IMG/VR virus record: IMGVR_UViG_3300048672_001051
Span: 62,001 to 126,000 of that record
DNA length: 64,000 bases
Reading direction: 5' to 3' (one strand)
A program made the position numbers and the translations under genes. Shown here piece by piece: positions 1 through 64,000 of this stretch; positions within the stretch are counted from its first letter, which is position 1, and every line of letters starts with the position of its first letter. Under the pieces are notes generated by a model. The model did not search any database and was not told where the DNA came from. It saw only the letters and a list, made by a program, of their open reading frames with translations.

Positions 1-1
1 A

Positions 2-787
2 TGGTTTTTTGATGCAGGCGTTAACTACGTAAAAATAGATAATATTTATTACGTAAAAGGATTTGAAGACAGTGTTTATAGTAAAACCCTAAAATCACAA
101 ATTGATCAGAAAAGAGTTATCAGTAGTTGCCAACCTAAAAGAGTAACATCTAAAGTAGTTGATGTTGACACTATAGACATAACTACCGCAGATTTATATG
201 GATTCTCTATAGTATCAGTCGAAGAGACACCTATACAGCAAAATTCAAATATAGTTATACCTCTAAAGGAAGAAATTCCTAAAGGTAAGTATTACATAGT
301 TCAGGGTACTACTAAAATAGAGTGTGACCTGAGACTCGGATATATAACTAGTGCTATAGCCGTACTATTTAAAGTATCTGATAATAAAAAAGTTTGGCTA
401 GAAGACAGCTTAAGTAATGTAGTAAAAGTTTTGACACCAGATGAATTCGGTTTTGTTAGCCTTTTAACTGAAGATATGTTTGTATTAAGTTACGATGTAG
501 ATAAGTACTGGCCAGCGCTAGAGCAAACTAAACCTTACACCCTGTTAGATAGTAATTTAAAAACTAACTCACAAAATAAAGTTTTGCAATATAAAGTAAT
601 TAAAACTTCCATATACAATGAAAAACATATTAGCAACTTAAATAAAAATTATTTAAGTATTAAATATTTAAAAAATTGGAAAGAAACTTTTAAAGTTGTT
701 GATGAAACCCTACCTGTAGGTATTAAACAATTTAAATTAAAAGATTGTGGAGTAATAAAAGGAAGTTTGGAGATAATAAATGATTGA
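2..787 (+). CDS. hypothetical protein, probably virion-associated (5' truncated by the window)
   Basis: Frame 2 is open from the window start (WFFDAGVNYVKID...) through the listed 431..787 ORF, so the real CDS is longer than the track shows. No recognisable motif. Confidence 0.6.
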   Translation, partial: WFFDAGVNYVKIDNIYYVKGFEDSVYSKTLKSQIDQKRVISSCQPKRVTSKVVDVDTIDITTADLYGFSIVSVEETPIQQNSNIVIPLKEEIPKGKYYIVQGTTKIECDLRLGYITSAIAVLFKVSDNKKVWLEDSLSNVVKVLTPDEFGFVSLLTEDMFVLSYDVDKYWPALEQTKPYTLLDSNLKTNSQNKVLQYKVIKTSIYNEKHISNLNKNYLSIKYLKNWKETFKVVDETLPVGIKQFKLKDCGVIKGSLEIIND

Positions 788-1358
788 AGTTCAATTTGTA
801 GATGGATTAACAGAGTTTTATAATTACGAAACTAAAACAATTCAAATAGAAATACCAGACACCTCTGAGGTTTATTTATTTGAAGTTAATTTAGATGAAT
901 CAGAAATTGATCCAACAACATTAACATTTATAAACAACACAAACATAGATTTGAGCGAATTGACATTAAGTTTAAATAATAAAAAGTTAGTGTTACAGTC
1001 TTCGACAAGTATAGCTGGTGTTAAGTTATTGATAAGTTATACTTATCTTAATCGAACACCAGATTTTCTATACAGTGTAGACTACATAGAGGGTATTTTA
1101 TATTTTTCAAAAGAACAGACAAAAAGTATAGATATAAAATACACAACTGACCAATTATTACTTGAAGGCAAGTCTGCAGAGCAATTGAAAGAAGGTTCTG
1201 ATTACAACTTTGTTAATAACATAGTAGATATAAAAAACTATGATAATTCAAATATTAGTTTTGTATATGATAACAAACTAAATATATCTAAAAAAATTAG
1301 TCCAATTCTTTCAGATGTAAAATTAAATATAATACTAAAGGATGACTTAAGCCTATGA
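780..1358 (+). CDS. hypothetical protein, possibly structural
   Basis: 192-aa ORF overlapping both neighbours in a tight plus-strand operon; beta-rich composition. Confidence 0.55.
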   Translation: MIEVQFVDGLTEFYNYETKTIQIEIPDTSEVYLFEVNLDESEIDPTTLTFINNTNIDLSELTLSLNNKKLVLQSSTSIAGVKLLISYTYLNRTPDFLYSVDYIEGILYFSKEQTKSIDIKYTTDQLLLEGKSAEQLKEGSDYNFVNNIVDIKNYDNSNISFVYDNKLNISKKISPILSDVKLNIILKDDLSL

Positions 1359-2890
1359 GTAATTTACATGCCGAAACACTTTTTAAAAAAATAGTGTTAG
1401 ATGAAGATTTAAGTAGCACTGAATCGCTTTACATCAAAGCGATTCAGGCTTCACAAAATCACACAACAAGCATAACTGAACTTAAAAAATTTCTTTCACA
1501 AAAGCAGACAGATTTAAAAAATAAGATTAACAAACTTGACATAAATTTAAGAGCTAGTTTGTTAAGTAGTAAAAAATTCATTAATGAAGCATACGCATTA
1601 AATTTGCCATTAACTTCAAATTTATTTATAAATGAAGTTGTGGTTTTAAATGGAGTTCTAACTCCAAGCTTAGAGTTAAGCACTACAGAAAAAATTGATA
1701 TGGATTTTAAAAACTTCAATAGTGAATATGGTACTAAGTTTAAAATATCAAACAATAATATAGTTATTTCTAAGAATCAATCTGAACAATTTCAACAACT
1801 AAGTATTAATATCCCAAAAGATATTTATAGTGGATTTTTTTGTATCAAGTTTGAAACAGATCAATTACTAAGTATTCTTGATAAAAATAATGCTGAAATA
1901 GTTTCTAAAACATTTACGAATATTCTTAAAATACCGTTTGATAAAGATACTATTAAACTAAAATTAAGATTTTTTGATAACAATCAAAGAGTAATTAAAA
2001 TTGTTGACAAGTTTTTTACGAAGTTAGTTTATACACAAAAGCAAGTTTATGAGACAAAGACTTTAGTCGTTAATAAAATTTTAACACAACTTGCACTAAA
2101 CACTTGTGATAATTATTCAAATAATCTTGTCAACATTAAGTACTATTTAAAAATAAACAACGAAGATTATAAAGAAATAAAACCTTTAAATAAAGATAAA
2201 ATTTCTAATGTTCCAAATATTTTGAAAAGTAGTTCACAAACATATACAGAAAAATTAACTAATTACATTGTGACGAATGGCGCTTATTATTATCCAGTAA
2301 GCTCTATTAATAACTTAACAAATATTATATGCTTAGAGCGAGAAATACGTGAGATATCTCAATTCTCAAATAAAAATGATTTAGTAACATGCTATACATA
2401 TAATAGTAATCCTGTGCAATTAATACTTAGTGAGAATGATGAAGTAGTATTAAATGATGTTAGTATTATTGCAAATGTGGATAACTATGTATGTAACATA
2501 CCAGTAGGTATAAATAAATTGGCATTGGATAAATATGTATTTAATCAACCAACAAGTTTTTTAAATGCAGAAATAGTTAATGTTAAAGAAGGAGTTTTGT
2601 TAACATACACTGAAAACTCAATAACAAAATCTATAAATTTATATGATGAAAAATCAATTTGTCTGCAATTGTTAAAAGCAGGCTGTGAGCTATATGAGAG
2701 TAGACCAGTTTTTGAATTAATTTATATTGATGATATAAAATATATTGTAAAAGACAATAGAAACAATCCAAAAATATTTGGAACATCTTTAAATAACAAT
2801 GTACAGAGTGTACAATTAAAGATTGAATTAGAATCACTTGATAGTAAAACAATACCTTACGTCTCAAGTATAACAGTAAAAGGTGCTTAA
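1355..2890 (+). CDS. hypothetical protein, possibly baseplate/virion
   Basis: 511-aa ORF with ATGA overlap; N-terminal helical and C-terminal beta-rich parts; no catalytic motif. Confidence 0.55.
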   Translation: MSNLHAETLFKKIVLDEDLSSTESLYIKAIQASQNHTTSITELKKFLSQKQTDLKNKINKLDINLRASLLSSKKFINEAYALNLPLTSNLFINEVVVLNGVLTPSLELSTTEKIDMDFKNFNSEYGTKFKISNNNIVISKNQSEQFQQLSINIPKDIYSGFFCIKFETDQLLSILDKNNAEIVSKTFTNILKIPFDKDTIKLKLRFFDNNQRVIKIVDKFFTKLVYTQKQVYETKTLVVNKILTQLALNTCDNYSNNLVNIKYYLKINNEDYKEIKPLNKDKISNVPNILKSSSQTYTEKLTNYIVTNGAYYYPVSSINNLTNIICLEREIREISQFSNKNDLVTCYTYNSNPVQLILSENDEVVLNDVSIIANVDNYVCNIPVGINKLALDKYVFNQPTSFLNAEIVNVKEGVLLTYTENSITKSINLYDEKSICLQLLKAGCELYESRPVFELIYIDDIKYIVKDNRNNPKIFGTSLNNNVQSVQLKIELESLDSKTIPYVSSITVKGA

Positions 2891-3327
2891 TGAGTTTATT
2901 TAAAACAGAGGATTTAGATTTTACAGATGGTGTGACAACTATTTATGAGTTAAGTCTAAATTATAAGGCAGGATCTGTTAGTGTAAAAGAGCTAACAGGT
3001 AGTGGGGATATTCCGCTATTATTTAACGAAATAGGTGAGAACTATATTGAACTAGTCGACTTACCGACAACTGGCAACACAATCAGAGTAACTTACACAA
3101 TAGATGAACCTAACAAGAGTGCAAGCAGCCTAGTAGAGCGGCTTGTAGCTCTTGAGGGTATAATAGAAGCACAAAATAAAAAAATAACTACACTAGAAAA
3201 AGCTGTTAGAAATAGAGTTAATGTAGAAACTTTTAATGTGTGGATAAAACTTGTGGAGAAAAAACTTGGAATTTCGGTAGCTGACAGGAATCTGTTTTCT
3301 GCAAGTAATGTGTATACAGGTCCGTAG
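2890..3327 (+). CDS. hypothetical protein with C-terminal coiled coil
   Basis: 145 aa; TAATG coupling to the previous gene; heptad-like LVERLVALEGIIEAQNKKITTLEKAV. Confidence 0.6.
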   Translation: MSLFKTEDLDFTDGVTTIYELSLNYKAGSVSVKELTGSGDIPLLFNEIGENYIELVDLPTTGNTIRVTYTIDEPNKSASSLVERLVALEGIIEAQNKKITTLEKAVRNRVNVETFNVWIKLVEKKLGISVADRNLFSASNVYTGP

Positions 3328-3919
3328 TTAGATCTAATTGTAAAACATCTTCTTCATTTAACCAACTAAATCTATGGCTGTGTACGCCTTTATAGCGATA
3401 GCCTTGGTAGTAACTCCTTACGGCGTTAAAGCGCTGGTCTGTAAATCCAACTGCATAGTATAGATAATTACTAAAAGTTAAATCGTAGTGTGCAATATAT
3501 GACACGTTGTACAACGTGTCATCATACTCCTGGTGCTTAGTCCTATAGTACCGAGACATCGCCGTAGAAAACCCCTCATCCCAGCAATTAATTGCTACCT
3601 CATAATGTTCTTCATTTTTAAAAATACCAAACATAGCTGCAAATCTCAAAAACATTTGGTTGTTAGCACCATCTAAAACATTACCAACATTTACATCAAA
3701 ATCTTGATAAAGCCTGCACAACTTAGTGAATAAAATATCATTATTATACAGCTTATCAGGTATGTGTTTAATTATATAAGGCTTTCTTTCTTTCGAGGTA
3801 GCTAAATGTTTACCAAGATGTTTAACACGCGACCATGGATACTTGCCGTACTTTGTGCCGTAATAATTATCTGAATAATTATTACGTTTATCATAACAAT
3901 CTAAATTAATATGATGCAT
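3233..3919 (-). CDS. hypothetical Tyr-rich protein
   Basis: 228-aa ORF, last of the minus-strand run; its 3' end overlaps the convergent gene by 95 nt. Confidence 0.55.
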   Translation of the reverse strand: MHHINLDCYDKRNNYSDNYYGTKYGKYPWSRVKHLGKHLATSKERKPYIIKHIPDKLYNNDILFTKLCRLYQDFDVNVGNVLDGANNQMFLRFAAMFGIFKNEEHYEVAINCWDEGFSTAMSRYYRTKHQEYDDTLYNVSYIAHYDLTFSNYLYYAVGFTDQRFNAVRSYYQGYRYKGVHSHRFSWLNEEDVLQLDLTTDLYTHYLQKTDSCQLPKFQVFSPQVLSTH

Positions 3920-3928
3920 AAATATACC

Positions 3929-4105
3929 CTAAATTACATGATTATCAATAGTTTCAATAGTTGGATTAAAAACTACTAGCTTAGAGTCAATAGCAAATAT
4001 GTAGTATGCGCCAGTAGTTTCTTCAAATTGATAAGTTATTTCAACTTCTTCTTTATCAAAAAATTCATTAGGGTCAATTTTATATTTAATCGTTTTTAAA
4101 ATCAT
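3929..4105 (-). CDS. small hypothetical protein (58 aa, not in ORF track)
   Basis: Translated by hand: MILKTIKYKIDPNEFFDKEEVEITYQFEETTGAYY...; fills the gap between sbcC and the next gene. Confidence 0.45.
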   Translation of the reverse strand: MILKTIKYKIDPNEFFDKEEVEITYQFEETTGAYYIFAIDSKLVVFNPTIETIDNHVI

Positions 4106-5924
4106 GGCATAAATTCAAGTCTATTATATTAGCATCATCATAGGTTTTGTGGCTTATGATAATAATTTGATATCCAGTGTTTGCAAGAGTATTGAAACAA
4201 GTGTTGAGCATATTAAAACGATCTTCATGTAAAGACTCGTCTAATTCGTCACCGATAAAAACACAAAAATTATCTTTATAATACATTTTTAAGATGGCTA
4301 ATCTTAAAGCAATATTAGAAAGAACTTGAGCGCTACCTTCAACTAAATCGAGTGATATGTTGTCTACTAATAATTTAAAATCATTTGTTATTTCAACAGT
4401 AGTTCTTTCGCCGCCAGTCATCAAATTTAAATAATTTGAAGCAGCATAATTTAAAGTGGGTATAGCAACAAGTTGAACATCTTTTTTAGTCTGTTCTGCG
4501 TACTGTAAACAATTATTTATAAACCTAAGTTTTGAATTATGAGTATTAATGTCAACTAATAATTTATTTTTTAGTTCCATACTATAATCATACATAGTCT
4601 TTGAACGTAAGTAATTTAAAGCATCATCATAAAAACTAACTAACACACTATACTGGGACTCTGCGGCAATAATAGATTCTTCTAACGTATCTAAAGGATA
4701 TCCTAAGATTGCTTCAAGCTTCGCAATCTCATTTAAAATATCAGAGTTACTTAAAAGTATCTCATTATATTTTAAATGTTGGTCTAATTTAAGTTTAGAT
4801 GCCTTATAATCTACATTAGAAATTGTAGCTAACAGTTCTAATTTTTCAGACATTAAAGATTCATAAATATTTTTATCTATAGTAAGCCAATTAATATACT
4901 CTTCAATTTTATTTAAAGAGTACTTAGGCGCTGACTTATAAATACCTTGTGCCAGAAGACTATCAATACTTTCTTGATTCACATTTACAATTGAAGAGCA
5001 TGTCGGACATGTTAAATTGTGCTCTTGGTATTTTAATAAAGTTAGATAATTTTTATATTGAGGATGTTGTTCTTTAATTTCTAAAAGATTATCCAGAGTA
5101 TCATCAATATTATAGGTTTGTATACGACTCAACTTTAAATCTATAGTTTTTAAACTATCGTTAGCCGTATTAAAATCATTACAGATTTTTAAAAGTTCAT
5201 CATAACTTTCAGCTGGAAGGCTCGGGAACTCTTGAACTTTATTTTTATAAAAATTATACTTAAATAAATATTCTTTTTGAGTTGCAATAGCATTAAAATG
5301 TTCTGCAACTAAAAGTTTAATATCAGCTAACTGGTCTTCAGTAAACTCTTCAAATTCTGAATTAATTTCAAAATCAGGAATATTATTATCTGCTAGTAAA
5401 GTTTCATAAGTTTTCTTTTCAGCAGTTAAAATAGATTTTTGTTTTTTAAAGTAATCTATTAATAAATAAGAATCTTTTAAACCAGTCACAGTCTCAATTA
5501 AATTTAATAAAGGTTTTTCTTTCAACGCCGAAAAAGATAACAAGTCATGTTGCTTACAAAAATTAGTTAAATAAAATACATCCTTACCATAAGTTAATAA
5601 TTCTTCTATGTGTTTGTTTGCCGCTGTAACACCACTACAAATTTTTATATATTTAGTATCTAGATAGTATAAAGCTACTGTTGAGCTTCTTACAATTTTA
5701 TAAACTTTATCAACTACTTTAAAGATTAAAGTTACAGACAAGTCTTTATAATTACTTGCAGAATCTCTTAAAGCTCTAGCTCCAAAAAAAGCATAATTAA
5801 TCATCTCTACAAGTTCAGTCTTCCCAGTACCATTCTTACCTGTAATAACATTTAAGCCGTTTGTAAAAGTGATAAAAGAATCTTGATGTGCAAAAGAATT
5901 TTGTATATGTATACTAATCAACAT
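4086..5924 (-). CDS. sbcC: SbcC/Rad50-like (gp46-like) recombination ATPase
   Basis: Walker A GKNGTGKT, central CPTC zinc hook inside coiled coil, Walker B/D-loop FIGDELDESL, H-loop IIISH. Confidence 0.9.
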   Translation of the reverse strand: MLISIHIQNSFAHQDSFITFTNGLNVITGKNGTGKTELVEMINYAFFGARALRDSASNYKDLSVTLIFKVVDKVYKIVRSSTVALYYLDTKYIKICSGVTAANKHIEELLTYGKDVFYLTNFCKQHDLLSFSALKEKPLLNLIETVTGLKDSYLLIDYFKKQKSILTAEKKTYETLLADNNIPDFEINSEFEEFTEDQLADIKLLVAEHFNAIATQKEYLFKYNFYKNKVQEFPSLPAESYDELLKICNDFNTANDSLKTIDLKLSRIQTYNIDDTLDNLLEIKEQHPQYKNYLTLLKYQEHNLTCPTCSSIVNVNQESIDSLLAQGIYKSAPKYSLNKIEEYINWLTIDKNIYESLMSEKLELLATISNVDYKASKLKLDQHLKYNEILLSNSDILNEIAKLEAILGYPLDTLEESIIAAESQYSVLVSFYDDALNYLRSKTMYDYSMELKNKLLVDINTHNSKLRFINNCLQYAEQTKKDVQLVAIPTLNYAASNYLNLMTGGERTTVEITNDFKLLVDNISLDLVEGSAQVLSNIALRLAILKMYYKDNFCVFIGDELDESLHEDRFNMLNTCFNTLANTGYQIIIISHKTYDDANIIDLNLCHDFKND

Positions 5925-6978
5925 TTAAATAAACCTTGTCTGTTATGATAGTTTTTAAGCAGTTCAACTCAGCCTCATTTAAAACTTTCGCTTCTAAAAT
6001 ATTTTTATAGAAACAACTATTAAAATCAACAACATTTGAAACAACTGTAGTTTGTGATGGAGTAGTACTTGACGGTTCAAGTTCTTTTAACTTAAATGTT
6101 AAAGCTAAACACTGTATAGGTTCTGCTAACACATAATTCTTATCAACAAGAAGCCTAACATTTTTATTTTTTAAAGTACTAACATCTATTTCAGAAAGTT
6201 TATCAATATCTATTGTAATATAAAATTCTGAAGTACTATCTTCCGCGTGAGTATAAGGTTGCATCGAACCTGTACATATATAGTCTGTATTGTAAACTTC
6301 ATTTTGAAAAGGTGTATGCTCGTGCCCCGAAACAAAAAGACTGGTACAGCTTATAAGTTCTGAAGAAGGCGCCCAAGTTTTTTCACTGCTTACAACATCC
6401 CAATGTCCAAATGAAACCATTTCAGCAGTAGGTAAAACAGCACTTTGTCTAAATTTAGAATCACCAAAAGGATTATAGCAATCAAAATAAAAATAAAAAG
6501 GTATCTTAATGGTGTCATCAATTAACTCATAAATAGGATTATTCGTTGTAGTCTTTAAATTTGATAAATTTAAAGTATCTAACATAAGTGTTAAAAGTTC
6601 GTAAGAACTTTTTTTAGATATATCCTTAGATAAATCGTGGTTGCCAGAAATTAAGTAGTAGTTAATATTGGTATTTAGTTCAGCGGAATTTTTTAATATA
6701 TTAAAAACTTCTAATTTAACTGTAGGCGTAACTACTGATTTATCAAATAAATCTCCTACTATAACAATATGAGTTATATTCAAATTACAATCAGGATTTA
6801 AAAGAGTTTTAAAAGTTTGTAAAACACTTTTCTCACGAATGCCTAGATTTGAGCTTAAAACACCGGTCTTAAATACTCTACCACAGTGAGGATCACCAAT
6901 TGTTTGCACTTTAATTTTGTAGTCGGGAAATTCAATTATAGGATTTCGTTCACCTGTTACAGTGTACCTAATAGCCAT
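5914..6978 (-). CDS. sbcD: SbcD/Mre11-like (gp47-like) nuclease
   Basis: Metallophosphoesterase motifs GDPH, VGDLFD, SGNHD, GHW, SGHEH; adjacent to sbcC. Confidence 0.9.
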   Translation of the reverse strand: MAIRYTVTGERNPIIEFPDYKIKVQTIGDPHCGRVFKTGVLSSNLGIREKSVLQTFKTLLNPDCNLNITHIVIVGDLFDKSVVTPTVKLEVFNILKNSAELNTNINYYLISGNHDLSKDISKKSSYELLTLMLDTLNLSNLKTTTNNPIYELIDDTIKIPFYFYFDCYNPFGDSKFRQSAVLPTAEMVSFGHWDVVSSEKTWAPSSELISCTSLFVSGHEHTPFQNEVYNTDYICTGSMQPYTHAEDSTSEFYITIDIDKLSEIDVSTLKNKNVRLLVDKNYVLAEPIQCLALTFKLKELEPSSTTPSQTTVVSNVVDFNSCFYKNILEAKVLNEAELNCLKTIITDKVYLNVD

Positions 6979-7005
6979 AGTTAATTTTTTTATTTAATTA
7001 TAAAT

Positions 7006-7035
7006 AAAACAGCCCGGTATTTCACAGGCTGTTTT
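7006..7035 (-). terminator. rho-independent terminator after ssb
   Basis: Inverted repeat AAAACAGCC...GGCTGTTTT; on the minus strand the stem is followed by TTTTATTTA. Confidence 0.7.
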
Positions 7036-7047
7036 TGTTAAAGCATA

Positions 7048-7683
7048 TTAGAACGGGCAGTCATCGTCATCATCAGAGCCTTGAGGTGCTGGTGTTGCCG
7101 CAAAAGAAGCTTCGACAGCTTTTGTAACGGCAGCAGCACCTGAAGCTTTTGCAGCTTCAGCCCACTCGTCACCGTTGTCTTTAGCTTCATACTCGATTAA
7201 GTCAGTTACTAGGATATGTTTTAATTTTGCAAAATCACCATAAGTATTAGAAATAATACTATAACGAGCTTTACCTCGAGAACCATTACCAACTAAAGTA
7301 GTTTCAGTAATATCCCGAATAGTACCAGAAGCATCTTGATGGAAAACGTGAGGGCGTAGTCCTTCAGGCATCGGAGTACCATCAGCCTTATTAACACTTT
7401 GTTTAAGTGTAATCAGGTACTGCAAAGGTTGAGACTCAAAAGGAACGTCAGTTTTGTATTTAGTCATGAACTCTTCGTTATCAATAACTTTCGCTTTTTG
7501 ACGAGGGTGCATCTTACTAAAAGCAGCTGCGTCTTCTTTAGTTAACGCAAGTGTTACTGAGTATTCTTTTTCAGTACTTTCAAACTTATTTTTTGGCTCT
7601 TTAATTGATGTGTAATAGAACACAGCATTGTCTAGTGGAATTGCTTGTTTTTTGTCAGTCATTGTTAAAAATCTATATAACAA
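7048..7683 (-). CDS. ssb: single-stranded DNA-binding protein
   Basis: Phage SSB-like VGNGSRGK motif, acidic C-terminal tail ending in an aromatic residue (SDDDDDCPF); lies next to the polymerase. True start probably the internal ATG (MTDKKQ). Confidence 0.75.
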   Translation of the reverse strand: MLYRFLTMTDKKQAIPLDNAVFYYTSIKEPKNKFESTEKEYSVTLALTKEDAAAFSKMHPRQKAKVIDNEEFMTKYKTDVPFESQPLQYLITLKQSVNKADGTPMPEGLRPHVFHQDASGTIRDITETTLVGNGSRGKARYSIISNTYGDFAKLKHILVTDLIEYEAKDNGDEWAEAAKASGAAAVTKAVEASFAATPAPQGSDDDDDCPF

Positions 7684-7786
7684 TTATTAATAGCATATGG
7701 TATATATTATATACCATATAAGTTGTTATGTACCCACGGTAGGAGTACACGATGAATGTCGTGCAGGTTAAACCTGCACCTCTCAA

Positions 7787-10700
7787 TTAGTGGCATTGAC
7801 CCCAATTAGAACCTACGTTCCATGCCATACCAAGCTCTAAAGAGAACTCGTTATATTTAACTGCACGGTCAATACCTTTTCTAATAATGTCAGGTAAAAT
7901 ATTGTTGAGTCCAACATAATACCTACCATCTTCAAGATGTCCAATTTCACTTGTAAGCGCGTTAGCTTTTACAAATTCTTTAGCATCTTCTTCTTTATCA
8001 AATAATTTAACTGTACACATGTTCCGAGGTACTGCGTACTGGTTTTCATCCAATTACATTACGAGTGTCGCAACACACTCTCCGCCTTTTCAGGTAACTT
8101 TTATAAGTTATTTTACGGGGTTAGACCATATCACGATGTTATATAGTAACATCCCTTCCGTTTCGAATCTACATTAGCTTTAGATTCTACTCTACTCCAT
8201 TCATTTTACAATGTGTTTCGATGGCCGTTGAACTTTTTTAAAAATTATAATTACAAGATATGTGTTTCCAAGTGCTTTTTTGCTTGAGTGCTCTAACTAA
8301 AGCATAGTTGTAGCCTAAGTCTCTTATATTAGCAGATGTATGGCCCGACTCGAGTAATTTGCAAATAGCGTGAACAGTATTTTCAGTTGTAATGCAATTA
8401 GCATTATTTGAACCAACTGCTGACCTATTATTCAGATCAAAAGAGTATTTAATATTATAACCATGAGTACACCATTCAAGATTACTTAACGCATTATTTC
8501 TACGATTAGCATCTTTGTGGTTAACTTCTGGTAAATTTTCAGGGTTTGGTATAAAAGCTTCTGCTAAAAGTCTGTGAATACTCTTGCATAATCTTTTACC
8601 GCCAACTCTTAAATTAAGTATTAAATAGCCTTTGCCATTATCTTGGGGTGTCAAAAGTTTTTTATGTTTATTAAAAACTTCACCATTTACAGTTATAAAA
8701 TAACTGTCATATATTTTTTTCATTTTTAAACTTAGCTGCTGATTGCCATATTATATTTATTGTAAATCTAATTACATATTAATTAGAAATTCAATTTTAC
8801 TATAACTTAGGTTTCCAGTCAATTAAAAAGGTTATTCGATATATATCACTATATAAAGCCACAATGAATTATGGTAAGCGATCATTTGATAAATTTTATA
8901 ATCTGATTTATTGTGAACTAAAGGGTTACCCAATAAATCTAACTCTTCTAATTCTTGACAAATCAGAACAGTTGATAATTTTGCCATAGCAGCGCCAGTG
9001 CCTTGAAATAAAAGATTCAATAAACTGTGCTTACTACGCGACATTAGTTTACGGCCATCTATACCAACAATATATTGTTGACCAGAGTCCATCCACTCTT
9101 GTTCTACTTTATCTTTAAGTTCTTTTAAAGCTGGAACAGATTCCCAAAAAAGATCGTATAGACGTTGAGCTTCTTCCGCCGAAATGCTTAGCATCTTCAT
9201 CAGTTTAGTTGCCTGAGCGCCATAAAGAACAGCGTAAGTAAAACTTTTAGCTGCATCTCTAGTAATGCCAAGTTTTCTGGCATTAATGCAATTACCAGAA
9301 ACAAATATCTTATCAGAACGTTTCACTACAACAAAACTTGAAGGTACTGTAACACAACCTACAAAACCATCATAGTCAACTTCTGAATAATAATTTTTGT
9401 TAACTGTAAGGTTAGACTTATTATTTGAAATATAGCACCGATAAATAGTGCAAATGCCTTTAACAGTAGACTTAACAAATTTATTAAAGTGACCTGCACG
9501 ATTTGTTAAATGGCATAAAGTTTGAATAGTTTTAGCTGTTTTAATTGATGTTGTATCTAACACAACATCACTATTTCTAGTAACAGTACCATCCCAAAAC
9601 TGAATCTCATCTAAAACTAAATTCATTTGGCGTGAACTTAATGTTAATAAATTATCTGTAAGCGATTTATCTAAACTTAAAAAATTACGAATTTTAACTG
9701 TGTCTTCTGAAGAATTTAAATAAAAATGATAACTAGTTTCTCTATCTTTTGGGTAAGTTGTAGTATGTGTATAAGTTATCCCAAGATTATCTAAAATATC
9801 TTTAAGCCTTTGAACTTTGCGTTCTTTACTAAAAGAGAACTTTATTCCAGAACAATCTTTAAGTAAATAAGCATCTGCTTGAACAGCTACAGCTAATTTT
9901 AAAAAGTTATCAGAATACTCTGAATTATCTTCTTGCGTGAGAATACCAGTGTTAGGTATGACTCTTGCAGAAGATCTTTTAGTAAAATTATTTGCAGTAG
10001 TTACAGACCAATTCGTGCTATTAGGTAATCTTGAAACTACACGATGTTCTGGAGTGACTAACTGATCTGTTCTAGCTGATTTTATATTTATCATCTTACC
10101 TGTATGTCGCCTCCAAATAACATTAGAAGGTTTCACAAAGGAGATTACACCATCTAGCCACTGTGCAACAAGACAATCTGTAGTGACTTGGTCGAAAGTT
10201 TTCCAACCAGTACTAGTTAATATTTGAGTATCTTCTGAAAAACAATGAATTGAATTAGGTTTTTCAGCCAATAAGTCACGAGCTAAATTTACACCATCTG
10301 TATAATTTAAGCAAAAGTTAGCTTGCACTCGAGCTTCAAGAGAAGCAAAGTCAAAAGCCATTTGCATAAAGCCGTCACCAGCTTTAAACTGACTTCTAAT
10401 AGCGTAGCCTTCAATAGAGGTTACGCGAGGGACATTACAACATAAGTGTTCCCTTGTCATCGCTAGTGACAAGGCGTTTAAAAAAAACTGCTTCATATTT
10501 CTATGAAGATCGGACTATATCTTTGGCATATTTTGGTATACCATAATCTGTTTCGGGTGTCAAAAGCTTACACCCTACGTTATAAAAACTAGTCTCTGAG
10601 CATTCTTCCTATCTTGTTTCTCAACAATATTTAGAAGCTTCGTGGCTGATTGTCCATTGTAATATCTTCTTTATTTTAAAACATTCACGCTTATCTTTTA

Positions 10701-12360
10701 AGATTACGTTGTAGTTAAAGAAGTTTTAGGAGTTTCCAGCAATTAAGATTATTTTAAGTGGGCTTGTAAAGTCAACACCACTGTGCTTATACCTACCGGT
10801 AGAAGCCCCGATAGTGTCAGCTGGAGTAGGCACACGGCCATCCTCCCGAACCATAGACAAATATCCAGTTAGCGGCTCGCCAGATTCATCTTCACTGCCA
10901 CCTGCAATGCTTGCACGTCTATGTTTATAAGTAAGATACTTATTAACAGCACCGACAAACTCTGCATCAGCTCCAATCTTTTCTAAGTTTGGACATATAA
11001 CCTTTTCAGTACCAACACGTAAGCATGGGCCTGTAGGCACTCGTAGAGGCTTGTTAGGGCTTTGACGGTACTTAGCCATCAAGTCATACTTTAAAGACTG
11101 TGGCTTCGATTTGAGCAGCGCTAGACGAGCCTCTCGGAAAGGACCATTAAGAGTACTCTCAACATACCTATCAATTACTTCTACAACTTTATTAGGATGT
11201 AATTTTTGTTTCTTAGCGTCTTTAGTAACATCACGCTCTTTCCACTCAAATGGATCCCAGCCTAAAGTAATTAGATAAGCTTTTAAATGGTCTAAATCTT
11301 TGATAGTTGCAGTTGTTGTTTCTTTAACACAACCTTCATAAGGAAGTTGATATTCTTTATCTTCGAAAATGTAAACATTTTCATCAGTAATAGTACCACC
11401 ATGCTTTTCTGCAAATTTTAACATTATTGCAGACACTGAACCATCAGCTTTAAATTGACGTTTAGGTAAAGTATAAACTTTCTGTTCACCTTTATTTAAA
11501 CGCTTGTCTGGAAGTATAGGATTTACAAATTCTTCAATATCATGAAGAACTTTATCAAACTTTACTAAACAATCTTTAGCCTTTTCAGTATCATATTCAA
11601 AACCAAATAACTCTTGTTTTAAAGTAATATCTGCAAGTTTAATTTCCATCGCGTAAGCTTTACCCCAAGCCCAGCCATCTTTTTCAGATTCAAGTATATT
11701 ATAAATATCTATGTTTACAAGCGTATCTTGTAAACAATACGTAACCATCTTATAAGAATAATTTTCAAATTCGTGGAAATCGCCTTTATAATTACCAATC
11801 TGTTTACCCCAAGCGCCTAAGCCATGCCCGAATATACGGTCAGGATTTAGTAGCTTAGACCAAAGTAAAGTATCAGTAAATACTATAGGAGTACCGAAAA
11901 CTTTAGAGACAGTTTTATATTTAGAACCACCAGTATCTGGATACCCAACTTCATATTCAATCATGTCAAATAATTGAAGAGTTGGCATGTCAAATTTAAT
12001 ACCATTATGAAAAATTAATTCTTCTGGTTCAAATTTTTTAAAAAACTTTTCAAGGTTTTGTTTAGTTAACACTACTTTTTTAATTGAATTATAAAGTATA
12101 CCATCTTGATCTGGAACTATACGTTCAGCTAGACAACTTTTAATCTCATCGAAATAAGATTCAATTTTTGTAATAGGTGCTTTATAACTCATAAATTCTT
12201 TTGGAATAAAAGCAAAAGAATTTCTAGTGTCAACACAAGTAACCATAACGACATGTAGCTTAGCAGTCGGTTTTAAAGTGTACGGCATTGTAGCATATGA
12301 TAACATATTAGCTAGTAAATTGTTAGACTCTATGTCTAAAACAACTTTTTTGAACATCAA
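7787..12360 (-). CDS. polA: family A DNA polymerase, three exons (12360-10775, 10440-8871, 8050-7787), containing an intein
   Basis: Exo I LDIES, motif A DFASLEAR, motif B RDAAKSFTYAVLYG, motif C YH|DE restored by splicing. Joined exons total 3420 nt (1139 aa, 821 aa after intein removal). Confidence 0.93.
8051..8870 (-). mobile_element. group I intron (polA intron 2, 820 nt) with HNH homing endonuclease
   Basis: 5' splice site after ...TACCAT (U.G with guide GTGG); terminal G before GATGAA; P10 TTCATT/GATGAA; P ATTGACTGGAAAC, Q AATCAGCAGC, R GTTCAACGGCCA, S GATATGGTCT. Confidence 0.92.
8238..8723 (-). CDS. intron-encoded HNH homing endonuclease (I-HmuI-like)
   Basis: [37 protein letters not shown] motif. 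Confidence 0.9.
   Translation of the reverse strand: [161 protein letters not shown]
9291..10244 (-). mobile_element. intein in polA (318 aa) with LAGLIDADG-type endonuclease domain
   Basis: H|CFSEDTQILTSTGWK, block B VTPEH, LAVAVQADAY and QFWDG motifs, C-terminal FVSGN|C; removal restores NSIHCINARKLG. Confidence 0.92.
10441..10774 (-). mobile_element. group I intron (polA intron 1, 334 nt, no ORF)
   Basis: Splicing gives HSGV-CNVPRV; P10 TTACAA pairs with 3' exon TTGTAA; P ATTGCTGGAAAC, Q AATCAGCCAC, R CTCAGAGACTAG, S AAGATATAGTCC; ends in G. Confidence 0.92.
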
Positions 12361-12411
12361 TCTTTCCTCATAGTTGTTAATTTTTCCAGAAACAACTTAG
12401 ATAATTTATTT

Positions 12412-13644
12412 TTAATAACGCATAATTGTAGGCCTGCATATATCACAGTTGCCACAATTATTTGACTCTAGCTTTTGACCAAAATAGGCTAGAATTTGTT
12501 GTCGTCTGCAAACATTAGACGACGCAAAAGAATACATCTTAGATAACTTTTGTAATTTTCGATTATAACTTTCTGGATTTTTGGAATTTTGTTTAGCTAT
12601 AAATTTATGTTTATTATAATCCGCGGCAGAGTAAAACAAATAACTAGTGGCTGGTTGGCCATCTCTTGCGGCTCGCCCAACTTCTTGGGCCCAACCTTCT
12701 AGTGAGGTTGGTAAATCTGCGTGTATGACATACCGTACAGAACTTTTATCTATGCCCATACCAAAAGCAATTGTGGCGCAAATAACTTTAGTTTCGTCAT
12801 TTAGCCAACGTTGTAGTATGTCATTTTTGTCTGATGTTTTTAAAGAAGCATTATAAGGCTCTGCAGTTATCCCCATACTTTGTAAGTATTTTGCAAGCTC
12901 TAGTGTGCTATCTTTTGTATAACAATAGACAATACCTGTAGTTTCAGGCGGATAAGTTTTAATTATTCTATATATTTTATAATTTATATCGCTAGTTTTT
13001 AAATAGCAGCCATAATAAATACTTGGCCTGTCAAAAGAATGCTCATAATACTTACAATTGTAAAGCTGTAAAACATTATGAATGTCCATTTTAGTATTTG
13101 GATCCGCAGTAGCAGTTAATGCAATAACATTTACAGGTAAAACTTGACGAATATCTTTTACCGCTTTATATGCTTTTCTGAAATCATGACCATAACTTGA
13201 AATACAATGAGCTTCATCGAAAGCTATAAAGCTAACTTTAATAGTTTGTAATAATTCTAACATATCGGTTGTCATTAGAGTTTCAGGTGCAACATAAAGT
13301 ATTTTTATAGTGCCGTCTCTAATTTTTTGCAAGGCTTCTCGACGAGCTTTAACGCCGAGAGTGCTATTAACCGTTATTGATTGTATGCCTTTTAATTCTA
13401 AAGAATTTATTTGATCTGTCATAAGAGCAATTAACGGTGATACGACTATAGCCATACCTTCTGTCATTAAAGCTGAAACTTGAAAAACAACCGATTTGCC
13501 GAGAGAAGTTGGTGCCAGAAATAAGACATCATTTCCATTAACAACATCGTATATTGCTTGTAATTGTTGACCTCTAAACTCTTTGTGACCCCAATATTGG
13601 AGTAACAAAGCTTTAGCTTCTTGTTCAAACAATTGAAAATTCAA
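12412..13644 (-). CDS. recQ: RecQ-family DNA helicase
   Basis: PTSLGKS, DEAHCISSYGHDFR, ALTATA, ATIAFGMGIDK, QEVGRAARDG, and the RQC zinc motif CRR...CGNCDIC. Confidence 0.93.
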   Translation of the reverse strand: MNFQLFEQEAKALLLQYWGHKEFRGQQLQAIYDVVNGNDVLFLAPTSLGKSVVFQVSALMTEGMAIVVSPLIALMTDQINSLELKGIQSITVNSTLGVKARREALQKIRDGTIKILYVAPETLMTTDMLELLQTIKVSFIAFDEAHCISSYGHDFRKAYKAVKDIRQVLPVNVIALTATADPNTKMDIHNVLQLYNCKYYEHSFDRPSIYYGCYLKTSDINYKIYRIIKTYPPETTGIVYCYTKDSTLELAKYLQSMGITAEPYNASLKTSDKNDILQRWLNDETKVICATIAFGMGIDKSSVRYVIHADLPTSLEGWAQEVGRAARDGQPATSYLFYSAADYNKHKFIAKQNSKNPESYNRKLQKLSKMYSFASSNVCRRQQILAYFGQKLESNNCGNCDICRPTIMRY

Positions 13645-13683
13645 TTTATATATTTAATTAAAAATTATATATCTGTAGGTGTA

Positions 13684-13887
13684 TTAACAATATAAGCTAC
13701 ACTGCGAGCAAGGGCAACTTAAAGCATGAACACATACACTGTTATTTAATTTGTTTACACCAGATCCTTGACACAAAGAACATTGTCTGTGTAAACATTT
13801 ATTGTTTAATTTATTAGGCGTTAAATTTAATTTCAGTAAGTCCGGAATCATAGACTTTAAGATATCCTGCATTTTCCATATTCTCAT
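13684..13887 (-). CDS. small Cys-rich hypothetical protein
   Basis: 67 aa with CSLC and CPCSQC; overlaps the upstream gene, so the start is uncertain. Confidence 0.4.
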   Translation of the reverse strand: MRIWKMQDILKSMIPDLLKLNLTPNKLNNKCLHRQCSLCQGSGVNKLNNSVCVHALSCPCSQCSLYC

Positions 13888-15508
13888 TTTCTGTTAAACT
13901 TGAATTAAATGTATCAAGCAACTTAGGTAGTAAATTTTTTTGAGTTTGATTTCTAGATAAGTATGTTAAATTTTTTAAATTAACCCAATAATATCTTAGA
14001 CTTACAAATTCACCGTCTACAATAGATCCAGTATCATTTGTAGTTTGATATACAAAATCACCGCGAGACTTGTAAATATTTTTAGATATTTTACTCAAAC
14101 CTCCGACTACACAATAATCTTTTAAAGTACTAATACGTTGAAGCTTTAACTTAAAAAGTTTAGAGGCTTGGTCGTAATATTCTCCAAAAGTAGCTACCAA
14201 GTATAGAATATTATTTTTATCATAAAGGCCGTAAGAAAAAGGATTTTTATAAAAAACATTAAAGCCTTCAAAATGATTTTCTATATGAAAATCTTTAGCT
14301 AGGTCATTAGTTATTAACCTAAGTTCTAACTTTCGGGCAAATACTCTAGTAGATAATTGTAAACAATGTTTAATTAAAGAAAAATACTTATCTTTATTAT
14401 GTAAGTATTTGAAATCATAGATACTTATTAAACGTATGCCTTGCGATTTACAAGCTAACCATTTTGAATAATGGTACTTAAAATCTTTAGAAGTTTTTAA
14501 AGCAAAAGAATTACAGTATAAGCTCCTAGAGCTGTGATGATATAAAGTACCATTATACTCAATTGCTAAATTATACTCTGGAATAAAAATATCTAACTCT
14601 TTACCTGCAAGCCATTCAGGTCTATAACTAGTTAAAATTTCAGTATTAACTAAACTTTTAATGTAATCAACTATTTCAGTTTCAGATTTAGATACGCCAA
14701 CATGTTGACATTTTAAACATCCTAAATGACCTGCTAAATGAGTTTTAGGAGTTTGCTCAAAAAAAGCACCATGTTGATTACAATACAAGGTTACTTTTAA
14801 GTTATTGTAATTACCATAATTAACTAAAGAGTAATTGTATTTATTATCGTACACAGTTTTACTTTTTAATATAAAATCTGCTGTTGTTAAATACTTAGAC
14901 TTATATAAGCAAAATCTACAGCCTGAATGTTCTATAAAATGAGTTCTAAAGTTTACAAACAAATCCCCGTGTACAGGGCAAGTAATAGTTACATCACTAG
15001 CTGTTGATTTATAAGTCTGTAAAACTTTAGAATAATCATACTTATTATTAAAAAATTCTGAAGCGGTTTTGATATGTTGGTTAATAGCAGATTCTGGTAG
15101 CTGTCTGCGCTTATTAAAACAATGCTTACAACCTACACCTTTTAAATGATCTTGTATTTTTAATTTAAAAACACCGTGAGTTTTACAAGTAACATCCACA
15201 GAAGATCTTACTTTAAGATCTTCTGTAAAAGTATAACTAAAAACATCGCCATGAAGCTCTCTAAAGCGCTGTACTAGCTCTTCAGCTGTTGTAGTGCTAG
15301 GTCTGCCTGTGCGCCTTGTCAGAGCGCACTGAGGGCATCCTGAGAGCTTAGAAAGATGATCATTAGGTGTGACATAAAAATATTCATGCAATGGGCATAA
15401 AATTTTTACTTTAGTTTTTGAATTTAAATAGACAACAGCGTCATAATTATAAAAATTATTATGTAATAAATTAGCTTTTTCAATAAAAGCAAAAGTCTTA
15501 TCAGTCAT
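13814..15508 (-). CDS. free-standing putative homing endonuclease with repeated C-x2-H...G-C-x2-C modules
   Basis: Four repeats (CPLH..GCPQC, CKTH..GCKHC, CPVH..GCRFC, CNQH..GCLKC) followed by ELDIFIPEYNLAIEYNG (PD-(D/E)xK/Vsr-like). Confidence 0.7.
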   Translation of the reverse strand: MTDKTFAFIEKANLLHNNFYNYDAVVYLNSKTKVKILCPLHEYFYVTPNDHLSKLSGCPQCALTRRTGRPSTTTAEELVQRFRELHGDVFSYTFTEDLKVRSSVDVTCKTHGVFKLKIQDHLKGVGCKHCFNKRRQLPESAINQHIKTASEFFNNKYDYSKVLQTYKSTASDVTITCPVHGDLFVNFRTHFIEHSGCRFCLYKSKYLTTADFILKSKTVYDNKYNYSLVNYGNYNNLKVTLYCNQHGAFFEQTPKTHLAGHLGCLKCQHVGVSKSETEIVDYIKSLVNTEILTSYRPEWLAGKELDIFIPEYNLAIEYNGTLYHHSSRSLYCNSFALKTSKDFKYHYSKWLACKSQGIRLISIYDFKYLHNKDKYFSLIKHCLQLSTRVFARKLELRLITNDLAKDFHIENHFEGFNVFYKNPFSYGLYDKNNILYLVATFGEYYDQASKLFKLKLQRISTLKDYCVVGGLSKISKNIYKSRGDFVYQTTNDTGSIVDGEFVSLRYYWVNLKNLTYLSRNQTQKNLLPKLLDTFNSSLTENENMENAGYLKVYDSGLTEIKFNA

Positions 15509-17255
15509 AGTCTGAAGTTACAAATAACTCTGGGTGTTCTGTCATGTAGACTTCAAAATCGTGTAACGTGTGCGTAGAATTTTCATAAAAGAAACATCCT
15601 GCATCACCAGTGATACCTGTCTGACGATTTTTAGATGCATACATGCAAGTCTTATTTTTCTCAATAGGGTCGTCTGAATACTTATTACGCGTAAATAATA
15701 GGTTGAAAGAAGCTGATTTAAAAATAGTACTACTGCCAGCGAAGTCTTCTTCCGTAATAAATGCCCCAGCACTGTTAGACTCTTTACCAGTAGGAGATTT
15801 TCTAACATGATTAATATTAATAAAAATAATACCAAAAGATTTAATCATCTCTTTCATCCATTTTAAAAATACCTCTTGAGCATCGTTCGACATACCAGCC
15901 ATCAAATCTTGTAACGGATCAATAATAATAACCTTACAGTCACATTGTATAATAAGTTGTTGGATCAACTCTTTCATACGTTCTACGTCACCATCGCGCT
16001 CTTCAATTAAGTGAAAGCGATCTTGCCCATCAGGTGTGGTGTGAAGCGTCTGTATGGCTGCTACAACATCAGGCTGCTGTAAGTAAGCTACAGCGTCATC
16101 TGGATTAACAAATAAGTTTAATTTTTTACTCAAATGTCGTGAAACAAGTGCACCACCGTACTGGCCACTATCCAATTCCATTGAGATGATACCAACTTTA
16201 TAAGGACTATTAAAAATCCAATAATAAATCATCTCATTTACAAAAGTTGTTTTACCACAGCCCGAAGCTGCACCTAAGTTCATTATACTGCCAACTTTTA
16301 AACCACCACAAAGCATCTCTTGTATCTTATGCATGAAGGGTGGAAATGGCAATTTAGGTGTTTGTATATCTTTTATAATTTCGTCATAAAGACCAGAAGA
16401 ACCTCTAATACCATTAGGATTATAAGGCTTAGCTTTAAAAAAAGCATTTATAAACTCTTTTTCTAAATTTTCTGTTAACATTTTGTTAGCGTCTTTTTTA
16501 GAAAACTCCATAACTAATACTTTACCCTTAGGTAAAACAGAAATTATATTTGGAATAGAAGCTTGGCCAGCTTTATCTTGATCAACACACAGAATGATCC
16601 GATCAAATCTATTTAGGTATTCATACTGGTGTTTAAATTGTTTATAACCACCAGAACCGACTGTAGAAGAAACACAAGGTGTTGGTGGATAATCTTTAGC
16701 TAATGGTAGCAACATCTGGTAAGCTGACAAAGCATCAAGTTCACCTTCAGTTATTAAAATAGATTTAGCTAAAGATTTTTTAAACACAGACTGCCCAAAT
16801 AGTTCAGTTGTGTCAATTTTATTACTACCTTCAGCATAAAAGTTTTTAGGCTCTGCAACTTTAACTTTCATGCCGCAAAAATCTGTTGCGCTGGATAGTG
16901 GATAAAATTGTTTTACAACTTGGCCAGTCTCTTCATTAAACTGATGATAAACGTGATACACATCGCAAGTATTTTGTGTCAAGCCTCTATAACCACGAGG
17001 GTTTGTGCTTGTTTGTTTTTTTAAATCATTCCAGTTGTCTTTCGTAAAAGAACTCAAATTATCACTCTCATATATAGGAAGTTCAATAATTTCATCTTTT
17101 AAATAGTCTGCAGAAATAACTCTATAATCACAATCTGCGGACCAACAATATTGCCCACCATTAGAATATATAGCTAAATTATTTTTAGAGGTGTCTCGGC
17201 CTTTTTCAGTACAACGAGGACAAGCCTCTTTTCTTACAACATAAGATTCAGTCAT
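15501..17255 (-). CDS. DNA primase-helicase (T7 gp4-like)
   Basis: N-terminal Zn finger CPRC...CWSADC, TOPRIM ITEGELDA and CVDQD, Walker A GAASGCGKT, IIIDPLQD, HVRK. Confidence 0.92.
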   Translation of the reverse strand: MTESYVVRKEACPRCTEKGRDTSKNNLAIYSNGGQYCWSADCDYRVISADYLKDEIIELPIYESDNLSSFTKDNWNDLKKQTSTNPRGYRGLTQNTCDVYHVYHQFNEETGQVVKQFYPLSSATDFCGMKVKVAEPKNFYAEGSNKIDTTELFGQSVFKKSLAKSILITEGELDALSAYQMLLPLAKDYPPTPCVSSTVGSGGYKQFKHQYEYLNRFDRIILCVDQDKAGQASIPNIISVLPKGKVLVMEFSKKDANKMLTENLEKEFINAFFKAKPYNPNGIRGSSGLYDEIIKDIQTPKLPFPPFMHKIQEMLCGGLKVGSIMNLGAASGCGKTTFVNEMIYYWIFNSPYKVGIISMELDSGQYGGALVSRHLSKKLNLFVNPDDAVAYLQQPDVVAAIQTLHTTPDGQDRFHLIEERDGDVERMKELIQQLIIQCDCKVIIIDPLQDLMAGMSNDAQEVFLKWMKEMIKSFGIIFININHVRKSPTGKESNSAGAFITEEDFAGSSTIFKSASFNLLFTRNKYSDDPIEKNKTCMYASKNRQTGITGDAGCFFYENSTHTLHDFEVYMTEHPELFVTSDYD

Positions 17256-17422
17256 TTAAACTTTAATATCTTTACAAATTATTTATTAGAGTTAAATTAT
17301 TTATACACTTTCTTTGTTAGTCCTCGATCGACAGTATTCCAAAGTAAATAAATAAATAACTCAATGTCCTCTAATAATATTTATAAAAGTATTATCGGAG
17401 GACATTTGTTTTCCAGTTTTAA

Positions 17423-18517
17423 TTAAAACGAGAAGTCTTCGTCATCATCTAAATCGTTAATTAAAGTTAAATTAACATAGTTAGTGATGTCTTGCTCTTG
17501 AGGGGAGCTTTGTGTTTTATTTATATCTAGCCAATTTTTAATAAAATTAAATGGCAACTTAGGTTCAGGAATACCTTGAACCAATCCAAAAGTCTTTTTA
17601 ACTTTATGTGAACAATAGACCACCCAAGCATTATTTAGTTCTTCGTTTACACCAACAAGTTGGCGACCTTCTGAAAATAGATAAGCGTTAAAGTCTAGCT
17701 CTGTTTGTTCACAGGCCGCTATAAGACTTTGGACTGTAGCTTTATGTTCTAGTAAAAATTGCTTTCCACGAGGAGTCTGCAATTCAATTCTAAAAAACTC
17801 TGCAAATAGTGTTGCATGGAATTGAGATTCGTCAAAAGCAATTTTTTGAACTAGTTGAGCTACAGGTATAAACCAATCGTTTTCTGCTAACGCAAATGTT
17901 GCAGAGAATGAAGCCATAAACTGGACTTGCTCTAGCAAATAAAAAGCAGTGCAAGCTAACATAATACGATTATAAAGAACTTGATCATTTTGAATAATGT
18001 CAAGCCCGTATTGATGTCCAGCTATTCTCAAATCTTCAAGATGTTCTAAAACAACATCAAGACGTTTTGTAATATGCTTATTCTGTTGAATCATTTCAAA
18101 GATTTCATTAGCGTTAGGCAAGCAAAGCCTTACAATTTCAGAATAAGTGGCAGCGTGTGTATTTTCCATTTCACCATTTCTATACAAAGCTCGCCAAAGT
18201 TCTGTATTAGTAATAAATGGGGCTAGCAAAGGTACGATGGTGCGAGAAGCTACAGTGTCACCAGACCATTGATAGGTTAAGTTAATCCAAAGTAGTTCTT
18301 TAATTGCAGTAGGAGCTATTGATAGCTGTTGAGGCACACTTGCTAAATCAACCTCATTCTCAGACCAATCTGCTGCTTTTTGTCCTTTAAAAATTTTAAA
18401 AAGTGAATCGTGTTTTTTATTAACAGTATCGAATAGCCCAGGGTATTGCCCTAATATTAAACTATTTTCACCAGTCTTCCACTCGGTGTTTTCGATGTTA
18501 AATATTTTTACACTCAT
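17423..18517 (-). CDS. nrdB: class Ia ribonucleotide reductase beta subunit
   Basis: WSENEV, ENTHAATYS, EQVQFMASF, DESQFH ferritin-like diiron motifs; acidic C-terminal tail. Confidence 0.92.
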   Translation of the reverse strand: MSVKIFNIENTEWKTGENSLILGQYPGLFDTVNKKHDSLFKIFKGQKAADWSENEVDLASVPQQLSIAPTAIKELLWINLTYQWSGDTVASRTIVPLLAPFITNTELWRALYRNGEMENTHAATYSEIVRLCLPNANEIFEMIQQNKHITKRLDVVLEHLEDLRIAGHQYGLDIIQNDQVLYNRIMLACTAFYLLEQVQFMASFSATFALAENDWFIPVAQLVQKIAFDESQFHATLFAEFFRIELQTPRGKQFLLEHKATVQSLIAACEQTELDFNAYLFSEGRQLVGVNEELNNAWVVYCSHKVKKTFGLVQGIPEPKLPFNFIKNWLDINKTQSSPQEQDITNYVNLTLINDLDDDEDFSF

Positions 18518-18532
18518 ATTTATACCAAAAGA

Positions 18533-18555
18533 TGTGAGCTTTTAAAAAGCTCACA
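18533..18555 (-). terminator. hairpin/terminator between nrdA and nrdB
   Basis: TGTGAGCTTTT/AAAAGCTCACA inverted repeat followed by TCTTTT on the minus strand. Confidence 0.6.
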
Positions 18556-18566
18556 GATCATTTATT

Positions 18567-19517
18567 TTAGAGTGCGCAAGCGCCGCTCTCACAGCCTGAA
18601 GCTGTTTTGTCAGAATCTTCTGCGGAGTCAGTATCTTCTTCAGCATCAGTATCCATTACTGTATAGTAACTAGTTTTCAAACCCATCTTAAAAAAATAAG
18701 CAAGTTCTGCTATAGACTCTCTTAAAGATCTAGTTTTTTTATCACCACGCATATCATAATAAGTATCTGCACTGATAGCTTGACCACAAAATTTTTGAAC
18801 GATTGCATAACAATCAATCATATCATAATAAGGAATATCATATCCAAATTCATAATAACTTTGTAAACGTTCGTACTCAGGTGCAATAAAAATATTCGTA
18901 TAACTGTTATCTGTTTTTACTAAAGTTGGTCTACGTATTGGGTAAAGACCGTTTGTACTATTAGTAGCCTTACTAGAAGCTTCACATGGCATGAAAGCCT
19001 CAAGAACACTAAAAGCAATACCACCTTGTGCAATTATGCCGGCACGTAAAGTTTCCCAATCATATCGTAATTCAAAATTAGCAATTCCATCAACATTTTT
19101 ATTATAAGTGTCAATAGGTAGCCAACCCTGAGGATACTTAGTCTTATGAATCCAGGGAGCATTGCCGTATTTTATTGCAATATCTAAAGCAGCTTTATGT
19201 AGAAAGTAACTATGTCTTTCAGCAATAAAGTGTAAAAATACTTTACCTTCTTTAGAAGTATAATATTTTTTATTACGAGCCATGCAATAAGCAAGATTAG
19301 TAACACCAATCCCTACAGACATTCTATTTTTAGTAGTATAACCTACACGCGGTAAAGTATATTCTGTACCTAAGATGACTGCTCGAGCAGTCATCAACAT
19401 TGTATAACATTTTTTGTAATACTCTTCGTCTGTATAATCTTTGTGTAGATTAATAGCGCCAATATTACAAATAGCAATTTCATTTTTAAATGATTTTGAA
19501 ATAATTTTCTTAGACAA
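18567..19517 (-). CDS. nrdA: ribonucleotide reductase alpha subunit, C-terminal part
   Basis: EIAICNIG, GIGVTNL, AFMPCEASS, LKTSYY, C-terminal CESGAC; TTG start with GGTGA 5 nt upstream. Confidence 0.88.
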   Translation of the reverse strand: MSKKIISKSFKNEIAICNIGAINLHKDYTDEEYYKKCYTMLMTARAVILGTEYTLPRVGYTTKNRMSVGIGVTNLAYCMARNKKYYTSKEGKVFLHFIAERHSYFLHKAALDIAIKYGNAPWIHKTKYPQGWLPIDTYNKNVDGIANFELRYDWETLRAGIIAQGGIAFSVLEAFMPCEASSKATNSTNGLYPIRRPTLVKTDNSYTNIFIAPEYERLQSYYEFGYDIPYYDMIDCYAIVQKFCGQAISADTYYDMRGDKKTRSLRESIAELAYFFKMGLKTSYYTVMDTDAEEDTDSAEDSDKTASGCESGACAL

Positions 19518-20997
19518 TTATGTCACCAACTTTAACATTTTCTACATTAATTTGTTCACCATTAACTTTTAAAATCTCTGAAGCATGTAATAGTTCTGAA
19601 CTACCATCATCATAAATAATTTCATAGTAATCAGCTTCATGAGTTTTAAATAAATCTTTGACGTGAAGCAAAGCTCCAGTAACTAGTGTTATCTCAACAC
19701 AAAGATTAGACATTTTAATAGGCTCAAGAAATGGAGTATGATGATTAACTTCATAACTATTAAACTTATACAGACGACCACTTTCAAAAGGTTCTTTAGC
19801 AATCAAAGCTGCAAGATTAACTGCTTTAATTAAAGTTTTAGGTACATCTGGATTATTTAAATATTTAAAATAAAGTTCTTTAAAACCTTCATAATCATCA
19901 GAATCAAATTTAGCATAAAGATCTGGTGCATGATAAAGACTAATAAGCATCCAAGGAGTTTTTGTATTTATAGCTTCAATTAAAAAAGGATGTAATTTAA
20001 TATTATAATCAATACCAGGAACTCTTCGAGATTCAATTGATTTTGGATTTCGAAGTTTGATAATAATTTCAATTTCAGGATCTAAACTAGATACATAAGT
20101 TGTTGCAGCACCACCCCGGCTATTTTGTTTATTAGCACCAACTAAAGATTGAAGAACTCTGAAATAAGGTAATTTGCCTTGATGTTCAATTGTACCTTTT
20201 TTAATTGGATCCATTAAGCTACGAACACCATAAAGTGAGCCTATTCCAGCGCCTGCAACAGTCATTGTAGAGACTGCATAAGACTTAGCATCAATAGAGT
20301 CAATAGCATCTTCACATTCAATTAAACAGCAACTAGCTCCAGTTTTATTTACAGTTCCAAGATAGACCATATTAGGTGAAGGTAAGTTAACATCATGACT
20401 AGAATAGTCTTCATAGTAAGAAATAATATCATTTAAAAAAGACTGATGATCATACGCCGACAATGTTGTTGAATTAGTGTAAGCTACATAAATTGCAACA
20501 CGCATGTAAGTAAATTGAGGAGTTTCGTATAACTTACTAGTAGCTACATCTTTAATAATATATTTATCTACAAGTTGTTTTAATACTGTATAAGTATAAG
20601 TATAATCTAACTGATGATTGATTTTAGATTCAATAAAGTCTAGATCACTATCAGACAAATTAAAATCTCGGTAAAACCCAAGATCAATCATTCTGTAATA
20701 CTGATCTTTAAAAGTAGCTACAATGTTATCTGGAAAAACATTCTTAATAATTATTGGAAGATATAACCTACCTGCTGCTTTAAGTGATTTATCAGTTTCG
20801 TATTCTAAGCAAGTTTTAATTAAAGCTTCTTGTAGTTGTACAGTAGTACATTTATCATATATTTTTTTAACAGCACGGAGTGATATATCACTCCAAATTG
20901 TATCGTTCTGATACGCGAATTCCATCCACTTATTTAATTTTAATGGATCAAACTCTTGCAGCGAGCCATCTCGCTTTACAATATGGTTTATTGTCAA
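19510..20997 (-). CDS. nrdA: ribonucleotide reductase alpha subunit, N-terminal part
   Basis: ATP cone VKRDG, ETPQF, PSP, ASCCL, SRGGA and the catalytic SNLCVE; stops after a Hint-like tail. Confidence 0.9.
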   Translation of the reverse strand: MTINHIVKRDGSLQEFDPLKLNKWMEFAYQNDTIWSDISLRAVKKIYDKCTTVQLQEALIKTCLEYETDKSLKAAGRLYLPIIIKNVFPDNIVATFKDQYYRMIDLGFYRDFNLSDSDLDFIESKINHQLDYTYTYTVLKQLVDKYIIKDVATSKLYETPQFTYMRVAIYVAYTNSTTLSAYDHQSFLNDIISYYEDYSSHDVNLPSPNMVYLGTVNKTGASCCLIECEDAIDSIDAKSYAVSTMTVAGAGIGSLYGVRSLMDPIKKGTIEHQGKLPYFRVLQSLVGANKQNSRGGAATTYVSSLDPEIEIIIKLRNPKSIESRRVPGIDYNIKLHPFLIEAINTKTPWMLISLYHAPDLYAKFDSDDYEGFKELYFKYLNNPDVPKTLIKAVNLAALIAKEPFESGRLYKFNSYEVNHHTPFLEPIKMSNLCVEITLVTGALLHVKDLFKTHEADYYEIIYDDGSSELLHASEILKVNGEQINVENVKVGDIIV

Positions 20998-21040
20998 TTT
21001 TACACTATTGAATAATAGTTATATATTTATTTTGTTTGTA

Positions 21041-22234
21041 CTAAACAGTTGGTACGAAAATATTATTAACGACTTCACCTTCGCGAAGTGCTATACCAAC
21101 AGGGAATAGTGGTACAGAGTATAACGATAAAGCCTGGTAATCAACTGTTAAGTATGCTACACCTTCTAATGCTTCTTTATTATTAAAATAAGTTTCTACA
21201 TTATACTCTTTAGTTCCTTTAACACTACCAACATCAAAATATCTGTGAGGACTTTCTGGATCAACATTATGATTAACACAAATAATTTGAACTTTAGTTG
21301 GATCATTGGCTGCCAAATAAATTTTATGTATTAAAAATTCATCCGAAAGCATAATTTTGTATTTAAGTAGCCCGTTACTTCGTTGGCCTTGCATGTACGG
21401 TACAGTGTCATCTCTTAACATTACACCTTCATAACCAGCAGTCACATATGCTTCAAATTTTGAACGTACTTCAGTCATATTTAAAACTTTAGTTGTTTCA
21501 ACTAATTTAACTGATAAGCAATTCATCGCAGAAGCTATAGCTGAGTATCTTGTTATAAAAGCATCACTTGAAAACTTATCATATAGATGGTATTGAAGTT
21601 GAGTTATATCGTAGTTTCCGACTACAACATCTTCATCGTCTGAGTTAACTAAACTTGCAATTATTTCAAAAGGAACTGTTTGAGTGAATAACTCACCGTC
21701 AACTATATCCCCAATTGTAAGCATACTTAGTAAGTCTTTTGTAATATGTTTAAAGTTTTTAAACAATTTACCACTTCTACTTAAGTATTTAATAGTGGTC
21801 TCATCAACTTTAAAAGCTAAACATCTTATACCATTTAACTTTGGTTGCAGATAAACATTTTTTATAAATATCTCATCAGGTCCATGCAGTAAATGTTTTT
21901 TCTTACTATATTGATGTGCGAGTTGTGGCAAAATTGAATTGTTAGCGTTCAATTCTGTTTCACTTTTAAAATAGCCAGATTTTAATTGAGCATCATAGAG
22001 TTGCTCTAATTTAAGTTTAGCTTGTTCGGTAATAGTTGTTTCGTTTGCCTTACCTATATTTTTACCCACAGTAACGTATATATCTTTTACTTGCTGCTTT
22101 CCATCAGCATAGCCCCACTCTTTAGTAATTTTTATACCTAGAGCGGGCACTACTGCGTAATCTGTGTACGCTTTCCACACCTTAAGTTTGCCAGAAGAGG
22201 CGGACCCATAAAGTAGTGTATTATTTAAATTCAT
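21041..22234 (-). CDS. lig: ATP-dependent DNA ligase
   Basis: QPKLNGIRC (motif I), DGEL, EGVMLR, LLKYK; N-terminal GKNIGKANET domain. Confidence 0.9.
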   Translation of the reverse strand: MNLNNTLLYGSASSGKLKVWKAYTDYAVVPALGIKITKEWGYADGKQQVKDIYVTVGKNIGKANETTITEQAKLKLEQLYDAQLKSGYFKSETELNANNSILPQLAHQYSKKKHLLHGPDEIFIKNVYLQPKLNGIRCLAFKVDETTIKYLSRSGKLFKNFKHITKDLLSMLTIGDIVDGELFTQTVPFEIIASLVNSDDEDVVVGNYDITQLQYHLYDKFSSDAFITRYSAIASAMNCLSVKLVETTKVLNMTEVRSKFEAYVTAGYEGVMLRDDTVPYMQGQRSNGLLKYKIMLSDEFLIHKIYLAANDPTKVQIICVNHNVDPESPHRYFDVGSVKGTKEYNVETYFNNKEALEGVAYLTVDYQALSLYSVPLFPVGIALREGEVVNNIFVPTV

Positions 22235-22316
22235 TTTAAAGCCAATTTGTAATTTAGTTTAGGTGTAACAATTTAAAATCTTTTTAAAGTTAACTTGTAG
22301 TAAAAAATTAGACAGA

Positions 22317-22781
22317 CTAGTTGTTATCAGCAGCTAATCTTCTATTTTTATGCCATAATTTTTGAGCTTTATTATAAGCTTTTTTTGCTGGGTTAATGTA
22401 ATCCAATCCCGTATACTCGGTAGGTGGATAATTGACAGACTCAACATAATTTTTAAAAATATCGGCATTTTTAAAAGATTTATTATAAGGCACTTCAACT
22501 ACTTTAACTCCTTTGCTATGGAGATACTGTAATTTTTTCAAGTCCAAATCAACAGCTTTATACCACTGGTCTGCATTTTTATAAAAATACCCAATAGGTT
22601 TATAATGCTGTTCGCCGTGAACTTCAATACATATTGCAAGCATTGGTATGAAAATATCCATACGTTGATTTATCTCGTGAATAGGATATTCATGTACAAC
22701 TTCATATTCTGGATATGCCTCACAGCATAAATTATATATTAACCTTTGTTGTGCCGACGCACGATCATCTAATTTAGCCAT
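22317..22781 (-). CDS. Vsr/DUF559-like endonuclease
   Basis: RMDIFIPMLAICIEVHGEQHY motif. Confidence 0.7.
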   Translation of the reverse strand: MAKLDDRASAQQRLIYNLCCEAYPEYEVVHEYPIHEINQRMDIFIPMLAICIEVHGEQHYKPIGYFYKNADQWYKAVDLDLKKLQYLHSKGVKVVEVPYNKSFKNADIFKNYVESVNYPPTEYTGLDYINPAKKAYNKAQKLWHKNRRLAADNN

Positions 22782-23067
22782 CTACTGGAGAGTCTAAATG
22801 TAATCCTTGATAATTGAATAGGTTATGAATAATTTTTTCATAACGATCAAATTGAGCATCATCTTCAATTCTATCAAAGTTAGATAGGGCGTATAGGTTA
22901 ATAGCTTTGGTGTTATTAATCTTGTTTATATAACAACGGTATGTATAATCGTTTGCATAATAAACAAACTCTTCACCATTATCAGCGAAATGAACTAACA
23001 CTTTTTGGTCAGGAGTGTCTATATATTTAGGTTGTTGGCCAGTTACATAGGCATAGATAATTTTCAT
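22774..23067 (-). CDS. hypothetical protein
   Basis: 97-aa ORF coupled to both neighbours. Confidence 0.55.
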   Translation of the reverse strand: MKIIYAYVTGQQPKYIDTPDQKVLVHFADNGEEFVYYANDYTYRCYINKINNTKAINLYALSNFDRIEDDAQFDRYEKIIHNLFNYQGLHLDSPVDG

Positions 23068-23870
23068 TTAGGTGTTTTAAAATTGAGTTTTTGAAATCTA
23101 TTTTGGCTACAATTTTCAGTATATGGGCATTGTAAACAATTGTTTAGGCGAGGTAAGTTTTGAATGTCACTACGAGTGTAATTAGAAGTATCGTGAAGTA
23201 TATTAGCATACTCAAAATAGCTATCAAGTATTTTATAATTTTTATTAGTAAATTTAGTTAATATGTTGGAAGTATCTATCCAAGTAATATGTAAGTAGGA
23301 AGGTATTAAATTAATTGTTTTTAAATAAGCTATAGTTCTAGCAATAGTTAAATAATTATAATATGACGGTATTTCTGAAGTATAAGGAAGTATTAAATAT
23401 AAAGTATAAATATTATTTTTAATTAAGATAGAAGGTAGTTGGTAAGTATAATTATAAATAGCGTCTGTAAAAGGAATTTGAATTGGCTGTGACATACTAT
23501 CAAAAGTTTTAAAATACTCTGTAATATAATCAATTTGATTTTCAATATTTAACCAAGACTTAGCTAAGTTGGCTAATTTAAAATCTACAAATTTATTCTC
23601 TTTTTGTAAATATCCTGTCATATTTGACATATAATATTTTTCAAGTTCTAGCTTTACAGCAGTTTTTACATTTAAAAAATTAATTAAAATACAATAAGTT
23701 AAATAGCTATGAAATATATCTGGAGTATTTTTGTATAAAGCTGATTTATTATAATCAAATAAAGTATTAAAATTATTATAACGATCAGAGTAAGCTAATA
23801 TGTTAGGACAAATCTGCTTCAGCTCGTAGTCAGAAGCAGACTTGAAGAGTCTAGGTGTTGTTTCTAGCAT
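23064..23870 (-). CDS. hypothetical protein, possible degenerate PD-(D/E)xK nuclease
   Basis: C-terminal CLQCPYTENC resembles the Cas4/AddB Fe-S tail; no clear catalytic motif. Confidence 0.45.
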   Translation of the reverse strand: MLETTPRLFKSASDYELKQICPNILAYSDRYNNFNTLFDYNKSALYKNTPDIFHSYLTYCILINFLNVKTAVKLELEKYYMSNMTGYLQKENKFVDFKLANLAKSWLNIENQIDYITEYFKTFDSMSQPIQIPFTDAIYNYTYQLPSILIKNNIYTLYLILPYTSEIPSYYNYLTIARTIAYLKTINLIPSYLHITWIDTSNILTKFTNKNYKILDSYFEYANILHDTSNYTRSDIQNLPRLNNCLQCPYTENCSQNRFQKLNFKTPK

Positions 23871-24070
23871 GAACCTATGCTGTCAGTGTAGTTGTGACTG
23901 TGAGCATAGAATAACTCAATAAACTCTCTGAGTTGATTAGTGTCTTCAGCTTTAATTTCATCACCTACGGAAATGCGACGAGTATTGTACGCACTAAAGG
24001 AAGATCCATTACTCCACTGAGGTCTTTCGACCCCACCTTCAACATATAAAGGGGCTGTTGTTTCAGGCAT
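23864..24070 (-). CDS. small hypothetical protein (68 aa)
   Basis: ORF with biased codon usage, ending HSHNYTDSIGSC. Confidence 0.6.
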   Translation of the reverse strand: MPETTAPLYVEGGVERPQWSNGSSFSAYNTRRISVGDEIKAEDTNQLREFIELFYAHSHNYTDSIGSC

Positions 24071-24071
24071 T

Positions 24072-25283
24072 TTAAAGTACCATTAAATAGTTATTACTTA
24101 TATCGTAAACGATATTTGACTCAGTATCTTCAACTGCCAAAATTCTAGTGTAATACCCAAGTTCATCTGTAATTATATTCGGAGTTATAACATCCGCTGA
24201 CGAATCTGTAAGAACAGCTATATTATATTGGGAATTATTTTCTAAAATTTGAGTAGGTATTTTCAACAAATAACCAAAAGATTTAATATTAAATACTATA
24301 TCAATGGTATGCGAAGCTTCTCTTTCATTTTCAAAAGCTATGAAAGATTTGAAAAATAATTCAAGTACCTCTTTACTGACGTTGTAAAAGTCTTTAAAGG
24401 CTGTAGCTTGAATCTGCAGTGCAAGGTCTATCATTGGAATACAATTTATAGATAACACTGAACTATTTTCAACTACTTTTTCAATAAAGTCAATTTTTAA
24501 TTTGTTAAAAAATGTTACTAATTTAGATTTAACATTAGTTTCAAAATTATTAGATAAATCAAAAGTAAAAGTCAAACACTTTGTAGTATAACCATCATAC
24601 TTTGTATGTTTTAAATTACTTGTATTTTCGCCGTAATATATAGCGGCTAGAATATAATTTATAAAATTAGCGTCTATTACTACATAATTTGAAATAGAAT
24701 TACTACTACCTTCAACTAGCATATCAATAAATTTTGGAATTGTTAAGTCATAAGTATTTTTAATATATTTCTCAATGTCTTTTACATACGGATCTGCATC
24801 TGCTGATTCATACATAAAATAATCAGCTAATAATTTATAGCTAATTTTTAAATCTCTTGATATTTGATACAAATGTTGATTTGGATAATAAGCTTTATTA
24901 TTGACTAGTGTAATATAAGAAAATCTTTTAGAAAGATTAATTACTTCTTTCGGGCTAGTATTAACATAATCAATCCAAGGCACAAAAAAGTAATCATCAA
25001 CATCGTAGGTAGCAGCAGGCTGAGATTCAACTTCATCTGTAACACATACGGTGTTGAAGCCTTTAAGTCTAAAATCTGGAGACACAGTTAATGTCAATCC
25101 AGTACTTAATTCAAAAGTTGTAAAAACTACAGGTTCATCAAGAGTTAATGAAAAAGGTTTTAATATATTTTTAGTGGCGCCAGTATCAAGATATATATTA
25201 GACCTGTCTACTGAGCTGATTGGAAGAAAACCATTAACACTATAAGTTAAAAAGTTTTCTGGGATAAGTGTTTGTAAATTCAT
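24072..25283 (-). CDS. degenerate intein-like (Hint + LAGLIDADG-like) free-standing protein
   Basis: Block A-like LIPENFLTYSVNGFLPISSV, block B-like FELSTGLTLTVSPDF, YILAAIYYGE, block F-like RILAVEDTESNIVYDIS; no Cys1, TxxH His or terminal Asn. Confidence 0.6.
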   Translation of the reverse strand: MNLQTLIPENFLTYSVNGFLPISSVDRSNIYLDTGATKNILKPFSLTLDEPVVFTTFELSTGLTLTVSPDFRLKGFNTVCVTDEVESQPAATYDVDDYFFVPWIDYVNTSPKEVINLSKRFSYITLVNNKAYYPNQHLYQISRDLKISYKLLADYFMYESADADPYVKDIEKYIKNTYDLTIPKFIDMLVEGSSNSISNYVVIDANFINYILAAIYYGENTSNLKHTKYDGYTTKCLTFTFDLSNNFETNVKSKLVTFFNKLKIDFIEKVVENSSVLSINCIPMIDLALQIQATAFKDFYNVSKEVLELFFKSFIAFENEREASHTIDIVFNIKSFGYLLKIPTQILENNSQYNIAVLTDSSADVITPNIITDELGYYTRILAVEDTESNIVYDISNNYLMVL

Positions 25284-25960
25284 ACTTTAAAAAATGGCAA
25301 CTTAAATTTTTTCTTATAAATAAGATCCATTAAAAAATGAAGCTTATCTTTGTAAAGTAACGCTAAATTTTCATCAAGTATGTTCAAACTATTTTTATAA
25401 AAATAATCGAAAACTTCTGATACATTAACGTAAGACTCTTCAGCAATTGTAACTCTGCGACATCTAATCGTAGATGGACTCATGTTATATATGATATAAA
25501 TATTATTAGCTTTTATAGGCTCAAAAAATGAACAAAAATCTTTATATAAACTAAAATCGCTTTGCAATAAATTCGAATCGCCTGGTAAATAATTTGGAGT
25601 ACATGTTAGCAGATAAATTAATTCAATATCACGTTCATTTAAATATGTACATGAAAAATTTTTAACAATTATATTTAAAAAAGTTACTTGTGCTTCGCAA
25701 TTAAAAAAAGTATTTGTAAAATAACCATTTAATAATAAGCTTGTTAAAAAAGATTTTTTAACACTAGGACTTATCTTATGATGATATACAAAAAATAAAC
25801 TTAAAACACTATCTAAATATTCTGCATCTATCAAACTTTGAGTGCTTATAAAAAAATTTGTATGTACAAAAGACATAACACTTTTAAAGTGTTCAAATTC
25901 AGTGTTGCTGCATTGTAAAATATCTTGGATATTTTTAGAATATTGTTCAAGTATTTTCAT
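25280..25960 (-). CDS. hypothetical protein
   Basis: 226-aa ORF, ATGA overlap with the next gene. Confidence 0.55.
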   Translation of the reverse strand: MKILEQYSKNIQDILQCSNTEFEHFKSVMSFVHTNFFISTQSLIDAEYLDSVLSLFFVYHHKISPSVKKSFLTSLLLNGYFTNTFFNCEAQVTFLNIIVKNFSCTYLNERDIELIYLLTCTPNYLPGDSNLLQSDFSLYKDFCSFFEPIKANNIYIIYNMSPSTIRCRRVTIAEESYVNVSEVFDYFYKNSLNILDENLALLYKDKLHFLMDLIYKKKFKLPFFKV

Positions 25961-25971
25961 AAAATTATATT

Positions 25972-26676
25972 TTAAATTTCGATAGTTCTAACTACAAAGC
26001 CAGTTTGATCATGTTTACCACGACCTTTAGCTTTTAAAGCAATATAATGGTTTTCAGGATCATGCCATCTAAGGTCATTTAGATCACCATCTGAGACAGG
26101 TCTGCCTTTCCACACAGCAGGGACTTCTTCAAATACAACAGAAACATTTTTATACCTGTCAAATGCACTTTCAATATCAGACTCAGTCGATACTTCTGAA
26201 CGACTATAAATTAATTTATAATTTGGAATATTGCTAACATCTCTGTCAGTGTGCTTAGTATAATCATAAAATTTTAATTCTGGGTACTCTGTAAAATCTA
26301 GTATAGTTTCCCAGTATAAATCAGAAGTTCCATTAAGCCTTACGTAACCTTGAAAATTATTTTCTAAACAGTAAGCCTTAAAAAGGTTCAAGTCGTTACG
26401 TAAAATCCTAATAAATTCTGAATTATTTTCAAAATACAATTTAGTTTTATTTATTCTAGCTTGCATTACGCTGTTCATAGCACCACGACCCGCTGTGAAT
26501 AAGCAAGCAGTTTCACAGCCAGGAGATCTACTAGTACAAGTATCATAACCACTCATAAGGGCTGGTGCGAGATACATAATAGCAGTTAACTTTGTATCAT
26601 CATCACCTTTAGAAGTTTTGGCATTAGAGCCAACTGCTAAAAGTTTTAATTTTGAATTTAAAGTTGAAATTTTCAA
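25972..26676 (-). CDS. GP88-like phage protein (radical-SAM-like CxxxxxxCxxxC)
   Basis: CTSRSPGCETACL, GRG, VRLNGTSD, FYDYTK, DGDLNDLR, ALKAKG. Confidence 0.75.
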   Translation of the reverse strand: MKISTLNSKLKLLAVGSNAKTSKGDDDTKLTAIMYLAPALMSGYDTCTSRSPGCETACLFTAGRGAMNSVMQARINKTKLYFENNSEFIRILRNDLNLFKAYCLENNFQGYVRLNGTSDLYWETILDFTEYPELKFYDYTKHTDRDVSNIPNYKLIYSRSEVSTESDIESAFDRYKNVSVVFEEVPAVWKGRPVSDGDLNDLRWHDPENHYIALKAKGRGKHDQTGFVVRTIEI

Positions 26677-26867
26677 GAATGATTTACACCAAAATAAAAT
26701 TGAGTGTAAGATAAATCTAGAAAGTTTAAACAGCTAACTTTATAAGGTGTTGCAGGTAAAGTGTTAACAAGTGCAACGAGCTCATTAAATTTATTTTTAA
26801 TTAAAGAAGCTCGTTGTTTTTGTTGTTCAGATAATAAATTAAAATTATCAGTTGTTATGGTGTACAT
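26673..26867 (-). CDS. hypothetical protein
   Basis: 64-aa ORF in the operon. Confidence 0.45.
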   Translation of the reverse strand: MYTITTDNFNLLSEQQKQRASLIKNKFNELVALVNTLPATPYKVSCLNFLDLSYTQFYFGVNHS

Positions 26868-27273
26868 AAGTTAGTAAATTACTTTGTGTAATTTTTAAAC
26901 CATTCGCCGCTAATTTATTTTGTAAAAAATTAAATTGATATGTGATCCGCATTAACTCTATGACAACTCTAGTTTGCGAATCACCACAATATCTAAAAAA
27001 GTTTTGAAATTCATTAGCACTACGTAGGCAATCATTTCTGAATTGTTGCGTATTTAAATTAGCTACGGATGTTTTGAAGTGACGTACATATAGCCGCTCT
27101 TCAGACATTGACCAAAAAATACTATAAAGAGTTTTCTTGTAGTCAAGAGACAACTCACGGAGTGCAGGCACAGAGCCTAGCAAATCCTTAACAGAAGTTA
27201 CAATATGCTGGATACTAGAGTATAGTAAATTTAGTTCTACAAGAGTTAAATCATTATTGACGATGGTTTTCAT
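26848..27273 (-). CDS. hypothetical protein
   Basis: 141-aa helical ORF. Confidence 0.5.
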   Translation of the reverse strand: MKTIVNNDLTLVELNLLYSSIQHIVTSVKDLLGSVPALRELSLDYKKTLYSIFWSMSEERLYVRHFKTSVANLNTQQFRNDCLRSANEFQNFFRYCGDSQTRVVIELMRITYQFNFLQNKLAANGLKITQSNLLTYVHHNN

Positions 27274-27335
27274 AAATCACTGTTTAAGTTAAAATAATAC
27301 AGATAAACTGTAAATGTTGACGGAAGGTTATTTAC

Positions 27336-27779
27336 TTATCTGTAAATAACCAATATGTGATTATATTTTGGTAAAAATAATCCTTCTACAAATTTAATGA
27401 AGTTTAAAATTTTAACTTCATTTGCAGCTGTAGGTGTACAAGAGTACACATCTAAAGACATCGCAGCCTTCTCAGGCCAGGTGTGCCAACAAATGTGAGA
27501 CTCACCTAGCACAAGGGCACCAGAAACCCCCTGAGGCTGAAATTGGTGCCCTGCTGTGGCAAGTACATCAAAGCCTGCAGCTAAAGCTGCGTTAGTCAAC
27601 AGTCTTTCAATATAAACAGAAGACTTGTCAAAATAGTTATTAGGAGCACAAGCAGTGAAATCACAAGTAAAGTGACACCCCAAAGATTCTTCGCATTTTG
27701 GATTAATATTCTTCACATGTCGATGTGTATGAGTCATTATCAGGTCTACCGTAAGGACAATACCTACACAACCAATCAC
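27336..27779 (-). CDS. speD: S-adenosylmethionine decarboxylase proenzyme
   Basis: GCHF...DF, HQFQPQGVSG, pyruvoyl-forming ESH, HTWPE, DVYSC. True start probably downstream of 27779 because of overlap with the upstream gene. Confidence 0.9.
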   Translation of the reverse strand: MIGCVGIVLTVDLIMTHTHRHVKNINPKCEESLGCHFTCDFTACAPNNYFDKSSVYIERLLTNAALAAGFDVLATAGHQFQPQGVSGALVLGESHICWHTWPEKAAMSLDVYSCTPTAANEVKILNFIKFVEGLFLPKYNHILVIYR

Positions 27780-28614
27780 CTATCTTAGTAGAAGGATCTG
27801 CCAAGAATTCATTATAAGCTTTTTTAGTTAAAGCACCTTCTGAATATTTTTTAGTAATTTCTTCTGGTGTATATTGAATTTGGTAATCTGGTGGTGGCGG
27901 AACGCCTTGTTTTAAAAATTCAAATAAAAGTTTTTCTTTATCGAGAATATCTTTAGTGCTAAATTTAGTCTCGACATATGTGTACAAAGAGCCATTCCAA
28001 TAAGTTTCAATCACTGGATTTCCCGCTGCATTTATGCTTATTCTAAATTGCTTATTATTATAAAAACTAGTACAGCTTCTGTCGATATAGACTAAATTAA
28101 CATAGTTAACTTCTGAAACAATCATTAAATAACGAATACATTGCAATAAATTTTGATCTTTAGGTTTAGGCGGTTTGTCTACACTTCCAAGAAGTTCTTT
28201 TGCTGCATACCAATTTGCACCACTATATTGCTTTATCTCACTAATTTCATATTCACCACTGAGTGGATTTATATGCAAGATATCTATCTCGCCAGTTACA
28301 AGTTCATCTGGCTTAGATATACGTACAGAGTGATCTACATAAACTTTAATATTTTTGTATTGTTCAATAATCCAAGATTCCCAAAGTTTACCAGCCTCCA
28401 TAACAAAAATATTATAAATTTTTAAAGGGTTACTTCTAGCTGCGCTAGTTTTATTAAACCAAGCCTGTCGTAAACAAGTCCCTAGTGGTACGCCAGAAGT
28501 AGTATACACCATAGCTTCAGAAGGATTCACTGTAGGTATAATACCTCTAGGGTATTTCAATACTGAAGGCTTTAATAAAGATTTTTCGATAGCTTCTAAT
28601 ATATTAAACATCAT
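27703..28614 (-). CDS. Cas4-like PD-(D/E)xK exonuclease (no CRISPR context)
   Basis: GTCLRQAWF, GEIDIL, ISEIK, CRYCPY...C four-Cys arrangement. Confidence 0.75.
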   Translation of the reverse strand: MMFNILEAIEKSLLKPSVLKYPRGIIPTVNPSEAMVYTTSGVPLGTCLRQAWFNKTSAARSNPLKIYNIFVMEAGKLWESWIIEQYKNIKVYVDHSVRISKPDELVTGEIDILHINPLSGEYEISEIKQYSGANWYAAKELLGSVDKPPKPKDQNLLQCIRYLMIVSEVNYVNLVYIDRSCTSFYNNKQFRISINAAGNPVIETYWNGSLYTYVETKFSTKDILDKEKLLFEFLKQGVPPPPDYQIQYTPEEITKKYSEGALTKKAYNEFLADPSTKIGDWLCRYCPYGRPDNDSYTSTCEEY

Positions 28615-29350
28615 CTTCTTCTTGATAAAAAGATCTTACAATTGGAGCTTTGTCGACATCGTTAATAAAGATTTTGCTAAAAACTTTAATAACAGTATCT
28701 TTTTCATAGCTTGCAATATATTTACTGTAAGTATCTATATGGGCTAGCTTAGCAGCTAAGTAACTATAAAACGGAGTGTAGTCGGCGTTAGAGTGATCGT
28801 AACCCATGTACATAAGTAAAGAACCAGATGTTTTTAAATTATCATAAATTTGTCTAACAAAATCTTTATTATAAATACCTATATCTATATCTTCAAAGTC
28901 GTCGGAACAATCTACAAGAATTAAATCAAATTTAGATTTAAAACACTCGTCTTCCAAAGCATCTTGAAATGTCATATCAACTAGCGTAAGTTTATGAGTA
29001 TCTAAGTTTTCATCAATTTTATTGACAAAAGATGAAGTCTTTAAAAATCTTTTAAAAGGTTCTTCAGTGTATTTATAAGCTAACGGATCAACAATAGTTA
29101 CGTTTGAAGCAACATGTTGAATTGTTTTATAAACTTGTTGGTCTCCACCACCGATAATCAAAATATTTTGATTAGGTTTTAGAAACTTAGCGACAGCTAA
29201 CGACCACATTTTTTGATAGATAAAATATTCTTCCGAAGATAATTCTATAATGTCGTTAGTTGAAATTCGCCAAGGACTGTTAGAATCTTCCAGGTTAGAA
29301 GCTTCTAGTGTTAATTTAATGTTGTCAGTTATAATAGAGTAAGTTTGCAT
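28604..29350 (-). CDS. speE: spermidine synthase-like aminopropyltransferase
   Basis: ILIIGGGDQ SAM-binding loop, FDLILVDCSD, YNKDF..IYDNLKTSG; speD two genes downstream. Confidence 0.7.
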   Translation of the reverse strand: MQTYSIITDNIKLTLEASNLEDSNSPWRISTNDIIELSSEEYFIYQKMWSLAVAKFLKPNQNILIIGGGDQQVYKTIQHVASNVTIVDPLAYKYTEEPFKRFLKTSSFVNKIDENLDTHKLTLVDMTFQDALEDECFKSKFDLILVDCSDDFEDIDIGIYNKDFVRQIYDNLKTSGSLLMYMGYDHSNADYTPFYSYLAAKLAHIDTYSKYIASYEKDTVIKVFSKIFINDVDKAPIVRSFYQEEDDV

Positions 29351-29355
29351 GTAAT

Positions 29356-29883
29356 CTAGTGTGTTATTTTAATATTATTTATGTCAGTTATGCCATAAAG
29401 ATCTAAAGTATCTTTATTTAAGGAACTAGCTGGAGCATGGCAAATTAGCCATTCTTTCCGTATTGTGTGAATTTTTAAATTCGGTACAAGCTTTTTAACT
29501 TCATTTGCAATAAACATTGCCCACGTATCAAATTCAATATATTCATAGTTGTTATCAACAATATATTGAAGACCTCTTAATGTTGCAATTTTTAAACAAG
29601 AGACTATAGATAATGGACAACTTCTTGGATGTATAAATATAGTAGCACCAACAGCTTTTGAGTGGTGATCAATATCTTGTACAAAAAATCCTACTATTTT
29701 ATTATTTTTATTTACAATATAAACTTCAGGCTCTTGAATTAAATTCCAAAATTCTTCTAAAGTATCAATTTCAGATTTAAAATCATTTATTGCATAGCAG
29801 TGATTAAAACAGTCTATTAAAAAAGCAGAAAAACCTCTACTTGTTCCGACTGTTACAGGTGTTAATGTTATCATTCTGGCCAA
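29356..29883 (-). CDS. GNAT-fold-like protein
   Basis: YIVNKNNKIVGFFV and ATIFIHP pattern typical of GNAT strands; weak match. Confidence 0.45.
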   Translation of the reverse strand: MARMITLTPVTVGTSRGFSAFLIDCFNHCYAINDFKSEIDTLEEFWNLIQEPEVYIVNKNNKIVGFFVQDIDHHSKAVGATIFIHPRSCPLSIVSCLKIATLRGLQYIVDNNYEYIEFDTWAMFIANEVKKLVPNLKIHTIRKEWLICHAPASSLNKDTLDLYGITDINNIKITH

Positions 29884-30407
29884 TCACCATTATTTGTAAA
29901 GTAATTAAAAAATATTTCTGAATTTTTAGCCCAATCACTTGGTAATTCAGAATGTTGATAGTCTTCAATAAGCATTATAATATTTGCAGAACTTTTATTT
30001 ATAAATCTGTGCGGCAACGACGCATTAAAATAAAGAGACTCATTAGTAAACTCTTGGCGTATACCATCAACTTCTAAATAAATATCATTTAAGTTTAACT
30101 GATTAGCATTTAAGACAGTAAGAACTCTTGTACAAAAAGTTGCAGTAAATTCAGAGTCAGTATGAATGTTTGTTTCAAAACCAGGTTGGAAACAAACATA
30201 AGATACAGCAAATGGTAATTTATTTTCATAAAAGTCTTTAAAGACTTTTATGAGTTTAGTAGGAAACTGTTGTGCAAAACGATTGTTTAAAACAACTGGG
30301 TAATACTGCCATAGCGGACTATCTTCAATTAAAATATCATCTGAAACTAAAACAGGTTTAGACTTTAAAGAATATTTATCAAAGATAATATAATGTGGAT
30401 TAGACAT
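29871..30407 (-). CDS. cupin/2OG-Fe(II) oxygenase-like (Asp beta-hydroxylase-like) protein
   Basis: QPGFETNIHTD (HxD) and distal FNASLPH..IN; jelly-roll pattern. Confidence 0.7.
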   Translation of the reverse strand: MSNPHYIIFDKYSLKSKPVLVSDDILIEDSPLWQYYPVVLNNRFAQQFPTKLIKVFKDFYENKLPFAVSYVCFQPGFETNIHTDSEFTATFCTRVLTVLNANQLNLNDIYLEVDGIRQEFTNESLYFNASLPHRFINKSSANIIMLIEDYQHSELPSDWAKNSEIFFNYFTNNGDWPE

Positions 30408-31608
30408 TTAAAGTGTTACTAGAAAATTGTGAATAAAGCTCAATGTACCTATTAACAAGTAAACTATAACTTGAATTTAAAATAGAGTCATCAAACACTG
30501 TATTATTAATATAATAAAATGTTAAATCCATTAATAAAAATAAAGGTGTAATTAAATCTTTAGATTTTTGTTGAAGCCACCAGACATCATCTTCAACAAT
30601 ATGCAACTGTTCAAACTGGAAAGATTTGACAGGGCAAGGTGTTATGATATCAAAACGCCTAGTAGACTCTTGATATTCATCACTATTTTTATTTAACTGA
30701 AGTTCTTGAATATTGATTAATTTTAAATCGTTATTTGTTTTATAAATAAGATTCTTATTTTTTAAATACTCTTTATTGTTGATTAAATTACTTTCTTCAT
30801 TAGCCGCTAAATCTCTACAGTAGTAGATGTTACCCCGAGGAGATATCGACCTAACACCGTCAAGACAAGACTTATTTGAAGGATTTTTAAAATACTCAGC
30901 TGAACTTAAAAATTCTCTAGGCACAGAAAAATAACAAAAATCTTCCGCGACAGTATTATTATCAATTGTTTTTAGATTATTTGGTAAAATATTATTTACA
31001 ATTAAATCTGAAACAACTTTAAAATCTGTAGGTTTAACAAATTTTTTAACATTGTCTTCCCATATAGAACCTATTTCAAAGTGAAAATAACGTACACCTA
31101 AGTTTTTAAAATAATTAAAATTATTATTTAAACTAGCAAAATTTAGCTCACTAAATAAAACTAGAGCAACGCCTACACTACAATCTAACGAAATTAACAA
31201 TTTAAGATTGTCGATAATATTTGAATAAATTTTAGGATTAGTTGTACGTTCTAAATTAGTGGTATAAGTACCATCTACGGAGAAAATTATCTCATCAAAT
31301 CTTTGCCAAGTTTGAGAATCTTCTTGGACTTTTAAATTATAATGACCGTTAGTGTAGATTCTAAAATGAACATTTTCATATTTAGAATCTACATACTCCA
31401 TAAGGTCTTTAATATTTTGCCAGTGAATAGTAGGCTCACCGCCAAAAAACTCAATTAAATTCTGCTCATCTTTATACTTAGTTAGATAATAATCTACAAA
31501 ATTTACAGAGTCTTCATAACTTAAAAAAGGTGAAGTATTTTTGTTAGTAATACAACAATAACTACAATCTAAATTGCAGTAATTACTATAAACAACTGTA
31601 AGGTCCAT
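30400..31608 (-). CDS. radical SAM enzyme with SPASM/twitch-like C-terminus
   Basis: CNLDCSYC, FFGGEPT, TNG, FSVDG, KSCLDG...GNIYYC, later PCP. Confidence 0.88.
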   Translation of the reverse strand: MDLTVVYSNYCNLDCSYCCITNKNTSPFLSYEDSVNFVDYYLTKYKDEQNLIEFFGGEPTIHWQNIKDLMEYVDSKYENVHFRIYTNGHYNLKVQEDSQTWQRFDEIIFSVDGTYTTNLERTTNPKIYSNIIDNLKLLISLDCSVGVALVLFSELNFASLNNNFNYFKNLGVRYFHFEIGSIWEDNVKKFVKPTDFKVVSDLIVNNILPNNLKTIDNNTVAEDFCYFSVPREFLSSAEYFKNPSNKSCLDGVRSISPRGNIYYCRDLAANEESNLINNKEYLKNKNLIYKTNNDLKLINIQELQLNKNSDEYQESTRRFDIITPCPVKSFQFEQLHIVEDDVWWLQQKSKDLITPLFLLMDLTFYYINNTVFDDSILNSSYSLLVNRYIELYSQFSSNTLNV

Positions 31609-32204
31609 TAGGTACCACTATGCAAGTCTATAAGTGTTTTTTGTTTTTCAACATCATCTTTAATTGAAAATAAAGCACTAACACTATCTAAATCAGGGTA
31701 TGTGTTATTAGTGTTAAACGTATATGATTGTGCTAATGATCGCAAGTTATTTACAGCAGCTTCAAGCTGTAGAACTTCTTCAAATCCTAAATTATTTGTA
31801 GGATAGCATTGTTCTAATGCTGCATAAGCTTCATAAAAAGCATTAATAGATCTTGTGACAACTTGCAATTTGTTGCTAGTAATTGTATTAAAATTTACGG
31901 CACAAAGAGCGAGTTGTAAATTAGCTTTAGTCACAAAATAAATAACATTAGGTTCATAGTCATTTTGATCAACAATACTAATTAATTTTTGAATTAAAGG
32001 TATCATCGCTTCATCTATGTTATCACGAAGTTCGAGTGAAAGCGTAAATAAGAAATTAATATTATTTAGTTTAGAGATGAAAGTGGGATTATTTAAAATC
32101 CCACTTTCATGAGTTGAGTATAGAGTGTTAATTAAATCTAAATCTTCAAGATTGTAAATCATTAATTGGTATAACTTTGTAAAGATTATAAAATTGCTCA
32201 TCAA
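31608..32204 (-). CDS. hypothetical alpha-helical protein
   Basis: 198-aa ORF coupled (TAATG) to the radical SAM gene. Confidence 0.55.
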   Translation of the reverse strand: MMSNFIIFTKLYQLMIYNLEDLDLINTLYSTHESGILNNPTFISKLNNINFLFTLSLELRDNIDEAMIPLIQKLISIVDQNDYEPNVIYFVTKANLQLALCAVNFNTITSNKLQVVTRSINAFYEAYAALEQCYPTNNLGFEEVLQLEAAVNNLRSLAQSYTFNTNNTYPDLDSVSALFSIKDDVEKQKTLIDLHSGT

Positions 32205-34647
32205 TGATGAGGCTTGTTAATAGTGTTTTATTCGCAGGTGAATTTAAATCAACACCTTCAGATAAATCTGAAGTAGTAATACTGATTGCCTCGCGATACA
32301 GATCTTTTGTAAAAGAAGTCGCAGGAAGTCTAGTGCTAAAAAATTCAAGAATATACTCTCTATTATAGACGCTATTAAGGCCTCTTTTATGAGTATATCC
32401 AAAATAAAATTTAGCTTCCGGAGTACCTAAATTGGTTAAACCAAAAGGTGGACTCTGGTCGACAGTTTTTGAATAAAACTTGAAAACTTTAAAATCAAAA
32501 TTTTCTAAATTGTCTTCAAGTAACTTTTTAATTAAAAAGTAAATATTAAAAAATAATTTAGAAGATCCATGAGGATTTAATTGTACGAGTTTATTGATAA
32601 TAGTCAATACAGCACTTGAGTTATCAACAAGTTTATTGTATAAGTTTTGTAAGTTAGCACGGTCTTGTGCATAACCAGTCCTCAGCCAAGCATGAGTTTG
32701 ATCTGAAGACTCAATTAAAATTTTAAGAGAATTTCTTAAAAATAATAAAAACTCAGGTAGCTCTGGCCTACTCGAACATATCAAATAATATGTAAAAATA
32801 ACGTTAACAAAATTAAACAATTCTTGGTTTTCTGCGACGAGGACTGAAGGTTCAACTACATTTAAAGCTGAAGCTTTTAAAATATCTATATAAGCTGAAG
32901 CTGCAGTATTAAATTTCGAAGGAGCGTAGTAGATTACTCTAGCAGTAGACTCATACATATTTTTTAAAAAATATTCATGATTTTGATAATCATATTTAGA
33001 AACAGTACCCCCCGGACTTATAAGATCTGTATTTACCAGAATATAATTTTCAAACAAAGGCACTTCTGGATTAATATTTCTAAGAACTCTGTGGTTAGAC
33101 TCTTCAAAAGTATAAATACCGGTATATATTTTATCAGGCGTATCTGAAACAGCTCTAGCACTTTTTAAAGACTCTATAAAAGAAGTATGAGCATCTGATA
33201 AAAATTCAATAGTAATATCGACAGGCTCAACACGACTAAACTGTTGAATAATTCTAGTTATATGAGCTTTGCATTCAACATAATTTTCACGTTTGCAAGA
33301 TGGCTTAGCTTTAATAAAAATTACATTACACTCTAAAGTGTTTATATAAGTATCTAAAGTCTTTAGTGGTATATTTCTATCAACTAAAATTATTTTATAA
33401 ATACCAGTACTTACAGTTCTTCGAGTGTATGACATACTAAAATTAACTGGAGAACAATATGTGTAAATAATATTAGATAAATTTCTAATAAAAATATTAT
33501 CAGCATGTTGTGGACTTATCAGCCCTAAACATTCTTCATATCTAATATTTAAATGATCTTTAATATACATTTTAAATCTAATATCACGCTGAATATAATC
33601 TTTGATAACTAATAAATTATCAATATACGTAGTAAAATATTCAGGTCTTGTAAAGTTTGGGTATTTAATTTCAACAGAGAGTTGATGCGTTAGCACATTT
33701 GAATTAAAATCTTGTTTAATTAAGTCGTATTTATTTTTAAGCTTACCTTCATTTCCAGATACAATTGTTATAAATTCACGAGATGGTGTAAAAAGCAACT
33801 CACCAATATTAAATTTTGGTATTATTCTAAAATTAAAAGCAGATGGATTTGAATTCCGGTTATAATTACTTTGATGTGTAAATAGCATATTTTCATAAGG
33901 ATTTGTAAATATATTAGAACCTTGTGTAATATATTTAAAAGAATCTTCAAAGTATGTCGGGTCAGTTATTAAATAATAATGCATGTATTCTTCTACAGAA
34001 TACCAAAAGTTATCTTCAAGTTGTACGTTATTAACATAAACATTTGGTTTAACATTTAAGCATATTAAAACTTGTTTTAATTTTTTTAGTACAATATCTT
34101 TAGTGTAATTCTTAATTGTGTAAACACAAGTTACACCTACAGGTTCATCTAAACATTCTTCTGTCACAATATTAAATATTGGTACAGCATTATCTTGACG
34201 ATAGAATAAAACAGTGTGTTTTAATCCGTCTTTAACACAAAAATATTTAAAGTTATTTGTCAATGCTAAAGGACTTTTAGCACCTAAACCTAAGCAGCCA
34301 GCAAGTGCCGGATCAGCACGCTTACTAGAACTATTCAAAGTGCAAAGATAAGTTTCAGCATCTTGTGCAGTTAAACCAACACCATAATCTTTAATAGAAA
34401 TAGTTAATTCGGCATTGTACATATCTTCTTCTATTAAAATATCGTAAGGGGCTGTTGGCTTGCCAGCGCTTATGTGTGAATCAAAAGCGTTGGAGCAAGT
34501 CTCACGTAATACTGAACCCAGCTTGTCTTGATAAATATCGTCAATAACTGTCGAGAAAGACATAAAGTCTGTTTGAATACCCATCTCTTTAGCTGTAGGT
34601 ATCTTAGCTAGAATACTTGATGTATCAGGTGCGTTAATAATTTTCAA
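32146..34647 (-). CDS. rIIA: rIIA-like protein with N-terminal GHKL ATPase
   Basis: LRETCSNAFDSH, IKDYGVGL, GCLGLGAKSP, GVT motifs; 833 aa. Confidence 0.8.
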   Translation of the reverse strand: MKIINAPDTSSILAKIPTAKEMGIQTDFMSFSTVIDDIYQDKLGSVLRETCSNAFDSHISAGKPTAPYDILIEEDMYNAELTISIKDYGVGLTAQDAETYLCTLNSSSKRADPALAGCLGLGAKSPLALTNNFKYFCVKDGLKHTVLFYRQDNAVPIFNIVTEECLDEPVGVTCVYTIKNYTKDIVLKKLKQVLICLNVKPNVYVNNVQLEDNFWYSVEEYMHYYLITDPTYFEDSFKYITQGSNIFTNPYENMLFTHQSNYNRNSNPSAFNFRIIPKFNIGELLFTPSREFITIVSGNEGKLKNKYDLIKQDFNSNVLTHQLSVEIKYPNFTRPEYFTTYIDNLLVIKDYIQRDIRFKMYIKDHLNIRYEECLGLISPQHADNIFIRNLSNIIYTYCSPVNFSMSYTRRTVSTGIYKIILVDRNIPLKTLDTYINTLECNVIFIKAKPSCKRENYVECKAHITRIIQQFSRVEPVDITIEFLSDAHTSFIESLKSARAVSDTPDKIYTGIYTFEESNHRVLRNINPEVPLFENYILVNTDLISPGGTVSKYDYQNHEYFLKNMYESTARVIYYAPSKFNTAASAYIDILKASALNVVEPSVLVAENQELFNFVNVIFTYYLICSSRPELPEFLLFLRNSLKILIESSDQTHAWLRTGYAQDRANLQNLYNKLVDNSSAVLTIINKLVQLNPHGSSKLFFNIYFLIKKLLEDNLENFDFKVFKFYSKTVDQSPPFGLTNLGTPEAKFYFGYTHKRGLNSVYNREYILEFFSTRLPATSFTKDLYREAISITTSDLSEGVDLNSPANKTLLTSLIIDEQFYNLYKVIPINDLQS

Positions 34648-34657
34648 AGGATTTCCT

Positions 34658-34960
34658 TCAAGTTAAATGTTGCTCAACGATAGTTTCAATATCGCTGAAA
34701 CAGTCAGAAGCTTTTAGTAAAGCTAAATAAGAAATTAAAGACTTTCTAACAGAAATGTTAGTCAAGTCGTTTAAAAGAATTGGAGTAGTAACGTAGTATA
34801 AATTAAGTGTGGACTCTTCTGAAGAGTCCAAGTCAACTACGCTATAAAAAGTAGACATTTTTTTATAATTAACTAAAAAAGTTCTATTATTAAAATGGAG
34901 GATATCACCAGGTTGGTAATCTTTCATAAATATGCGCCGTAACTGAAGGAGATAGCACAT
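34658..34960 (-). CDS. hypothetical protein
   Basis: ORF; likely start is the internal MKDYQPGD. Confidence 0.5.
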   Translation of the reverse strand: MCYLLQLRRIFMKDYQPGDILHFNNRTFLVNYKKMSTFYSVVDLDSSEESTLNLYYVTTPILLNDLTNISVRKSLISYLALLKASDCFSDIETIVEQHLT

Positions 34961-35420
34961 CAGAAGCCATTAAAGTAAGGCCTGCGAGGTCTGGAGTGTA
35001 GGAAATATAACTAGAGTTAGGATCTAGTTCTAATGTAGTACTAAATCTGTTTAAATATAATTTATCAACTATGTGGCCCGTGGCTTCAAATAAGCCAGCT
35101 CCACCTATAATAAACATTTTATCTAAACCTATCTCGTTAGTTATACAAGTCCCTACATGCAGCATCTCCGCGACAGAAGAGCAAGTAATTATGTCTGGAT
35201 TATCTATAACTTGAGAAGTTAACACAATATTAACTCTGTTAGGTAGTGGACGACCAATAGACTCGTAAGTTAAACGCCCCATGCAAACTACAGCATTACG
35301 AGTTAAATTTTTAAAATACTGCAAGTCTTCAGGTAATTTTAAAACAAGATCATTGTTAACACCTAAAATATCATTTTGAGTGAGCGCCATGATCTGCGCA
35401 ATTCTCACATTATTAATCAT
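34905..35420 (-). CDS. folA: dihydrofolate reductase
   Basis: LPEDLQYFK, VCMGRLTYESIGRPLPNRVNIVLT, FIIGGA. Confidence 0.95.
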   Translation of the reverse strand: MINNVRIAQIMALTQNDILGVNNDLVLKLPEDLQYFKNLTRNAVVCMGRLTYESIGRPLPNRVNIVLTSQVIDNPDIITCSSVAEMLHVGTCITNEIGLDKMFIIGGAGLFEATGHIVDKLYLNRFSTTLELDPNSSYISYTPDLAGLTLMASDVLSPSVTAHIYERLPTW

Positions 35421-35421
35421 A

Positions 35422-36303
35422 TTAAATTGCTACCGGAGCTTTTATTGCGGGATGATAATTATAATCAACAAGTTCAAAATCTTCAAATGTAAACTCATTA
35501 ATATCTGTCACTTTACGATTAATAAGCAATCTAGGTGAAGCATACTCTTGCCTTGGCAGCTGGAGTCTAATACTGTCCTGATGATTATTATAAATGTGTG
35601 CGTCAACTGCGTTGTAAACAAGCATGCCAGGCTCTAAATCACAGACATGTGCAATCATGTGTACAAGAAAACCAGCAGCTGCTAAATTAAAAGGTGCGCC
35701 AAGTAACCAATCATTCGATCTTGTTAGAAAGTAGGCATTAAGTTTACCATCACCGGTAACTTTAAATTGAATAAAGTTACTGTGGCAGGGATTTAATACA
35801 CCATTACCTGCAGCTACATTCTCTTCGAATGTAAGATTTTCTTTAGCAGCAAATCTAGGATCAAAAGCTGTCATAACAATTCGCCGAGAGTTAGGCGTAT
35901 TTTTTATCATATCTATACAGTTTTGAAGTTGGTCAATTACTTGAGTAGGATCATTTTTATCAACACGGTATGACCTTAATATAGGACCGTATAAATTGCC
36001 AATCGTACCGTTAGAGTTAGTATCATTATTAACAACAGCCCACTCATTCCAAATCGTAACATTATTATTTTTTAAATAAGTGCAATCTGAAGACCCTTGG
36101 ATAAACATCCAAAGAGTTTCATGCAATGCAGATTTAAATGACACAAATTTAGTTGTTAATAATGGAAAACCGGTAGATAAATCATGTCGAATTGTTACTC
36201 CAAATAATGATTTAGTACCAACACCTGTACGATCGGCGTGGTCTTCGCCGTAATTTAAAATTTCCTCAGCTATTGCTAAGTACTGTGAGTCGATTGTTTT
36301 CAA
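35422..36303 (-). CDS. thyA: thymidylate synthase
   Basis: DRTGVGT, FPLLTTK, IWNEWA, LNPCH, TRSND..LGAPFN, DAHIY; uninterrupted. Confidence 0.96.
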   Translation of the reverse strand: MKTIDSQYLAIAEEILNYGEDHADRTGVGTKSLFGVTIRHDLSTGFPLLTTKFVSFKSALHETLWMFIQGSSDCTYLKNNNVTIWNEWAVVNNDTNSNGTIGNLYGPILRSYRVDKNDPTQVIDQLQNCIDMIKNTPNSRRIVMTAFDPRFAAKENLTFEENVAAGNGVLNPCHSNFIQFKVTGDGKLNAYFLTRSNDWLLGAPFNLAAAGFLVHMIAHVCDLEPGMLVYNAVDAHIYNNHQDSIRLQLPRQEYASPRLLINRKVTDINEFTFEDFELVDYNYHPAIKAPVAI

Positions 36304-36305
36304 AG

Positions 36306-37358
36306 TTAGATATCCAACAAGTTATATTTTTTTAAAAGTGTAATTACATCAAGACGATCATTATCCCATCGACGCATAAAAGCTACATCAACATACATTT
36401 GCAGTAAGTCGACCCAAGTGCCTTCTACGCGCTGGTCCCGCCAATCTAGCCACCATTGAAGATCACCATACCACAACTTATAAAGTGTGACTATAACAGA
36501 CCAACACTCTTTATCGGTGGCGCAGTCTTTAAAAAGGTTAAAAAACCTTAACGGTGAAATGCTTGGGCTACCACTAAGATTAGATCTACCTGCACATTTT
36601 TTTAACAAGTCTAGTGGGTTATAATCATCAACAGGGTCACCCATGACAATTTGATAATAAAGCCATTTTCGGCCTTCACCGTATACAGAGTAAGTTTTCT
36701 TATTAGCTGCACTAATCTTAACATCTAGCCTTAAAAACCCTAATCCAGAAATGTCTAAGATAGTTTCTGTTAGTGGATGATAAACTTTTCCAGCAGTTCC
36801 GCGAGAATCTTTATCAACTGTTGACGCTAGGTACTGGCTGCCATCAGGATGTTTTAAAGACCCTAGATATTGGTATTTTGAAACAATATCATCAGCTTCT
36901 TCATTATCTGAAACGACACAATTTTTAGTAGCTAATAACCACTCACGAAGAGCAGACAACAGCAAAGGTCTTTGTACGTCATCTCGAGACGCCTTATATT
37001 TTACAGGTAGCGATATTTCAGTTCTGAAATTTGTAGGTCCACCTAAAGCTATTACATAATCCGTAGAGGAGGTAAGCTTAAGTATTTTTTTCAATCGAGC
37101 ATTAACAGAAAATTGGCACTTAGTTAAAGACTCGCAAAAATCCTCTTTAAGTCTTTTGCAGTCTTTAATTTCATAAAATTGGCGGACTGTTTTAAAGTCC
37201 GCTCCAATTTCATTTTTTAGCTGAGTAATTCCAGAATATTCTATAATATTTGTAGGGTCTGTTTTTAAAGCTGCCTCTATATACAACTCTTCAGCTGTAC
37301 AAGCTATACTGTAAATTAGCCAGTCACCATCAATACAAATAGTTTTTTTTAATTTCAA
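36306..37358 (-). CDS. 5'-3' exonuclease (T7 gp6/RNase H-like)
   Basis: IDGDWL, NFRTEI...YKASR, EADD, VDKD, GDPVD. Confidence 0.85.
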   Translation of the reverse strand: MKLKKTICIDGDWLIYSIACTAEELYIEAALKTDPTNIIEYSGITQLKNEIGADFKTVRQFYEIKDCKRLKEDFCESLTKCQFSVNARLKKILKLTSSTDYVIALGGPTNFRTEISLPVKYKASRDDVQRPLLLSALREWLLATKNCVVSDNEEADDIVSKYQYLGSLKHPDGSQYLASTVDKDSRGTAGKVYHPLTETILDISGLGFLRLDVKISAANKKTYSVYGEGRKWLYYQIVMGDPVDDYNPLDLLKKCAGRSNLSGSPSISPLRFFNLFKDCATDKECWSVIVTLYKLWYGDLQWWLDWRDQRVEGTWVDLLQMYVDVAFMRRWDNDRLDVITLLKKYNLLDI

Positions 37359-38398
37359 GAATACCCATCCTCGTCGATAGGTGCTACAGCTTCCACTTCA
37401 ACTGCACCTAAAATTTTCGATTTAATTTGAAGTGCCGATGCGTCTTTAAATTTATTAAAAATTTCTGGATCATTATTAAATAAGTTAACTACAGCTTGTT
37501 TACCTTGAAGTTTAAAAGAGTCAAAAGAATACCAAGCGCCGCCTTTATTTATTAAGCCTTGTTGAACACAAATATCTACAAGCTCACTAACAAAATCAAA
37601 ACCTTGACCAAATATTAATTTAGTAGTTACAGTTTGATAAGGAGTGCCTACTTTATTTTTAATAAATTTCAGTTCAATATCTTGACCAATAATTTCTTTA
37701 CTAATAGGATCTGCAATAAGTTCACGTTTTGCAACACGAATGCGTATAGACGCTACAAAAGGTAATGAATTACCACCTTTAGTTTTTTCACCACCACCAT
37801 AAGAACCAATATTGGAATAAATTTGGTTTAGAAAAACACAAACTGTTTGTGTTTGAGCGGCAGCATTTTTTATTTTATTCATGCCTAGAGACATGATCTT
37901 TGCAAGAGATCCCATGGTATTTTCATCCATGCCTTTCTCAATTTGAGCTTGAGTTAAAGAAGCTCCGACTGAGTCGTAGATTATTAAAGAACAACCACCA
38001 CTCAAAGCTAGCATTTCAACAATTTCTAAGCCCTCTTCAGCTGATTGAGGTTGAGCAAATATAAACTTATCTTCGCTCAAATCTAAACCAAAAAGTTTAG
38101 CATACGCTGGAGAAAATGCTTGTTCAATATCTACAAAAGCCACAGCTTTATTAGGATACTTCTTTTGTGCCTGTACGGCGAGCGCTGTAGACATAGAAGT
38201 CTTACCGCTACTAGGAGGGCCATAAATCTCTACGATGCGTCCTAGCGGTATACCGCCAATGCCTGTAGCATTATCTACGATCATAGACCCAAAAGGGATA
38301 ACTTCATAATCGCGCGGTACTGCAGAAACAAAAGCTTCTGCACCCCACTTTTTCTTAATCATATTTTTTGCATTTTCTAAAGCTTTATTACTAGCCAT
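37355..38398 (-). CDS. recA: RecA recombinase
   Basis: GRIVEIYGPPSSGKT, FVDIEQA, YDSVG, FLNQI, GGNSLPF.AS, FIKNKV, GGAWY. Confidence 0.95.
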   Translation of the reverse strand: MASNKALENAKNMIKKKWGAEAFVSAVPRDYEVIPFGSMIVDNATGIGGIPLGRIVEIYGPPSSGKTSMSTALAVQAQKKYPNKAVAFVDIEQAFSPAYAKLFGLDLSEDKFIFAQPQSAEEGLEIVEMLALSGGCSLIIYDSVGASLTQAQIEKGMDENTMGSLAKIMSLGMNKIKNAAAQTQTVCVFLNQIYSNIGSYGGGEKTKGGNSLPFVASIRIRVAKRELIADPISKEIIGQDIELKFIKNKVGTPYQTVTTKLIFGQGFDFVSELVDICVQQGLINKGGAWYSFDSFKLQGKQAVVNLFNNDPEIFNKFKDASALQIKSKILGAVEVEAVAPIDEDGYS

Positions 38399-38416
38399 AA
38401 AAATTAACTACATAAA

Positions 38417-38932
38417 TTATATTTTGCTTTCTATATTTTTTAAAATATTTAAGCTTGTTAACCGAGTATTTAAAAGTTGAATTTTACTATACTGTGCAGA
38501 CCAAAATTCGTAAAAAACTTCTGAAAGTATATACGCATTTTGAATGTCTATAGTTTTATTATACGCTAAAGTTTCTAAAATGTCTGCAGTTGGGACTCTT
38601 TTTTTAAGAGAATTATTTGTAATTGCTAAATTATCTTGCTCTATCTGAGTCAAAACAACTTGTTTTTGAATTAAAATATGTTTAGCTGAAGAACTTTTTA
38701 AACCTGTATAATTAGCTTTAGCTAAACTGTAATTATCAATAACAAGCTGTGTAAGTTTAATTAAATTTAATGTATAAATTTCAAGATCATGTAAGCTGAA
38801 GTCTTCTGTCAATTCAGAAATTGTTAAAGCTTGTTTCCATTGATCTAAGGATCTATCTTTAAATTTGATAACATGCTCAAATTTATTAAAAATATTATCA
38901 TATAGATTTTGATCTAAATTAAAATCAGTCAT
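38417..38932 (-). CDS. hypothetical helical protein
   Basis: 171 aa, coiled-coil-like; sits beside recA (a UvsY-like mediator role is possible but unsupported). Confidence 0.5.
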   Translation of the reverse strand: MTDFNLDQNLYDNIFNKFEHVIKFKDRSLDQWKQALTISELTEDFSLHDLEIYTLNLIKLTQLVIDNYSLAKANYTGLKSSSAKHILIQKQVVLTQIEQDNLAITNNSLKKRVPTADILETLAYNKTIDIQNAYILSEVFYEFWSAQYSKIQLLNTRLTSLNILKNIESKI

Positions 38933-39227
38933 TTATTTTTTTTAAATTCCTTATCACATTAGATTTATGAAGTAACAAATGAGCTGTATTAATAACTTGA
39001 TAGCTAACTAAATTTTCAAGTCCATCATACTTTTGAAAAAATTCATTATAATCAGATTTATCTATAATATTTATATCTACAAAATTAAAAAGTTTATCAA
39101 TACTTTGAAACTTTTCCACATTATCAAATAATAAATTTGATATAAATAAAAGTTTTGTTTCTTCGTCAAGATTTAAAGCATTAAAATTTTCTATAAAATT
39201 GTTATATTTTAAGATTGTGTCGGACAC
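38925..39227 (-). CDS. hypothetical protein
   Basis: 100-aa ORF. Confidence 0.5.
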   Translation of the reverse strand: MSDTILKYNNFIENFNALNLDEETKLLFISNLLFDNVEKFQSIDKLFNFVDINIIDKSDYNEFFQKYDGLENLVSYQVINTAHLLLHKSNVIRNLKKIND

Positions 39228-39775
39228 AAAGGTTTCCTAACAGGAGGTTTTTTAATCTTTTTCTGCGGCAATAGCGCAGGATTTTGTAATATTTTTATAT
39301 AAGCATAGCCTACAGCTACAGCATCTGACTCATCAAAATTGTTTAAAACTTTACCAGTTAAAAATGGTAACAGCTCAACAGCTTGACGTACAACTTCTTT
39401 TTTAGAATTACCATTACCTGCAACAACTTTTTTAACAGTCTTAGGTGCTAAAGTAACTATAGGTACATTTTTAAGCACAAAATAGTTTTTTAATAAACCA
39501 TTTAATTCTGCGAGTTGAGTAACAGCAGTTCCATTAAAAGCATAATTTTCAAAAACCACACAATCAAATTGAATATCGTTAAACTGTTCAAATTGTTCAA
39601 TAAGTTTTGAAAACATTCTAGCTGTTTTAGAAAAAACAATATCTGATTTTCTTGGACTAGATTTTACTGAAAAAACATTGTGGCAAATTACGGGGGTTTC
39701 AACTTCAGGATTATATTCAAAGTAAGCTATACCAGTACAACTAGTAGAACCATCTACACTTAAAAATTTAATCAT
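39209..39775 (-). CDS. ruvC: RuvC-like Holliday junction resolvase
   Basis: SVDGSTSCTG, VVFENY, AELNG, TVKKVVAGNGNSKKE, DESDAVAV. Confidence 0.88.
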   Translation of the reverse strand: MIKFLSVDGSTSCTGIAYFEYNPEVETPVICHNVFSVKSSPRKSDIVFSKTARMFSKLIEQFEQFNDIQFDCVVFENYAFNGTAVTQLAELNGLLKNYFVLKNVPIVTLAPKTVKKVVAGNGNSKKEVVRQAVELLPFLTGKVLNNFDESDAVAVGYAYIKILQNPALLPQKKIKKPPVRKPLCPTQS

Positions 39776-39999
39776 GCATTAAAACAACTAGCTAAATTAG
39801 CTCGAGTCATAACATTGTTAATATACAAATTTTTAACAATTTCTAAAGAAGCTTCTAAAGCTCCAATAAGCTCTATTTGTGTTACATTGTCATAAGTAAT
39901 TTGAGGAAGCTCCCCACCAATGTCAATGTAAATATGTTTCTTTACAGGTGTTTCAGCAACAACTGTTGTATCTATGTCTGTGTTCGTATCAGGAGTCAT
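39772..39999 (-). CDS. hypothetical protein
   Basis: 75-aa coupled ORF. Confidence 0.5.
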   Translation of the reverse strand: MTPDTNTDIDTTVVAETPVKKHIYIDIGGELPQITYDNVTQIELIGALEASLEIVKNLYINNVMTRANLASCFNA

Positions 40000-40288
40000 T
40001 AAAGACGTAATCTTTTTCTGGTTGTATTTTATTTTGTGTAACAGTTACATTATTTTTAATATCTATAAAAAGAGTATTGTCTAGTTGTTTGAAACAAAAC
40101 GGACATCTAAAAATGTCCGTCACAACACAACTCATTACATATGTGGCCATCTGACAGTGACAACAAGTCACTGTCAGATTATCTGCATTAGCAGAGGGCT
40201 GACTTACAAAATAATCTATCTGTTTAATTGATTTTCTTATGCAATAATTTGCAGTAGTAACAACAATTAACTTAGAGAGATTTATCAA
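39989..40288 (-). CDS. zinc-ribbon hypothetical protein
   Basis: CCHC...CPFC; directly downstream of ThiF. Confidence 0.5.
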   Translation of the reverse strand: MINLSKLIVVTTANYCIRKSIKQIDYFVSQPSANADNLTVTCCHCQMATYVMSCVVTDIFRCPFCFKQLDNTLFIDIKNNVTVTQNKIQPEKDYVFNDS

Positions 40289-40294
40289 GCATGT

Positions 40295-42688
40295 TTAAAC
40301 ACATGAAGTATAATTAGCAACACTATTAAGAACTTGATAATGTTGCAATGCTTTTGTTGTAGTACCGGTAGAGCCGTAACGAGCAACATACGCTTGAGCT
40401 GCTGAAACATCTTCACCAGCTAAATGAGTGCGAATGATCTCTTGAACAGTCCGGTAATCATCAAGTGTACGAGAGGCTGACATATTTGAACCACTAATAA
40501 AAGTAACTTTTTTATGTGTGACAATTTCAGTCAAAACACATTGAAATAAGTTAGCTAGTAGTGACGCAGCAATATCATTGCCACTGAACATTTGCTCAGG
40601 ATTATCGTCAGTACCTCGAGCGTCTACCTCAGCACAGGATTCTATTTGAACTTCTTCAAAGTCGCTAAAAATATCTGCATGATCAATTGTATAATAATCA
40701 CGACCTAAACGGTTGTAATAAACTTGACCATTAAATAAATTAACGCCAGCAGAAAAATAGTAATTATTCCAGTTAAATGCTTCAGAATTAGCTGAGATAT
40801 ACAAATCTAATGCTTTTTTAAAACCTTCATTATCGACTAAATTCATAACATGACTTGTATTATCAATACCAATATCTTTGATATCAATAAATAAATCAAG
40901 ATCGCGATTTAGGTCAGCAGGATTTTCATAAGCAAATTCATCGTAGTCTGAATAGTAGCCAAACTTCGGCAAGTACGAAACAGTGATATTTTGATATAAA
41001 CCGTTGTAACGGTTTGACAAAACTTCAGCTTTGTTTAAGCCAATATCTGCTGAAATAAAGTTCTGCCGAAGCAAATTCTTTTGTTCCCATTTGTTACAAT
41101 TTGAAACTTAGATATTTATTATATTTTCTATCTAAAAAAATAGAAGAATCTTTGTACAATAAATCTAAGAATGTATTTACATTTTGCTTACCAGAAAGCG
41201 TTAAAGCATAACAGCAATTTTCAGTATTAAATCTTTTATATAATTTAGTATTAAATTTAATTGAACAATCAGCCTCAATTAAACTTTTAACTTCATTTAA
41301 AAAAGATTTAGTTCCAGCAATAGATGCACAGTAGCGCGTATAGCCATCCTTACATAAAGATTTAGACATACTGCCATCACCATCAAAGTAACCCCTAATA
41401 AAATGAATAAAAAATTCTTTTGGGATATTTGGAAACTTAAAATCTGTTGTTTTATTTCTGGTAAAACCAAGACTGCGTAATTTGCTAATCATGTGTAAGT
41501 TTGAAAAAGACAGCGAACAAACATTTGTTATTTTGCCAGTAAAGGTACATAACTGTGTAAATGTTTTAATTTTAACGTCACTTTTTAAACAAATTTTAAT
41601 TTTTTCTAAGATTTCAATATCTTTTGAGTTTAATGCAATTTTAAGCTCATAGTCACCGACGTAACCGTCAGCAGCAATAAATCCTAAAATGTAAGCTTTT
41701 TCCTCAGTATTTATGATATCAAAAAAATTATAATCTGCTTTAATAGTATTAAGCCAATCAACTGGCCTTTTAAAATTGTGTCTCTTAGCTAGTGCGTTTA
41801 CATTGACTAGGCTGCAGTTATATTTTATAGCTAACTCTGAAGTTGTCAGACCTTTATCATAATCTTTTAATAAATTTATTACGTCATTTTTAACATGAAA
41901 TAAACCTGCTTTGAATAAACGCCTTTCAGCAGTTTTTTCAGAACAATTTAAAATACGCATAACGTCATTTTTATCAATAAGATTTTTAAAAGAAAGACTT
42001 TTTAAAAGAGTTAACTCTTTAATAATAACATCTTGTTTAATTGGTAAGTACATTATTTTGACTCCTATAATTGTACAATGTGGCGAGACCACTATTGAGA
42101 AAAACAATCATATCAGACAAAATTTCAAACGTCAACCTCCTTTCTGTTCGGGGTTGAACTTTGGCTTGATATTATCTTTAAATAATACCTAGTGTATAAT
42201 ATGCCAAAGAGCAGACTATCGCATAAACTAATGTAATCCCTACATTAGTTTCTCTTTCGCTTAGTCGTTCACGGTGCCTTGAGTTTTAATAGATTTTTAA
42301 ATCTATCTCATGCTTCCGCCTTGTTGTCCTTATACTAGGAGTTCCAAGTCAATTAGAAAGAGTTTTATATCGTCCAACATTAAACGATATCGCCATCAAC
42401 AAGAATAATTTCAACTTTAAAGTTGTGACTACGTTTATGCAAAAGATCATTATAGATCTTTAACAGTTTTGGAAGAATCCAACTTGTAGTACCACCAGCG
42501 CCAAAAATAAATAACTTCTGATCTAAGTACTCCCGTGGAAGCTCTTTTGCATTTTTTAACAGACGAAGAAAAGCAAATTTATCTAACGCATCAATAGCTG
42601 AAATTTTTTCAGGTTGTACTGGACGATATTTAAGTGCACGAATCCACTGCGCCAGTGTGATTTGTTTTAAAATAGGTTCTACTTTCAT
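40295..42688 (-). CDS. ThiF/E1-like adenylyltransferase, two exons (42688-42383, 41086-40295), 365 aa
   Basis: FIFGAGGTTS nucleotide-binding loop; spliced VDGDIV|EQKNLLRQNF; NKAEVL; SCAE...EQ...NDIAA as in PRTRC-type ThiF. Confidence 0.9.
41087..42382 (-). mobile_element. group I intron (1296 nt) in ThiF gene
   Basis: P1 ATATCGTT/GACGATAT ending in U.G; P TTGACTTGGAAC, Q ACAAGGCGGAAG, R GTGAACGACTA, S GCGATAGTCT; terminal G before GAACAA; reading frame restored. Confidence 0.9.
41094..42053 (-). CDS. intron-encoded double-motif LAGLIDADG homing endonuclease
   Basis: YILGFIAADGY and FIRGYFDGDGS; likely start MYLPIKQ with AGGAG upstream. Confidence 0.88.
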   Translation of the reverse strand: MYLPIKQDVIIKELTLLKSLSFKNLIDKNDVMRILNCSEKTAERRLFKAGLFHVKNDVINLLKDYDKGLTTSELAIKYNCSLVNVNALAKRHNFKRPVDWLNTIKADYNFFDIINTEEKAYILGFIAADGYVGDYELKIALNSKDIEILEKIKICLKSDVKIKTFTQLCTFTGKITNVCSLSFSNLHMISKLRSLGFTRNKTTDFKFPNIPKEFFIHFIRGYFDGDGSMSKSLCKDGYTRYCASIAGTKSFLNEVKSLIEADCSIKFNTKLYKRFNTENCCYALTLSGKQNVNTFLDLLYKDSSIFLDRKYNKYLSFKL

Positions 42689-42731
42689 ATTAAATCTTAT
42701 TTATTTAAATTGAATAAAAGCAACACTGAAA

Positions 42732-45700
42732 TCAGTGTTGCGTGACTAAAGCGTTGTGATAGCTGTCTATCAAGAATTTCGCCTCTTCGGCAGGATCCAT
42801 ACTGTCATACGGTACGTCATCATCAACTACAATAATGCTAGAATTTTCTGCATCAGGCGCAGAAAAAATGTCTTGCTCAGAACCGACAGCCAGAAGACCT
42901 TGATTGAAAAAGTGACTTAATTCATTCAATTGATCTTCTGTAAAAGCTGTTTGATAGCCAACAATATCTAACAAAGTTGTAAACAAGTCTACAATTTCGT
43001 CCATGTTTAGTGGTACAGAAGTTTTAGCGTAATAAGGCGTAGGCAACAAACGTCCCAACAACTTCTCAAACTCTTGCAGTAACCGGTGCTGTTGAGTATC
43101 AATAGCCCAAAGAGTTAAATAGACACTTAACGGCTGATATCTTGGATAAACCGGTGGAACATATGGTTTACCTTTACCAGCAGGTGGTGTATAACCAAGA
43201 GCACCAACTGACTTATTGTACGAAGCAATTTCAACAATTTTATCTTCAGAGCCAGCAGGTACACTGTAATCAGAATCTTCTTGAAGTTTTTCAATATCGC
43301 GATCAAAAATATCGTTAACTTTCAAAACAACTTGTTGTTGATTTGAAGCAGCACGAACAACAATTTCAGGGACTTCATTACTAAGCTTACCAATAACGCC
43401 AAACAAACGAGAAGCCTTCTCGTCGTTTAAATCACCACCACTGAAGAATGCCATAATATTCAATACAGATCGTTAATCTGTACCCGCACCTATTAAAGAT
43501 GCTGCTTATACTTTCATATAAGAGTAGACTATATCTTCTTTCAGTTTAAACTGAAAGCTCTCCATTTCCACCCACTTGGGTGTACGATACTCGATTCATT
43601 CAAAAAGAATGTCTTTCTCTAGTCGTTGAACTTTTACCGTAGAATAAATTCTTTAGGTACTTAGCTGCTGATTATCCAATTCTATTAATTTTCAAACATT
43701 CACACTTATCTTTTCAGATTATGTTGTAGTTTAATAGACTCTTATGAATTAATAATACAATCTAATACATATTTTTCTGTAATTAATTTTTTATAAATAA
43801 TTCTAACTAATTTAATATTATTATCTAAACAATATTGATTTTTAATCTCATCACATTCTTTTGAATATTCTGAGTACCATATATGATTTTCATCATAATG
43901 TTGTAACCCATCCGCTTCAATCATAAGATTTTTAGAGGGGATATAAAAATCAATCCTTAAAGGGTATCCTTTAGGAGATAATAATTTTTCATTAGTATAT
44001 TCACAAATAATATTATTATAATTAGCACTTAATGCATTATAAATATTATTTTCAAAGTTAGAATTACTTTTAAAAAATCCTAGCATATTATTTAAATTAC
44101 ACATTGAAATTTTTAATTTAGTTAAAGTTTTATTAGATCTTTTAATAGTGTTAATAATTTCACTATTAGTACAATATCTATTCTTACTTAAAATAAATTC
44201 TAAAATTTCTTTTTCTACTACCTCTTTAGTTAATTCTTCAGAGGATCTTCGAGCTTTTGCTGCACAAGATTTTGAGCAAAATATGGTATTAAGTGTATAC
44301 TTAGTGCCATACTGCATATTAGTGTATAAATTTAAATATTCTTTATTACAGAATTTACATATTTTTTTATTACTTTTCATATCCTATTTCCAATTATATT
44401 TTAATTTCTGCTATTAAAAAGCATTAATATAATTATAATTGAAAGACTTATCAAAGTCGAGGAAAGGAACTTCCAGCAATTAGAAGAGTTTTACATGAGC
44501 ACATTTAAGCTTTACTCATATCTACATGCGACATTGTAGATGTGTTATGAATTGTTTTTTAATATACAATTCCTTGACAAGAATTTCTTTGTAATATAAA
44601 CTTTACGTCATTACACCATGACTATATAAGTCAAAATTTTACGACATAAAGCAGGTACATTAAAATTTGTTAAAACTAGAAAAATACAAAGACTATATTA
44701 TAACAAATATAGCGCAAAACAAACCAATTAGCATAATAGCTAAAGAGTTAAATGAATACCCTCAAGCAGTTAGAAACGTAATAAAAAAATACTTACCTGA
44801 TAAAAAATTTATACATGATCAGGGAAATATTTCTTATTTTAATAAAATAGACTGTGATGCTAAAGCATACTTTATAGGCTTCATTGCTGCAGATGGATCA
44901 CTAGTAAAACGTAAAAGTGATAATAGCATAGCATTAAGTATAACTATCAATAAAAAAGATAAATTAATACTAGATACTTTAAAAAATTGTATAGGTTGTG
45001 AAAATCCTGTAAGTTTTTTAAAATTAAATGATTTAGTAAGGTTTGTTATACAAAACAAACAAATATCAGATGATCTACAAACTTACGGAATTGAGCCTAA
45101 CAAATCTTTAACTATGCCGTCAATTATTCATAAAATACCGAAAGAATACAGAAAAGCATTCTTAAGAGGTTATTTTGATGGCGATGGTAGTGTATTCAAA
45201 AGTTCTAAAAACAAATATTATGTAACTATAAGAGGCACGTTAGAATTTTTACAAGCATACATAGAAGAGTTTAATTTAAGTTCGTATTCGTTAAAAAAAT
45301 ACGATTACGAAAAAATTGGGAAATTAACAACAGGGTCTAAAGACTCTATTAAAAAATTTATAACTATGTATGAAAATTCTGAAATACACTTACAAAGAAA
45401 ACATGAAATATTTTTAAATTTCATGGAAAAACATTGTCAAGATCAGACTATCTCATCACCCTAGTTTAACTAGGGTGTGCGGCACTCGTGTCGGTCTTAT
45501 TGGACTAGATCCTCAACCGTTAGTCGTTACACCCAACTGACTACTTTTACTCTATTCGTCAGTCTTGGCACGGTATTGTCCTTTTTCTAGGAGTTTCACC
45601 GTTAGCATTAACTATATTAGTTAACACACCCTTTTCAGGTTCACCGCATTATTCAATTAGCATTACTGCTAAAGGCCACTCGCTTTTAATGGATATCCAT

Positions 45701-46111
45701 AACGATGAAAAAGTTTGAATTGTTAAGCATCGCAGGATCATTTTGAAAATTAACTGTAGCCCCACCAACACGTTGTTCAGGCACATACAGAAAATAGTCT
45801 TGCTTTGCAATATCCCAATAAATTGAGATATACACTTCTGATCGCATCTTATTTTTAATAACGCGGAAAAATTCAACGATATTAGTAAGAAGTGCGACGG
45901 GAATTTTCGGAAGTGCAGAAACGTAGCTAACTTCACAAGTTTGATTAAGACCTAAACGCTTTAGGTCAATCTTATCAATTTGAATAGTAAAAGTGCCTAC
46001 AGGCTCTTTACGACGTTGCCAAATACCATTAGCAAAAGCAGCGTTTGAGAACTTTTTAGTTTCATCAAAACATTCTACTGTAAAGCCATTTAAATCAGGA
46101 AACATACTCAT
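42732..46111 (-). CDS. JAB/MPN metalloprotease (PRTRC protein A-like), three exons (46111-45689, 44531-44514, 43451-42732), 386 aa
   Basis: Spliced sequence reads ...SEV...VPEQ...MDIH|SHVDMS|AFFSGGDLNDE, the canonical E...HSH...S..D JAB motif. Confidence 0.9.
43452..44513 (-). mobile_element. group I intron B of JAB gene (1062 nt)
   Basis: P1 ATGAGT/GCTCAT; P10 AATGT/GCATT; P ATTGCTGGAAG, Q AATCAGCAGC, R GTTCAACGACTAG, S AAGATATAGTCT; ends ...ATTATG. Confidence 0.92.
43742..44380 (-). CDS. intron-encoded Vsr/EDxHD-like homing endonuclease
   Basis: CKFC...FCSKSC zinc motif; RIDFYIPSKNLMIEADGLQHY...DEIKNQYC. Confidence 0.8.
   Translation of the reverse strand: MKSNKKICKFCNKEYLNLYTNMQYGTKYTLNTIFCSKSCAAKARRSSEELTKEVVEKEILEFILSKNRYCTNSEIINTIKRSNKTLTKLKISMCNLNNMLGFFKSNSNFENNIYNALSANYNNIICEYTNEKLLSPKGYPLRIDFYIPSKNLMIEADGLQHYDENHIWYSEYSKECDEIKNQYCLDNNIKLVRIIYKKLITEKYVLDCIINS
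44574..44602 (+). promoter_or_regulatory. sigma70-like promoter for the antisense endonuclease
   Basis: TTGACA (44574-79), 17 nt, TAAACT (44597-602), 65 nt upstream of the plus-strand ORF. Confidence 0.65.
44667..45464 (+). CDS. LAGLIDADG homing endonuclease, antisense within intron A
   Basis: YFIGFIAADGSL and FLRGYFDGDGSV; homologous to the 41094-42053 enzyme. Confidence 0.88.
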   Translation: MLKLEKYKDYIITNIAQNKPISIIAKELNEYPQAVRNVIKKYLPDKKFIHDQGNISYFNKIDCDAKAYFIGFIAADGSLVKRKSDNSIALSITINKKDKLILDTLKNCIGCENPVSFLKLNDLVRFVIQNKQISDDLQTYGIEPNKSLTMPSIIHKIPKEYRKAFLRGYFDGDGSVFKSSKNKYYVTIRGTLEFLQAYIEEFNLSSYSLKKYDYEKIGKLTTGSKDSIKKFITMYENSEIHLQRKHEIFLNFMEKHCQDQTISSP

Positions 46112-46959
46112 TGGAAAAATCTACCTACACGGGTTAGTTCATTACGAGTTATATTACGTAAAAAATTTTGGGATGGGCTTGGCAATACATTGTATTGATA
46201 ATACATGTAAATATAAGACATTTCATTTAATCGCAAATGAGCTTCATTTGTAAAAAAGTCTGGTCTGAAAACAGTTTGAAGAAAATCTTTAAATCCAGGC
46301 GTAGAATTTACTAGATCTCTACCTACAGCCACGTTAGGATCTAAATCTGTATTAAACAAACTGCTTAAGTACAAACGTACAAAACCTGCTTGGTCTGCTG
46401 GTGAAGTAGAATTCAAAACAGCTTGTGCTGTGTCTGCAATGTCATGAGGCCAACAAATTTTATCACTGTAGTGATTATTAAATACACTTTTATGATATTT
46501 TGTTTCGTCTGTAACATTTAAACTCAAGCCTGTCATTTCAGCAAAACAGACATTATAACTAATAAAATTTCGAGAAGCATTATTGTTTGAAATAATAAAA
46601 CCTAAAATATTTTTAAATTTAAATGCTGGAAAGTTTAATGCATGACGATTACCAACACTGTGCACTTTAAAGTGATCGTTTGGTATTAGATACTGACTAA
46701 TCGTATCAACTGAGTTACCAGCAAAATTCAAAGCTACAGTCAATTCTGGATAGTGAAACAAACGTTTAATTCGTGATTCTAAAATGACTTCACGAATTAA
46801 GTTTGTACCAATATATCCAGAGTCTTTACGAGAAACTTTCTGTGCACCAAAAAAGTCAACAATATCTGTATAAGGAATTTGTTTTGTAATTTGACGGCCT
46901 TGCTCTTCAGTGGTAACTGCAACATGAGTAGCTTGTGGAATATATTTAAAAGTAATCAT
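46108..46959 (-). CDS. prokaryotic E2-like protein (Prok-E2 family D / PRTRC protein B-like)
   Basis: YHKSVFNNHYSDKICWP and YLSSLFNTDL patterns; lies between Ubl and JAB. Confidence 0.65.
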   Translation of the reverse strand: MITFKYIPQATHVAVTTEEQGRQITKQIPYTDIVDFFGAQKVSRKDSGYIGTNLIREVILESRIKRLFHYPELTVALNFAGNSVDTISQYLIPNDHFKVHSVGNRHALNFPAFKFKNILGFIISNNNASRNFISYNVCFAEMTGLSLNVTDETKYHKSVFNNHYSDKICWPHDIADTAQAVLNSTSPADQAGFVRLYLSSLFNTDLDPNVAVGRDLVNSTPGFKDFLQTVFRPDFFTNEAHLRLNEMSYIYMYYQYNVLPSPSQNFLRNITRNELTRVGRFFQ

Positions 46960-47318
46960 AAGTATTGTGAACTCTGAAGTGGGGCGCTAAGCGAAGCTTT
47001 AAAAAATGTCTTAAATTCTAAAAAGTAACTTAAAGGAATAACGACACGATCAGTTTCTGCATCTAATGCCTGCAGAAACTGCGTAAGATTTTGATTACTA
47101 GGTTGAAATGCAGAAAAATGCGAATAAGCCGCAGCTTTATCTGCCCGACATCTGCGAAAAAAATCAACTAAATTTTGAAAATTAGTATCAACAACGCCAG
47201 CAGAATTTACAAAATTTTGTAAATTATCATAAAAAATATTGAGCGGTGTAGGTTCGTTATTAGATTGTAATTGGTCTTGGATATTCATAGACGTAATATT
47301 TCTCAGAGTTAGGTACAA
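46956..47318 (-). CDS. hypothetical protein within the Ubl module
   Basis: ORF; likely start MNIQDQL. Confidence 0.5.
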   Translation of the reverse strand: MYLTLRNITSMNIQDQLQSNNEPTPLNIFYDNLQNFVNSAGVVDTNFQNLVDFFRRCRADKAAAYSHFSAFQPSNQNLTQFLQALDAETDRVVIPLSYFLEFKTFFKASLSAPLQSSQYL

Positions 47319-47859
47319 CAGTCAAGGGGACTATAGTCAACCGCGGACCATCTGTAACGTTGCCAGTATTTGCTACTTTAAAATAGCTACCAGCAGAATC
47401 TTTTATGGCAATTCTTTGGCTCATAAATACAGCTAAGAAGTCTTCAGTCTTTGTATGAATAGCAAATTCAAGATAAAGGCTAGGACATAACTGATCGGGA
47501 GTTACGTTAAAAGTGCTACACAAACCATTTTCAAAAGATTTGTAACGTTCTAAAGGGTACAAAAGCAATTGATTTAATAAAGTTGCTTCTAGAGTTTCAT
47601 TTAAGCTAAATACGAAGTTTTTAAAACTAGTACCTAATTGTAAATAATACTCAGGTTTTACTAAAGGTTCTACAGTTGATTTATTATGAATTATAGATAA
47701 ATATTTTTCATAATTAATATGTTCAACTACAGTTTTAACCCACTCTACAAATTTCTGTTTTTTTATATTATCTAAATTTTGACAATATCTATAAAGAATA
47801 TAACCTTTTAATTCGTACATAATAATTTCTTTGGCAGTATAAAAAGGTTGAGGTTGCAC
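47260..47859 (-). CDS. hypothetical protein within the Ubl module
   Basis: ORF; likely start MYELKG at about 47819. Confidence 0.5.
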   Translation of the reverse strand: MQPQPFYTAKEIIMYELKGYILYRYCQNLDNIKKQKFVEWVKTVVEHINYEKYLSIIHNKSTVEPLVKPEYYLQLGTSFKNFVFSLNETLEATLLNQLLLYPLERYKSFENGLCSTFNVTPDQLCPSLYLEFAIHTKTEDFLAVFMSQRIAIKDSAGSYFKVANTGNVTDGPRLTIVPLTVVPNSEKYYVYEYPRPITI

Positions 47860-47871
47860 TCGTGCAACCTC
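47850..47871. terminator. hairpin downstream of the Ubl gene
   Basis: GAGGTTGCAC-TC-GTGCAACCTC perfect 10-bp stem. Confidence 0.55.
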
Positions 47872-47895
47872 ACTAGCTAAGCTTTCGCCAGCTTA

Positions 47896-48108
47896 TTACG
47901 CAGCGTTTTTAGTGCCGGTAGGGATGGTAAATGTTAGAACATTTACACCGTTAACAACGTTAACAACAGGTGTAGCATTACGCAATTCTGCGTAAGTGCC
48001 CGACAATTCAGTCTTAATTTGTTCTGGGGTGTAACCAGTAACAGTAGAGTTGATGCCGCCAGCTGGGTATTGAACTTGGTAAACAGTTTGAGTGAACATA
48101 GTAGTCAT
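47896..48108 (-). CDS. ubiquitin-like protein (PRTRC protein C-like)
   Basis: 70 aa; TPEQIKTELSGTYAELRNA and C-terminal LTFTIPTGTK match the Prok_Ub pattern; ends GTKNAA. Confidence 0.75.
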   Translation of the reverse strand: MTTMFTQTVYQVQYPAGGINSTVTGYTPEQIKTELSGTYAELRNATPVVNVVNGVNVLTFTIPTGTKNAA

Positions 48109-48201
48109 ATAGATAAATCCTAAATAAAATAGCCTAATTGAAAGATAAATTTGAAATTATTGGCTATTTATAATTTCAAAAATTTTACATTTATATGCTT
48201 A

Positions 48202-48447
48202 TTAACGAATCTGAGACGCGATAGTAAGCAGTGAGTTTACAGCAGTTTGCAAAGTTTCAGCAAGTTGAGTCAATTGAACAGCAGCTGGGTTATTAACACC
48301 AGGCGATTGCAGTTGACTTAAAATGTTAGAAGTTTGCGGGGGAGTTGGCGCTTGAACACCAGCCATGAGTTGAGGACCAAGAGCTGGGATAGGCTCTGGA
48401 ATAACTCCGGGTTGGTTGCCTTGGCGCAACTGGGTCATAATATCCAT
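48202..48447 (-). CDS. Pro/Gln-rich low-complexity protein
   Basis: 81 aa; disordered-looking N-terminus and helical C-terminus. Confidence 0.6.
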   Translation of the reverse strand: MDIMTQLRQGNQPGVIPEPIPALGPQLMAGVQAPTPPQTSNILSQLQSPGVNNPAAVQLTQLAETLQTAVNSLLTIASQIR

Positions 48448-48452
48448 AGATT

Positions 48453-48872
48453 TTAAAGTATCAGTTGGTTACGAGCATCTGAGACTGGGCTACAAATATA
48501 CGAGTCGTTTTGGCTCATAAGTGTTGCACGGTCTTCAGGACAATTTGCATTATGGTCGTTAATAAAATCTTGAATAACAGCAGTATTCAAAGCTTTATGA
48601 CCAATAACACGAGTTACGCGTGAGATAACTTTTAAGCGACCAACTTCAGAATAAGGTATAAATCCATGAAATTTATAACTATTCTTGTTAATGCTTAAAT
48701 CATTATTTACACAGTTAAGACGTAGTAAATAAATACCATGCTTAACGTTATCTTTGGCTGCAACAACGTAGTCGTGACCACGAGGATGATGCCAAATACG
48801 TACAACTGTTCCAAGTGTCAAACGACTACTAGGAATTTCAGATTGGACGATAGTAGAAACTGCAGATGTCAA
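48453..48872 (-). CDS. hypothetical protein
   Basis: 139-aa ORF. Confidence 0.55.
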   Translation of the reverse strand: MTSAVSTIVQSEIPSSRLTLGTVVRIWHHPRGHDYVVAAKDNVKHGIYLLRLNCVNNDLSINKNSYKFHGFIPYSEVGRLKVISRVTRVIGHKALNTAVIQDFINDHNANCPEDRATLMSQNDSYICSPVSDARNQLIL

Positions 48873-48953
48873 TCTCTTCCACCTTTTTTTTAGAATTAAA
48901 AAATAAGTATAATTTAAAAACTATACACCAAAGATGCTTAAAAATCTAAAGCA

Positions 48954-49490
48954 TCAAACACTTTTGAAAGAACAGTGTCTAAATTTACGGCGCTGTTTAT
49001 CCACTAAAGAGCTAATCATCTTATAATTAGTTTTAAATGGACGGCTAGCATCCGAGTACAAAGTAACGTGGTAGCCAAGATTTAAAAGTTCATTAAGCAT
49101 TGGATTAAAGATACCATTAATATCTATACCTGCTATGTGAATATCATAATCATCTGGTCTGAAAATAAAAGAGAAATCATCTCCATTAAAACGCAGCTCA
49201 TCATTATCATGCGTATTAATGGTCATTTCATTATCTTTCGATAATAAACTAAACGAATGTATTTTAGTGCTTATCAGTTTTGTAGGCTGAACATCACTAA
49301 ACACATTTGAATCTAGAAAAGTTTCATTTGGGAAATGAAAATTAACAATTGCTGATTTATTTTCATGTGAATCAATAACTGATTTAAGTTGCGTTTCAAA
49401 AGCTTTATGCTCATTGATCTTGCGAATTGATTTTGGGGATAAAAAGGCATCGCCAGCTGCAACTACTATTAGTACAGTATTTTTTTTCAC
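48954..49490 (-). CDS. isochorismatase/cysteine-hydrolase-fold-like protein
   Basis: LIVVAAGDAF, IHIAGIDING, LLNLGYHVTLYSDA pattern; catalytic Asp and Cys not evident. Confidence 0.45.
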   Translation of the reverse strand: MKKNTVLIVVAAGDAFLSPKSIRKINEHKAFETQLKSVIDSHENKSAIVNFHFPNETFLDSNVFSDVQPTKLISTKIHSFSLLSKDNEMTINTHDNDELRFNGDDFSFIFRPDDYDIHIAGIDINGIFNPMLNELLNLGYHVTLYSDASRPFKTNYKMISSLVDKQRRKFRHCSFKSV

Positions 49491-49646
49491 TATTAAACAT
49501 CCAAGTAAAAGGGAATAAATTATTCCATAAATATAACAAAATAAACTGTTTTAAGACTATATCTAAATATAAGTCTTTTAAAAATAACACAATATAAAAA
49601 CAGTAAATTATTGAGTTATAAAAGCATACATTTGTATGCCTAAAAA

Positions 49647-50234
49647 CTAAGTTAATCTTGCATTGATTGCAGCATACAATTCATTAATATTACTCCAGTC
49701 TGGAGTGAAGCTGTGCTGTACATCAAAGTCAAAATTACTTAATTGATTTTCTAATTTTTGAGAAGCTTTATCTAAAATAGGTTGAGCTTTATCAGGTTTT
49801 TCTAAGTGTACAGTTATTATGTTTGACTTACCGTATTTACTTACAAGGTAGTCATACTCAACTTCTCGCCTCCAATCATCACATATTATTGTGGTTTCTA
49901 CAGACGAGTCTACAACTTTAGAAAATTGTCTACCCCAGACATCTATTGTAAAATTGTCTTGGATTATATTTGAGTAATCGTTAACTAATTTTCTAATTAT
50001 AAAAGTAGGGTATTCTGGCAAATTATTGCCCAATGGTATGCTTTTTAAACTGTCAGTATAGAATTCTAATAAATCTTTCTCAGTAATATCTTTAAAAATA
50101 TACTGAAGATGATTTCGAAGGTTGTCCATAAAAGCTAGTTTTTTAACATTTTTATATTTATTTACAAATAAGCTTGCTGTTGTTGTTTTACCAACTCCAA
50201 CCCCGTCAGAGGCTAGCAATATAATCTTCTTCAC
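49647..50234 (-). CDS. deoxynucleoside monophosphate kinase-like P-loop protein
   Basis: GVGVGKTT, KKLAFMDNLR, ICDDWRREVE. Confidence 0.7.
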   Translation of the reverse strand: MKKIILLASDGVGVGKTTTASLFVNKYKNVKKLAFMDNLRNHLQYIFKDITEKDLLEFYTDSLKSIPLGNNLPEYPTFIIRKLVNDYSNIIQDNFTIDVWGRQFSKVVDSSVETTIICDDWRREVEYDYLVSKYGKSNIITVHLEKPDKAQPILDKASQKLENQLSNFDFDVQHSFTPDWSNINELYAAINARLT

Positions 50235-50685
50235 TTACTAATTTTATCTCAACACCAGATGCTTCTAGCATCTGCTTAGATAATTTCCAACTCTCATCCC
50301 ATATGGGTTGCAAGCTTGGTTTGTCTACCATTACAACTTTAGAAATACCTTTAGAGATCAATTGTAATGTACAAGCTGGGCAAGGCTTTAATGGATACAC
50401 ATAAAGCGTATAACCAACCAGTGTAGCGTCATTACAGAAATTTAAACAATTAATTTCAGCATGCTGTATGTATAAATATTTTAATTCTCTGTTATTTAAA
50501 ATATCAGCGGAGTCTGGGATTCTCGAAGGAATCCCATTAAACCCTAAACTTGCTACAGTATTATTAGGCCGTACAAGTATTGATCCAACTTTTGTGCTTG
50601 GATCTTTAGACTTGCGCCTAGTAGCTGCAGCTAAACTTAAATAAAATAAATCCCAACTAAGATCACTCTGAACTAGGTTGCTCAT
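50206..50685 (-). CDS. dCMP deaminase
   Basis: SKDPSTKVG, GFNG, HAEIN, PCPAC. Confidence 0.92.
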   Translation of the reverse strand: MSNLVQSDLSWDLFYLSLAAATRRKSKDPSTKVGSILVRPNNTVASLGFNGIPSRIPDSADILNNRELKYLYIQHAEINCLNFCNDATLVGYTLYVYPLKPCPACTLQLISKGISKVVMVDKPSLQPIWDESWKLSKQMLEASGVEIKLVSEEDYIASL

Positions 50686-50914
50686 TAATTTTATCCAAAT
50701 GGCTTTGAAGATAAGTGTTAAAAGTTGTTAGGGTTTCCTGAACAACTTTTTCAATGATACCGTCAAGTTCTTCAGCATTAACAACACCACGGTGTGTTAA
50801 ATAGCTAATTAGAGCCATAACTACTGCATTCAAAATAAGTAATTGCTCATTATTATATGTGCAGTGTTCTAAAATACTTTTATAATCTTCAGTTTCAACA
50901 AACGGAATCGACAT
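50663..50914 (-). CDS. hypothetical protein
   Basis: 83-aa ORF. Confidence 0.5.
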   Translation of the reverse strand: MSIPFVETEDYKSILEHCTYNNEQLLILNAVVMALISYLTHRGVVNAEELDGIIEKVVQETLTTFNTYLQSHLDKINEQPSSE

Positions 50915-51065
50915 TAGTCTACTTTATTATTTAATAATATATAACCATCTACAACAATAAATTCGTTATTTAAAATATAAGTACCATCAGGTAATAATTC
51001 TAAAACATCGTCATAGGTAGGATGATACATACAAGTTTCAATCTCCTGTATGTTTTGATGTAGTG

Positions 51066-51689
51066 CTATTTCACTTTGCATAAATTTCTAAGAAACAATA
51101 TTGTATTTTCAGGCGCAAGTTTGTTGTGTAAAAATGCGACATGTTGATTTGAAAGACTTTGCCAGTTACTTATATTCTCTGGTGTATCGTCAATTAAAAC
51201 ATGTATGCCAGATTCAACACTACACATTAAATGCTTTGTTGCCCCTGTTTTACTCAAAAGAGTTTCAGAGATATTTAAAATTGGTTTAACATTATTGTCA
51301 ACCCATTTATTTTTACCAACCGAGGCATTAACTATGTTTCCAGTTGCAGACAATATATTAATTTTAAAAAAATCTAATTCTTTTATGGTTTGCAATAGCA
51401 AATCACATTCAAGAGTTTTCTCTAAATTTTCAAATATAGATATTTTATAAGAGTGTTTGTTAGTAAGTTTCCAGAAATTTAAACTTTTTTTAGAACCTGG
51501 ATTCTGTTCAAAAAATTCTCGAAGAGTTAAATCACCAAGATTTAAATTTAGGAGTTCTGCTAATTTTTTATCAAAATTTGCAAGAACTCCGTCTAAATCT
51601 AAATATAAATAAATGTTATCCAAAGACATCAGTACAAATTTCCTCGTAAGAAAAAGGTGTATAAGTTTTTGAATTACAAACACCCACAT
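51066..51689 (-). CDS. HAD-family 5'(3')-deoxyribonucleotidase
   Basis: YLDLDGVLANF, ILSA, GK..W, LIDD. Likely start MSLDNIY. Confidence 0.85.
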   Translation of the reverse strand: MWVFVIQKLIHLFLTRKFVLMSLDNIYLYLDLDGVLANFDKKLAELLNLNLGDLTLREFFEQNPGSKKSLNFWKLTNKHSYKISIFENLEKTLECDLLLQTIKELDFFKINILSATGNIVNASVGKNKWVDNNVKPILNISETLLSKTGATKHLMCSVESGIHVLIDDTPENISNWQSLSNQHVAFLHNKLAPENTILFLRNLCKVK

Positions 51690-52158
51690 TAAATGCTTTA
51701 TTACCTAAGACTGGTTTATGAGTATGAGTATGACCATACACATGCAGTGAGCTATGGTGAGATCTATTCCAAGAGTAAATAGGATAATGCGACATAACAA
51801 TTAGTTTTTTAGCATGTTTGAATTCTAAATAATCAAAAGAAGCTAAAAAATGATCTTTGATAAAACTTGTATGCAACAAGTGTTTATCATGATTACCAAT
51901 TATTAATACCTTACGAATATGTGATATTTGATTAAAAAGTGAATTTAAATACTCTAAATCTTTTGATAGAGTAATATCCCCTAAAATAAATAACAAGTCG
52001 TCAGGCTTTACTGTACACTTAATACCGTCAATTAATGCTTGATCATGTTCTTCAATACTTGCAAAAAGTCTTGAGTCGTATTCTAAGATTTTTGCATGTT
52101 TTAAATGCAAATCACTAGTAAAGTATAGATTATTATACTTTAAGCTATGTATGTTCAT
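51616..52158 (-). CDS. calcineurin-like metallophosphoesterase
   Basis: FTSDLHLKH, LGD, GNHD, MSHYP, YGHTH. Confidence 0.88.
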   Translation of the reverse strand: MNIHSLKYNNLYFTSDLHLKHAKILEYDSRLFASIEEHDQALIDGIKCTVKPDDLLFILGDITLSKDLEYLNSLFNQISHIRKVLIIGNHDKHLLHTSFIKDHFLASFDYLEFKHAKKLIVMSHYPIYSWNRSHHSSLHVYGHTHTHKPVLGNKAFNVGVCNSKTYTPFSYEEICTDVFG

Positions 52159-52586
52159 GGCAATATTAATCCTTTGACCATTGTATGCCTACCGATCGTA
52201 ATATGAAAATTATCAGGGTAGTTGTAGAACCCTAATTCAGATCTAATTTGTTTACAAACTGTAGGTTTAACTGGCAAGTAAACAAATTCATTAATGATTT
52301 GAAGATCATTAGTATATTCAATTTGAAAATTTTTATACTTACTCAAGACAGTATTAACTACAGGAGATGTTTTATTTAAAGGTTTGCGCCCGTCTAAAAT
52401 AGTTAAATGTAAATCATAAGCTGGTGCAAGAAGTTTAATACCAGTTTCTTTATAAAAAAGATGCCGATAATACTCTCCTAGATACCAGTGTACCCGACCA
52501 ATCAAGAAACTAGATTGATGATATCTAGTTCTCTTTAAATTTGGTCTTTGTGGATTTAAAATTAATTCAGCTCTTGTAGTAAACAC
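52155..52586 (-). CDS. 2H phosphoesterase-fold protein
   Basis: Two HxT motifs: LHLTI and FHITIG. Confidence 0.6.
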   Translation of the reverse strand: MFTTRAELILNPQRPNLKRTRYHQSSFLIGRVHWYLGEYYRHLFYKETGIKLLAPAYDLHLTILDGRKPLNKTSPVVNTVLSKYKNFQIEYTNDLQIINEFVYLPVKPTVCKQIRSELGFYNYPDNFHITIGRHTMVKGLILP

Positions 52587-52598
52587 AATTTTTAAACC

Positions 52599-52784
52599 TT
52601 ACTGTAATACACCAATAATTGAATCTAAACTGCAGTAAATTTCTTCACCAGTTGTAAATTTAACAAGCACTTTCGCACGGCTACTCGAATAACCTTGAGT
52701 ATAACCTATCGAACCTTTTTTCATTTGATCTTGTTGCTTTACAAGAGCGACTTTTTGGTCTTCATGCATATCAGAAAGTTGCAT
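52599..52784 (-). CDS. hypothetical protein (SH3-like)
   Basis: 61 aa; KGSIG...VLVKF pattern. Confidence 0.45.
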   Translation of the reverse strand: MQLSDMHEDQKVALVKQQDQMKKGSIGYTQGYSSSRAKVLVKFTTGEEIYCSLDSIIGVLQ

Positions 52785-52806
52785 ATTAAAAATCCTTAAA
52801 TTGGTT

Positions 52807-53037
52807 TCAGTTGTTAAAAATTGCTAAAAGCATGTCTACTTGGTTTTCAAACGCATCGTACAACTCGTCTGTACTTAGAGACTCTAAAGGATACCACAGA
52901 TTGTAAGGTATGCTATCTAAATAGTTTTCAGTATTAAGAAAACTATTATGATATCTCAAAGCCTCATCTTCATCTTCAATGCCAGCAAAAAATGTCAGCA
53001 TTGCAGCTATAAAAGCCTTTTCTTCATTTGAACGCAT
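52807..53037 (-). CDS. hypothetical protein
   Basis: 76-aa ORF. Confidence 0.5.
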   Translation of the reverse strand: MRSNEEKAFIAAMLTFFAGIEDEDEALRYHNSFLNTENYLDSIPYNLWYPLESLSTDELYDAFENQVDMLLAIFNN

Positions 53038-53049
53038 AATAAGACCTGA

Positions 53050-53652
53050 TTATTTAGTTATAGAGTATGTTGCTGTAAGGTTTGACGCAACATTAAACAC
53101 AGCCCCACGAGCACCAGCAACGTCTGCAAATTGCATTTTATTAGCAGCTTTAATGTTTAAGCTCTTTGTATAATCTTCAAAATTATTTAAATTAGCAGCT
53201 AAAAATATAACTTCCCAACCTAAGTTATCTTGAACATCTTTAATAAGTTCTGAGACTGCTGCTTTATTATACTCTTTACTTGCATTTTCTTGACCATCTG
53301 TAATTATGGTAACAATAGTTTTCTTACCAGAATTTTTATGAGCTGTCAGACTAGTGCCAATTGCATCGTATAATGCTGTCATACCACACGGTGAATATTT
53401 TGTTTGAAAACTATCTTCATAGTTTTCAAGTTTACTCAAAGGGTGAAGTCTATTAACAGTACTAGCAAATGTGACAATCTCTATTTTAAATTTAACATCA
53501 GACAACTTACGTTGATCTTCAACATACTTAGCAACAGCTCCTTTAGTTTCATCTGCTGTTGCAGTCATAGAGCCGCTTTCATCTACAATTAAAATTAAAT
53601 TAATTTTATCTTTAGACATATTGATTACTCCAGATTTATTTTTATAAATCAT
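53050..53652 (-). CDS. von Willebrand factor A domain protein
   Basis: MIDAS motif DESGSM, GMTALYDAIG, IITDGQENAS. Confidence 0.9.
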   Translation of the reverse strand: MIYKNKSGVINMSKDKINLILIVDESGSMTATADETKGAVAKYVEDQRKLSDVKFKIEIVTFASTVNRLHPLSKLENYEDSFQTKYSPCGMTALYDAIGTSLTAHKNSGKKTIVTIITDGQENASKEYNKAAVSELIKDVQDNLGWEVIFLAANLNNFEDYTKSLNIKAANKMQFADVAGARGAVFNVASNLTATYSITK

Positions 53653-53656
53653 TGTG

Positions 53657-53854
53657 TTATGGTTTTAATTTATTAGGTACAATTTTTTTAAAGCGCCAAT
53701 GAGCGCTACTTGTAACATGATTTGGTCGAACTAGTTTACAAATAGATTTTGAAAAATCTGCATATTTAAATGCTTCTTGTAACCTAATAACAAAACCTTC
53801 ATTTTTATTTTTATCTAAGTCTTTAATAAATTTTAAAAATCTTCGCCACAACAT
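53657..53854 (-). CDS. hypothetical protein (RNA-ligase-like fragment?)
   Basis: 65 aa containing EGFVIRL...FSKSICKLVRPNHV; too short to be a full enzyme. Confidence 0.35.
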   Translation of the reverse strand: MLWRRFLKFIKDLDKNKNEGFVIRLQEAFKYADFSKSICKLVRPNHVTSSAHWRFKKIVPNKLKP

Positions 53855-54192
53855 CCAGTAGCTAAAATAAGTTCTTGAAGTTCTTCTACTTCATCGTCTG
53901 AAAGATCATAACCACAATCGAAAGCATTTTCAAAAACAATATCATATGCTAAGTCTGTACCCCAAAATATTTTAATTTCTTTTAAAATTTCATGAGTATC
54001 TGACAACATCATGCCAGGATCATAATTATAAGGTAAAATTGCTTGACCAAAATTTACAAATAATGCCCAACGATCTTCTAAACAAATACTGGTATCTTTT
54101 AAGAATCCTTTAAAATCCGACCTAGTTTGAGTTCTTACAGATTCAAATTCCTGAAGTTTTGTTTGCATTGTAATTATTTTTGAATTTTGCAT
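53833..54192 (-). CDS. hypothetical protein
   Basis: 119-aa ORF. Confidence 0.5.
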   Translation of the reverse strand: MQNSKIITMQTKLQEFESVRTQTRSDFKGFLKDTSICLEDRWALFVNFGQAILPYNYDPGMMLSDTHEILKEIKIFWGTDLAYDIVFENAFDCGYDLSDDEVEELQELILATGCCGEDF

Positions 54193-54206
54193 ATCAATCT
54201 CAGTTG

Positions 54207-54566
54207 TTAAATTTTATCAGCACGTTGATGTGCTTCTTTATTACTATAACTACCAGAAGAATATCTGACAGCTAATTTTGATTTATTACCTAGGAGTATC
54301 TCTTCACGAGTAAATCCTAAAATAATTCTTAATTTTGCTAAGAAAAACTCTAAATCACCCAACTCTTCTTTCAAGTTGGGTATATCTAGTTCTTTATTGT
54401 ACATTGTATGCTTTTTAATAGCATCGACAATTTCACCTATCTCGCCAGCCAAACCAGCAGATATGTGATTTAGAGATAGCTTGAAGGGTGTTACTTCTGT
54501 CATTAGGGCGTCACCGTCCTTAAACAAAGCATTAACCATCAAGTCATATTCTTGATCTAAAGTCAT
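54207..54566 (-). CDS. MazG-like nucleotide pyrophosphohydrolase
   Basis: GLAGEIGEIVDAIKK, EELGDL, NKSKLAVRY. Confidence 0.88.
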   Translation of the reverse strand: MTLDQEYDLMVNALFKDGDALMTEVTPFKLSLNHISAGLAGEIGEIVDAIKKHTMYNKELDIPNLKEELGDLEFFLAKLRIILGFTREEILLGNKSKLAVRYSSGSYSNKEAHQRADKI

Positions 54567-54568
54567 AT

Positions 54569-55774
54569 TTAAAATATTTCAAATACAGTTAAGCTTAACG
54601 CTTCAACTGTGGTATTTTCTTCCAAAGCACGAGCATCTCTCTCGTGAGTGTAGCCTATTGGCGCACACTGAAGCTTACATCCATCTACTTCGCCAGCAAA
54701 TGGAGTGTGTGTATTTCCAGTTAAGCTTACACAACCTTTTCGACGCATCAAAAAGTTTGAGTTTTTAACTGTAATGCACCAGAAATTTTCATCTAGTGTT
54801 TGTTTAACAGTTGGAGGATTCTTACAAGTAAGCATACCAAAAGCTTCGCCAGCGTGATCGGAGATTAAAAAAGAATAATCTTCAACAACATTAAATAAAT
54901 CTTTAGCAGGCATAACTGTGTAAGTCATATCTTTATCAAACACAGGCATTCTGTGCAGATCAGTTACACGTTGGTTTACATAGTTATCTGTGTAGTGATA
55001 AACATCACCACTGTATACAACGTCTGTAATATGCTCAATTGGGTTAAACTCAAATTTGCCTGTACTAGGATTATAAGTTTGAACTAAGTCACCAATTATT
55101 AAATCAGGTCTATGCTTCCACCCTGTTTGAGTTAAAATCTCTGTAACCATATCAACACAATGACCAAAAAGCCAATGCTTAAAACCAGCTAAATTTATAT
55201 TATTTGTATAATAAGGATTTAGTTTGTCATTAGCATATTGAGGCGCAATAGTTGCCGGATGAGGTGGGAAATGAGTTAAAACACAAACATCTGGATTATG
55301 TCTATACCTGTTAATCCAATCTAAATGCTTGTTATACAATTCAACATATTCATTTGGTTTTATATAAGCATTGCCATTAGAATTAAGCACATGTTTAAAA
55401 TCACTAATATTCCACTGGGCTAGCATTTTATTTTTAATAACTGTTAAAGGATCATCACCATTAAGTAAAAATCCTGTAAATAAAGTACCGCCTACAAAGA
55501 TCTTACCATTAAAGTTAAATTCTTTACCATCGCGTAGGTAATTAATGCCCAAGTCATCTAAAATATCATACGCATCTTCGATAGTTCTGAAATAAAAATC
55601 ATGGTTTCCTAAAACACACAGATGCTGCTTACCAGCAGCATCGCAGGCGTCTTTAAATTGTTTTAAAAAATTAAAGTCGCCATTTGCAAAATCTCCCGCG
55701 TGTATGACTAAGTCTACATTTGGGGCTATAAGAAAAGGTGATTTATGCGTATCGCTGAGTAGCTGAATTAACAT
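54569..55774 (-). CDS. metallophosphoesterase interrupted by a mini-intein
   Basis: SDTH, AGD, GNHDFY, THFPP, FGH|TH after intein removal. Confidence 0.88.
   Translation of the reverse strand: MLIQLLSDTHKSPFLIAPNVDLVIHAGDFANGDFNFLKQFKDACDAAGKQHLCVLGNHDFYFRTIEDAYDILDDLGINYLRDGKEFNFNGKIFVGGTLFTGFLLNGDDPLTVIKNKMLAQWNISDFKHVLNSNGNAYIKPNEYVELYNKHLDWINRYRHNPDVCVLTHFPPHPATIAPQYANDKLNPYYTNNINLAGFKHWLFGHCVDMVTEILTQTGWKHRPDLIIGDLVQTYNPSTGKFEFNPIEHITDVVYSGDVYHYTDNYVNQRVTDLHRMPVFDKDMTYTVMPAKDLFNVVEDYSFLISDHAGEAFGMLTCKNPPTVKQTLDENFWCITVKNSNFLMRRKGCVSLTGNTHTPFAGEVDGCKLQCAPIGYTHERDARALEENTTVEALSLTVFEIF
54713..55159 (-). mobile_element. mini-intein (149 aa, no endonuclease)
   Basis: H|CVDMVTEILTQTGWK, VTDLH, WCITVKNSNFLMRR, LTGN|T. 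Confidence 0.88.
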
Positions 55775-56429
55775 CGCCAGTCTCCAAAAATTGTGTTATG
55801 TTAATTATTGTCATCCGACATTCTTTATGATTAAAAGGACTTTTACGGAAACAACTGCCAGTATCGCAATAAAAAGCGTTAGCAATTTTATGAACAGTTG
55901 GTACAACTGTATGACCATGAAAAACATAATCAATATTTAAAACAGGTGGAGATTTAACTGCACCAGTATCAAAATGATTCTTAATTTTTGTTCTACTCCA
56001 AATTGCCTCTAAGCAAATCTTTTGAGGTAATTTGGAAATTTTAAATATGTTCCAATTATTATGTGGTACATGTGCATGGACAAAACCAATAGTTTTTGTA
56101 GGCGATACTAATTCAATAGCTAAAGGTAATTTTTCAAACATCTTAATAGCTTTAGAAGAACTAAAGAATTCCTCATGAGGATCATCAATAAAAATAAGTT
56201 CGTGATTTCCAAGCGTAGATTTAAACCAGGATTGCTTTAAAAAATGTAAAGCTAGATTAGACTCAGGTCCACGATCTATCAAATCTCCTGTAGTTATTAA
56301 CAGGTCTTTTTCAAAATCAAACCCAAGATTTTTTAAGTTTCTAAGTAACTCTGTAAACACACCGTGAATATCAGGTGTATAGTAGATATTCCTATAGTCA
56401 GAAACTTTTAATTGTAATAAACTTTTCAT
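55743..56429 (-). CDS. Ser/Thr protein phosphatase (lambda NinI-like)
   Basis: DIHG, GDLIDRGP, GNHE, HGHT, DTG. Confidence 0.9.
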   Translation of the reverse strand: MKSLLQLKVSDYRNIYYTPDIHGVFTELLRNLKNLGFDFEKDLLITTGDLIDRGPESNLALHFLKQSWFKSTLGNHELIFIDDPHEEFFSSSKAIKMFEKLPLAIELVSPTKTIGFVHAHVPHNNWNIFKISKLPQKICLEAIWSRTKIKNHFDTGAVKSPPVLNIDYVFHGHTVVPTVHKIANAFYCDTGSCFRKSPFNHKECRMTIINITQFLETGDVNSATQRYA

Positions 56430-56461
56430 AAGTTTTCACAAAAATAATATATTAAAATGCT

Positions 56462-56629
56462 TCAACTTAAAAGTTGAAGCGTGTCAGCATACCTACTATC
56501 TAGTGGAACTGTCTCAAGCTTATATCTATAAACTTTAAAATTAAATTCAGATGCAATAGTTTTAATACGTTCTAGATTTTCTTCAAATAAAGGCTTAATT
56601 GTTATATGAACTTCAAGATAATGTGGCAT
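56462..56629 (-). CDS. small hypothetical protein (55 aa, not in ORF track)
   Basis: Translated by hand: MPHYLEVHITIKPLFEENLERIK...; its end coincides with an inverted repeat at about 56460-56479. Confidence 0.4.
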   Translation of the reverse strand: MPHYLEVHITIKPLFEENLERIKTIASEFNFKVYRYKLETVPLDSRYADTLQLLS

Positions 56630-57083
56630 CAGGATCTTTTAAAATTCCAACTAAAATTTCACTGTCATATTGACTTGGATAATTTTTGAGAAAATATTGC
56701 ATACCAGCAGGCACAGTTTTTAAATCATTAAGTTTAATGATATCTAAAATTTGATCACAAGTTAATTGCTTTGGCAAATAACTGTCTAAAATTTCTAATT
56801 CAAATTCAAGTTCACGGATAGTGTCTTGATTTGTAGCAACTTTTAGAAAATCTTTAATATTCTTTTTAAAACTTTTAATAGTACTGAGAGTTATCTCGTC
56901 AACAGTTAAAACTTTTTTACCTGAATTTTTAGATTTTTGTTGCTCAACTGCTCCAATTAATGTTTGAATTAACTTAAGCTTTGGCGCGTTTTTATCACGT
57001 CGAGCTTGAATTAAATCTGCACCAATTGTTTCAAATAATTTAGACATATGATTTACCGCGCAATAGACTAATTTTATAGACAA
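56613..57083 (-). CDS. GatB/YqeY domain protein
   Basis: DLIQARRDKN..KL, ELEILDSYLPKQLT. Confidence 0.75.
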   Translation of the reverse strand: MSIKLVYCAVNHMSKLFETIGADLIQARRDKNAPKLKLIQTLIGAVEQQKSKNSGKKVLTVDEITLSTIKSFKKNIKDFLKVATNQDTIRELEFELEILDSYLPKQLTCDQILDIIKLNDLKTVPAGMQYFLKNYPSQYDSEILVGILKDPDATLS

Positions 57084-57342
57084 AAATATGATAAGGAATT
57101 AAAGTTGGCAAGCTATGCTGTGCAATCATTGCAGTATCACCTGCAACTGTAATAGCTTTAAAACGTTTATGCCACACAATTGTCATACCATTTGATAGCC
57201 GAATATGACATTCAGTTGGACTGTCTGACAAAATTTTTGCACGGCCAATAAAATTAGCTAAGTTGTTGAAAACTGCAAGATCTTCCCGTTTACCGTAAAC
57301 TAAGTAAGCAAGAATTATTGCGAGAATTATAATAGTAGTCAT
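57040..57342 (-). CDS. hypothetical protein with N-terminal membrane anchor
   Basis: MTTIIILAIILAYLVY hydrophobic start. Confidence 0.55.
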   Translation of the reverse strand: MTTIIILAIILAYLVYGKREDLAVFNNLANFIGRAKILSDSPTECHIRLSNGMTIVWHKRFKAITVAGDTAMIAQHSLPTLIPYHIFVYKISLLRGKSYV

Positions 57343-57347
57343 TATAG

Positions 57348-57722
57348 TTAGACCCCTTTATGTTTGATAATATTAAAAACAGAAGTTTGCTCTAACTCTG
57401 TTTGCGCTTGATATGCTTTTTCTACTGTATCAAAACAATACTCAACTTGAGTTTCAGTCTCAAATAAGATAGATAGCTCATAAAAATTTACAACAGAGCA
57501 GTTAGTTAAATCAATATCATATATATCTCCAAAGAATTCTTTGGTATATGTACAATAGTAATATTGTATTAACTGGTCTAACTTAAAACTGTCTTCTATA
57601 ACAGCTAAAACTGCAATTGTTAAATGTTCTTTTAAGTATAAGAAGAAATTTAACAATTTTTCACCTTCTAAACCTAGCAGATCACTAACGTAAGCGGGAA
57701 GCTCTGAGAAAGTCAGCCGCAT
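57348..57722 (-). CDS. hypothetical protein
   Basis: 124-aa ORF. Confidence 0.5.
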   Translation of the reverse strand: MRLTFSELPAYVSDLLGLEGEKLLNFFLYLKEHLTIAVLAVIEDSFKLDQLIQYYYCTYTKEFFGDIYDIDLTNCSVVNFYELSILFETETQVEYCFDTVEKAYQAQTELEQTSVFNIIKHKGV

Positions 57723-58635
57723 AAATTATTCTTCCGTTGTTGTAACTATCTAATAGTGGTTGTATATAATTTTTATTGTAAGTATTAACAATTAAAAAAT
57801 AATTATCAATAGCAAATTGTCTAAAAAATCCAGACGTTAAAGTTGTACAGACTTTATATAAAGCTGTTAAAAAACTTTTACGATAAGTAAGAGGTTCAAT
57901 TGCAACACCATCAATAATTTTTTTAATTAAAAATCTTTCTGTTGCAATAACATAACATTCTTCAAGTACGCACATAACACGATGTTCGAAAGATAACTCA
58001 GACCATTTGTAAGGATTACAATAGACAATTTGAGGGTCATCTTGTAAATAAGTATAAATAGGTTGTTCTAAATGTGCATAAATTTGATGCAACCAATCAT
58101 GCTCTACAATCTCAGTAACAGCATTGTCAAAAAACTGGTCTTTAGTTATATTCTTTAAAGGTATTTTAAAGTTTTTACCAAGAACTAAGTTAAGAGTATC
58201 TTCATGTAGAGCTGAAAACTCTTTAATACTAATATTTAAGTTTGCAAGTTCAGGTACAATTACACCATCATTAGGAAACATTTTAGACAAAAAACTATAA
58301 TCTAAAATATGTCTATCCCAATTATGACTCTGTCGGTAAATATGGGCTTTTTTAATTGCATAACATAACTGAAAACTTGCGACAGATTTTAATTCTGAAA
58401 TTTGAGCTAACAATACTTGAAAAGATGGTTGAGAATCAGCTAATAAACATTCAATCTTTTTATCGCCGAACTTAAAAACTAGTGTGCTGGTAGAGGTATG
58501 CAGTATATCTTCAGAAGATATTTGAATGTCTTCTTTAAAGCAGACAATATCTATGTCACCTGAAGGTCTTGTTTGTAAAGCAAAAGATCCAATTACTAAA
58601 AATTTATTAACTGGAATGCTATTAATATTAAACAT
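57685..58635 (-). CDS. conserved phage protein with nucleotidyltransferase-like N-terminus
   Basis: VIGSFAL...GDIDIV (GS...DxD), HDWLH, EECYVIATER. Confidence 0.55.
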   Translation of the reverse strand: MFNINSIPVNKFLVIGSFALQTRPSGDIDIVCFKEDIQISSEDILHTSTSTLVFKFGDKKIECLLADSQPSFQVLLAQISELKSVASFQLCYAIKKAHIYRQSHNWDRHILDYSFLSKMFPNDGVIVPELANLNISIKEFSALHEDTLNLVLGKNFKIPLKNITKDQFFDNAVTEIVEHDWLHQIYAHLEQPIYTYLQDDPQIVYCNPYKWSELSFEHRVMCVLEECYVIATERFLIKKIIDGVAIEPLTYRKSFLTALYKVCTTLTSGFFRQFAIDNYFLIVNTYNKNYIQPLLDSYNNGRIIYAADFLRASRLR

Positions 58636-58645
58636 TATTTAAACC

Positions 58646-59026
58646 TTACTGATAAACAGTATTTACAACTTCTCTAGGCCAAACTTCATAAAGTTTAGAA
58701 AGTTCTTGAACGCCGTCGTATGATGTATAAATACCCGTCTGTTTTAAAAAACGATTATAAGGTACAACCTTAAAAACAGTATAATATTCTTCTCCAGCGC
58801 CTTCGTATCCGCCGTAACTATCTACTATTTCAAATAGTTTTAATTCTAACTCTGTCAATGCTGTAGGCACTGCAGAATCTTGTATTAAAAAATCAGCTAG
58901 CGTGTTATGTCTGAAACAAAAGCTATGTTCATCAATTACTGAGTTAACAAATGCTAACAAGGTATCAAATTCAATATTAGCTTGTAAAACTTCATTATAA
59001 AAAATTTTTAAATCATTTGCGTTCAT
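58646..59026 (-). CDS. hypothetical protein, paralog of the upstream gene
   Basis: 126 aa; GGYEGAGE, YTSYDG, YEVWP. Confidence 0.55.
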   Translation of the reverse strand: MNANDLKIFYNEVLQANIEFDTLLAFVNSVIDEHSFCFRHNTLADFLIQDSAVPTALTELELKLFEIVDSYGGYEGAGEEYYTVFKVVPYNRFLKQTGIYTSYDGVQELSKLYEVWPREVVNTVYQ

Positions 59027-59027
59027 A

Positions 59028-59414
59028 TTAAAATTCTGAAAGTTTTACATACTGTACAGTATGTTTAGGTTTAACTTCGTACATATCGAAATTGTAAGGC
59101 GAGACGCTGTCATAAGAGTTGTAAAAACACTCAATAGAAATGTAACGACCAAATGGTAAAATTTCGTATGTGACCACATCGGTATAATCCTCATTTTCAA
59201 CGTCACATACAAATTTAAATATCAATGATTCAATAGCATTGAGCTTTAAAATATCAGAACTTAAAACTGGAGTGTTGTCTACAAGACCAGCTGAGAGTTG
59301 CATAGAAGCGCTAATGAAACCTAAGTTCTTTTTCAAGACACTTAAAATATCATTAAAATCTAACTCATTACTCAATATTTTTTGATAGTAACTTTCTATT
59401 TCTTCAAATGTCAT
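59028..59414 (-). CDS. hypothetical protein, paralog of the downstream gene
   Basis: 128 aa; YNSYD, YEVKP. Confidence 0.55.
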   Translation of the reverse strand: MTFEEIESYYQKILSNELDFNDILSVLKKNLGFISASMQLSAGLVDNTPVLSSDILKLNAIESLIFKFVCDVENEDYTDVVTYEILPFGRYISIECFYNSYDSVSPYNFDMYEVKPKHTVQYVKLSEF

Positions 59415-59426
59415 TTTTAATCTCTC

Positions 59427-60392
59427 TTAAACGCAATAGTCAGCATAAACTTGTAAAATAAATTTCTCACTATTAAAACAATCTTGCTCTAAATAACTTA
59501 AAAGCATTTCACGGCTATACTGAGACTTTAAATAGTGGATAAACCTACCAAGTGCGTAAGGTTCTAAAGTTATAAGTGATAAAATTTTATCACCTCCAAA
59601 ATTTTCTTTTAATTTTTTATTTAAAGATTCTCTTAAAAAGTCTTCTTTTAAAACTAAAGTTAATTCTGGAAAATTGTATACAACAGCGGATTGTCGATCA
59701 AACTTATAAGTAAATTTTTCTTGTAAGTTTTCACAATAACTTAGAAACATATTGTAAGTTTTTCTTTTACGGTCTCTAACTTTGTTAGCGTGATTTAAAT
59801 TTTCATAGGCATAAATATTTTTATTAAAATACGGAGACTGAGAAACCCAATCAAATAATTCAATATAAGTATCAAAACCTAATTTAAACTTTTCAACGTC
59901 TAATTTTAAAATATCTAAAATTTTAAAATAATCAGTTGTTAATAATGTGGTACTTAGTATACGATCTTTTTGTTCTGATCTATGAATATAAAATAAGCCA
60001 TTATGGCCGTGCTTAAAACCTAAAGATTTACTTAGACGGCCAACAATATTTCCAGCATCATTCCAACTGTAATAGTTTTTAGAGTAAGCTAACTCTTCAG
60101 GTGTAGCTGCAAAAATAAAATCTATTTGAAAATTATTAATCAGCGCAGATAAAACAGAACCATTCTTACTAAAAGCTATACCAGCAGTTGTAAAGTAGTC
60201 TCTAAATTTAGAGACACTACCTAAAACTAAAATATCTAAATCACCAAAACTATCTTTCTCACGGACATAATCAATAGTTTCAAATAAAGCAGCTGGGTCA
60301 ATACCTTTAACAAGCTCGATAATACTCAAAACAGTATTATCATAATCTTCGCGACAAAGGCGAACAGATGACTGCCAAATATTGCCACCCAT
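59427..60392 (-). CDS. nucleotidyltransferase-fold (Pol X-like) phage protein
   Basis: MGGN, SFGDLDILV, FQIDFI. Confidence 0.6.
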   Translation of the reverse strand: MGGNIWQSSVRLCREDYDNTVLSIIELVKGIDPAALFETIDYVREKDSFGDLDILVLGSVSKFRDYFTTAGIAFSKNGSVLSALINNFQIDFIFAATPEELAYSKNYYSWNDAGNIVGRLSKSLGFKHGHNGLFYIHRSEQKDRILSTTLLTTDYFKILDILKLDVEKFKLGFDTYIELFDWVSQSPYFNKNIYAYENLNHANKVRDRKRKTYNMFLSYCENLQEKFTYKFDRQSAVVYNFPELTLVLKEDFLRESLNKKLKENFGGDKILSLITLEPYALGRFIHYLKSQYSREMLLSYLEQDCFNSEKFILQVYADYCV

Positions 60393-60394
60393 AC

Positions 60395-60817
60395 TTATTT
60401 ACTCACTGCAGGTACATGATTAAGCGAACTTAATAAACTAGTTTTTTGAATTTTAACTTTAGCTGCAGAAACTTCATGAATATTATTAAAATTACTGGCA
60501 GCTACAACAATATTAGGTGTGATTCCACGACGATCAAGTTCTTCTGTATATGGTCGAAGATCTTTCAAGTGTATGAAAGTGTCAGATACAACAACATTTG
60601 AATTATTATTTAAAGCATTTAAAAATTTACAGTAACAATAATTATGGGCGGCTTGTAGCCTAGTGGCATCAAACCGGTAAGTCCCATCTGGTTTATACCA
60701 GTACTGGTCTGCCTCGCAATGTACGGCATTTAAAGCAGAAGCTAAGTGTAAAGCAAGGGTGGACTTGCCAGAACCAGACCACCCGCGAATTAAATAAACA
60801 GTTGGTTTACTATTCAT
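60395..60817 (-). CDS. P-loop kinase (AAA_33-like)
   Basis: IRGWSGSGKST, EAD, VVVSDTF. Confidence 0.8.
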   Translation of the reverse strand: MNSKPTVYLIRGWSGSGKSTLALHLASALNAVHCEADQYWYKPDGTYRFDATRLQAAHNYCYCKFLNALNNNSNVVVSDTFIHLKDLRPYTEELDRRGITPNIVVAASNFNNIHEVSAAKVKIQKTSLLSSLNHVPAVSK

Positions 60818-60882
60818 TTTTAAGATCTCTCAATAAAGTAATAATCTCTAAGTAACAGCAGCAACAATTATTACAAACATCT

Positions 60883-60912
60883 AACGACTCTCGAAGATCT
60901 TCGAGAGTCGTT
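60883..60912. repeat. perfect 30-bp palindrome
   Basis: AACGACTCTCGAAGATCTTCGAGAGTCGTT equals its own reverse complement. Confidence 0.9.
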
Positions 60913-60970
60913 GAGAAGTTTGAAACTTGTTTTATAGTTGAGTCGCTAATATTAGCACAAATACAAACTA

Positions 60971-61864
60971 TCATTTTTCGTGCAAGAATTTTTCTAAGTA
61001 TTGTTCATAAAATTGTCCAATACAAGCCATAAGGGTACCGGCTAAAAATCCTATTAGAATACCAATAAGATGTTCAACATATGTATTTATAACAAGTGTA
61101 TGTAAAATTGGATAAACAGTCTCTAGACTGTGTAACAAAATCCCACCACCAACAATATACATTGCAATTGTACCTAACACAGTTAAAAGCTTTAAAAGCT
61201 TAGGCGAAGCTGTTACAGCAAAATTACCAAGCTTATTATAACCACGACGTAAAGCCCAAAGGCCAAAATCATCGAGTCTTAAAATAAGTACAACTGCACC
61301 GTATGTACCTATAAGTACAAAAATAGATACAATTGCAAGAATTAGTAATTTTGCAGAAATTGTGAAGGCTACAGGAATTAATCCTAATATAAGAATTAAA
61401 ATTTCAGCAGTTAAGATGAAATCTGTACGGATTGCATTTTTAATCTTTTTATCTTCATAGTCTTTTAAACTAAAAGATTGGTCTTTGAATTTTTCAACTA
61501 ATTGCAAACGTTCCGCTTGCGCTGTAGGGTGAAATAAAAATTCTAAAACTTTTTCACTAGCTTCATAACAAAGATACAAACCACCTAAAACTAATAGTGG
61601 CAAAATAATCCAAGGAATGAAGGTGCTTAATAACAATGCAATCGGAACTAAAAGCAACTTGTTATAAAATGAGCCTTTAGCTACAGTATAAATAACACGG
61701 AGTTCTCGTTCAGACTTAATGCCATTAAGCTGTTCAGCACTAACGACTAAGTCGTCAATTAGTAATCCAGAAGTTCGTTGTATTGCAGCTTTCGATGTTA
61801 AAGCAATATCATCAAGCAATACACTCAAATCATCTAACAAAGCCAACAATGATAAACCAGACAT
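60971..61864 (-). CDS. yedI: DUF808/YedI-like inner membrane protein
   Basis: LLALLDD, IDDL, ERELRV, KGS..NK, GGLYLCYE, IRTDFILTAEI; several transmembrane segments. Confidence 0.8.
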   Translation of the reverse strand: MSGLSLLALLDDLSVLLDDIALTSKAAIQRTSGLLIDDLVVSAEQLNGIKSERELRVIYTVAKGSFYNKLLLVPIALLLSTFIPWIILPLLVLGGLYLCYEASEKVLEFLFHPTAQAERLQLVEKFKDQSFSLKDYEDKKIKNAIRTDFILTAEILILILGLIPVAFTISAKLLILAIVSIFVLIGTYGAVVLILRLDDFGLWALRRGYNKLGNFAVTASPKLLKLLTVLGTIAMYIVGGGILLHSLETVYPILHTLVINTYVEHLIGILIGFLAGTLMACIGQFYEQYLEKFLHEK

Positions 61865-61949
61865 GATTTAAATAAACCTTAAAAACGTTAAAAATTAAAA
61901 TAGCATAATGGAACGTTCAACTAATATGCATTAAGAAGTTATGAACAAC

Positions 61950-62234
61950 TTAAAGTTGCTCATCTTCATCCAAATATTCTACAACAACATCGGTCGACCA
62001 AGGTTTAGCTGAAAACATATAATTAACTCTATCAATAAAGTGATAACCGTTAAGTATAATTAAAGATCCGCCAGTATCAACAAGAGTCCAAATTAAAGAA
62101 TCATGATTTTTTGAAATAAACTCAAGATCTTTGCCATATGTTTCAAAAAGACCGGCCTCATTTCCAGATTCTGTGGGGCCTAAATAGGGTGAATATTGTT
62201 CAACCCACTCATCATAAGTTAAATTTGTAGACAT
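61950..62234 (-). CDS. hypothetical protein
   Basis: 94 aa; [21 protein letters not shown]. Confidence 0.55.
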
Positions 62235-62362
62235 GCCAAAGTACCTAAGTTAAAGACTGTTAACAAATAGTTGCACCAAAGACTGTCTGATGAACCGCGA
62301 AACGTTGGTATACCAGACTCGGCGCTAATTCCAGCGCCTGTTATAAAAACTAAATTTTCCAC
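62219..62362 (-). pseudogene. truncated Sir2/CobB N-terminal remnant (47 aa, not in ORF track)
   Basis: Translated by hand: [29 protein letters not shown], then divergent sequence and a stop. Confidence 0.75.
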
Positions 62363-63747
62363 TAAGTTAAGTCCTCAGATAACCCTGTAGTCTTAAGTGA
62401 TAATTCCCAATGCATATCTATAAACCTAATTATAGCTTGAGCATCAACATCAGCACTAAATACAATATTTGGACCGTGATGATTTAGATGAACTACCCAA
62501 ATTAATTGGCCATTGTCAAGATAATACTCACGTAAACCTTGTATTGTGTTTTCAGCACAACTTAAACTTATTGTTTTATCAATAGCATTGTGGGAACCAC
62601 ACTCAGCTTCAAATTGAGACTTACAATTAATAAAGTCCCTACTAGCTGACTTTAAAGGGCAATGAAAATGGACAATACAATCTAATGTCGGATATGCATC
62701 AAATACAGATCTTTGAGTCTGACCGCCAACAGATGGCTTAGCACCATAAGCATAAATATGATCTGGGCCATCTGTAACAACTTTAACTAAACCTAAAGAC
62801 TCTAATTCATTAAAATTAGATTTACGCATGGATGTTAAGAAAGTATTAGAACTTATACGCTGTGCAAAATGCCCAACGGATCCGATCTTACCAGTACCAT
62901 CACCTACAGTGAAAGTTTTATAAGCGCCTTTACTTGTAACGTAGTTTACAACGTCTCTAAGAGTGCTAGCGACTTCTTCTGAGTTCCAAGGTACCAATGC
63001 ACTATCAATTACAGTAGAGCGCGTAAACGCTAAATTAGAGCGCTTAATGGCCATATCTACTAATGCTTCTAGTGCATCCTCTCTGGTATTATACCAATAA
63101 GAAGATTCTTCAGGTGTAATTAAACCATTATTTAAAATATCTGGGGAGACATCGTTTACAAAAACAATATTGGCTGAAGATTGTTTTACCAATTTCAGTC
63201 CACGTTCAAACTGAATTTCTTTAGATTTCCCACAAGTGGTTTTAAAACCAACCAATAAAATATCTTTACGAGTTTTACGAATTTTATTAATTACTTTTTC
63301 ATAAGGCTCTAGAGCTAATTCTGCTGAAGCAACATTATGAAGTCTTTCTGCATATTTGTTAAACATTGGTGCATTTAAATCACGGCAAACTCTTGTATAC
63401 CTATGGCCAACATTTAAATTATCTCTAGCGTGATACTTTAAATGTGTAGGTTTAAATTCAACCATGGCGATATTGAATACAACAATACGAACATCTGGGT
63501 CTTCAATAATTCTATCGACTTCTGAAGAAACATCTTCAGGCGTATCCATAGTACTATTAGCAGGATCTGCCATCTTAGTTAATTTTAAAATAACATCCAT
63601 TTTATTTTGTGGATGTTCTTTAAAAAGCTGCTCTAATTGCCTAGCAGTATTGCCGTAAGCAGGTGCAGACAATGCAAAATGATTGTAAACATAGGAGTTA
63701 GTGCCACCACCTAAAATTACTATTTTTTTGTTAGCTGGTAAAGCCAT
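62362..63747 (-). CDS. CoaB/DFP-like domain fused to class II aldolase/adducin-like domain
   Basis: [37 protein letters not shown]; C-terminal [21 protein letters not shown]. Confidence 0.6.
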
Positions 63748-63754
63748 TATATTT

Positions 63755-64000
63755 TTACTCTAAGAAGAGTTTAAAAAACTCTTTTGTTGGAATTTTAACA
63801 CCGCTAGACATCTGATGCCCGCCACCACCAAGCTCTTTAGCTATTTCTGAAACATCTACACCAGTCTCAACTGATCTAAAACTAACATGTGCAACATCCC
63901 CACGTATTTCATACATAATAGAAAAAGTATATGGATTTGCTTTAGCTAAAGCATTTCCAACATGACTACTAAATTTGTAATAACAATTACAAATAGGTAC
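63755..64000 (-). CDS. DHH/DHHA1-family phosphoesterase (C-terminal part; 5' truncated)
   Basis: Translated by hand: SFRSVETGVDVSEIAKELGGGGHQMSSG. Confidence 0.8.
   Translation of the reverse strand, partial: VPICNCYYKFSSHVGNALAKANPYTFSIMYEIRGDVAHVSFRSVETGVDVSEIAKELGGGGHQMSSGVKIPTKEFFKLFLE

What the first reader, a model, noticed from the sequence alone, without database searches (positions are those of the whole stretch)
44532..45688. Antisense homing endonuclease in intron A, with its promoter built into the P9 helix
The LAGLIDADG ORF (44667-45464) is on the plus strand while the intron and host gene are on the minus strand. Its last codons run antisense through the S element of the ribozyme core. 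The 3' arm of P9 (TTGTCAAG) reads TTGACA on the opposite strand and sits 17 nt from TAAACT, a near-consensus sigma70 promoter. One sequence would then serve as both ribozyme helix and -35 box. The antisense transcript could also pair with the pre-mRNA and regulate JAB splicing. The other three intron endonucleases in this window are in sense orientation.
Basis: partly seen in the sequence, partly recalled or inferred. Interest (0 to 1): 0.72.

Follow-up and report, generated by a model that had tools for sequence, protein, structure and literature searches.

The report
Backward endonuclease gene inside phage intron
A self-splicing intron in a jumbo-phage gene carries its homing-endonuclease gene backwards, and in eleven related sequences the gene's likely promoter lies on the same bases that form one of the intron's RNA helices.

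Summary
A group I intron occupies 44532-45688 on the minus strand. It splits a JAB/JAMM (PRTRC protein A-like) gene inside the codons of its HxH metal site. Its P9 loop holds an intact double-motif LAGLIDADG gene on the plus strand (44667-45464). The last ten codons of that gene run antisense through the P9 5' arm, the P7 3' strand (S element) and P8.

In this sequence alone, neither the 8-bp P9 pairing (shuffle P about 0.1) nor the promoter match stands out clearly from chance in AT-rich DNA. The comparative evidence is what carries the case. Eleven related metagenomic loci (endonuclease 47-94% identical) keep the same backward layout. RNAalifold on full-length introns recovers the roughly 860-nt-range P9, with one covarying pair. 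TTGAC[A/T] is followed at 16-17 nt by a -10-like hexamer in every locus, while the spacers diverge. The seven P9 pairs under the -35 never covary, although neighbouring peripheral helices do. Phage ME3 has the same intron without an endonuclease, and there P9 is a different, local hairpin.

No strand-specific RNA data exist, so the transcript and any antisense control of splicing remain untested. I rate this a new variant of a known kind. Antisense endonuclease genes are described for nuclear rDNA introns, and I found no phage example.

The parts
45689..46111 (-). Exon 1 of the host gene (JAB/JAMM, PRTRC protein A-like), ending ..VMDIH. The first His of the HxH site is its last codon.
   Evidence: ORF list. 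It is 45% identical to phage ME3 'PRTRC system protein A'. The U.G pair of P1 is at 45689.
44532..45688 (-). Intron A, a group I intron of 1157 nt. It has extra hairpins between P7 and P3', the position of P7.1/P7.2, so it is probably subgroup IA.
   Evidence: Rfam core hit of 48.8 bits, E 1e-10. P1, P2, P3, P4-P6, P7.1/7.2, P8 and P9 are recovered with 37 compensatory pairs in 9 homologous introns. The terminal G is 44532, and P10 covaries.
44667..45464 (+). Antisense double-motif LAGLIDADG homing endonuclease gene (265 aa, TTG start) in the P9 loop.
   Evidence: Pfam LAGLIDADG_3 at 3e-14. There are 552 homologues. dN/dS against the 94%-identical copy in L002 is 0.12. The TTG aligns with ATG in relatives.
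45434..45441 (-). P9 5' arm CUUGACAA. On the plus strand it forms the codons ..C-Q-D.. of the endonuclease.
   Evidence: It sits at the P9 position of the Rfam model. It pairs in all homologues.
44573..44580 (-). P9 3' arm UUGUCAAG. The plus strand of the same bases holds the -35 box.
   Evidence: Seven pairs are invariant, and position 8 is A-U, U-A or U.G.
44574..44602 (+). Predicted sigma-70-type promoter of the endonuclease gene: TTGACA (44574-44579), 17 nt, TAAACT (44597-44602).
   Evidence: Scan score 10 of 12. The architecture is kept in 11 relatives with diverged spacers. It is one of only two plus-strand genome hits that are non-coding with an ORF about 65 nt downstream.
44603..44666 (+). 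Predicted 5' untranslated region of the endonuclease mRNA. It has a weak hairpin (44607-44622) and AGG (44653-44655) before the TTG start.
   Evidence: Most relatives have a hairpin of unrelated sequence at the same place just after the -10, and AGGAG before ATG. This part is inferred.
45402..45425 (-). Local hairpin P9a (CAUGAAAU/AUUUCAUG) just inside P9, lying within the endonuclease's C-terminal codons.
   Evidence: Compensatory changes in homologues (columns 313-320/329-336).
44549..44572 (-). Hairpin between the P9 3' arm and the 3' splice site. The stem covaries and the A-rich loop is conserved. On the plus strand it lies at about -26 to -49, where an UP element would be.
   Evidence: Alignments: stem GAAUUG/CAAUUC here, GAACUA/UAGUUC in L003, AAAUAG/CUAUUU in L006, with the loop AAUUAAAAAA conserved.
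45446..45453 (-). P7 3' strand (S element) AGAUAGUC, read antisense as the codons ..Q-T-I-S.. of the endonuclease.
   Evidence: Rfam alignment. The C-terminus ..QD[QK]TISS.. is in the same frame in W, L002, L003, L004 and L006.
44514..44531 (-). Exon 2, only 18 nt (SHVDMS), between intron A and intron B.
   Evidence: A relative's 78-kb contig joins 43451 directly to 44514, so it lacks intron B exactly. Translation.
43452..44513 (-). Intron B (group I, 1062 nt) with a sense-strand endonuclease-like ORF at 43742-44380 and its own promoter-like sites at 44460-44426.
   Evidence: Rfam 27-44 bits. Precise absence in the relative. Promoter scan.

Best explanation
[quoted passage not shown] The phage is distantly related to Acinetobacter phage ME3. 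A promoter-bearing LAGLIDADG homing-endonuclease cassette sits inverted in the terminal loop of P9.

Host RNA polymerase with sigma-70 starts at TTGACA-17-TAAACT, near 44608-44612, and transcribes the plus strand. The mRNA has a 5' untranslated region of about 55-60 nt and a weak TTG start. The endonuclease would cut intron-less JAB alleles of co-infecting phages and so spread the intron.

The intron RNA comes from the other strand, so it carries no translatable endonuclease frame. Ribosomes therefore never run through the ribozyme. The roughly 860 nt of insert are bridged by P9.

The 3' strand of P9 is the complement of the -35 box. The 5' strand of P9, together with the P7 3' strand and P8, is the complement of the gene's last ten codons. 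The same bases thus serve as ribozyme helix, promoter element and coding sequence. This fits the observation that these seven pairs are frozen while other peripheral helices drift.

Shown: orientation, intron anatomy and boundaries, conservation of the layout, P9 covariation, conservation of promoter geometry, and purifying selection on the gene.

Inferred: promoter activity, transcription start, timing, endonuclease activity and target, self-splicing.
For: - Antisense LAGLIDADG gene.
- Group I core and P9 position.
- Boundaries. L003 exon 2/3 also continues the TIGR03735 profile at position 142.
- Same inverted layout in L002, L003, L004/5, L006, L007/8, L009, L014, L015 and L016.
- P9 is predicted across 890 alignment columns by RNAalifold on nine full-length introns. 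70 of 72 cells are paired, and position 8 is A-U, U-A or U.G.
- The promoter is kept: TTGAC[A/T], 16-17 nt, then TAAACT, TACAAT, TATTAT, TATACT, TAGTAT, TAATAT, TATATT or AATAAT (L011 has TAAAAT). The background chance of such a -10 is 0.137 per site, and the spacers are unalignable between groups.
- In the seven-sequence analysis, P2, P5, P6a, P7.1, P7.2, P8 and P9a show two-sided changes in 50-100% of their pairs, while the seven pairs under TTGACA show none.
- ME3 has the homologous intron at the same site without an endonuclease and without CTTGACA. Its P9 is a local hairpin of other sequence.
- dN/dS is 0.12.
- The other mobile endonuclease genes of this phage also have sigma-70-like sites at 10 of 12. 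So does a plus-strand ORF in the tRNA cluster.
Against: - There is no RNA evidence for a plus-strand transcript. The RNA runs gave only unstranded 151-nt contigs of a relative over the intron ends, with next to no depth over the ORF.
- In the window alone, the P9 complement (P about 0.1) and the promoter match are not clearly above chance.
- The genome is not enriched for canonical sigma-70 promoters, so the phage may rely mainly on other promoter types.
- Only one P9 pair truly covaries. Position 8 is unpaired in L014 (A.A) and L011 (G.A), and position 7 is A.A in L015, where the -35 box reads TTGACT.
- The frozen 5' arm could be explained by coding or ribozyme constraints without any promoter.
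- No terminator for the plus-strand transcript was found.
- The Rfam score is just under the gathering threshold.
Confidence: 0.62

Rival explanations
1. P9 is real, but the 'promoter' is a by-product. TTGACA is conserved only because it is one strand of P9, and the -10-like hexamers are what AT-rich DNA gives anyway. The endonuclease would then be transcribed from a phage-specific promoter or by read-through from elsewhere on the plus strand, or hardly at all.
For: The genome-wide count of TTGACA-N16-18-TAnnnT is barely above expectation. A -10-like hexamer occurs at 13.7% of random sites. No transcript has been seen. T4 segD is a known antisense endonuclease gene with no promoter of its own (PMC2988022).
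Against: A -10-like hexamer is present at 16-17 nt in all of about eight independent lineages, where chance gives about 0.137 each. Three of them show TG one base upstream of the -10 hexamer, as in an extended -10 (L006, L014; the ThiF-intron gene). All neighbours for about 40 kb are on the minus strand, so there is no upstream plus-strand transcription to borrow. A purely structural P9 would be free to covary like P2, P6a and P8, and it does not. The endonuclease-free ME3 intron uses another P9 sequence.
Confidence: 0.2
2. The promoter is real, but the long-range P9 is not. Both arms would be conserved for other reasons: the 3' arm as the -35 box, and the 5' arm as ribozyme junction or codons. 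The functional P9 would be the local hairpin 45402-45425.
For: Seven of the eight pairs never vary, so they say nothing about pairing. The local hairpin has its own compensatory changes. An 8-nt complement arises in 10% of shuffles. L014, L015 and L011 have a mismatch at position 7 or 8.
Against: Position 8 changes on both sides, from A-U to U-A or U.G. The helix extends to ten pairs in the L004/L006/L007 group with different bases. The C-to-U change in L002 and L003 keeps a G.U pair that exists only on the minus-strand RNA. The helix starts exactly where the Rfam model expects P9. Without it, about 860 nt would separate the core from the 3' splice site with nothing to bring them together. RNAalifold recovers it from full-length alignments.
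Confidence: 0.12
3. The endonuclease gene is a decaying relic, or has become a maturase or some other host-useful protein. The conserved layout would then reflect vertical inheritance, not active homing.
For: L007, L008 and L009 carry a copy shortened to 226 aa that stops before the core overlap. The layout is found only in this one gene context. The TTG start suggests low expression.
Against: dN/dS is 0.12 between W and L002. Frames of 260-271 aa are intact in nine loci, with both catalytic motifs present. Intron and endonuclease content around the site is highly mosaic between close relatives, as expected of active mobile elements.
Confidence: 0.1

Closest known systems
I-DirII and related antisense homing endonuclease genes in nuclear rDNA group I introns (Didymium iridis S956-2; L2066 introns of myxomycetes and fungi)
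   Same: The endonuclease gene lies on the strand opposite to the group I intron and host gene. It is expressed from its own promoter, independently of host-gene transcription (PMC3073962; PMC9548176).
   Different: Those are eukaryotic. They involve His-Cys box enzymes, an RNA polymerase II promoter, a spliceosomal intron and a poly(A) tail, and the host gene is an rRNA gene. Here the setting is a phage protein-coding gene, a LAGLIDADG enzyme and a bacterial sigma-70-type promoter. The promoter -35 box coincides with a ribozyme helix strand, which is not described for those introns in the papers read.
T4 td, nrdD and nrdB introns (I-TevI, I-TevII, I-TevIII)
   Same: They are phage group I introns, in T4 genes of nucleotide metabolism. 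Their endonuclease genes have their own promoters embedded in the intron, and expression is kept from disturbing splicing (PMC2988022).
   Different: The T4 genes are in sense orientation. They use phage middle and late promoters and need an RNA hairpin to block translation on the pre-mRNA. Here inversion removes the translation-versus-folding conflict, and the promoter looks like a host sigma-70 promoter.
'Core creep' of intron ORFs into ribozyme structure (Edgell, Chalamcharla and Belfort 2011)
   Same: The end of the endonuclease ORF overlaps essential ribozyme elements (P9, P7 3' strand, P8), so one sequence is both coding and structural (PMC3073962 has a section on core creep).
   Different: As I know the described cases, they are same-strand overlaps. 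Here the overlap is antisense, so the codons are the complement of the catalytic-core strand.
Homologous intron in Acinetobacter phage vB_AbaM_ME3 (KU935715, unannotated)
   Same: The insertion site is the same (after ..DIH), and the 5' end and core are homologous.
   Different: It has no endonuclease gene and no CTTGACA. Its P9 is a short local hairpin, and a tRNA-Met gene lies inside the intron.

Membership tests
Group I intron (Rfam RF00028) | Covariance-model score at or above the curated gathering score | tested here: inconclusive
   The score is 48.8 bits against a gathering score of 50, E 1e-10, with the full model 1-253 matched. The hit is missed in the whole-window scan with stricter filters.
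Group I intron (Rfam RF00028) | Conserved core helices P3-P8 and P4-P6 supported by covariation | tested here: met
   RNAalifold on 9 homologous introns gives 83 pairs, 37 of them with two-sided changes, covering P1, P2, P3, P4, P5, P6, P7.1/7.2, P8 and P9. RNAalifold did not predict P7 itself; it follows from the Rfam alignment.
Group I intron (Rfam RF00028) | U.G pair at the 5' splice site in P1, terminal G at the 3' splice site, and P10 with the 3' exon | tested here: met
   CCAU|U pairs with AGUGG. The terminal G is at 44532. GCGA/UCGC is replaced by GUGA/UCAC in L006, L007 and L011.
Group I intron (Rfam RF00028) | Removal restores the host reading frame; self-splicing | not testable with these tools
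   The frame and the HxHx7Sx2D motif are restored on paper.
LAGLIDADG homing endonuclease | Pfam LAGLIDADG domain above cut-off and two LAGLIDADG motifs with acidic residues | tested here: met
   PF14528 scores 53.5 bits against a cut-off of 22.5. The motifs GFIAADGS and GYFDGDGS are present.
LAGLIDADG homing endonuclease | Site-specific cleavage of the intron-less allele | not testable with these tools
   Only purifying selection (dN/dS 0.12) and the mosaic presence of neighbouring elements speak for activity.
Bacterial sigma-70 promoter | -35 TTGACA, 16-18 nt spacer, -10 TAnnnT | tested here: met
   The site scores 10 of 12. The geometry is kept in 11 related loci.
Bacterial sigma-70 promoter | Mapped transcription start or polymerase dependence | not testable with these tools
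   No stranded RNA reads exist for this phage.
JAB/JAMM, PRTRC system protein A (TIGR03735), the host gene | HxHx7Sx2D metal site; profile score above cut-off | tested here: inconclusive
   The motif is formed across the exon 1-2-3 junctions. TIGR03735 scores only 20.4 bits against a cut-off of 101.8 on L003 exon 2/3, though at the expected profile positions 142-184. Exon 1 is 45% identical to the ME3 protein so named.

The most novel reading that the evidence does not exclude
The overlap works as a mutual lock. The -35 box is a P9 strand, and the gene's last codons are the complement of the P9 5' strand, the P7 3' strand and P8. The endonuclease cassette therefore cannot be deleted or silenced without damaging the ribozyme, and through it the host JAB gene, which freezes an otherwise short-lived selfish gene in place. 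In addition, the convergent endonuclease mRNA, which has no visible terminator, runs antisense across the ribozyme core and exon 1. It could then time or throttle splicing and expression of the JAB gene.
Probability: 0.2. Interest if true: 0.75.

Novelty: new variant of a known kind. Interest (0 to 1): 0.6.

Why it matters
Homing endonuclease genes in bacterial and phage group I introns are described as lying in the sense strand. There, translation and ribozyme folding compete, and special devices keep them apart, such as T4's late promoters and RBS-hiding hairpins.

This locus, with at least eleven relatives, shows another solution in phages. The gene is turned around and given its own host-type promoter, and the ends of the cassette are built into the ribozyme itself.

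It offers a compact natural case of one DNA stretch carrying three codes: promoter box, RNA helix and, at the other arm, codons. It is also a tractable system for asking how selfish genes become fixed in their intron hosts. Finally, it shows that genome annotation of phages such as ME3 truncates intron-split genes.

Tried and rejected
- Megablast of the region against 50,697 phage records found no match.
- A search of IMG/VR with the exon 1 protein found no relative. DNA-pattern scans gave only three more loci, L009-L011.
- Searches for RNA-seq found two RNA runs holding 6% of the words. When laid on the region, they gave only unstranded 151-nt contigs of a relative. One is colinear with the DNA across intron B, exon 2 and intron A (44469-44594), so it is unspliced RNA or DNA carry-over. 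No exon-exon joint was seen, so the transcript question could not be tested.
- Single-sequence statistics for P9 and for the promoter are not significant on their own.
- I considered the local hairpin 45402-45425 as the true P9. It is real and covaries, but it lies inside the long-range helix, so I call it P9a.
- I considered that the ORF is a pseudogene. This is rejected for W, L002, L003, L004, L006, L014, L015 and L016 (intact frames, dN/dS 0.12) and stays possible for the 226-aa copies in L007-L009.
- I considered coding constraint as the reason for the frozen 5' arm. It cannot explain the frozen 3' arm, which is non-coding.
- Five literature searches for an antisense endonuclease gene in a phage or bacterial group I intron found none, and the 2014 review of bacterial group I introns does not mention orientation. 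The library is incomplete: Bechhofer et al. 1994 on phage beta22 is not held. Absence of a report is therefore not proven.
- The count of structure pairs was not used. It needs a typed 1274-character structure string, so pair counts were taken from fold_alignment and scripts.
Full report
**Context.** The window is bases 62001-126000 of a single 229,656-bp contig with 34.8% G+C. The best DNA holder is a freshwater metagenome run, probably the source. Almost all genes in the window are on the minus strand. The nearest named relative is Acinetobacter jumbo phage vB_AbaM_ME3, whose 'PRTRC system protein A' (a JAB/JAMM protein) is 45% identical to the ORF at 45686-46111.

**The observation.** The plus-strand ORF 44667-45464 is a LAGLIDADG endonuclease: Pfam PF14528 at 3e-14, with two motifs that keep their acidic residues. 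On the minus strand, Rfam aligns the whole group I model to 45423-45698 at 48.8 bits against a gathering score of 50, E 1e-10. The alignment places the P7 3' strand AGAUAGUC at 45446-45453 and the 5' strand of P9 at 45434-45441. The model finds no local partner for that strand. The endonuclease frame ends ..CQDQTISSP and stops at 45462-45464. Its last ten codons are therefore the complement of the P9 5' arm, the joining bases, the S element and part of P8. The complement of the P9 5' arm lies about 860 nt downstream at 44573-44580. Read on the plus strand, those bases contain TTGACA (44574-44579), followed by 17 nt and TAAACT.

**Intron boundaries.**
- Exon 1 ends ..GAU AUC CAU at 45689. The U pairs with G in P1 (CCAUU/AGUGG).
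- The intron ends with G at 44532.
- The next four exon bases, UCGC, pair with GCGA immediately 5' of the P1 guide, which is a textbook P10. In L006, L007 and L011 both sides change, to UCAC and GUGA.
- A 78-kb contig of a relative about 90-95% identical (wastewater run X2, fetched as L002) joins 43451 directly to 44514. This defines intron B as 43452-44513 and exon 2 as only 18 nt.
- The joined exons read H|SHVDMS|AFFSGGD, the JAMM signature HxHx7Sx2D. L003, which lacks intron B, reads SHNNFGAFFSGQD after its intron A and continues the TIGR03735 profile at position 142.

**Is it more than chance?** In this sequence alone, hardly. An 8-nt complement between the 31 nt after P7 and the 135-nt tail appears in 10% of shuffles. 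The region has 25 promoter-like sites against 18 +/- 5.6 expected. The genome has 25 TTGACA-N16-18-TAnnnT sites against 16.8 +/- 3.8 expected. The case rests on relatives.

**Relatives.** The protein search found 552 homologues. I fetched the contigs of eight, at 94, 70, 57, 54, 51, 50, 48 and 47% identity, and three more loci by a DNA pattern. In every locus that holds the gene, it lies on the strand opposite to a 141-163-aa exon 1 ORF and to all its neighbours. The inverted arrangement is therefore old and stable.

**P9.** RNAalifold on nine full-length introns (1274 columns, endonuclease gene included) predicts the long-range helix at columns 297-304 with 1192-1199.
- Five of the eight pairs are invariant.
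- One is C-G in eight sequences and U.G in L003. L002, which was not in this alignment, has the same U.G.
- One is A-U in eight sequences and A.A in L015.
- Position 8 is U-A in four, A-U in two, U.G in two and A.A in one.
- In the L004/L006/L007 group the helix runs on to ten pairs, with different bases in each.

This is modest but genuine covariation, at the place where the Rfam model expects P9. A local hairpin just inside it (45402-45425) and a hairpin after it (44549-44572) also covary.

**Promoter.** All eleven loci tabulated have TTGACA (TTGACT in L015), then 16 or 17 nt, then a -10-like hexamer with A2 and T6. The hexamers are TAAACT, TACAAT, TATTAT, TATACT, TAGTAT, TAATAT, TATATT and AATAAT. 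L011 has TAAAAT, read. In L006 and L014, TG lies one base upstream of the hexamer, as in an extended -10. The spacers cannot be aligned between groups. Such a hexamer is found at 13.7% of random sites, so its presence in about eight lineages is unlikely by chance. The start codon follows 30-64 nt later. It is ATG with an AGGAG-type Shine-Dalgarno sequence in most relatives (L014 has only GAGA) and TTG in W and L002. Most lineages have a hairpin of unrelated sequence right after the -10.

Three further observations tie TTGACA to the gene and not to the ribozyme:
- In the seven-sequence analysis, peripheral helices P2, P5, P6a, P7.1, P7.2, P8 and P9a show two-sided changes in 50-100% of their pairs. 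The seven P9 pairs under TTGACA show none.
- ME3 has the homologous intron at the same site with no endonuclease and no CTTGACA. Its P9 is a local hairpin of other sequence.
- Of the 20 plus-strand genome hits to the pattern, only two are non-coding with an ORF about 65 nt downstream. One is this site. The other precedes a plus-strand ORF among minus-strand tRNA genes, next to plus-strand HNH genes.

The two sense-strand intron endonuclease genes nearby also have 10-of-12 sites upstream.

**The gene is alive.** dN/dS between W and L002 is 0.12. The C-terminus ..QD[QK]TISS.. is read in the same frame over the ribozyme core in five loci. L007-L009 carry a version shortened to 226 aa.

**Mechanism.** My preferred reading is that a promoter-bearing endonuclease cassette sits inverted in the P9 loop. 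Host polymerase transcribes it independently of the JAB gene. The intron RNA is never translated, so folding is undisturbed. P9 bridges the insert. The overlaps freeze the sequence.

**What remains unshown.** The transcript itself, its start and end, the time of expression, cleavage activity, self-splicing, and any antisense effect on JAB splicing all remain unshown. The RNA runs gave only unstranded short contigs of a relative, and none was spliced.

**Comparison with what is known.** Antisense endonuclease genes with their own promoter are known from nuclear rDNA group I introns (I-DirII and L2066 introns). Intron-internal promoters are known from T4. ORF overlap with the core is known as 'core creep'. 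I found no report of an antisense endonuclease gene in a phage or bacterial group I intron, though the library is incomplete. I therefore rate this a new variant of a known kind, well supported by comparison and untested at the bench.

Noticed in passing
window 44514-44531 (exon 2), with introns at 44532-45688 and 43452-44513: Two group I introns are separated by an exon of only 18 nt, which encodes SHVDMS of the JAMM metal site. Relatives have their second intron at other positions: 30 nt after intron A in ME3, and apparently 6 nt after it in L004. The active-site codons are therefore a hot spot for intron insertion.
   Followed up: partly
L002 5843-6469 (-) and L008 2482-3153 (-); corresponds to window 45491-45520: In two relatives the same intron A carries a second endonuclease gene (LAGLIDADG_2). 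It is in sense orientation and sits in the P7.1/P7.2 region. One intron thus holds two endonuclease genes on opposite strands.
   Followed up: partly
L001 (phage ME3, KU935715) 5433-6100 and 6131-6463: The annotated 144-aa 'PRTRC system protein A' of ME3 is only exon 1. Two unannotated group I introns follow it. The first is homologous to intron A, lacks an endonuclease gene and contains the annotated tRNA-Met gene (5641-5715), plus a weaker tRNA-like hit at 5539-5621.
   Followed up: partly
window 40295-42688: The neighbouring ThiF-like gene also looks split. The pieces are an exon at 42380-42688, a group I core at 42199-42392 (30.6 bits), a sense LAGLIDADG ORF at 41094-42107 with TTGACG-17-TATGAT (TG upstream) at 42135-42107, and an exon at 40295-41074 with a weak PRTRC_ThiF match.
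   Followed up: partly
L012 (genome 132500-139500): plus-strand ORFs 1893-2405, 3472-4068 and 4742-5500: Three plus-strand ORFs (one HTH and two HNH endonuclease-like) are interleaved with minus-strand tRNA genes. The first is preceded by TTGACA-17-TATAGT at L012 1798-1826.
   Followed up: partly
L014 1-2254 and L015 1-2196: In the most distant relatives, the intron-bearing JAB gene is followed by ThiF and then a reverse-transcriptase (RVT_1) gene. I did not determine whether these contigs are phage or cellular.
   Followed up: no
window about 45575-45628 (minus strand): Two covarying hairpins lie between the 5' strand of P3 and P4 of intron A. This is an unusual place for peripheral elements. 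ME3 has its tRNA genes at the position of the second hairpin.
   Followed up: no
window 44520-44541: A 7-bp hairpin (AUCUACA/UGUAGAU on the minus-strand RNA) encloses the 3' splice site of intron A. It is present in W and L002 only.
   Followed up: no
window 43494-43825: The core of intron B has very high contig depth in the wastewater runs (up to about 4000 summed word depth). Several variants lack the ORF, for example one that skips 43731-44463. Close relatives of this ribozyme are therefore abundant in other organisms.
   Followed up: no
window 8238-8723 (-) and 10491-10837 (-): There is an HNH_3 endonuclease ORF on the minus strand. Separately, an ORF-less group I intron (62.8 bits) lies between two long ORFs at 8832-10496 and 10726-12360. 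The host gene was not identified.
   Followed up: no

What the first reader, a model, noticed from the sequence alone, without database searches (positions are those of the whole stretch)
44514..44531. 18-nt micro-exon between two back-to-back group I introns encodes part of the JAB zinc site
TCGCATGTAGATATGAGT (SHVDMS) lies between intron A (ends ...ACAATG) and intron B (starts AAAGCTT...). Both junctions have guide support: intron A GCGA pairs exon TCGC, and intron B GCTCAT pairs exon ATGAGT with the U.G wobble. The exon supplies the second His of the HSH motif, so both splicing events are needed for an active protease. About 10 of its 18 nt are used in P10 of one intron and P1 of the next, which may impose a splicing order or allow exon skipping. 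The two insertion sites are so close that each endonuclease recognition site should be altered by the other intron.
Basis: seen in the sequence. Interest (0 to 1): 0.85.

Follow-up and report, generated by a model that had tools for sequence, protein, structure and literature searches.

The report
18-base exon between two phage introns
A jumbo-phage gene for a zinc protease (JAB/JAMM type) is interrupted twice, 18 bases apart, by two unrelated self-splicing group I introns; the six codons between them carry one of the zinc-binding histidines, a layout well known in fungal mitochondria but which I did not find described for a phage.

Summary
On the minus strand, exon 1 (46111..45689, ends ...MDIH) is followed by intron A (45688..44532), the micro-exon (44531..44514, SHVDMS), intron B (44513..43452) and exon 3 (43451..42732, AFFSGGD...). 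Spliced together they give an exact JAMM motif, HxHx7SxxD. Both introns match the Rfam group I model (48.8 and 43.3 bits, just under the 50-bit cut-off). ORF-less or simpler relatives at the same sites score 60 to 78.5 bits. Natural alleles fix the junctions to the nucleotide: A only (L003, L008), B only (L007, L010), both with the same 18 nt (L004), and neither (137 of 154 proteins examined, all with six residues at this place). P1 and P10 pairings covary with the exon sequence. An intact homolog folds as an MPN domain that matches AMSH and Rpn11. Splicing itself is inferred, since no RNA data were available. I found no support for a forced splicing order or for exon skipping. The claim about mutual disruption of endonuclease sites is untested. 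The wider result is that this 42-nt motif holds at least five intron sites, and one relative carries three introns and two 18-nt micro-exons. The mechanism is ordinary: a new member of a known kind.

The parts
45689..46111 (-). Exon 1 of the JAB/JAMM gene (141 codons). It ends ...FFIVMDIH, contains the invariant Glu (E92, in SEVY), and its last codon is the first zinc His.
   Evidence: aligns to residues 4-143 of the intact homolog L018:1042-2136; E92 and H141 are invariant
44532..45688 (-). Intron A, a group I intron of 1157 nt. The 5' exon ends in U, paired U.G in P1, and the intron ends in G.
   Evidence: Rfam RF00028, 48.8 bits, E = 2.5e-10 over 45698..45423; the orthologous site-A intron in L008 scores 62 bits; 19 of 49 consensus pairs are compensatory across 4 family members; 95-97% identical to the L003 copy
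45676..45683 (-). Internal guide sequence of intron A. GCGA forms P10 with micro-exon nt 1-4, and GUGG forms P1 with CCAU of exon 1.
   Evidence: P1 covaries: C:G in the window, L003 and L008 versus G:C in L014 and L038. P10 covaries: UCGC/GCGA versus UCACA/UGUGA in L008 and L038.
44667..45464 (+). LAGLIDADG homing endonuclease gene (265 aa, two motifs) encoded antisense to intron A. It lies inside the loop closed by the long-range P9 pairing CUUGACAA (45441..45434) / UUGUCAAG (44580..44573).
   Evidence: Pfam LAGLIDADG_3, 3e-14; PHROG 4645, 3e-41; P9 strands located; the same antisense layout is seen in L003, L008, L014 and L043
44514..44531 (-). Micro-exon TCGCATGTAGATATGAGT = SHVDMS. It holds the second zinc His of HxH.
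   Evidence: identical 18/18 in L003 and L004
43452..44513 (-). Intron B, a group I intron of 1062 nt from a different family than A. The 5' exon ends in U (U.G in P1) and the intron ends in G.
   Evidence: Rfam RF00028, 43.3 bits, E = 1.1e-8 over 43729..43505; the ORF-less ortholog in L004 (344 nt) scores 78.5 bits and the L007 site-B intron 60 bits; 21 of 52 consensus pairs are compensatory
44493..44505 (-). Internal guide sequence of intron B. AAUGU forms P10 with GCAUU of exon 3, and GCUCAU(GU) forms P1 with (AU)AUGAGU of the micro-exon.
   Evidence: P1 covaries: AUGAGU/GCUCAU versus UUCGGU/GCCGAA in L007. P10 covaries: GCAUU/AAUGU versus GCUUUU/AAAAGU in L007 and L010.
43742..44380 (-). 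Intron B's sense-strand endonuclease ORF (212 aa). It is absent from the otherwise orthologous intron in L004.
   Evidence: PHROG 559, 9084 and 7140 ('homing endonuclease', 'intron encoded nuclease'), 3e-20 to 8e-12; weak DUF5889/DUF559 matches; no sequence match in the PDB
42732..43451 (-). Exon 3 (239 codons plus stop). It starts AFFSGGDLNDEK..., which supplies the Ser and Asp of the JAMM motif.
   Evidence: aligns from residue 150 of the intact homolog

Best explanation
Two unrelated mobile group I introns have each inserted into the DNA that encodes the zinc-binding JAMM motif (HxHx7SxxD) of a jumbo-phage JAB/MPN+ metalloprotease gene. One sits right after the first His codon (site A) and the other 18 nt downstream (site B). 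The gene is transcribed as one precursor, and each ribozyme removes itself by the normal two-step group I pathway. Intron A aligns its 5' splice site through P1 (CCAU with GUGG, U.G wobble) and its 3' splice site through P10 with the first 4 nt of the micro-exon. Intron B uses the last 6 to 8 nt of the micro-exon as the exon strand of its P1, and uses the start of exon 3 for its P10. Ligation of exon 1, the 18-nt exon and exon 3 restores ...MDIH-SHVDMS-AFFSGGD... Each intron carries its own endonuclease gene: an antisense LAGLIDADG gene in the P9 loop of A and a sense ORF in B. This explains their independent spread into intron-less alleles by double-strand-break repair. Shown here: the DNA anatomy, homology to group I introns, structural covariation, natural alleles with each combination of introns, and the conservation and fold of the host protein. 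Inferred: actual self-splicing, the activity of the endonucleases, and the protease function.
For: Rfam matches to both introns, with above-threshold matches for their orthologs. All 13 introns examined at this locus in different phages have a 5' exon ending in U and end in G themselves. P1 and P10 covary with synonymous or replacement changes in the exons. The allele series fixes the boundaries: L003 and L008 carry A only, with SHxxxx fused to AF(F/Y)S; L007 and L010 carry B only, with HSHxxxG fused to exon 1; L004 carries A and B with the same micro-exon; and the intron-less L018, L005 and 137 of 154 proteins examined have exactly six residues there. E94, H143, H145, S153 and D156 are invariant in 60 homologs. 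An AlphaFold model of the intact homolog (pLDDT 86) has JAMM deubiquitinases as its top PDB matches, including AMSH, Rpn11, Sst2, BRCC36 and CSN5. Intron A is 95-97% identical between the window and L003, whereas the flanking exons are 82-84% identical and the upstream gene 74%, which is a signature of recent horizontal movement.
Against: There are no RNA data, so splicing is not demonstrated. Both window introns score slightly below Rfam's curated cut-off (48.8 and 43.3 versus 50 bits), probably because of the ORF insertions. P1 and P10 of intron A are short (4 + 4 bp; reached in 48 of 5000 shuffles). The host family matches Pfam Prok-JAB only below threshold (18.9 to 23.8 versus 25 bits), and a sequence profile finds nothing in the PDB, so JAB membership rests on the motif and the predicted fold.
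Confidence: 0.88

Rival explanations
1. The gene is a decaying pseudogene. The introns, or one of them, no longer splice, so the micro-exon is a relic and no active protease is made.
For: Both introns score just under the Rfam gathering threshold. Large ORF insertions can impair folding. No expression data are available. One relative (L043) has a frame-shifted antisense endonuclease gene, which shows that decay does occur in this family.
Against: All three exons keep open frames and every invariant residue. The guide sequences still match their exons and covary across phages. Both endonuclease ORFs are intact. Intron A is 95-97% conserved against a phage whose exons have diverged 16-18%.
Confidence: 0.07
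2. The tandem arrangement has a regulatory role. A forced splicing order, or skipping of the in-frame 18-nt exon, would produce a His-less, catalytically dead JAB protein alongside the active one.
For: The exon is a multiple of three, so skipping would keep the frame. Ten to twelve of its 18 nt are committed to helices of the two ribozymes. Two ribozyme cores must dock within 18 nt of each other.
Against: The P10(A) and P1(B) segments do not overlap. Intron A's P10 strand has 0 bp with exon 3 and intron B's P1 strand has 1 bp with the exon 1 tail, so no guide pairing favours skipping. Each intron exists alone in relatives, so neither needs the other. In fungal mitochondria, exons as short as 3 nt lie between group I introns (PMC2987802).
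Confidence: 0.08
3. There is no real micro-exon. The whole 45688..43452 stretch is one composite insertion or twintron, and the SHVDMS reading is a coincidence.
For: Gene callers annotate only fragments (P0001 starts MAFFSGG). An ATG precedes each downstream exon.
Against: L003 has the same 18 nt contiguous with exon 3 and no intron B. L007 and L010 have the equivalent codons contiguous with exon 1 and no intron A. The intact homolog needs exactly residues 144-149 between the two aligned blocks. The second His is invariant. The two ribozyme cores are separate and complete.
Confidence: 0.02

Closest known systems
Mini-exons between group I introns in fungal mitochondrial genes (for example Agaricus bisporus cox1, exons down to 3 nt; PMC2987802; 'occur regularly', PMC10352661)
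   Same: There is a very short coding exon flanked on both sides by self-splicing group I introns that carry LAGLIDADG-type endonuclease genes. The exon encodes highly conserved residues, and automated annotation misses it.
   Different: Here the host is a bacteriophage genome rather than an organelle. The host gene is a JAB/JAMM protease rather than a respiratory gene. One endonuclease gene is antisense to its intron. Splicing would have to be protein-independent or rely on bacterial or phage factors.
Multi-intron phage genes (T4 td/nrdB/nrdD introns; intron-rich jumbo 'Jug' phages with terL split into 2-3 pieces, PMC12880540; phage PhiPA3 intron endonuclease, PMC11620839)
   Same: Mobile group I introns with homing endonucleases sit in conserved, functionally critical codons of phage genes. 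Several genes in the same genome are interrupted: in this window, DNA pol A (Rfam hit) and, judged by eye, the E1-like gene. Homing leaves co-conversion signatures.
   Different: In the papers I read I found no report of two introns only 18 nt apart, nor of a single catalytic motif carrying five alternative insertion sites.
Neighbouring inteins in haloarchaeal MCM (PMC10643990)
   Same: Several selfish elements, each with its own homing endonuclease, target closely spaced sites in one conserved motif. Single-occupied and double-occupied alleles coexist in nature.
   Different: Those elements are inteins (protein splicing) rather than introns. Interference between neighbours was measured there and is only hypothesised here.
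Twintrons (an intron inside an intron)
   Same: Two catalytic introns are adjacent, and the arrangement can be confused with a twintron during annotation.
   Different: This is not a twintron. The two introns are separated by a genuine exon, and each has its own P1 and P10 on exon sequence.

Membership tests
Group I intron (Rfam RF00028): intron A | Conserved catalytic core (P3-P8, with P7 forming the G-binding site) detectable by the covariance model | tested here: inconclusive
   48.8 bits against a gathering score of 50, E = 2.5e-10, full model 1-253. The homologous intron in L008 scores 62 bits. 19 of 49 alifold pairs are compensatory.
Group I intron (Rfam RF00028): intron A | 5' exon ends in U paired with G in P1; the intron ends in G; P10 pairs with the 3' exon | tested here: met
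   CCAU/GUGG with U.G; terminal G at 44532; UCGC/GCGA. Both helices covary in L008, L014 and L038.
Group I intron (Rfam RF00028): intron B | Conserved catalytic core detectable by the covariance model | tested here: inconclusive
   43.3 bits against 50, E = 1.1e-8. The ORF-less ortholog in L004 scores 78.5 bits and L007 scores 60 bits. 21 of 52 pairs are compensatory.
Group I intron (Rfam RF00028): intron B | U.G at the 5' splice site in P1; terminal G; P10 | tested here: met
   (AU)AUGAGU/GCUCAU(GU); G at 43452; GCAUU/AAUGU; 0 of 5000 shuffles reach this total. P1 and P10 covary in L007.
Group I intron (both) | GTP-dependent self-splicing that yields ligated exons | not testable with these tools
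   No RNA data were available. This needs RT-PCR or an in vitro splicing assay.
JAB/JAMM (MPN+) metalloprotease | E...HxHx7SxxD zinc and catalytic motif | tested here: met
   H141 | S-H-VDMS | AFF-S-GG-D across the three exons, plus E92. The five residues are invariant in 60 homologs.
JAB/JAMM (MPN+) metalloprotease | Significant match to Pfam Prok-JAB / JAB | tested here: inconclusive
   Intact homologs score 18.9-23.8 bits against a cut-off of 25. P0004 carries a precomputed weak PF14464 hit. The exon pieces alone give no hit. A profile search against PDB sequences found nothing.
JAB/JAMM (MPN+) metalloprotease | MPN fold | tested here: met
   AlphaFold model of the intact homolog L018:1042-2136, pLDDT 86 (above 90 for residues 11-220). 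The top Foldseek PDB hits are all MPN/JAMM proteins, including AMSH, Rpn11, Sst2, BRCC36 and CSN5, with probability about 1.0 and TM (target-normalised) 0.5-0.58. The test was made on a homolog that is 53% identical to exon 1 (49% over the first 74 residues of exon 3), not on the window's own spliced product.
LAGLIDADG homing endonuclease (intron A ORF) | Two LAGLIDADG motifs and a Pfam match | tested here: met
   PF14528, 3e-14, above the cut-off. The motifs FIGFIAADGSL and LRGYFDGDGSV are visible.
Twintron | One intron inserted inside another, with no exon between them | tested here: not met
   An 18-nt exon separates the introns. It is present as ordinary coding sequence in single-intron and intron-less alleles.

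The most novel reading that the evidence does not exclude
The 42 nt that encode the JAMM motif of this jumbo-phage JAB family act as a multi-site landing pad for group I introns, with at least five sites (+0, +6, +18, +22 and +36) and up to three introns with two consecutive 18-nt micro-exons in one allele. The spacing is so tight that neighbouring introns would behave as one mobility unit. ORF-less introns (intron B in L004; introns A and B in L038) would be carried along by co-conversion whenever the endonuclease of a neighbour 18 nt away cuts an empty allele. That would be a form of collaborative or piggy-back homing, and it could also serve phage-versus-phage competition.
Probability: 0.3. 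Interest if true: 0.65.

Novelty: new member of a known kind. Interest (0 to 1): 0.5.

Why it matters
The finding shows that mini-exon gene structures, which are familiar from fungal mitochondria, also occur in phage genomes. There, gene callers report them as unrelated fragments: the database entries for this gene start at MAFFSGG or MSHVDMS. This matters for annotating intron-rich jumbo phages. The locus also offers a compact natural system, with all four occupancy states of sites A and B plus a triple-intron allele, for asking how closely spaced homing elements help or hinder each other and whether group I ribozymes can work when their exon-binding helices share an 18-nt exon. It does not reveal a new mechanism.

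Tried and rejected
(1) Nucleotide search of the region against 50,697 phage records found only short intron-core matches and no relative of the locus. (2) Single-protein scans of viral contigs with exon 1 and exon 3, and an exact search for the 18-mer, found only the source contig IMGVR_UViG_3300048672_001051. (3) Pfam, NCBIfam and PHROGs searches on the separate exon pieces and on the neighbouring genes gave nothing useful, apart from a weak PRTRC-ThiF/ThiF hit on the downstream gene. (4) PADLOC gave no hit for the JAB family and only E1-like hits for the ThiF neighbour, so the locus is not assigned to a known defence system. (5) A profile of 60 homologs searched against PDB sequences gave no hit, so fold comparison was needed. 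(6) The intron B ORF searched against PDB sequences gave no meaningful hit, so its endonuclease class (its ExDGxxH motif looks to me like the DUF559/Vsr type) stays unresolved. (7) Rfam did not detect the introns of L014, intron 3 of L038, or the putative intron in the window's E1-like gene; these were assigned by reading P1, the terminal G and the reading frame. (8) The first alignment was too diverse for the metagenome scan and a narrower one was used. (9) I first took the Glu of VPEQ to be the catalytic Glu and rejected that: it is K, R, V or H in relatives, whereas E92 is invariant. (10) The promoter scan was not enriched over shuffles (27 sites against 20.3 +/- 5.5), so the promoter-like site upstream of the antisense endonuclease gene is only a lead.
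Full report
**Source and context.** The window is part of IMGVR_UViG_3300048672_001051, a 229,656-bp viral contig. It has about 31% G+C, and nearly all genes lie on the minus strand. The region is the replication and nucleotide-metabolism module of a jumbo phage, with DNA polymerase A, a RecQ-like helicase, primase-helicase, ribonucleotide reductase, RecA and an SbcC-like ATPase. No close relative exists among 50,697 deposited phage genomes.

**The observation.** The layout on the minus strand is:
- Exon 1 ends ...ATG GAT ATC CAT at 45689, and a stop follows immediately.
- After 1157 nt that end in ...ACAATG (G at 44532) come the 18 nt TCGCATGTAGATATGAGT (44531..44514).
- After a further 1062 nt that end in ...TATTATG (G at 43452), the frame resumes with GCA TTC TTC AGT GGT GGT GAT (43451 onward).
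- Joined together, the product reads ...MDIH-SHVDMS-AFFSGGD..., which is an exact JAMM motif HxHx7SxxD.

**Are the flanks group I introns?**
- With permissive filters, Rfam RF00028 matches 45698..45423 (48.8 bits, E = 2.5e-10) and 43729..43505 (43.3 bits, E = 1.1e-8), each over the full model. Both fall just below the curated 50-bit threshold.
- Homologous introns at the same sites in other phage contigs pass the threshold: the ORF-less intron B of L004 scores 78.5 bits, the site-B intron of L007 scores 60 and the site-A intron of L008 scores 62.
- RNAalifold on four site-A introns and on three site-B introns independently predicts P1 involving the last exon nucleotides, with U.G at the splice site in every sequence. 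Compensatory changes occur in 19 of 49 and 21 of 52 pairs.
- All 13 introns I delimited at this locus follow a 5' exon that ends in U, and all end in G.

**Guide sequences.**
- Intron A: GUGG (45679..45676) pairs with CCAU of exon 1, and the adjacent GCGA (45683..45680) pairs with UCGC, the first four bases of the micro-exon.
- Intron B: GCUCAU(GU) (44500..44493) pairs with (AU)AUGAGU, the last 6 to 8 bases of the micro-exon, and AAUGU (44505..44501) pairs with GCAUU of exon 3.
- Shuffling the first 40 nt of each intron reaches the observed P1+P10 total in 48 of 5000 trials for A and 0 of 5000 for B.
- The helices also covary with the exons in relatives. In P1(A), C:G changes to G:C where the exon reads GTG CAT or ACG CAT (L014, L038). 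In P10(A), UCGC/GCGA changes to UCACA/UGUGA (L008, L038). In P1(B), AUGAGU/GCUCAU changes to UUCGGU/GCCGAA (L007). In P10(B), GCAUU/AAUGU changes to GCUUUU/AAAAGU (L007, L010).

**Natural alleles fix the junctions.**
- A homology search with exon 3 alone returned P0002, which starts M-SHVDMS-AFFSGGDL, P0003, which starts M-AFFSGGDL, and the uninterrupted P0004 (...VMDIH-SHNTMG-AFFSGTD).
- L003 is a 78-kb contig whose exon 1 is 89% identical in protein. It has intron A at the same nucleotide but no intron B, so the 18 nt run straight into GCATTTTTCAGT.
- L004 has the end of intron A, the identical 18 nt, and a 344-nt ORF-less intron B.
- L008 and L009 have a site-A intron only. L007 (ORF-less) and L010 to L012 (sense LAGLIDADG) have a site-B intron only.
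- An exhaustive HMMER search with exon 1 found 464 relatives. Of the 154 proteins examined (the 150 best representatives plus the four), 137 carry an uninterrupted HxHx7SxxD. The other 17 are fragments, most of which break off at these intron sites.
- The closest intact homolog (L018:1042-2136, 365 aa) aligns to exon 1 through residue 143 and to exon 3 from residue 150. That leaves exactly six residues, SHNVMG.

**The host gene.**
- In an alignment of 60 intact homologs, E94, H143, H145, S153 and D156 are invariant.
- Pfam Prok-JAB matches these homologs only below threshold, and a sequence profile finds nothing in the PDB.
- An AlphaFold model of the intact homolog is confident (mean pLDDT 86). 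Its best PDB matches are all JAMM/MPN proteins, including AMSH, Rpn11, Sst2, BRCC36, CSN5 and archaeal Rpn11/JAMM1.
- The gene is followed by a ThiF/E1-like gene in every relative examined.
- The biological role of this JAB-E1 pair in the phage is unknown. It did not match any PADLOC defence model beyond the generic E1 similarity.

**Mobility.**
- Intron A carries a 265-aa double-motif LAGLIDADG gene on the opposite strand. The gene lies within the loop closed by a long-range P9 pairing (45441..45434 with 44580..44573). This antisense layout recurs in L003, L008, L014 and L043.
- Intron B carries a 212-aa sense ORF that matches phage homing-endonuclease PHROGs. The ORF is absent from the L004 ortholog.
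- Intron A is 95-97% identical between the window and L003. The flanking exons are 82-84% identical and the upstream gene 74%. This fits recent horizontal transfer with a short co-conversion tract; the 18-nt exon is identical in the window, L003 and L004.

**A hot spot.** Following the relatives showed that the same 42-nt motif hosts at least five insertion sites:
- A (+0).
- E (+6, after the second His codon; L043).
- B (+18).
- C (+22; L014, which has a 22-nt micro-exon between a site-A intron and an unrelated intron).
- D (+36).

L037 and L038 carry three introns (A, B and D) separated by two 18-nt micro-exons (SHVNMS and AFFSGV). There, both zinc histidines and the motif's Ser and Asp are each encoded on a different exon. 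Rfam supports introns 1 and 2 of that allele. Targeting of active-site codons by homing elements is a known principle (PMC2988022).

- The two guide segments on the micro-exon do not overlap. Intron A's P10 strand has no complementarity to exon 3, and intron B's P1 strand has 1 bp with the end of exon 1. Each intron exists alone in relatives. Nothing therefore indicates a compulsory order or programmed skipping, although neither is excluded without RNA data.
- The existence of all four occupancy states argues that at least one route to double occupancy is open. Whether either endonuclease is hindered by the neighbouring intron is untested. For neighbouring inteins such interference has been measured (PMC10643990).

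**Comparison and novelty.** Mini-exons between group I introns are routine in fungal mitochondria, where they can be as short as 3 nt (PMC2987802, PMC10352661). Intron-rich jumbo phages have also been described (PMC12880540). The mechanism here is standard. What is new is the host and the density: a phage gene, with 18 nt between introns and a five-site hot spot. I rate it a new member of a known kind, of moderate interest, and a useful warning for phage annotation.

**Constraints.** Exon pieces and natural intact homologs were used instead. No step needed referral.

Noticed in passing
L038:1625-3223 (also L037): A related phage contig carries three group I introns inside the JAMM motif (sites A, B and D). 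They are separated by two consecutive 18-nt micro-exons, TCACACGTAAATATGAGT (SHVNMS) and GCTTTTTTCTCTGGTGTT (AFFSGV). Only the third intron has an ORF. Both zinc histidines and the motif's Ser and Asp each lie on a separate exon.
   Followed up: partly
L014:5430-7876: A second, independent twin-intron allele. It has a site-A intron with an antisense LAGLIDADG gene, then a 22-nt micro-exon (TCACATAATGTAATGAGTGCGT), then an unrelated intron at +22 (P1 AGUGCGU/GCGCACU) that carries a 201-aa ORF. Rfam detected neither intron; both were assigned by reading P1, the terminal G and the frame.
   Followed up: partly
L043:3158-4221: An intron of the A family sits 6 nt further downstream, after the second His codon (CAT TCG CAT|). 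Its antisense LAGLIDADG gene is split into two ORFs and appears to be decaying. This is a fifth insertion site in the motif.
   Followed up: partly
window 44667-45464 (+); L003:7071-7868; L008:5652-6617: The LAGLIDADG gene of intron A is encoded antisense to the intron and the host gene. It lies inside the P9 loop, and its last codons overlap the P7/P8 core. This orientation is conserved across phages whose exon 1 proteins are only 42-50% identical to the window's. Antisense endonuclease genes are documented for nuclear rDNA introns (PMC9548176); I found no phage example in the papers I searched. A promoter-like site lies at 44574..44602 on the plus strand, but such sites are not enriched over shuffles.
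   Followed up: partly
L003:6400-7026: The L003 copy of intron A carries a second endonuclease gene (a sense LAGLIDADG_2, 208 aa). It is inserted between the P7 5' strand and the P3 3' strand, where the window has only about 30 nt. One intron therefore holds two homing endonuclease genes on opposite strands.
   Followed up: no
window 40295-42688 (-): The downstream ThiF/E1-like gene is also interrupted inside a conserved motif. Exon 1 ends ...VDGDIV at 42383. A putative group I intron spans 42382..41087 (P1 AUCGUU/GACGAU, ends in G) and carries a sense LAGLIDADG ORF at 42107..41094. Exon 2 starts EQKNLLRQNF at 41086. Rfam did not report it at E <= 10.
   Followed up: partly
window 10491-10837 (-); 18567-20997 (-): A group I intron above the Rfam threshold (62.8 bits) lies between two large ORFs, the downstream of which matches DNA polymerase A and also contains a LAGLIDADG segment. 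The ribonucleotide reductase large subunit also looks split into two adjacent ORFs. The genome appears rich in introns.
   Followed up: no
window 42732-48108 (-); L003, L007, L008, L010: The gene order (about 70-aa ORF, about 190-aa, about 100-130-aa, about 280-350-aa, JAB, ThiF/E1-like) is conserved in several jumbo-phage contigs and sits next to RuvC, RecA and thymidylate synthase genes. The upstream proteins match no Pfam, NCBIfam, PHROG or PADLOC family. The function of the cassette in the phage is unknown.
   Followed up: partly
window 45776-45778 (E112) versus 45836-45838 (E92): The Glu in VPEQ, which looks like the JAMM catalytic Glu, is replaced by K, R, V or H in relatives. The invariant Glu is E92, in SEVY.
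   Followed up: yes

What the first reader, a model, noticed from the sequence alone, without database searches (positions are those of the whole stretch)
47896..48108. Ubl ends in GTKNAA instead of a terminal glycine
Ubiquitin-like modifiers are normally activated at a C-terminal Gly, and PRTRC protein C typically ends GTKG. Here the last residues are GTKNAA followed by TAA TAA. Possible readings: JAB trims the tail after the Gly of TG or after Asn, the E1 adenylates a non-Gly terminus, or the Ubl is non-conjugating. MccB provides a precedent for an E1-like enzyme acting on a C-terminal Asn.
Basis: partly seen in the sequence, partly recalled or inferred. Interest (0 to 1): 0.62.

Follow-up and report, generated by a model that had tools for sequence, protein, structure and literature searches.

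The report
Phage ubiquitin-like protein ending in asparagine
A 230-kb freshwater phage carries a ubiquitin-like conjugation cassette whose small modifier protein has a conserved asparagine where this whole protein family, and every studied ubiquitin-like modifier I know of, has the terminal glycine, so its activating enzyme probably has to work on a non-glycine end.

Summary
ORF 47896..48108 (-) encodes 70 aa ending ...TGTKNAA, followed by TAA TAA.

The protein is a distant Prok_Ub / PRTRC-protein-C homologue in a jumbo phage. Downstream lie an E2-like gene, a JAB gene and a ThiF-type E1 gene. The JAB and E1 genes are interrupted by homing-endonuclease insertions.

Asn68 is not an error. It aligns with the terminal Gly of the family's G-x-K-G end (114 G, 8 N, 4 A among 126 units). 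All 33 members of the phage subclade found have G-x-K-N. What follows the Asn varies: nothing (9), G (15), A (3), V (3), AA (window only), TSV (1), VG (1). Short variable caps after the terminal residue are the norm across the family, including plasmid PRTRC-C.

The AA tail is therefore an ordinary cap, and the conserved Asn is the unusual feature. Most likely the cap is trimmed and the E1 adenylates the Asn alpha-carboxylate.

The Asn-type E1s keep the ATP motifs and a conserved Cys, and carry a clade-specific GVN motif where the other E1s examined have GN. Processing after Gly65 and a sequencing error are both disfavoured. MccB-like side-chain chemistry is not excluded. No biochemical test exists. 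I rate this a new variant of a known, uncharacterised kind.

The parts
47896..48108 (-). Ubl gene, 70 aa, beta-grasp, Prok_Ub/PRTRC-C superfamily. Ends G65-T-K67-N68-A-A. The first stop is included here; a second TAA lies at 47893-47895.
   Evidence: Relatives. AF2 model beta-beta-alpha-beta-beta with pLDDT 76. ESM Atlas features 0.90 to PRTRC-C clusters and TM 0.78 to a viral Prok_Ub-containing cluster. VIA-align list dominated by Ubl domains, Z up to 5.3.
47905..47907 (-). Asn68 codon AAC, at the alignment position of the family's terminal Gly.
   Evidence: Alignment A1. HMM tally of 114 G / 8 N / 4 A. 33/33 clade members have Asn. Codon AAC in 8 loci and AAT in one.
47899..47904 (-). Two-residue cap Ala69-Ala70, predicted to be removed.
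   Evidence: Caps after Asn vary within the clade (none, G, A, V, AA, TSV, VG). Caps are the rule in the wider family and in plasmid PRTRC-C.
47839..47872 (-). Intrinsic-terminator-like hairpin (10-bp stem, 4-nt loop) plus T-run directly after the Ubl stop codons.
   Evidence: z = -3.0. A hairpin plus T-run follows the Ubl gene in all eight related loci.
48118..48121 (-). AGGA ribosome-binding site 9 nt upstream of the first ATG.
   Evidence: Read directly.
46108..46959 (-). 283-aa E2-like protein with invariant Cys169 (I-C-W-P) and an F-N-x-D-L motif. It sits at the place of PRTRC protein B / Prok-E2_D.
   Evidence: Alignments A3 and A5. hhalign against Prok-E2_D-annotated proteins of G-type cassettes gives 89% probability, E 2.2e-6. 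No direct Pfam hit. The AF2 model is unusable.
45689..46111 (-). JAB (PRTRC-A-like) 5' exon, ending ..IVMDIH at the first His of the JAMM H-x-H motif.
   Evidence: tblastn with the intact 349-aa orthologue of L006. That orthologue hits TIGR03735 at 2.8e-10 and Prok-JAB at 0.0014.
42732..43472 (-). JAB 3' coding part (..NIMAFFSGGD.. onwards). The exact 3' splice site is unresolved.
43505..45698 (-). Insertion in the JAB gene. It holds two group I intron cores (45423-45698 and 43505-43729), an antisense LAGLIDADG ORF (44667-45464, + strand) and an HNH ORF (43742-44380).
   Evidence: Rfam RF00028 at 48.8 and 43.3 bits. Pfam and PHROG hits.
42383..42688 (-). E1 (ThiF-type) 5' part: G-A-G-G-T-T-S nucleotide loop through ..LVDGDIV.
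40295..41086 (-). E1 3' part, starting E-Q-K-N-L-L-R-Q-N-F. It contains the D-I-G-x-N-K-A, V-D-N and A-G-V-N..G-Q motifs and the conserved Cys (E-S-C-A-E).
   Evidence: TIGR03736 at 6.5e-5. ThiF at 16.7 bits. tblastn. Alignment.
41094..42107 (-). LAGLIDADG-type endonuclease frame inside the E1 interruption. Boundaries are T|..G|, as for a group I intron, but no Rfam hit was found.
46956..47859 (-). Two small ORFs between the Ubl and E2-like genes, at the place of the fast-evolving PRTRC-F-like genes. Function unknown.
   Evidence: Syntenic small genes in L004, L006 and L009. No family hits.

Best explanation
The gene encodes the modifier of a phage-borne, highly diverged PRTRC-type ubiquitin-like conjugation cassette: Ubl, two small proteins, an E2-like protein with a conserved Cys, a JAB peptidase and a ThiF-type E1. 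In this phage clade the terminal Gly of the family's G-x-K-G end has been replaced by an invariant Asn.

The window's protein is a precursor with a disposable two-residue cap (Ala-Ala). The cap is removed, most likely by the cassette's JAB peptidase, to expose Lys67-Asn68-COOH. The E1 then adenylates the alpha-carboxylate of Asn68. The Ubl is passed through the conserved E1 and E2-like cysteines onto unknown phage or host targets.

The Asn end is matched by a clade-specific E1 variant (A-G-V-N..G-Q in place of G-N-x..G-Q). A plausible benefit is insulation of the phage's modifier from Gly-specific E1s and peptidases of the host or of other mobile elements.

Shown here: gene, homology, invariance of Asn, variability of the cap, cassette composition, and retained catalytic motifs in intact relatives. 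Inferred: the cleavage site, the enzyme that cleaves, adenylation of Asn, the thioester relay, and the insulation rationale.
For: Identity as a Ubl:
- The exhaustive HMMER search links the ORF to mono- and poly-Ubl proteins whose units end G-T-K-G.
- Several of these carry Pfam Prok_Ub.
- One of them (P0058) matches annotated PRTRC system protein C in 229 plasmids.
- The Atlas search and the AF2 model give a beta-grasp with a flexible tail.

Asn at the Gly position:
- Alignment A1 puts N68 under the terminal G.
- The NCBIfam PRTRC_C profile ends one position after the aligned K67.
- HMM tally: 114 G, 8 N, 4 A.

Asn is selected:
- 33 of 33 clade members (clusters at 90% identity, many samples) have G-x-K-N. 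Their caps differ and nine have no cap.
- In a tree built without the end residues, cap states are interspersed.
- Both Asn codons occur.

Caps are normal: most family members, including plasmid PRTRC-C, carry 1-20 variable residues after the terminal residue.

Competent cassette:
- The intron-free orthologous cassette (L006) has a JAB with H-S-H-x7-S-x2-D and a ThiF E1 above the Pfam cut-off.
- E1 ATP motifs and a conserved Cys are present in the window's exons.
- The E2-like protein has an invariant Cys.

E1 co-variation:
- G-V-N in 4/4 Asn-type E1s, against G-N in 14 G-type phage E1s, the A-type E1 and pHG1.
- In the nested Ala-ending lineage the syntenic E1 has lost its ATP motifs, and a G-N-E-type ThiF sits elsewhere in the genome.
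Against: - There is no biochemical evidence for any step.
- In the one bacterial E1 relative tested for this, Cap2, the terminal Gly tolerates only Ala; Ser, Val, Arg and Trp abolish conjugation (PMC10097602). An Asn end would need a changed pocket.
- An Asn acyl-adenylate or thioester is prone to cyclise to a succinimide, as in MccB (PMC12250964). This would compete with a plain relay.
- 15 of 33 clade members end K-N-G, so a terminal Gly after an inserted Asn cannot be excluded for that subset.
- In the window and in L009 the JAB gene is interrupted exactly at the H-x-H motif. The codon for the second His is not found next to the 3' exon (the read-through gives H-S-V and H-K-N). The window's own JAB may therefore be impaired, or may need a splice I could not define.
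- The E1-Ubl complex prediction gave no verdict.
- Direct HMM support for the family is sub-threshold.
- E1 co-variation rests on a single clade.
Confidence: 0.55

Rival explanations
1. MccB-like or succinimide chemistry. The Asn side chain takes part. After adenylation, or spontaneously at Asn-Gly / Asn-Ala, the side-chain amide attacks the activated carbonyl and gives a C-terminal succinimide. That succinimide would either be the species that reacts with targets, become nucleotidylated, or be the means by which the cap removes itself.
For: - MccB, an E1-like enzyme, acts specifically on a C-terminal Asn through an acyl-adenylate and a succinimide (PMC12250964).
- Asn is invariant in 33/33 clade members.
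- The commonest cap is Gly, and Asn-Gly is the most cyclisation-prone dipeptide (established chemistry; my knowledge).
- The window's and L009's JAB genes are interrupted at the metal-binding motif although their Ubls carry caps.
Against: - The E1 keeps a conserved Cys, and an E2-like protein with an invariant Cys is retained. MccB forms no thioester (PMC12250964).
- No match to an MccB-type N-terminal peptide-clamp domain: the family scans of the intact E1 hit only ThiF-type models.
- Nine clade members have no cap to remove.
- A lineage nested inside the Asn clade has switched to Ala and forms tandem units, so the side chain is not indispensable to the fold or family.
Confidence: 0.13
2. The Ubl is not conjugated. 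Loss of the terminal Gly made it a non-activatable binding module or decoy, for example an inhibitor of Gly-specific host E1s or JAB enzymes, and the neighbouring enzymes are decaying.
For: - In the window both the JAB and the E1 genes are interrupted.
- The second JAMM His is not recoverable by simple read-through.
- Some beta-grasp families lack a conserved C-terminal residue (PMC1779556).
- The A-type relative has a pseudo-E1 at the syntenic place.
Against: - Intact, motif-complete JAB, E1 and E2-like genes accompany Asn-ending Ubls in L004 and L006.
- The flexible tail G-x-K-N is the best conserved part of the protein, which fits a tail that enters an active site.
- The E1 interruption has group-I-like boundaries and restores a colinear motif.
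Confidence: 0.1
3. Processing occurs upstream, after Gly65. A Gly is then the activated end, and T-K-N-A-A is all cap.
For: Gly65 is nearly invariant, and a Gly end would fit every known E1.
Against: - Lys67 is invariant across the 22 sequences and units of alignment A1 and Asn68 is invariant in the clade. True caps in this family are hypervariable.
- Uncapped family members end at the position of Asn68 (..GTKG..GDKG..GQKN), never at the position of Gly65.
Confidence: 0.04
4. Sequencing or assembly error at the Asn codon, or a chance ORF.
For: The window comes from a metagenome assembly, and public contigs did not cover the codon for re-checking.
Against: - Two base changes would be needed.
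- Asn is present in 33 related proteins from many independent runs.
- Homology is strong and synteny is conserved.
Confidence: 0.01

Closest known systems
PRTRC system (ParB-related, ThiF-related cassette): protein C (TIGR03738 / Pfam Prok_Ub PF14454) with proteins F, B, A and a ThiF protein. This is operon type 6d of Iyer, Burroughs and Aravind 2006 (PMC1779556).
   Same: - Small beta-grasp Ubl with a G-x-K-X end.
- Gene order Ubl, small or variable genes, E2-like, JAB with an N-terminal extra domain, ThiF E1 (pHG1 order E-C-F-B-A-ThiF).
- Short variable caps after the terminal residue.
- Best NCBIfam hits of the intact relatives' JAB and E1 are PRTRC_A and PRTRC_ThiF.
   Different: - The terminal residue is Asn, not the 'highly conserved glycine' that the describing paper lists for this Ubl.
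- All HMM scores lie far below the curated cut-offs.
- No ParB gene in the phage.
- Carried by a jumbo phage rather than a plasmid or ICE.
- E1 is about 90 aa longer and has G-V-N in place of G-N-E.
- The enzyme genes are interrupted by introns and homing endonuclease genes.
Phage and plasmid poly-Ubl cassettes with Prok-E2_D, Prok-JAB and ThiF (for example loci L013 and L014, and IMG/VR loci).
   Same: They are the closest sequence relatives outside the Asn clade, with the same cassette logic. Tandem units imply peptidase cleavage after the residue at the position of Asn68.
   Different: Their units end in Gly, and they are often 2-7 tandem copies. The window's Ubl is a single unit ending in Asn.
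MccB / MccA (microcin C biosynthesis).
   Same: An E1-like adenylating enzyme that acts on a C-terminal Asn (PMC12250964).
   Different: - The substrate is a heptapeptide, not a beta-grasp protein.
- MccB has an N-terminal peptide clamp, forms no thioester and has no E2 or JAB partners.
- The product is a peptidyl-nucleotide.
- No match to MccB-type models in the family scans: the E1 hits only ThiF-type families.
Type II CBASS Cap2/Cap3 with the cGAS C-terminus; Bil and Bub bacterial ubiquitination-like systems.
   Same: Bacterial E1/E2/JAB-type conjugation of a protein C-terminus. Peptidase processing exposes the end (PMC10097602, PMC11601596).
   Different: Those systems use a terminal Gly (Cap2 also Ala). 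In Cap2, Ser, Val, Arg or Trp at the end abolish conjugation (PMC10097602). The E1 here gives only a weak hit to a cap2-type model (E 0.00068-0.013).

Membership tests
PRTRC system protein C (TIGR03738) / Pfam Prok_Ub (PF14454) | Score at or above the curated HMM cut-off. | tested here: not met
   TIGR03738 gives 13.6 bits, E 0.054, against a cut-off of 45.95. PF14454 gives no hit for the ORF or in a six-frame search of the genome. The L006 orthologue scores 13 bits.
PRTRC system protein C / Prok_Ub | Homology traceable through intermediate sequences. | tested here: met
   phmmer links the ORF to G-T-K-G units at E down to 3.6e-22. Several of these carry PF14454. P0058 matches annotated PRTRC protein C in 229 plasmids. 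The Atlas feature score is 0.90 to PRTRC-C clusters.
PRTRC system protein C / Prok_Ub | [quoted passage not shown] | tested here: not met
   Asn68 occupies that column. All 33 clade members have Asn.
PRTRC system protein C / Prok_Ub | Beta-grasp fold with a flexible C-terminal tail. | tested here: met
   AF2 gives beta-beta-alpha-beta-beta at pLDDT 76, with the tail at 62-70 of low confidence. Atlas TM is 0.78 to a viral Prok_Ub-containing cluster. VIA-align top rows are Ubl domains at a modest Z of 4-5.3. Foldseek against PDB gave nothing significant.
PRTRC cassette | Neighbouring JAB (protein A), E2-like (protein B) and ThiF genes in the order C-F-B-A-ThiF. | tested here: met
   The window order is Ubl, two small ORFs, E2-like, JAB, E1. 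The intact orthologues hit PRTRC_A at 2.8e-10 and PRTRC_ThiF at 4.1e-11, both below cut-off. E2 homology rests only on hhalign at 89%.
PRTRC cassette | Associated ParB-family gene. | tested here: not met
   No ParB_N match in the 229.7-kb phage record.
E1-activated ubiquitin-like modifiers in general | C-terminal carboxylate adenylated by the cognate E1 and transferred to targets. | not testable with these tools
   Only motif retention could be checked. The complex prediction returned no verdict.
MccB-type peptide adenylyltransferase system | E1-like enzyme with an N-terminal RRE/peptide-clamp domain, a short peptide substrate ending in Asn, and no thioester relay. | tested here: not met
   The substrate is a 70-aa beta-grasp protein. 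The E1 hits only ThiF-type models and keeps a conserved Cys, and an E2-like partner is present. Features of MccB are taken from PMC12250964.

The most novel reading that the evidence does not exclude
The invariant C-terminal Asn is there for its side chain. Activation by the E1, or spontaneous cyclisation at Asn-Gly / Asn-Ala, would yield a C-terminal succinimide on a ubiquitin-like protein. That would give a new mode of Ubl activation or cap removal (self-cleaving precursor, succinimide-mediated ligation, or protein nucleotidylation). It would mechanistically bridge microcin-C-type E1 chemistry and ubiquitin-type protein conjugation.
Probability: 0.13. Interest if true: 0.85.

Novelty: new variant of a known kind. 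Interest (0 to 1): 0.6.

Why it matters
As far as I know, every E1-activated protein modifier studied so far ends in Gly, or Ala in some CBASS cGAS proteins. In the Cap2 experiments other residues at the end abolish conjugation (PMC10097602).

A whole clade of phage Ubls with an invariant terminal Asn, each paired with an E1 carrying its own motif variant, would be a natural experiment on how E1 enzymes read the modifier's last residue. It also suggests a natural orthogonal Ubl/E1 pair, which could serve as a tool.

It bears too on what the uncharacterised PRTRC-type cassettes do in jumbo phages. The intron-free relatives found here (for example locus L006) give directly expressible Ubl, JAB, E2-like and E1 genes for testing.

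Tried and rejected
- **Family scans.** Pfam, NCBIfam and PHROGs scans of the ORF and its neighbours at E <= 0.01 gave nothing for the Ubl. Only sub-threshold PRTRC hints appeared at relaxed E.
- **Phage collection.** megablast and tblastn against the phage collection found no match.
- **Single-sequence searches.** The word-based protein search with the single ORF found only itself. IMG/VR scans with the single Ubl or the single E2-like protein found nothing.
- **Fold search.** Foldseek against PDB gave no significant hit.
- **Complex prediction.** Complex prediction of the L006 E1 with ATP and its Asn-ending Ubl returned no verdict (score 0.27, mark 0.34). I do not use it as evidence either way.
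- **E2-like model.** AF2 of the E2-like protein reached only pLDDT 46 and is unusable.
- **Read-level check.** Read laying on 43000-48900 with four runs returned contigs only. They did not cover the Asn codon, showed no credible splice joints, and placed a single 186-nt metatranscriptome contig at 47059-47244. It is uninformative on resequencing, expression and splicing.
- **JAB splice junctions.** I tried to define them by eye and from the Rfam alignments. No 3' site preceded by G restores H-x-H-x7-S-x2-D. A 6-nt mini-exon (43722-43727) ahead of the second intron core would restore it, but only with a non-G intron end. This stays unresolved.
- **Sequencing error.** Rejected for the reasons given under the rival explanations.
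- **Asn as a conserved first cap residue after loss of Gly.** Some G-type caps begin with N. This fits less well, because caps are otherwise hypervariable and nine proteins end at Asn.
- **Literature.** Searches found no description of an Asn-ending Ubl or of this phage clade.

Full report
**1. What is there**

The window is bases 62001-126000 of a 229,656-bp IMG/VR virus record. It is about 31% G+C, is estimated to be 98% complete, and comes from freshwater metagenomes.

On the minus strand, 47896..48108 encodes 70 aa ending I-P-T-G-T-K-N-A-A, followed by TAA TAA. An AGGA lies 9 nt before the first ATG. A 10-bp hairpin with a T-run follows the stops. The Asn codon is AAC, so a Gly codon would need two changes.

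**2. What the protein is**

Curated HMMs barely see it. Pfam Prok_Ub gives no hit. NCBIfam PRTRC_C gives E = 0.054 and 13.6 bits against a cut-off of 45.95. In that alignment Lys67 falls on profile position 65 of 66, so Asn68 falls on the last profile position.

The exhaustive HMMER search over 1.84 billion representatives found 24 relatives, in two groups:
- Group (i): single-domain proteins of 57-72 aa, the closest relatives, which all have Asn at the same place.
- Group (ii): proteins made of 2-7 head-to-tail units, each ending G-[TS]-K-G, with short linkers and a short tail after the last unit.

A profile search added more group (ii) proteins, many carrying a precomputed Prok_Ub hit. One of them matches genes annotated 'PRTRC system protein C' in 229 plasmids.

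Canonical plasmid proteins end ..GAKG+AHARI..GAKG+SDA..GTKG+72 aa..GDKG and ..GRKG.

The ESM Atlas search gives feature scores of 0.90 to PRTRC-C clusters and TM 0.78 to a viral cluster that partly carries Prok_Ub. ThiS/MoaD and ubiquitin appear further down the list.

An AF2 model built on the alignment is beta-beta-alpha-beta-beta with a low-confidence tail from residue 62 (pLDDT 76). VIA-align ranks ubiquitin-like domains at the top with modest Z values up to 5.3. Foldseek found nothing significant.

I conclude that this is a diverged member of the Prok_Ub / PRTRC-C superfamily. It does not meet the curated family thresholds.

**3. The cassette**

Downstream on the same strand lie:
- two small ORFs;
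- a 283-aa protein;
- a JAB gene whose 5' exon ends at the first His of H-x-H;
- an insertion with two group I intron cores (48.8 and 43.3 bits), an antisense LAGLIDADG gene and an HNH gene;
- the rest of the JAB gene;
- a ThiF-type E1 split between ..DGDIV and EQKNLLRQNF.. by a LAGLIDADG-type frame.

Related contigs carry the same cassette. L006 (a 227-kb contig) has it without interruptions:
- Ubl of 65 aa, then genes of 91 and 78 aa;
- a 263-aa gene;
- a 349-aa gene (PRTRC_A 2.8e-10, with the full JAMM motif);
- a 361-aa gene (PRTRC_ThiF 4.1e-11; ThiF 41 bits, above the cut-off).

The 283-aa protein has an invariant Cys in an I-C-W-P motif. It aligns to Prok-E2_D-annotated proteins of G-type cassettes by hhalign (89% probability, E 2.2e-6). 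This matches the plasmid order E-C-F-B-A-ThiF.

The phage has no ParB gene and only this one Ubl gene.

**4. The C-terminus**

An HMM built from the family alignment places the last match state on G in 114 units, N in 8 and A in 4. Lys at -1 is invariant and Gly at -3 nearly so in alignment A1.

A profile search seeded with the Asn group returned 33 such proteins (clusters at 90% identity). Every one has G-x-K-N. After the Asn come:
- nothing: 9;
- G: 15;
- A: 3;
- V: 3;
- AA: 1 (the window);
- TSV: 1;
- VG: 1.

A tree made from the sequences with the end residues removed joins the Asn and Ala types in one clade, apart from the Gly types (support 96/93). Cap states are interspersed in it. The window groups with P0086 (..TGTKNA). 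The Ala-ending tandem proteins nest inside the Asn clade (100/95). The alignment is short, so most forks are unresolved.

In the wider family, short variable tails after the terminal residue are the rule, and the tandem forms require cleavage at that position.

So the Ala-Ala tail is ordinary and the invariant Asn is the anomaly. Reading Asn as a sequencing error is untenable. Processing after Gly65 would make an invariant Lys and an invariant Asn part of a throw-away cap, which does not fit how caps behave in this family.

**5. How it most likely works**

The tail is the most conserved segment of a flexible region, as expected for a tail that enters an E1 and a peptidase active site.

The Asn-type E1s keep the nucleotide loop, the N-x-x-R-Q-x-F and D-[IV]-x-x-N-K-A motifs, V-D-N and a conserved Cys.

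They also share A-G-V-N-L-[FY]-N-G-Q (4 of 4). By contrast, 14 G-type phage E1s, the Ala-type E1 and the pHG1 PRTRC ThiF have G-N-x...G-Q.

In the Ala-type phage (L015), the protein at the syntenic E1 place has lost its ATP-binding residues. An intact G-N-E-type ThiF lies elsewhere in that genome. This is what one would expect if the end residue and the E1 type must match. It is one clade and one event, so it is a lead and not proof.

My best reading (about 0.55 as a whole) is this: the cap is removed, the E1 adenylates the Asn alpha-carboxylate, and the usual Cys relay follows.

The main chemical objection is that activated Asn tends to cyclise, as MccB exploits (PMC12250964). This keeps a side-chain-dependent mechanism alive (about 0.13). 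The retained E1 and E2-like cysteines, the uncapped members and the nested switch to Ala argue against it being essential.

**6. Open problem in the window itself**

In the window and in L009 the JAB gene is cut right after the first His codon of H-x-H. Reading the downstream exon colinearly gives H-S-V (window) and H-K-N (L009) where intact relatives have H-S-H.

I could not find a splice that restores the second His with a canonical intron end. A CAACAT hexamer ahead of the second intron core is a candidate mini-exon.

Whether this phage's own JAB is active is therefore unknown. The two relatives with an intact JAB of known context have uncapped Ubls. The two with an interrupted JAB have capped ones. 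With n = 4, no conclusion can be drawn.

**7. Comparison and novelty**

The studied bacterial systems use Gly, and Cap2 also accepts Ala. Ser, Val, Arg and Trp abolish conjugation in Cap2 (PMC10097602). Bub uses Gly (PMC11601596).

I found no paper describing an Asn-ending Ubl clade.

This is a new variant of a known but experimentally uncharacterised kind. It is interesting chiefly as a natural re-tuning of E1 / end-residue specificity, and it is directly testable with the intron-free relatives.

Noticed in passing
window 43472-46111 (-); L009 10789-13909: The JAB gene is interrupted right after the first His codon of the JAMM H-x-H motif in two phages. In the window the insertion holds two complete group I intron cores, an antisense LAGLIDADG gene and an HNH gene. 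Colinear read-through lacks the second His (H-S-V in the window, H-K-N in L009). A 6-nt CAACAT ahead of the second intron core (43722-43727) might be a mini-exon.
   Followed up: partly
window 40295-42688 (-); L004 13062-15429; L009 14749-16184: The E1 gene is broken at the same point (..DGDxV | ExKNLxRQNF) in three phages. The window and L004 have a LAGLIDADG-type gene in the gap. L009 has a cluster of tRNA genes there (15234-15759). The window's boundaries are T| and G|, as for a group I intron, but Rfam finds no intron, and the 3' part has no start codon upstream of the conserved motif.
   Followed up: partly
window 47839-47872 (-); L003-L011 just after the Ubl genes: Every Asn-type Ubl gene examined is followed immediately by a hairpin and a T-run. 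This suggests a transcript end or attenuation point that would give more Ubl than enzymes.
   Followed up: partly
L015 10323-11366 and 2131-2913: In the Ala-ending di-Ubl phage, the protein at the syntenic E1 place is a ThiF-like protein that has lost the glycine loop, the Arg-Gln and the Lys. An intact 260-aa ThiF sits 5 kb upstream, next to a radical SAM gene.
   Followed up: partly
IMG/VR loci L022-L075: 16 of 54 viral ThiF loci have a Prok_Ub-type Ubl within 9 kb. Fifteen end in Gly, several with four tandem units, so PRTRC-like poly-Ubl cassettes are common in large phages.
   Followed up: partly
window 8832-10496 (-): The family A DNA polymerase ORF carries a LAGLIDADG domain inside it (intein- or intron-like). 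Together with the other endonuclease genes, this makes the region unusually rich in homing elements.
   Followed up: no
window 48202-48447 (-): An 81-aa Pro/Gln-rich ORF lies directly upstream of the Ubl, at the place of PRTRC protein E. Similar-sized genes precede the Ubl in L004 and L011. No family hit.
   Followed up: no
L006 12626-13711: The intact Asn-type E1 gives a weak Pfam hit to Tad6, the Type I Thoeris inhibitor (E 0.005, residues 134-243). It is probably a shared-fold signal.
   Followed up: no
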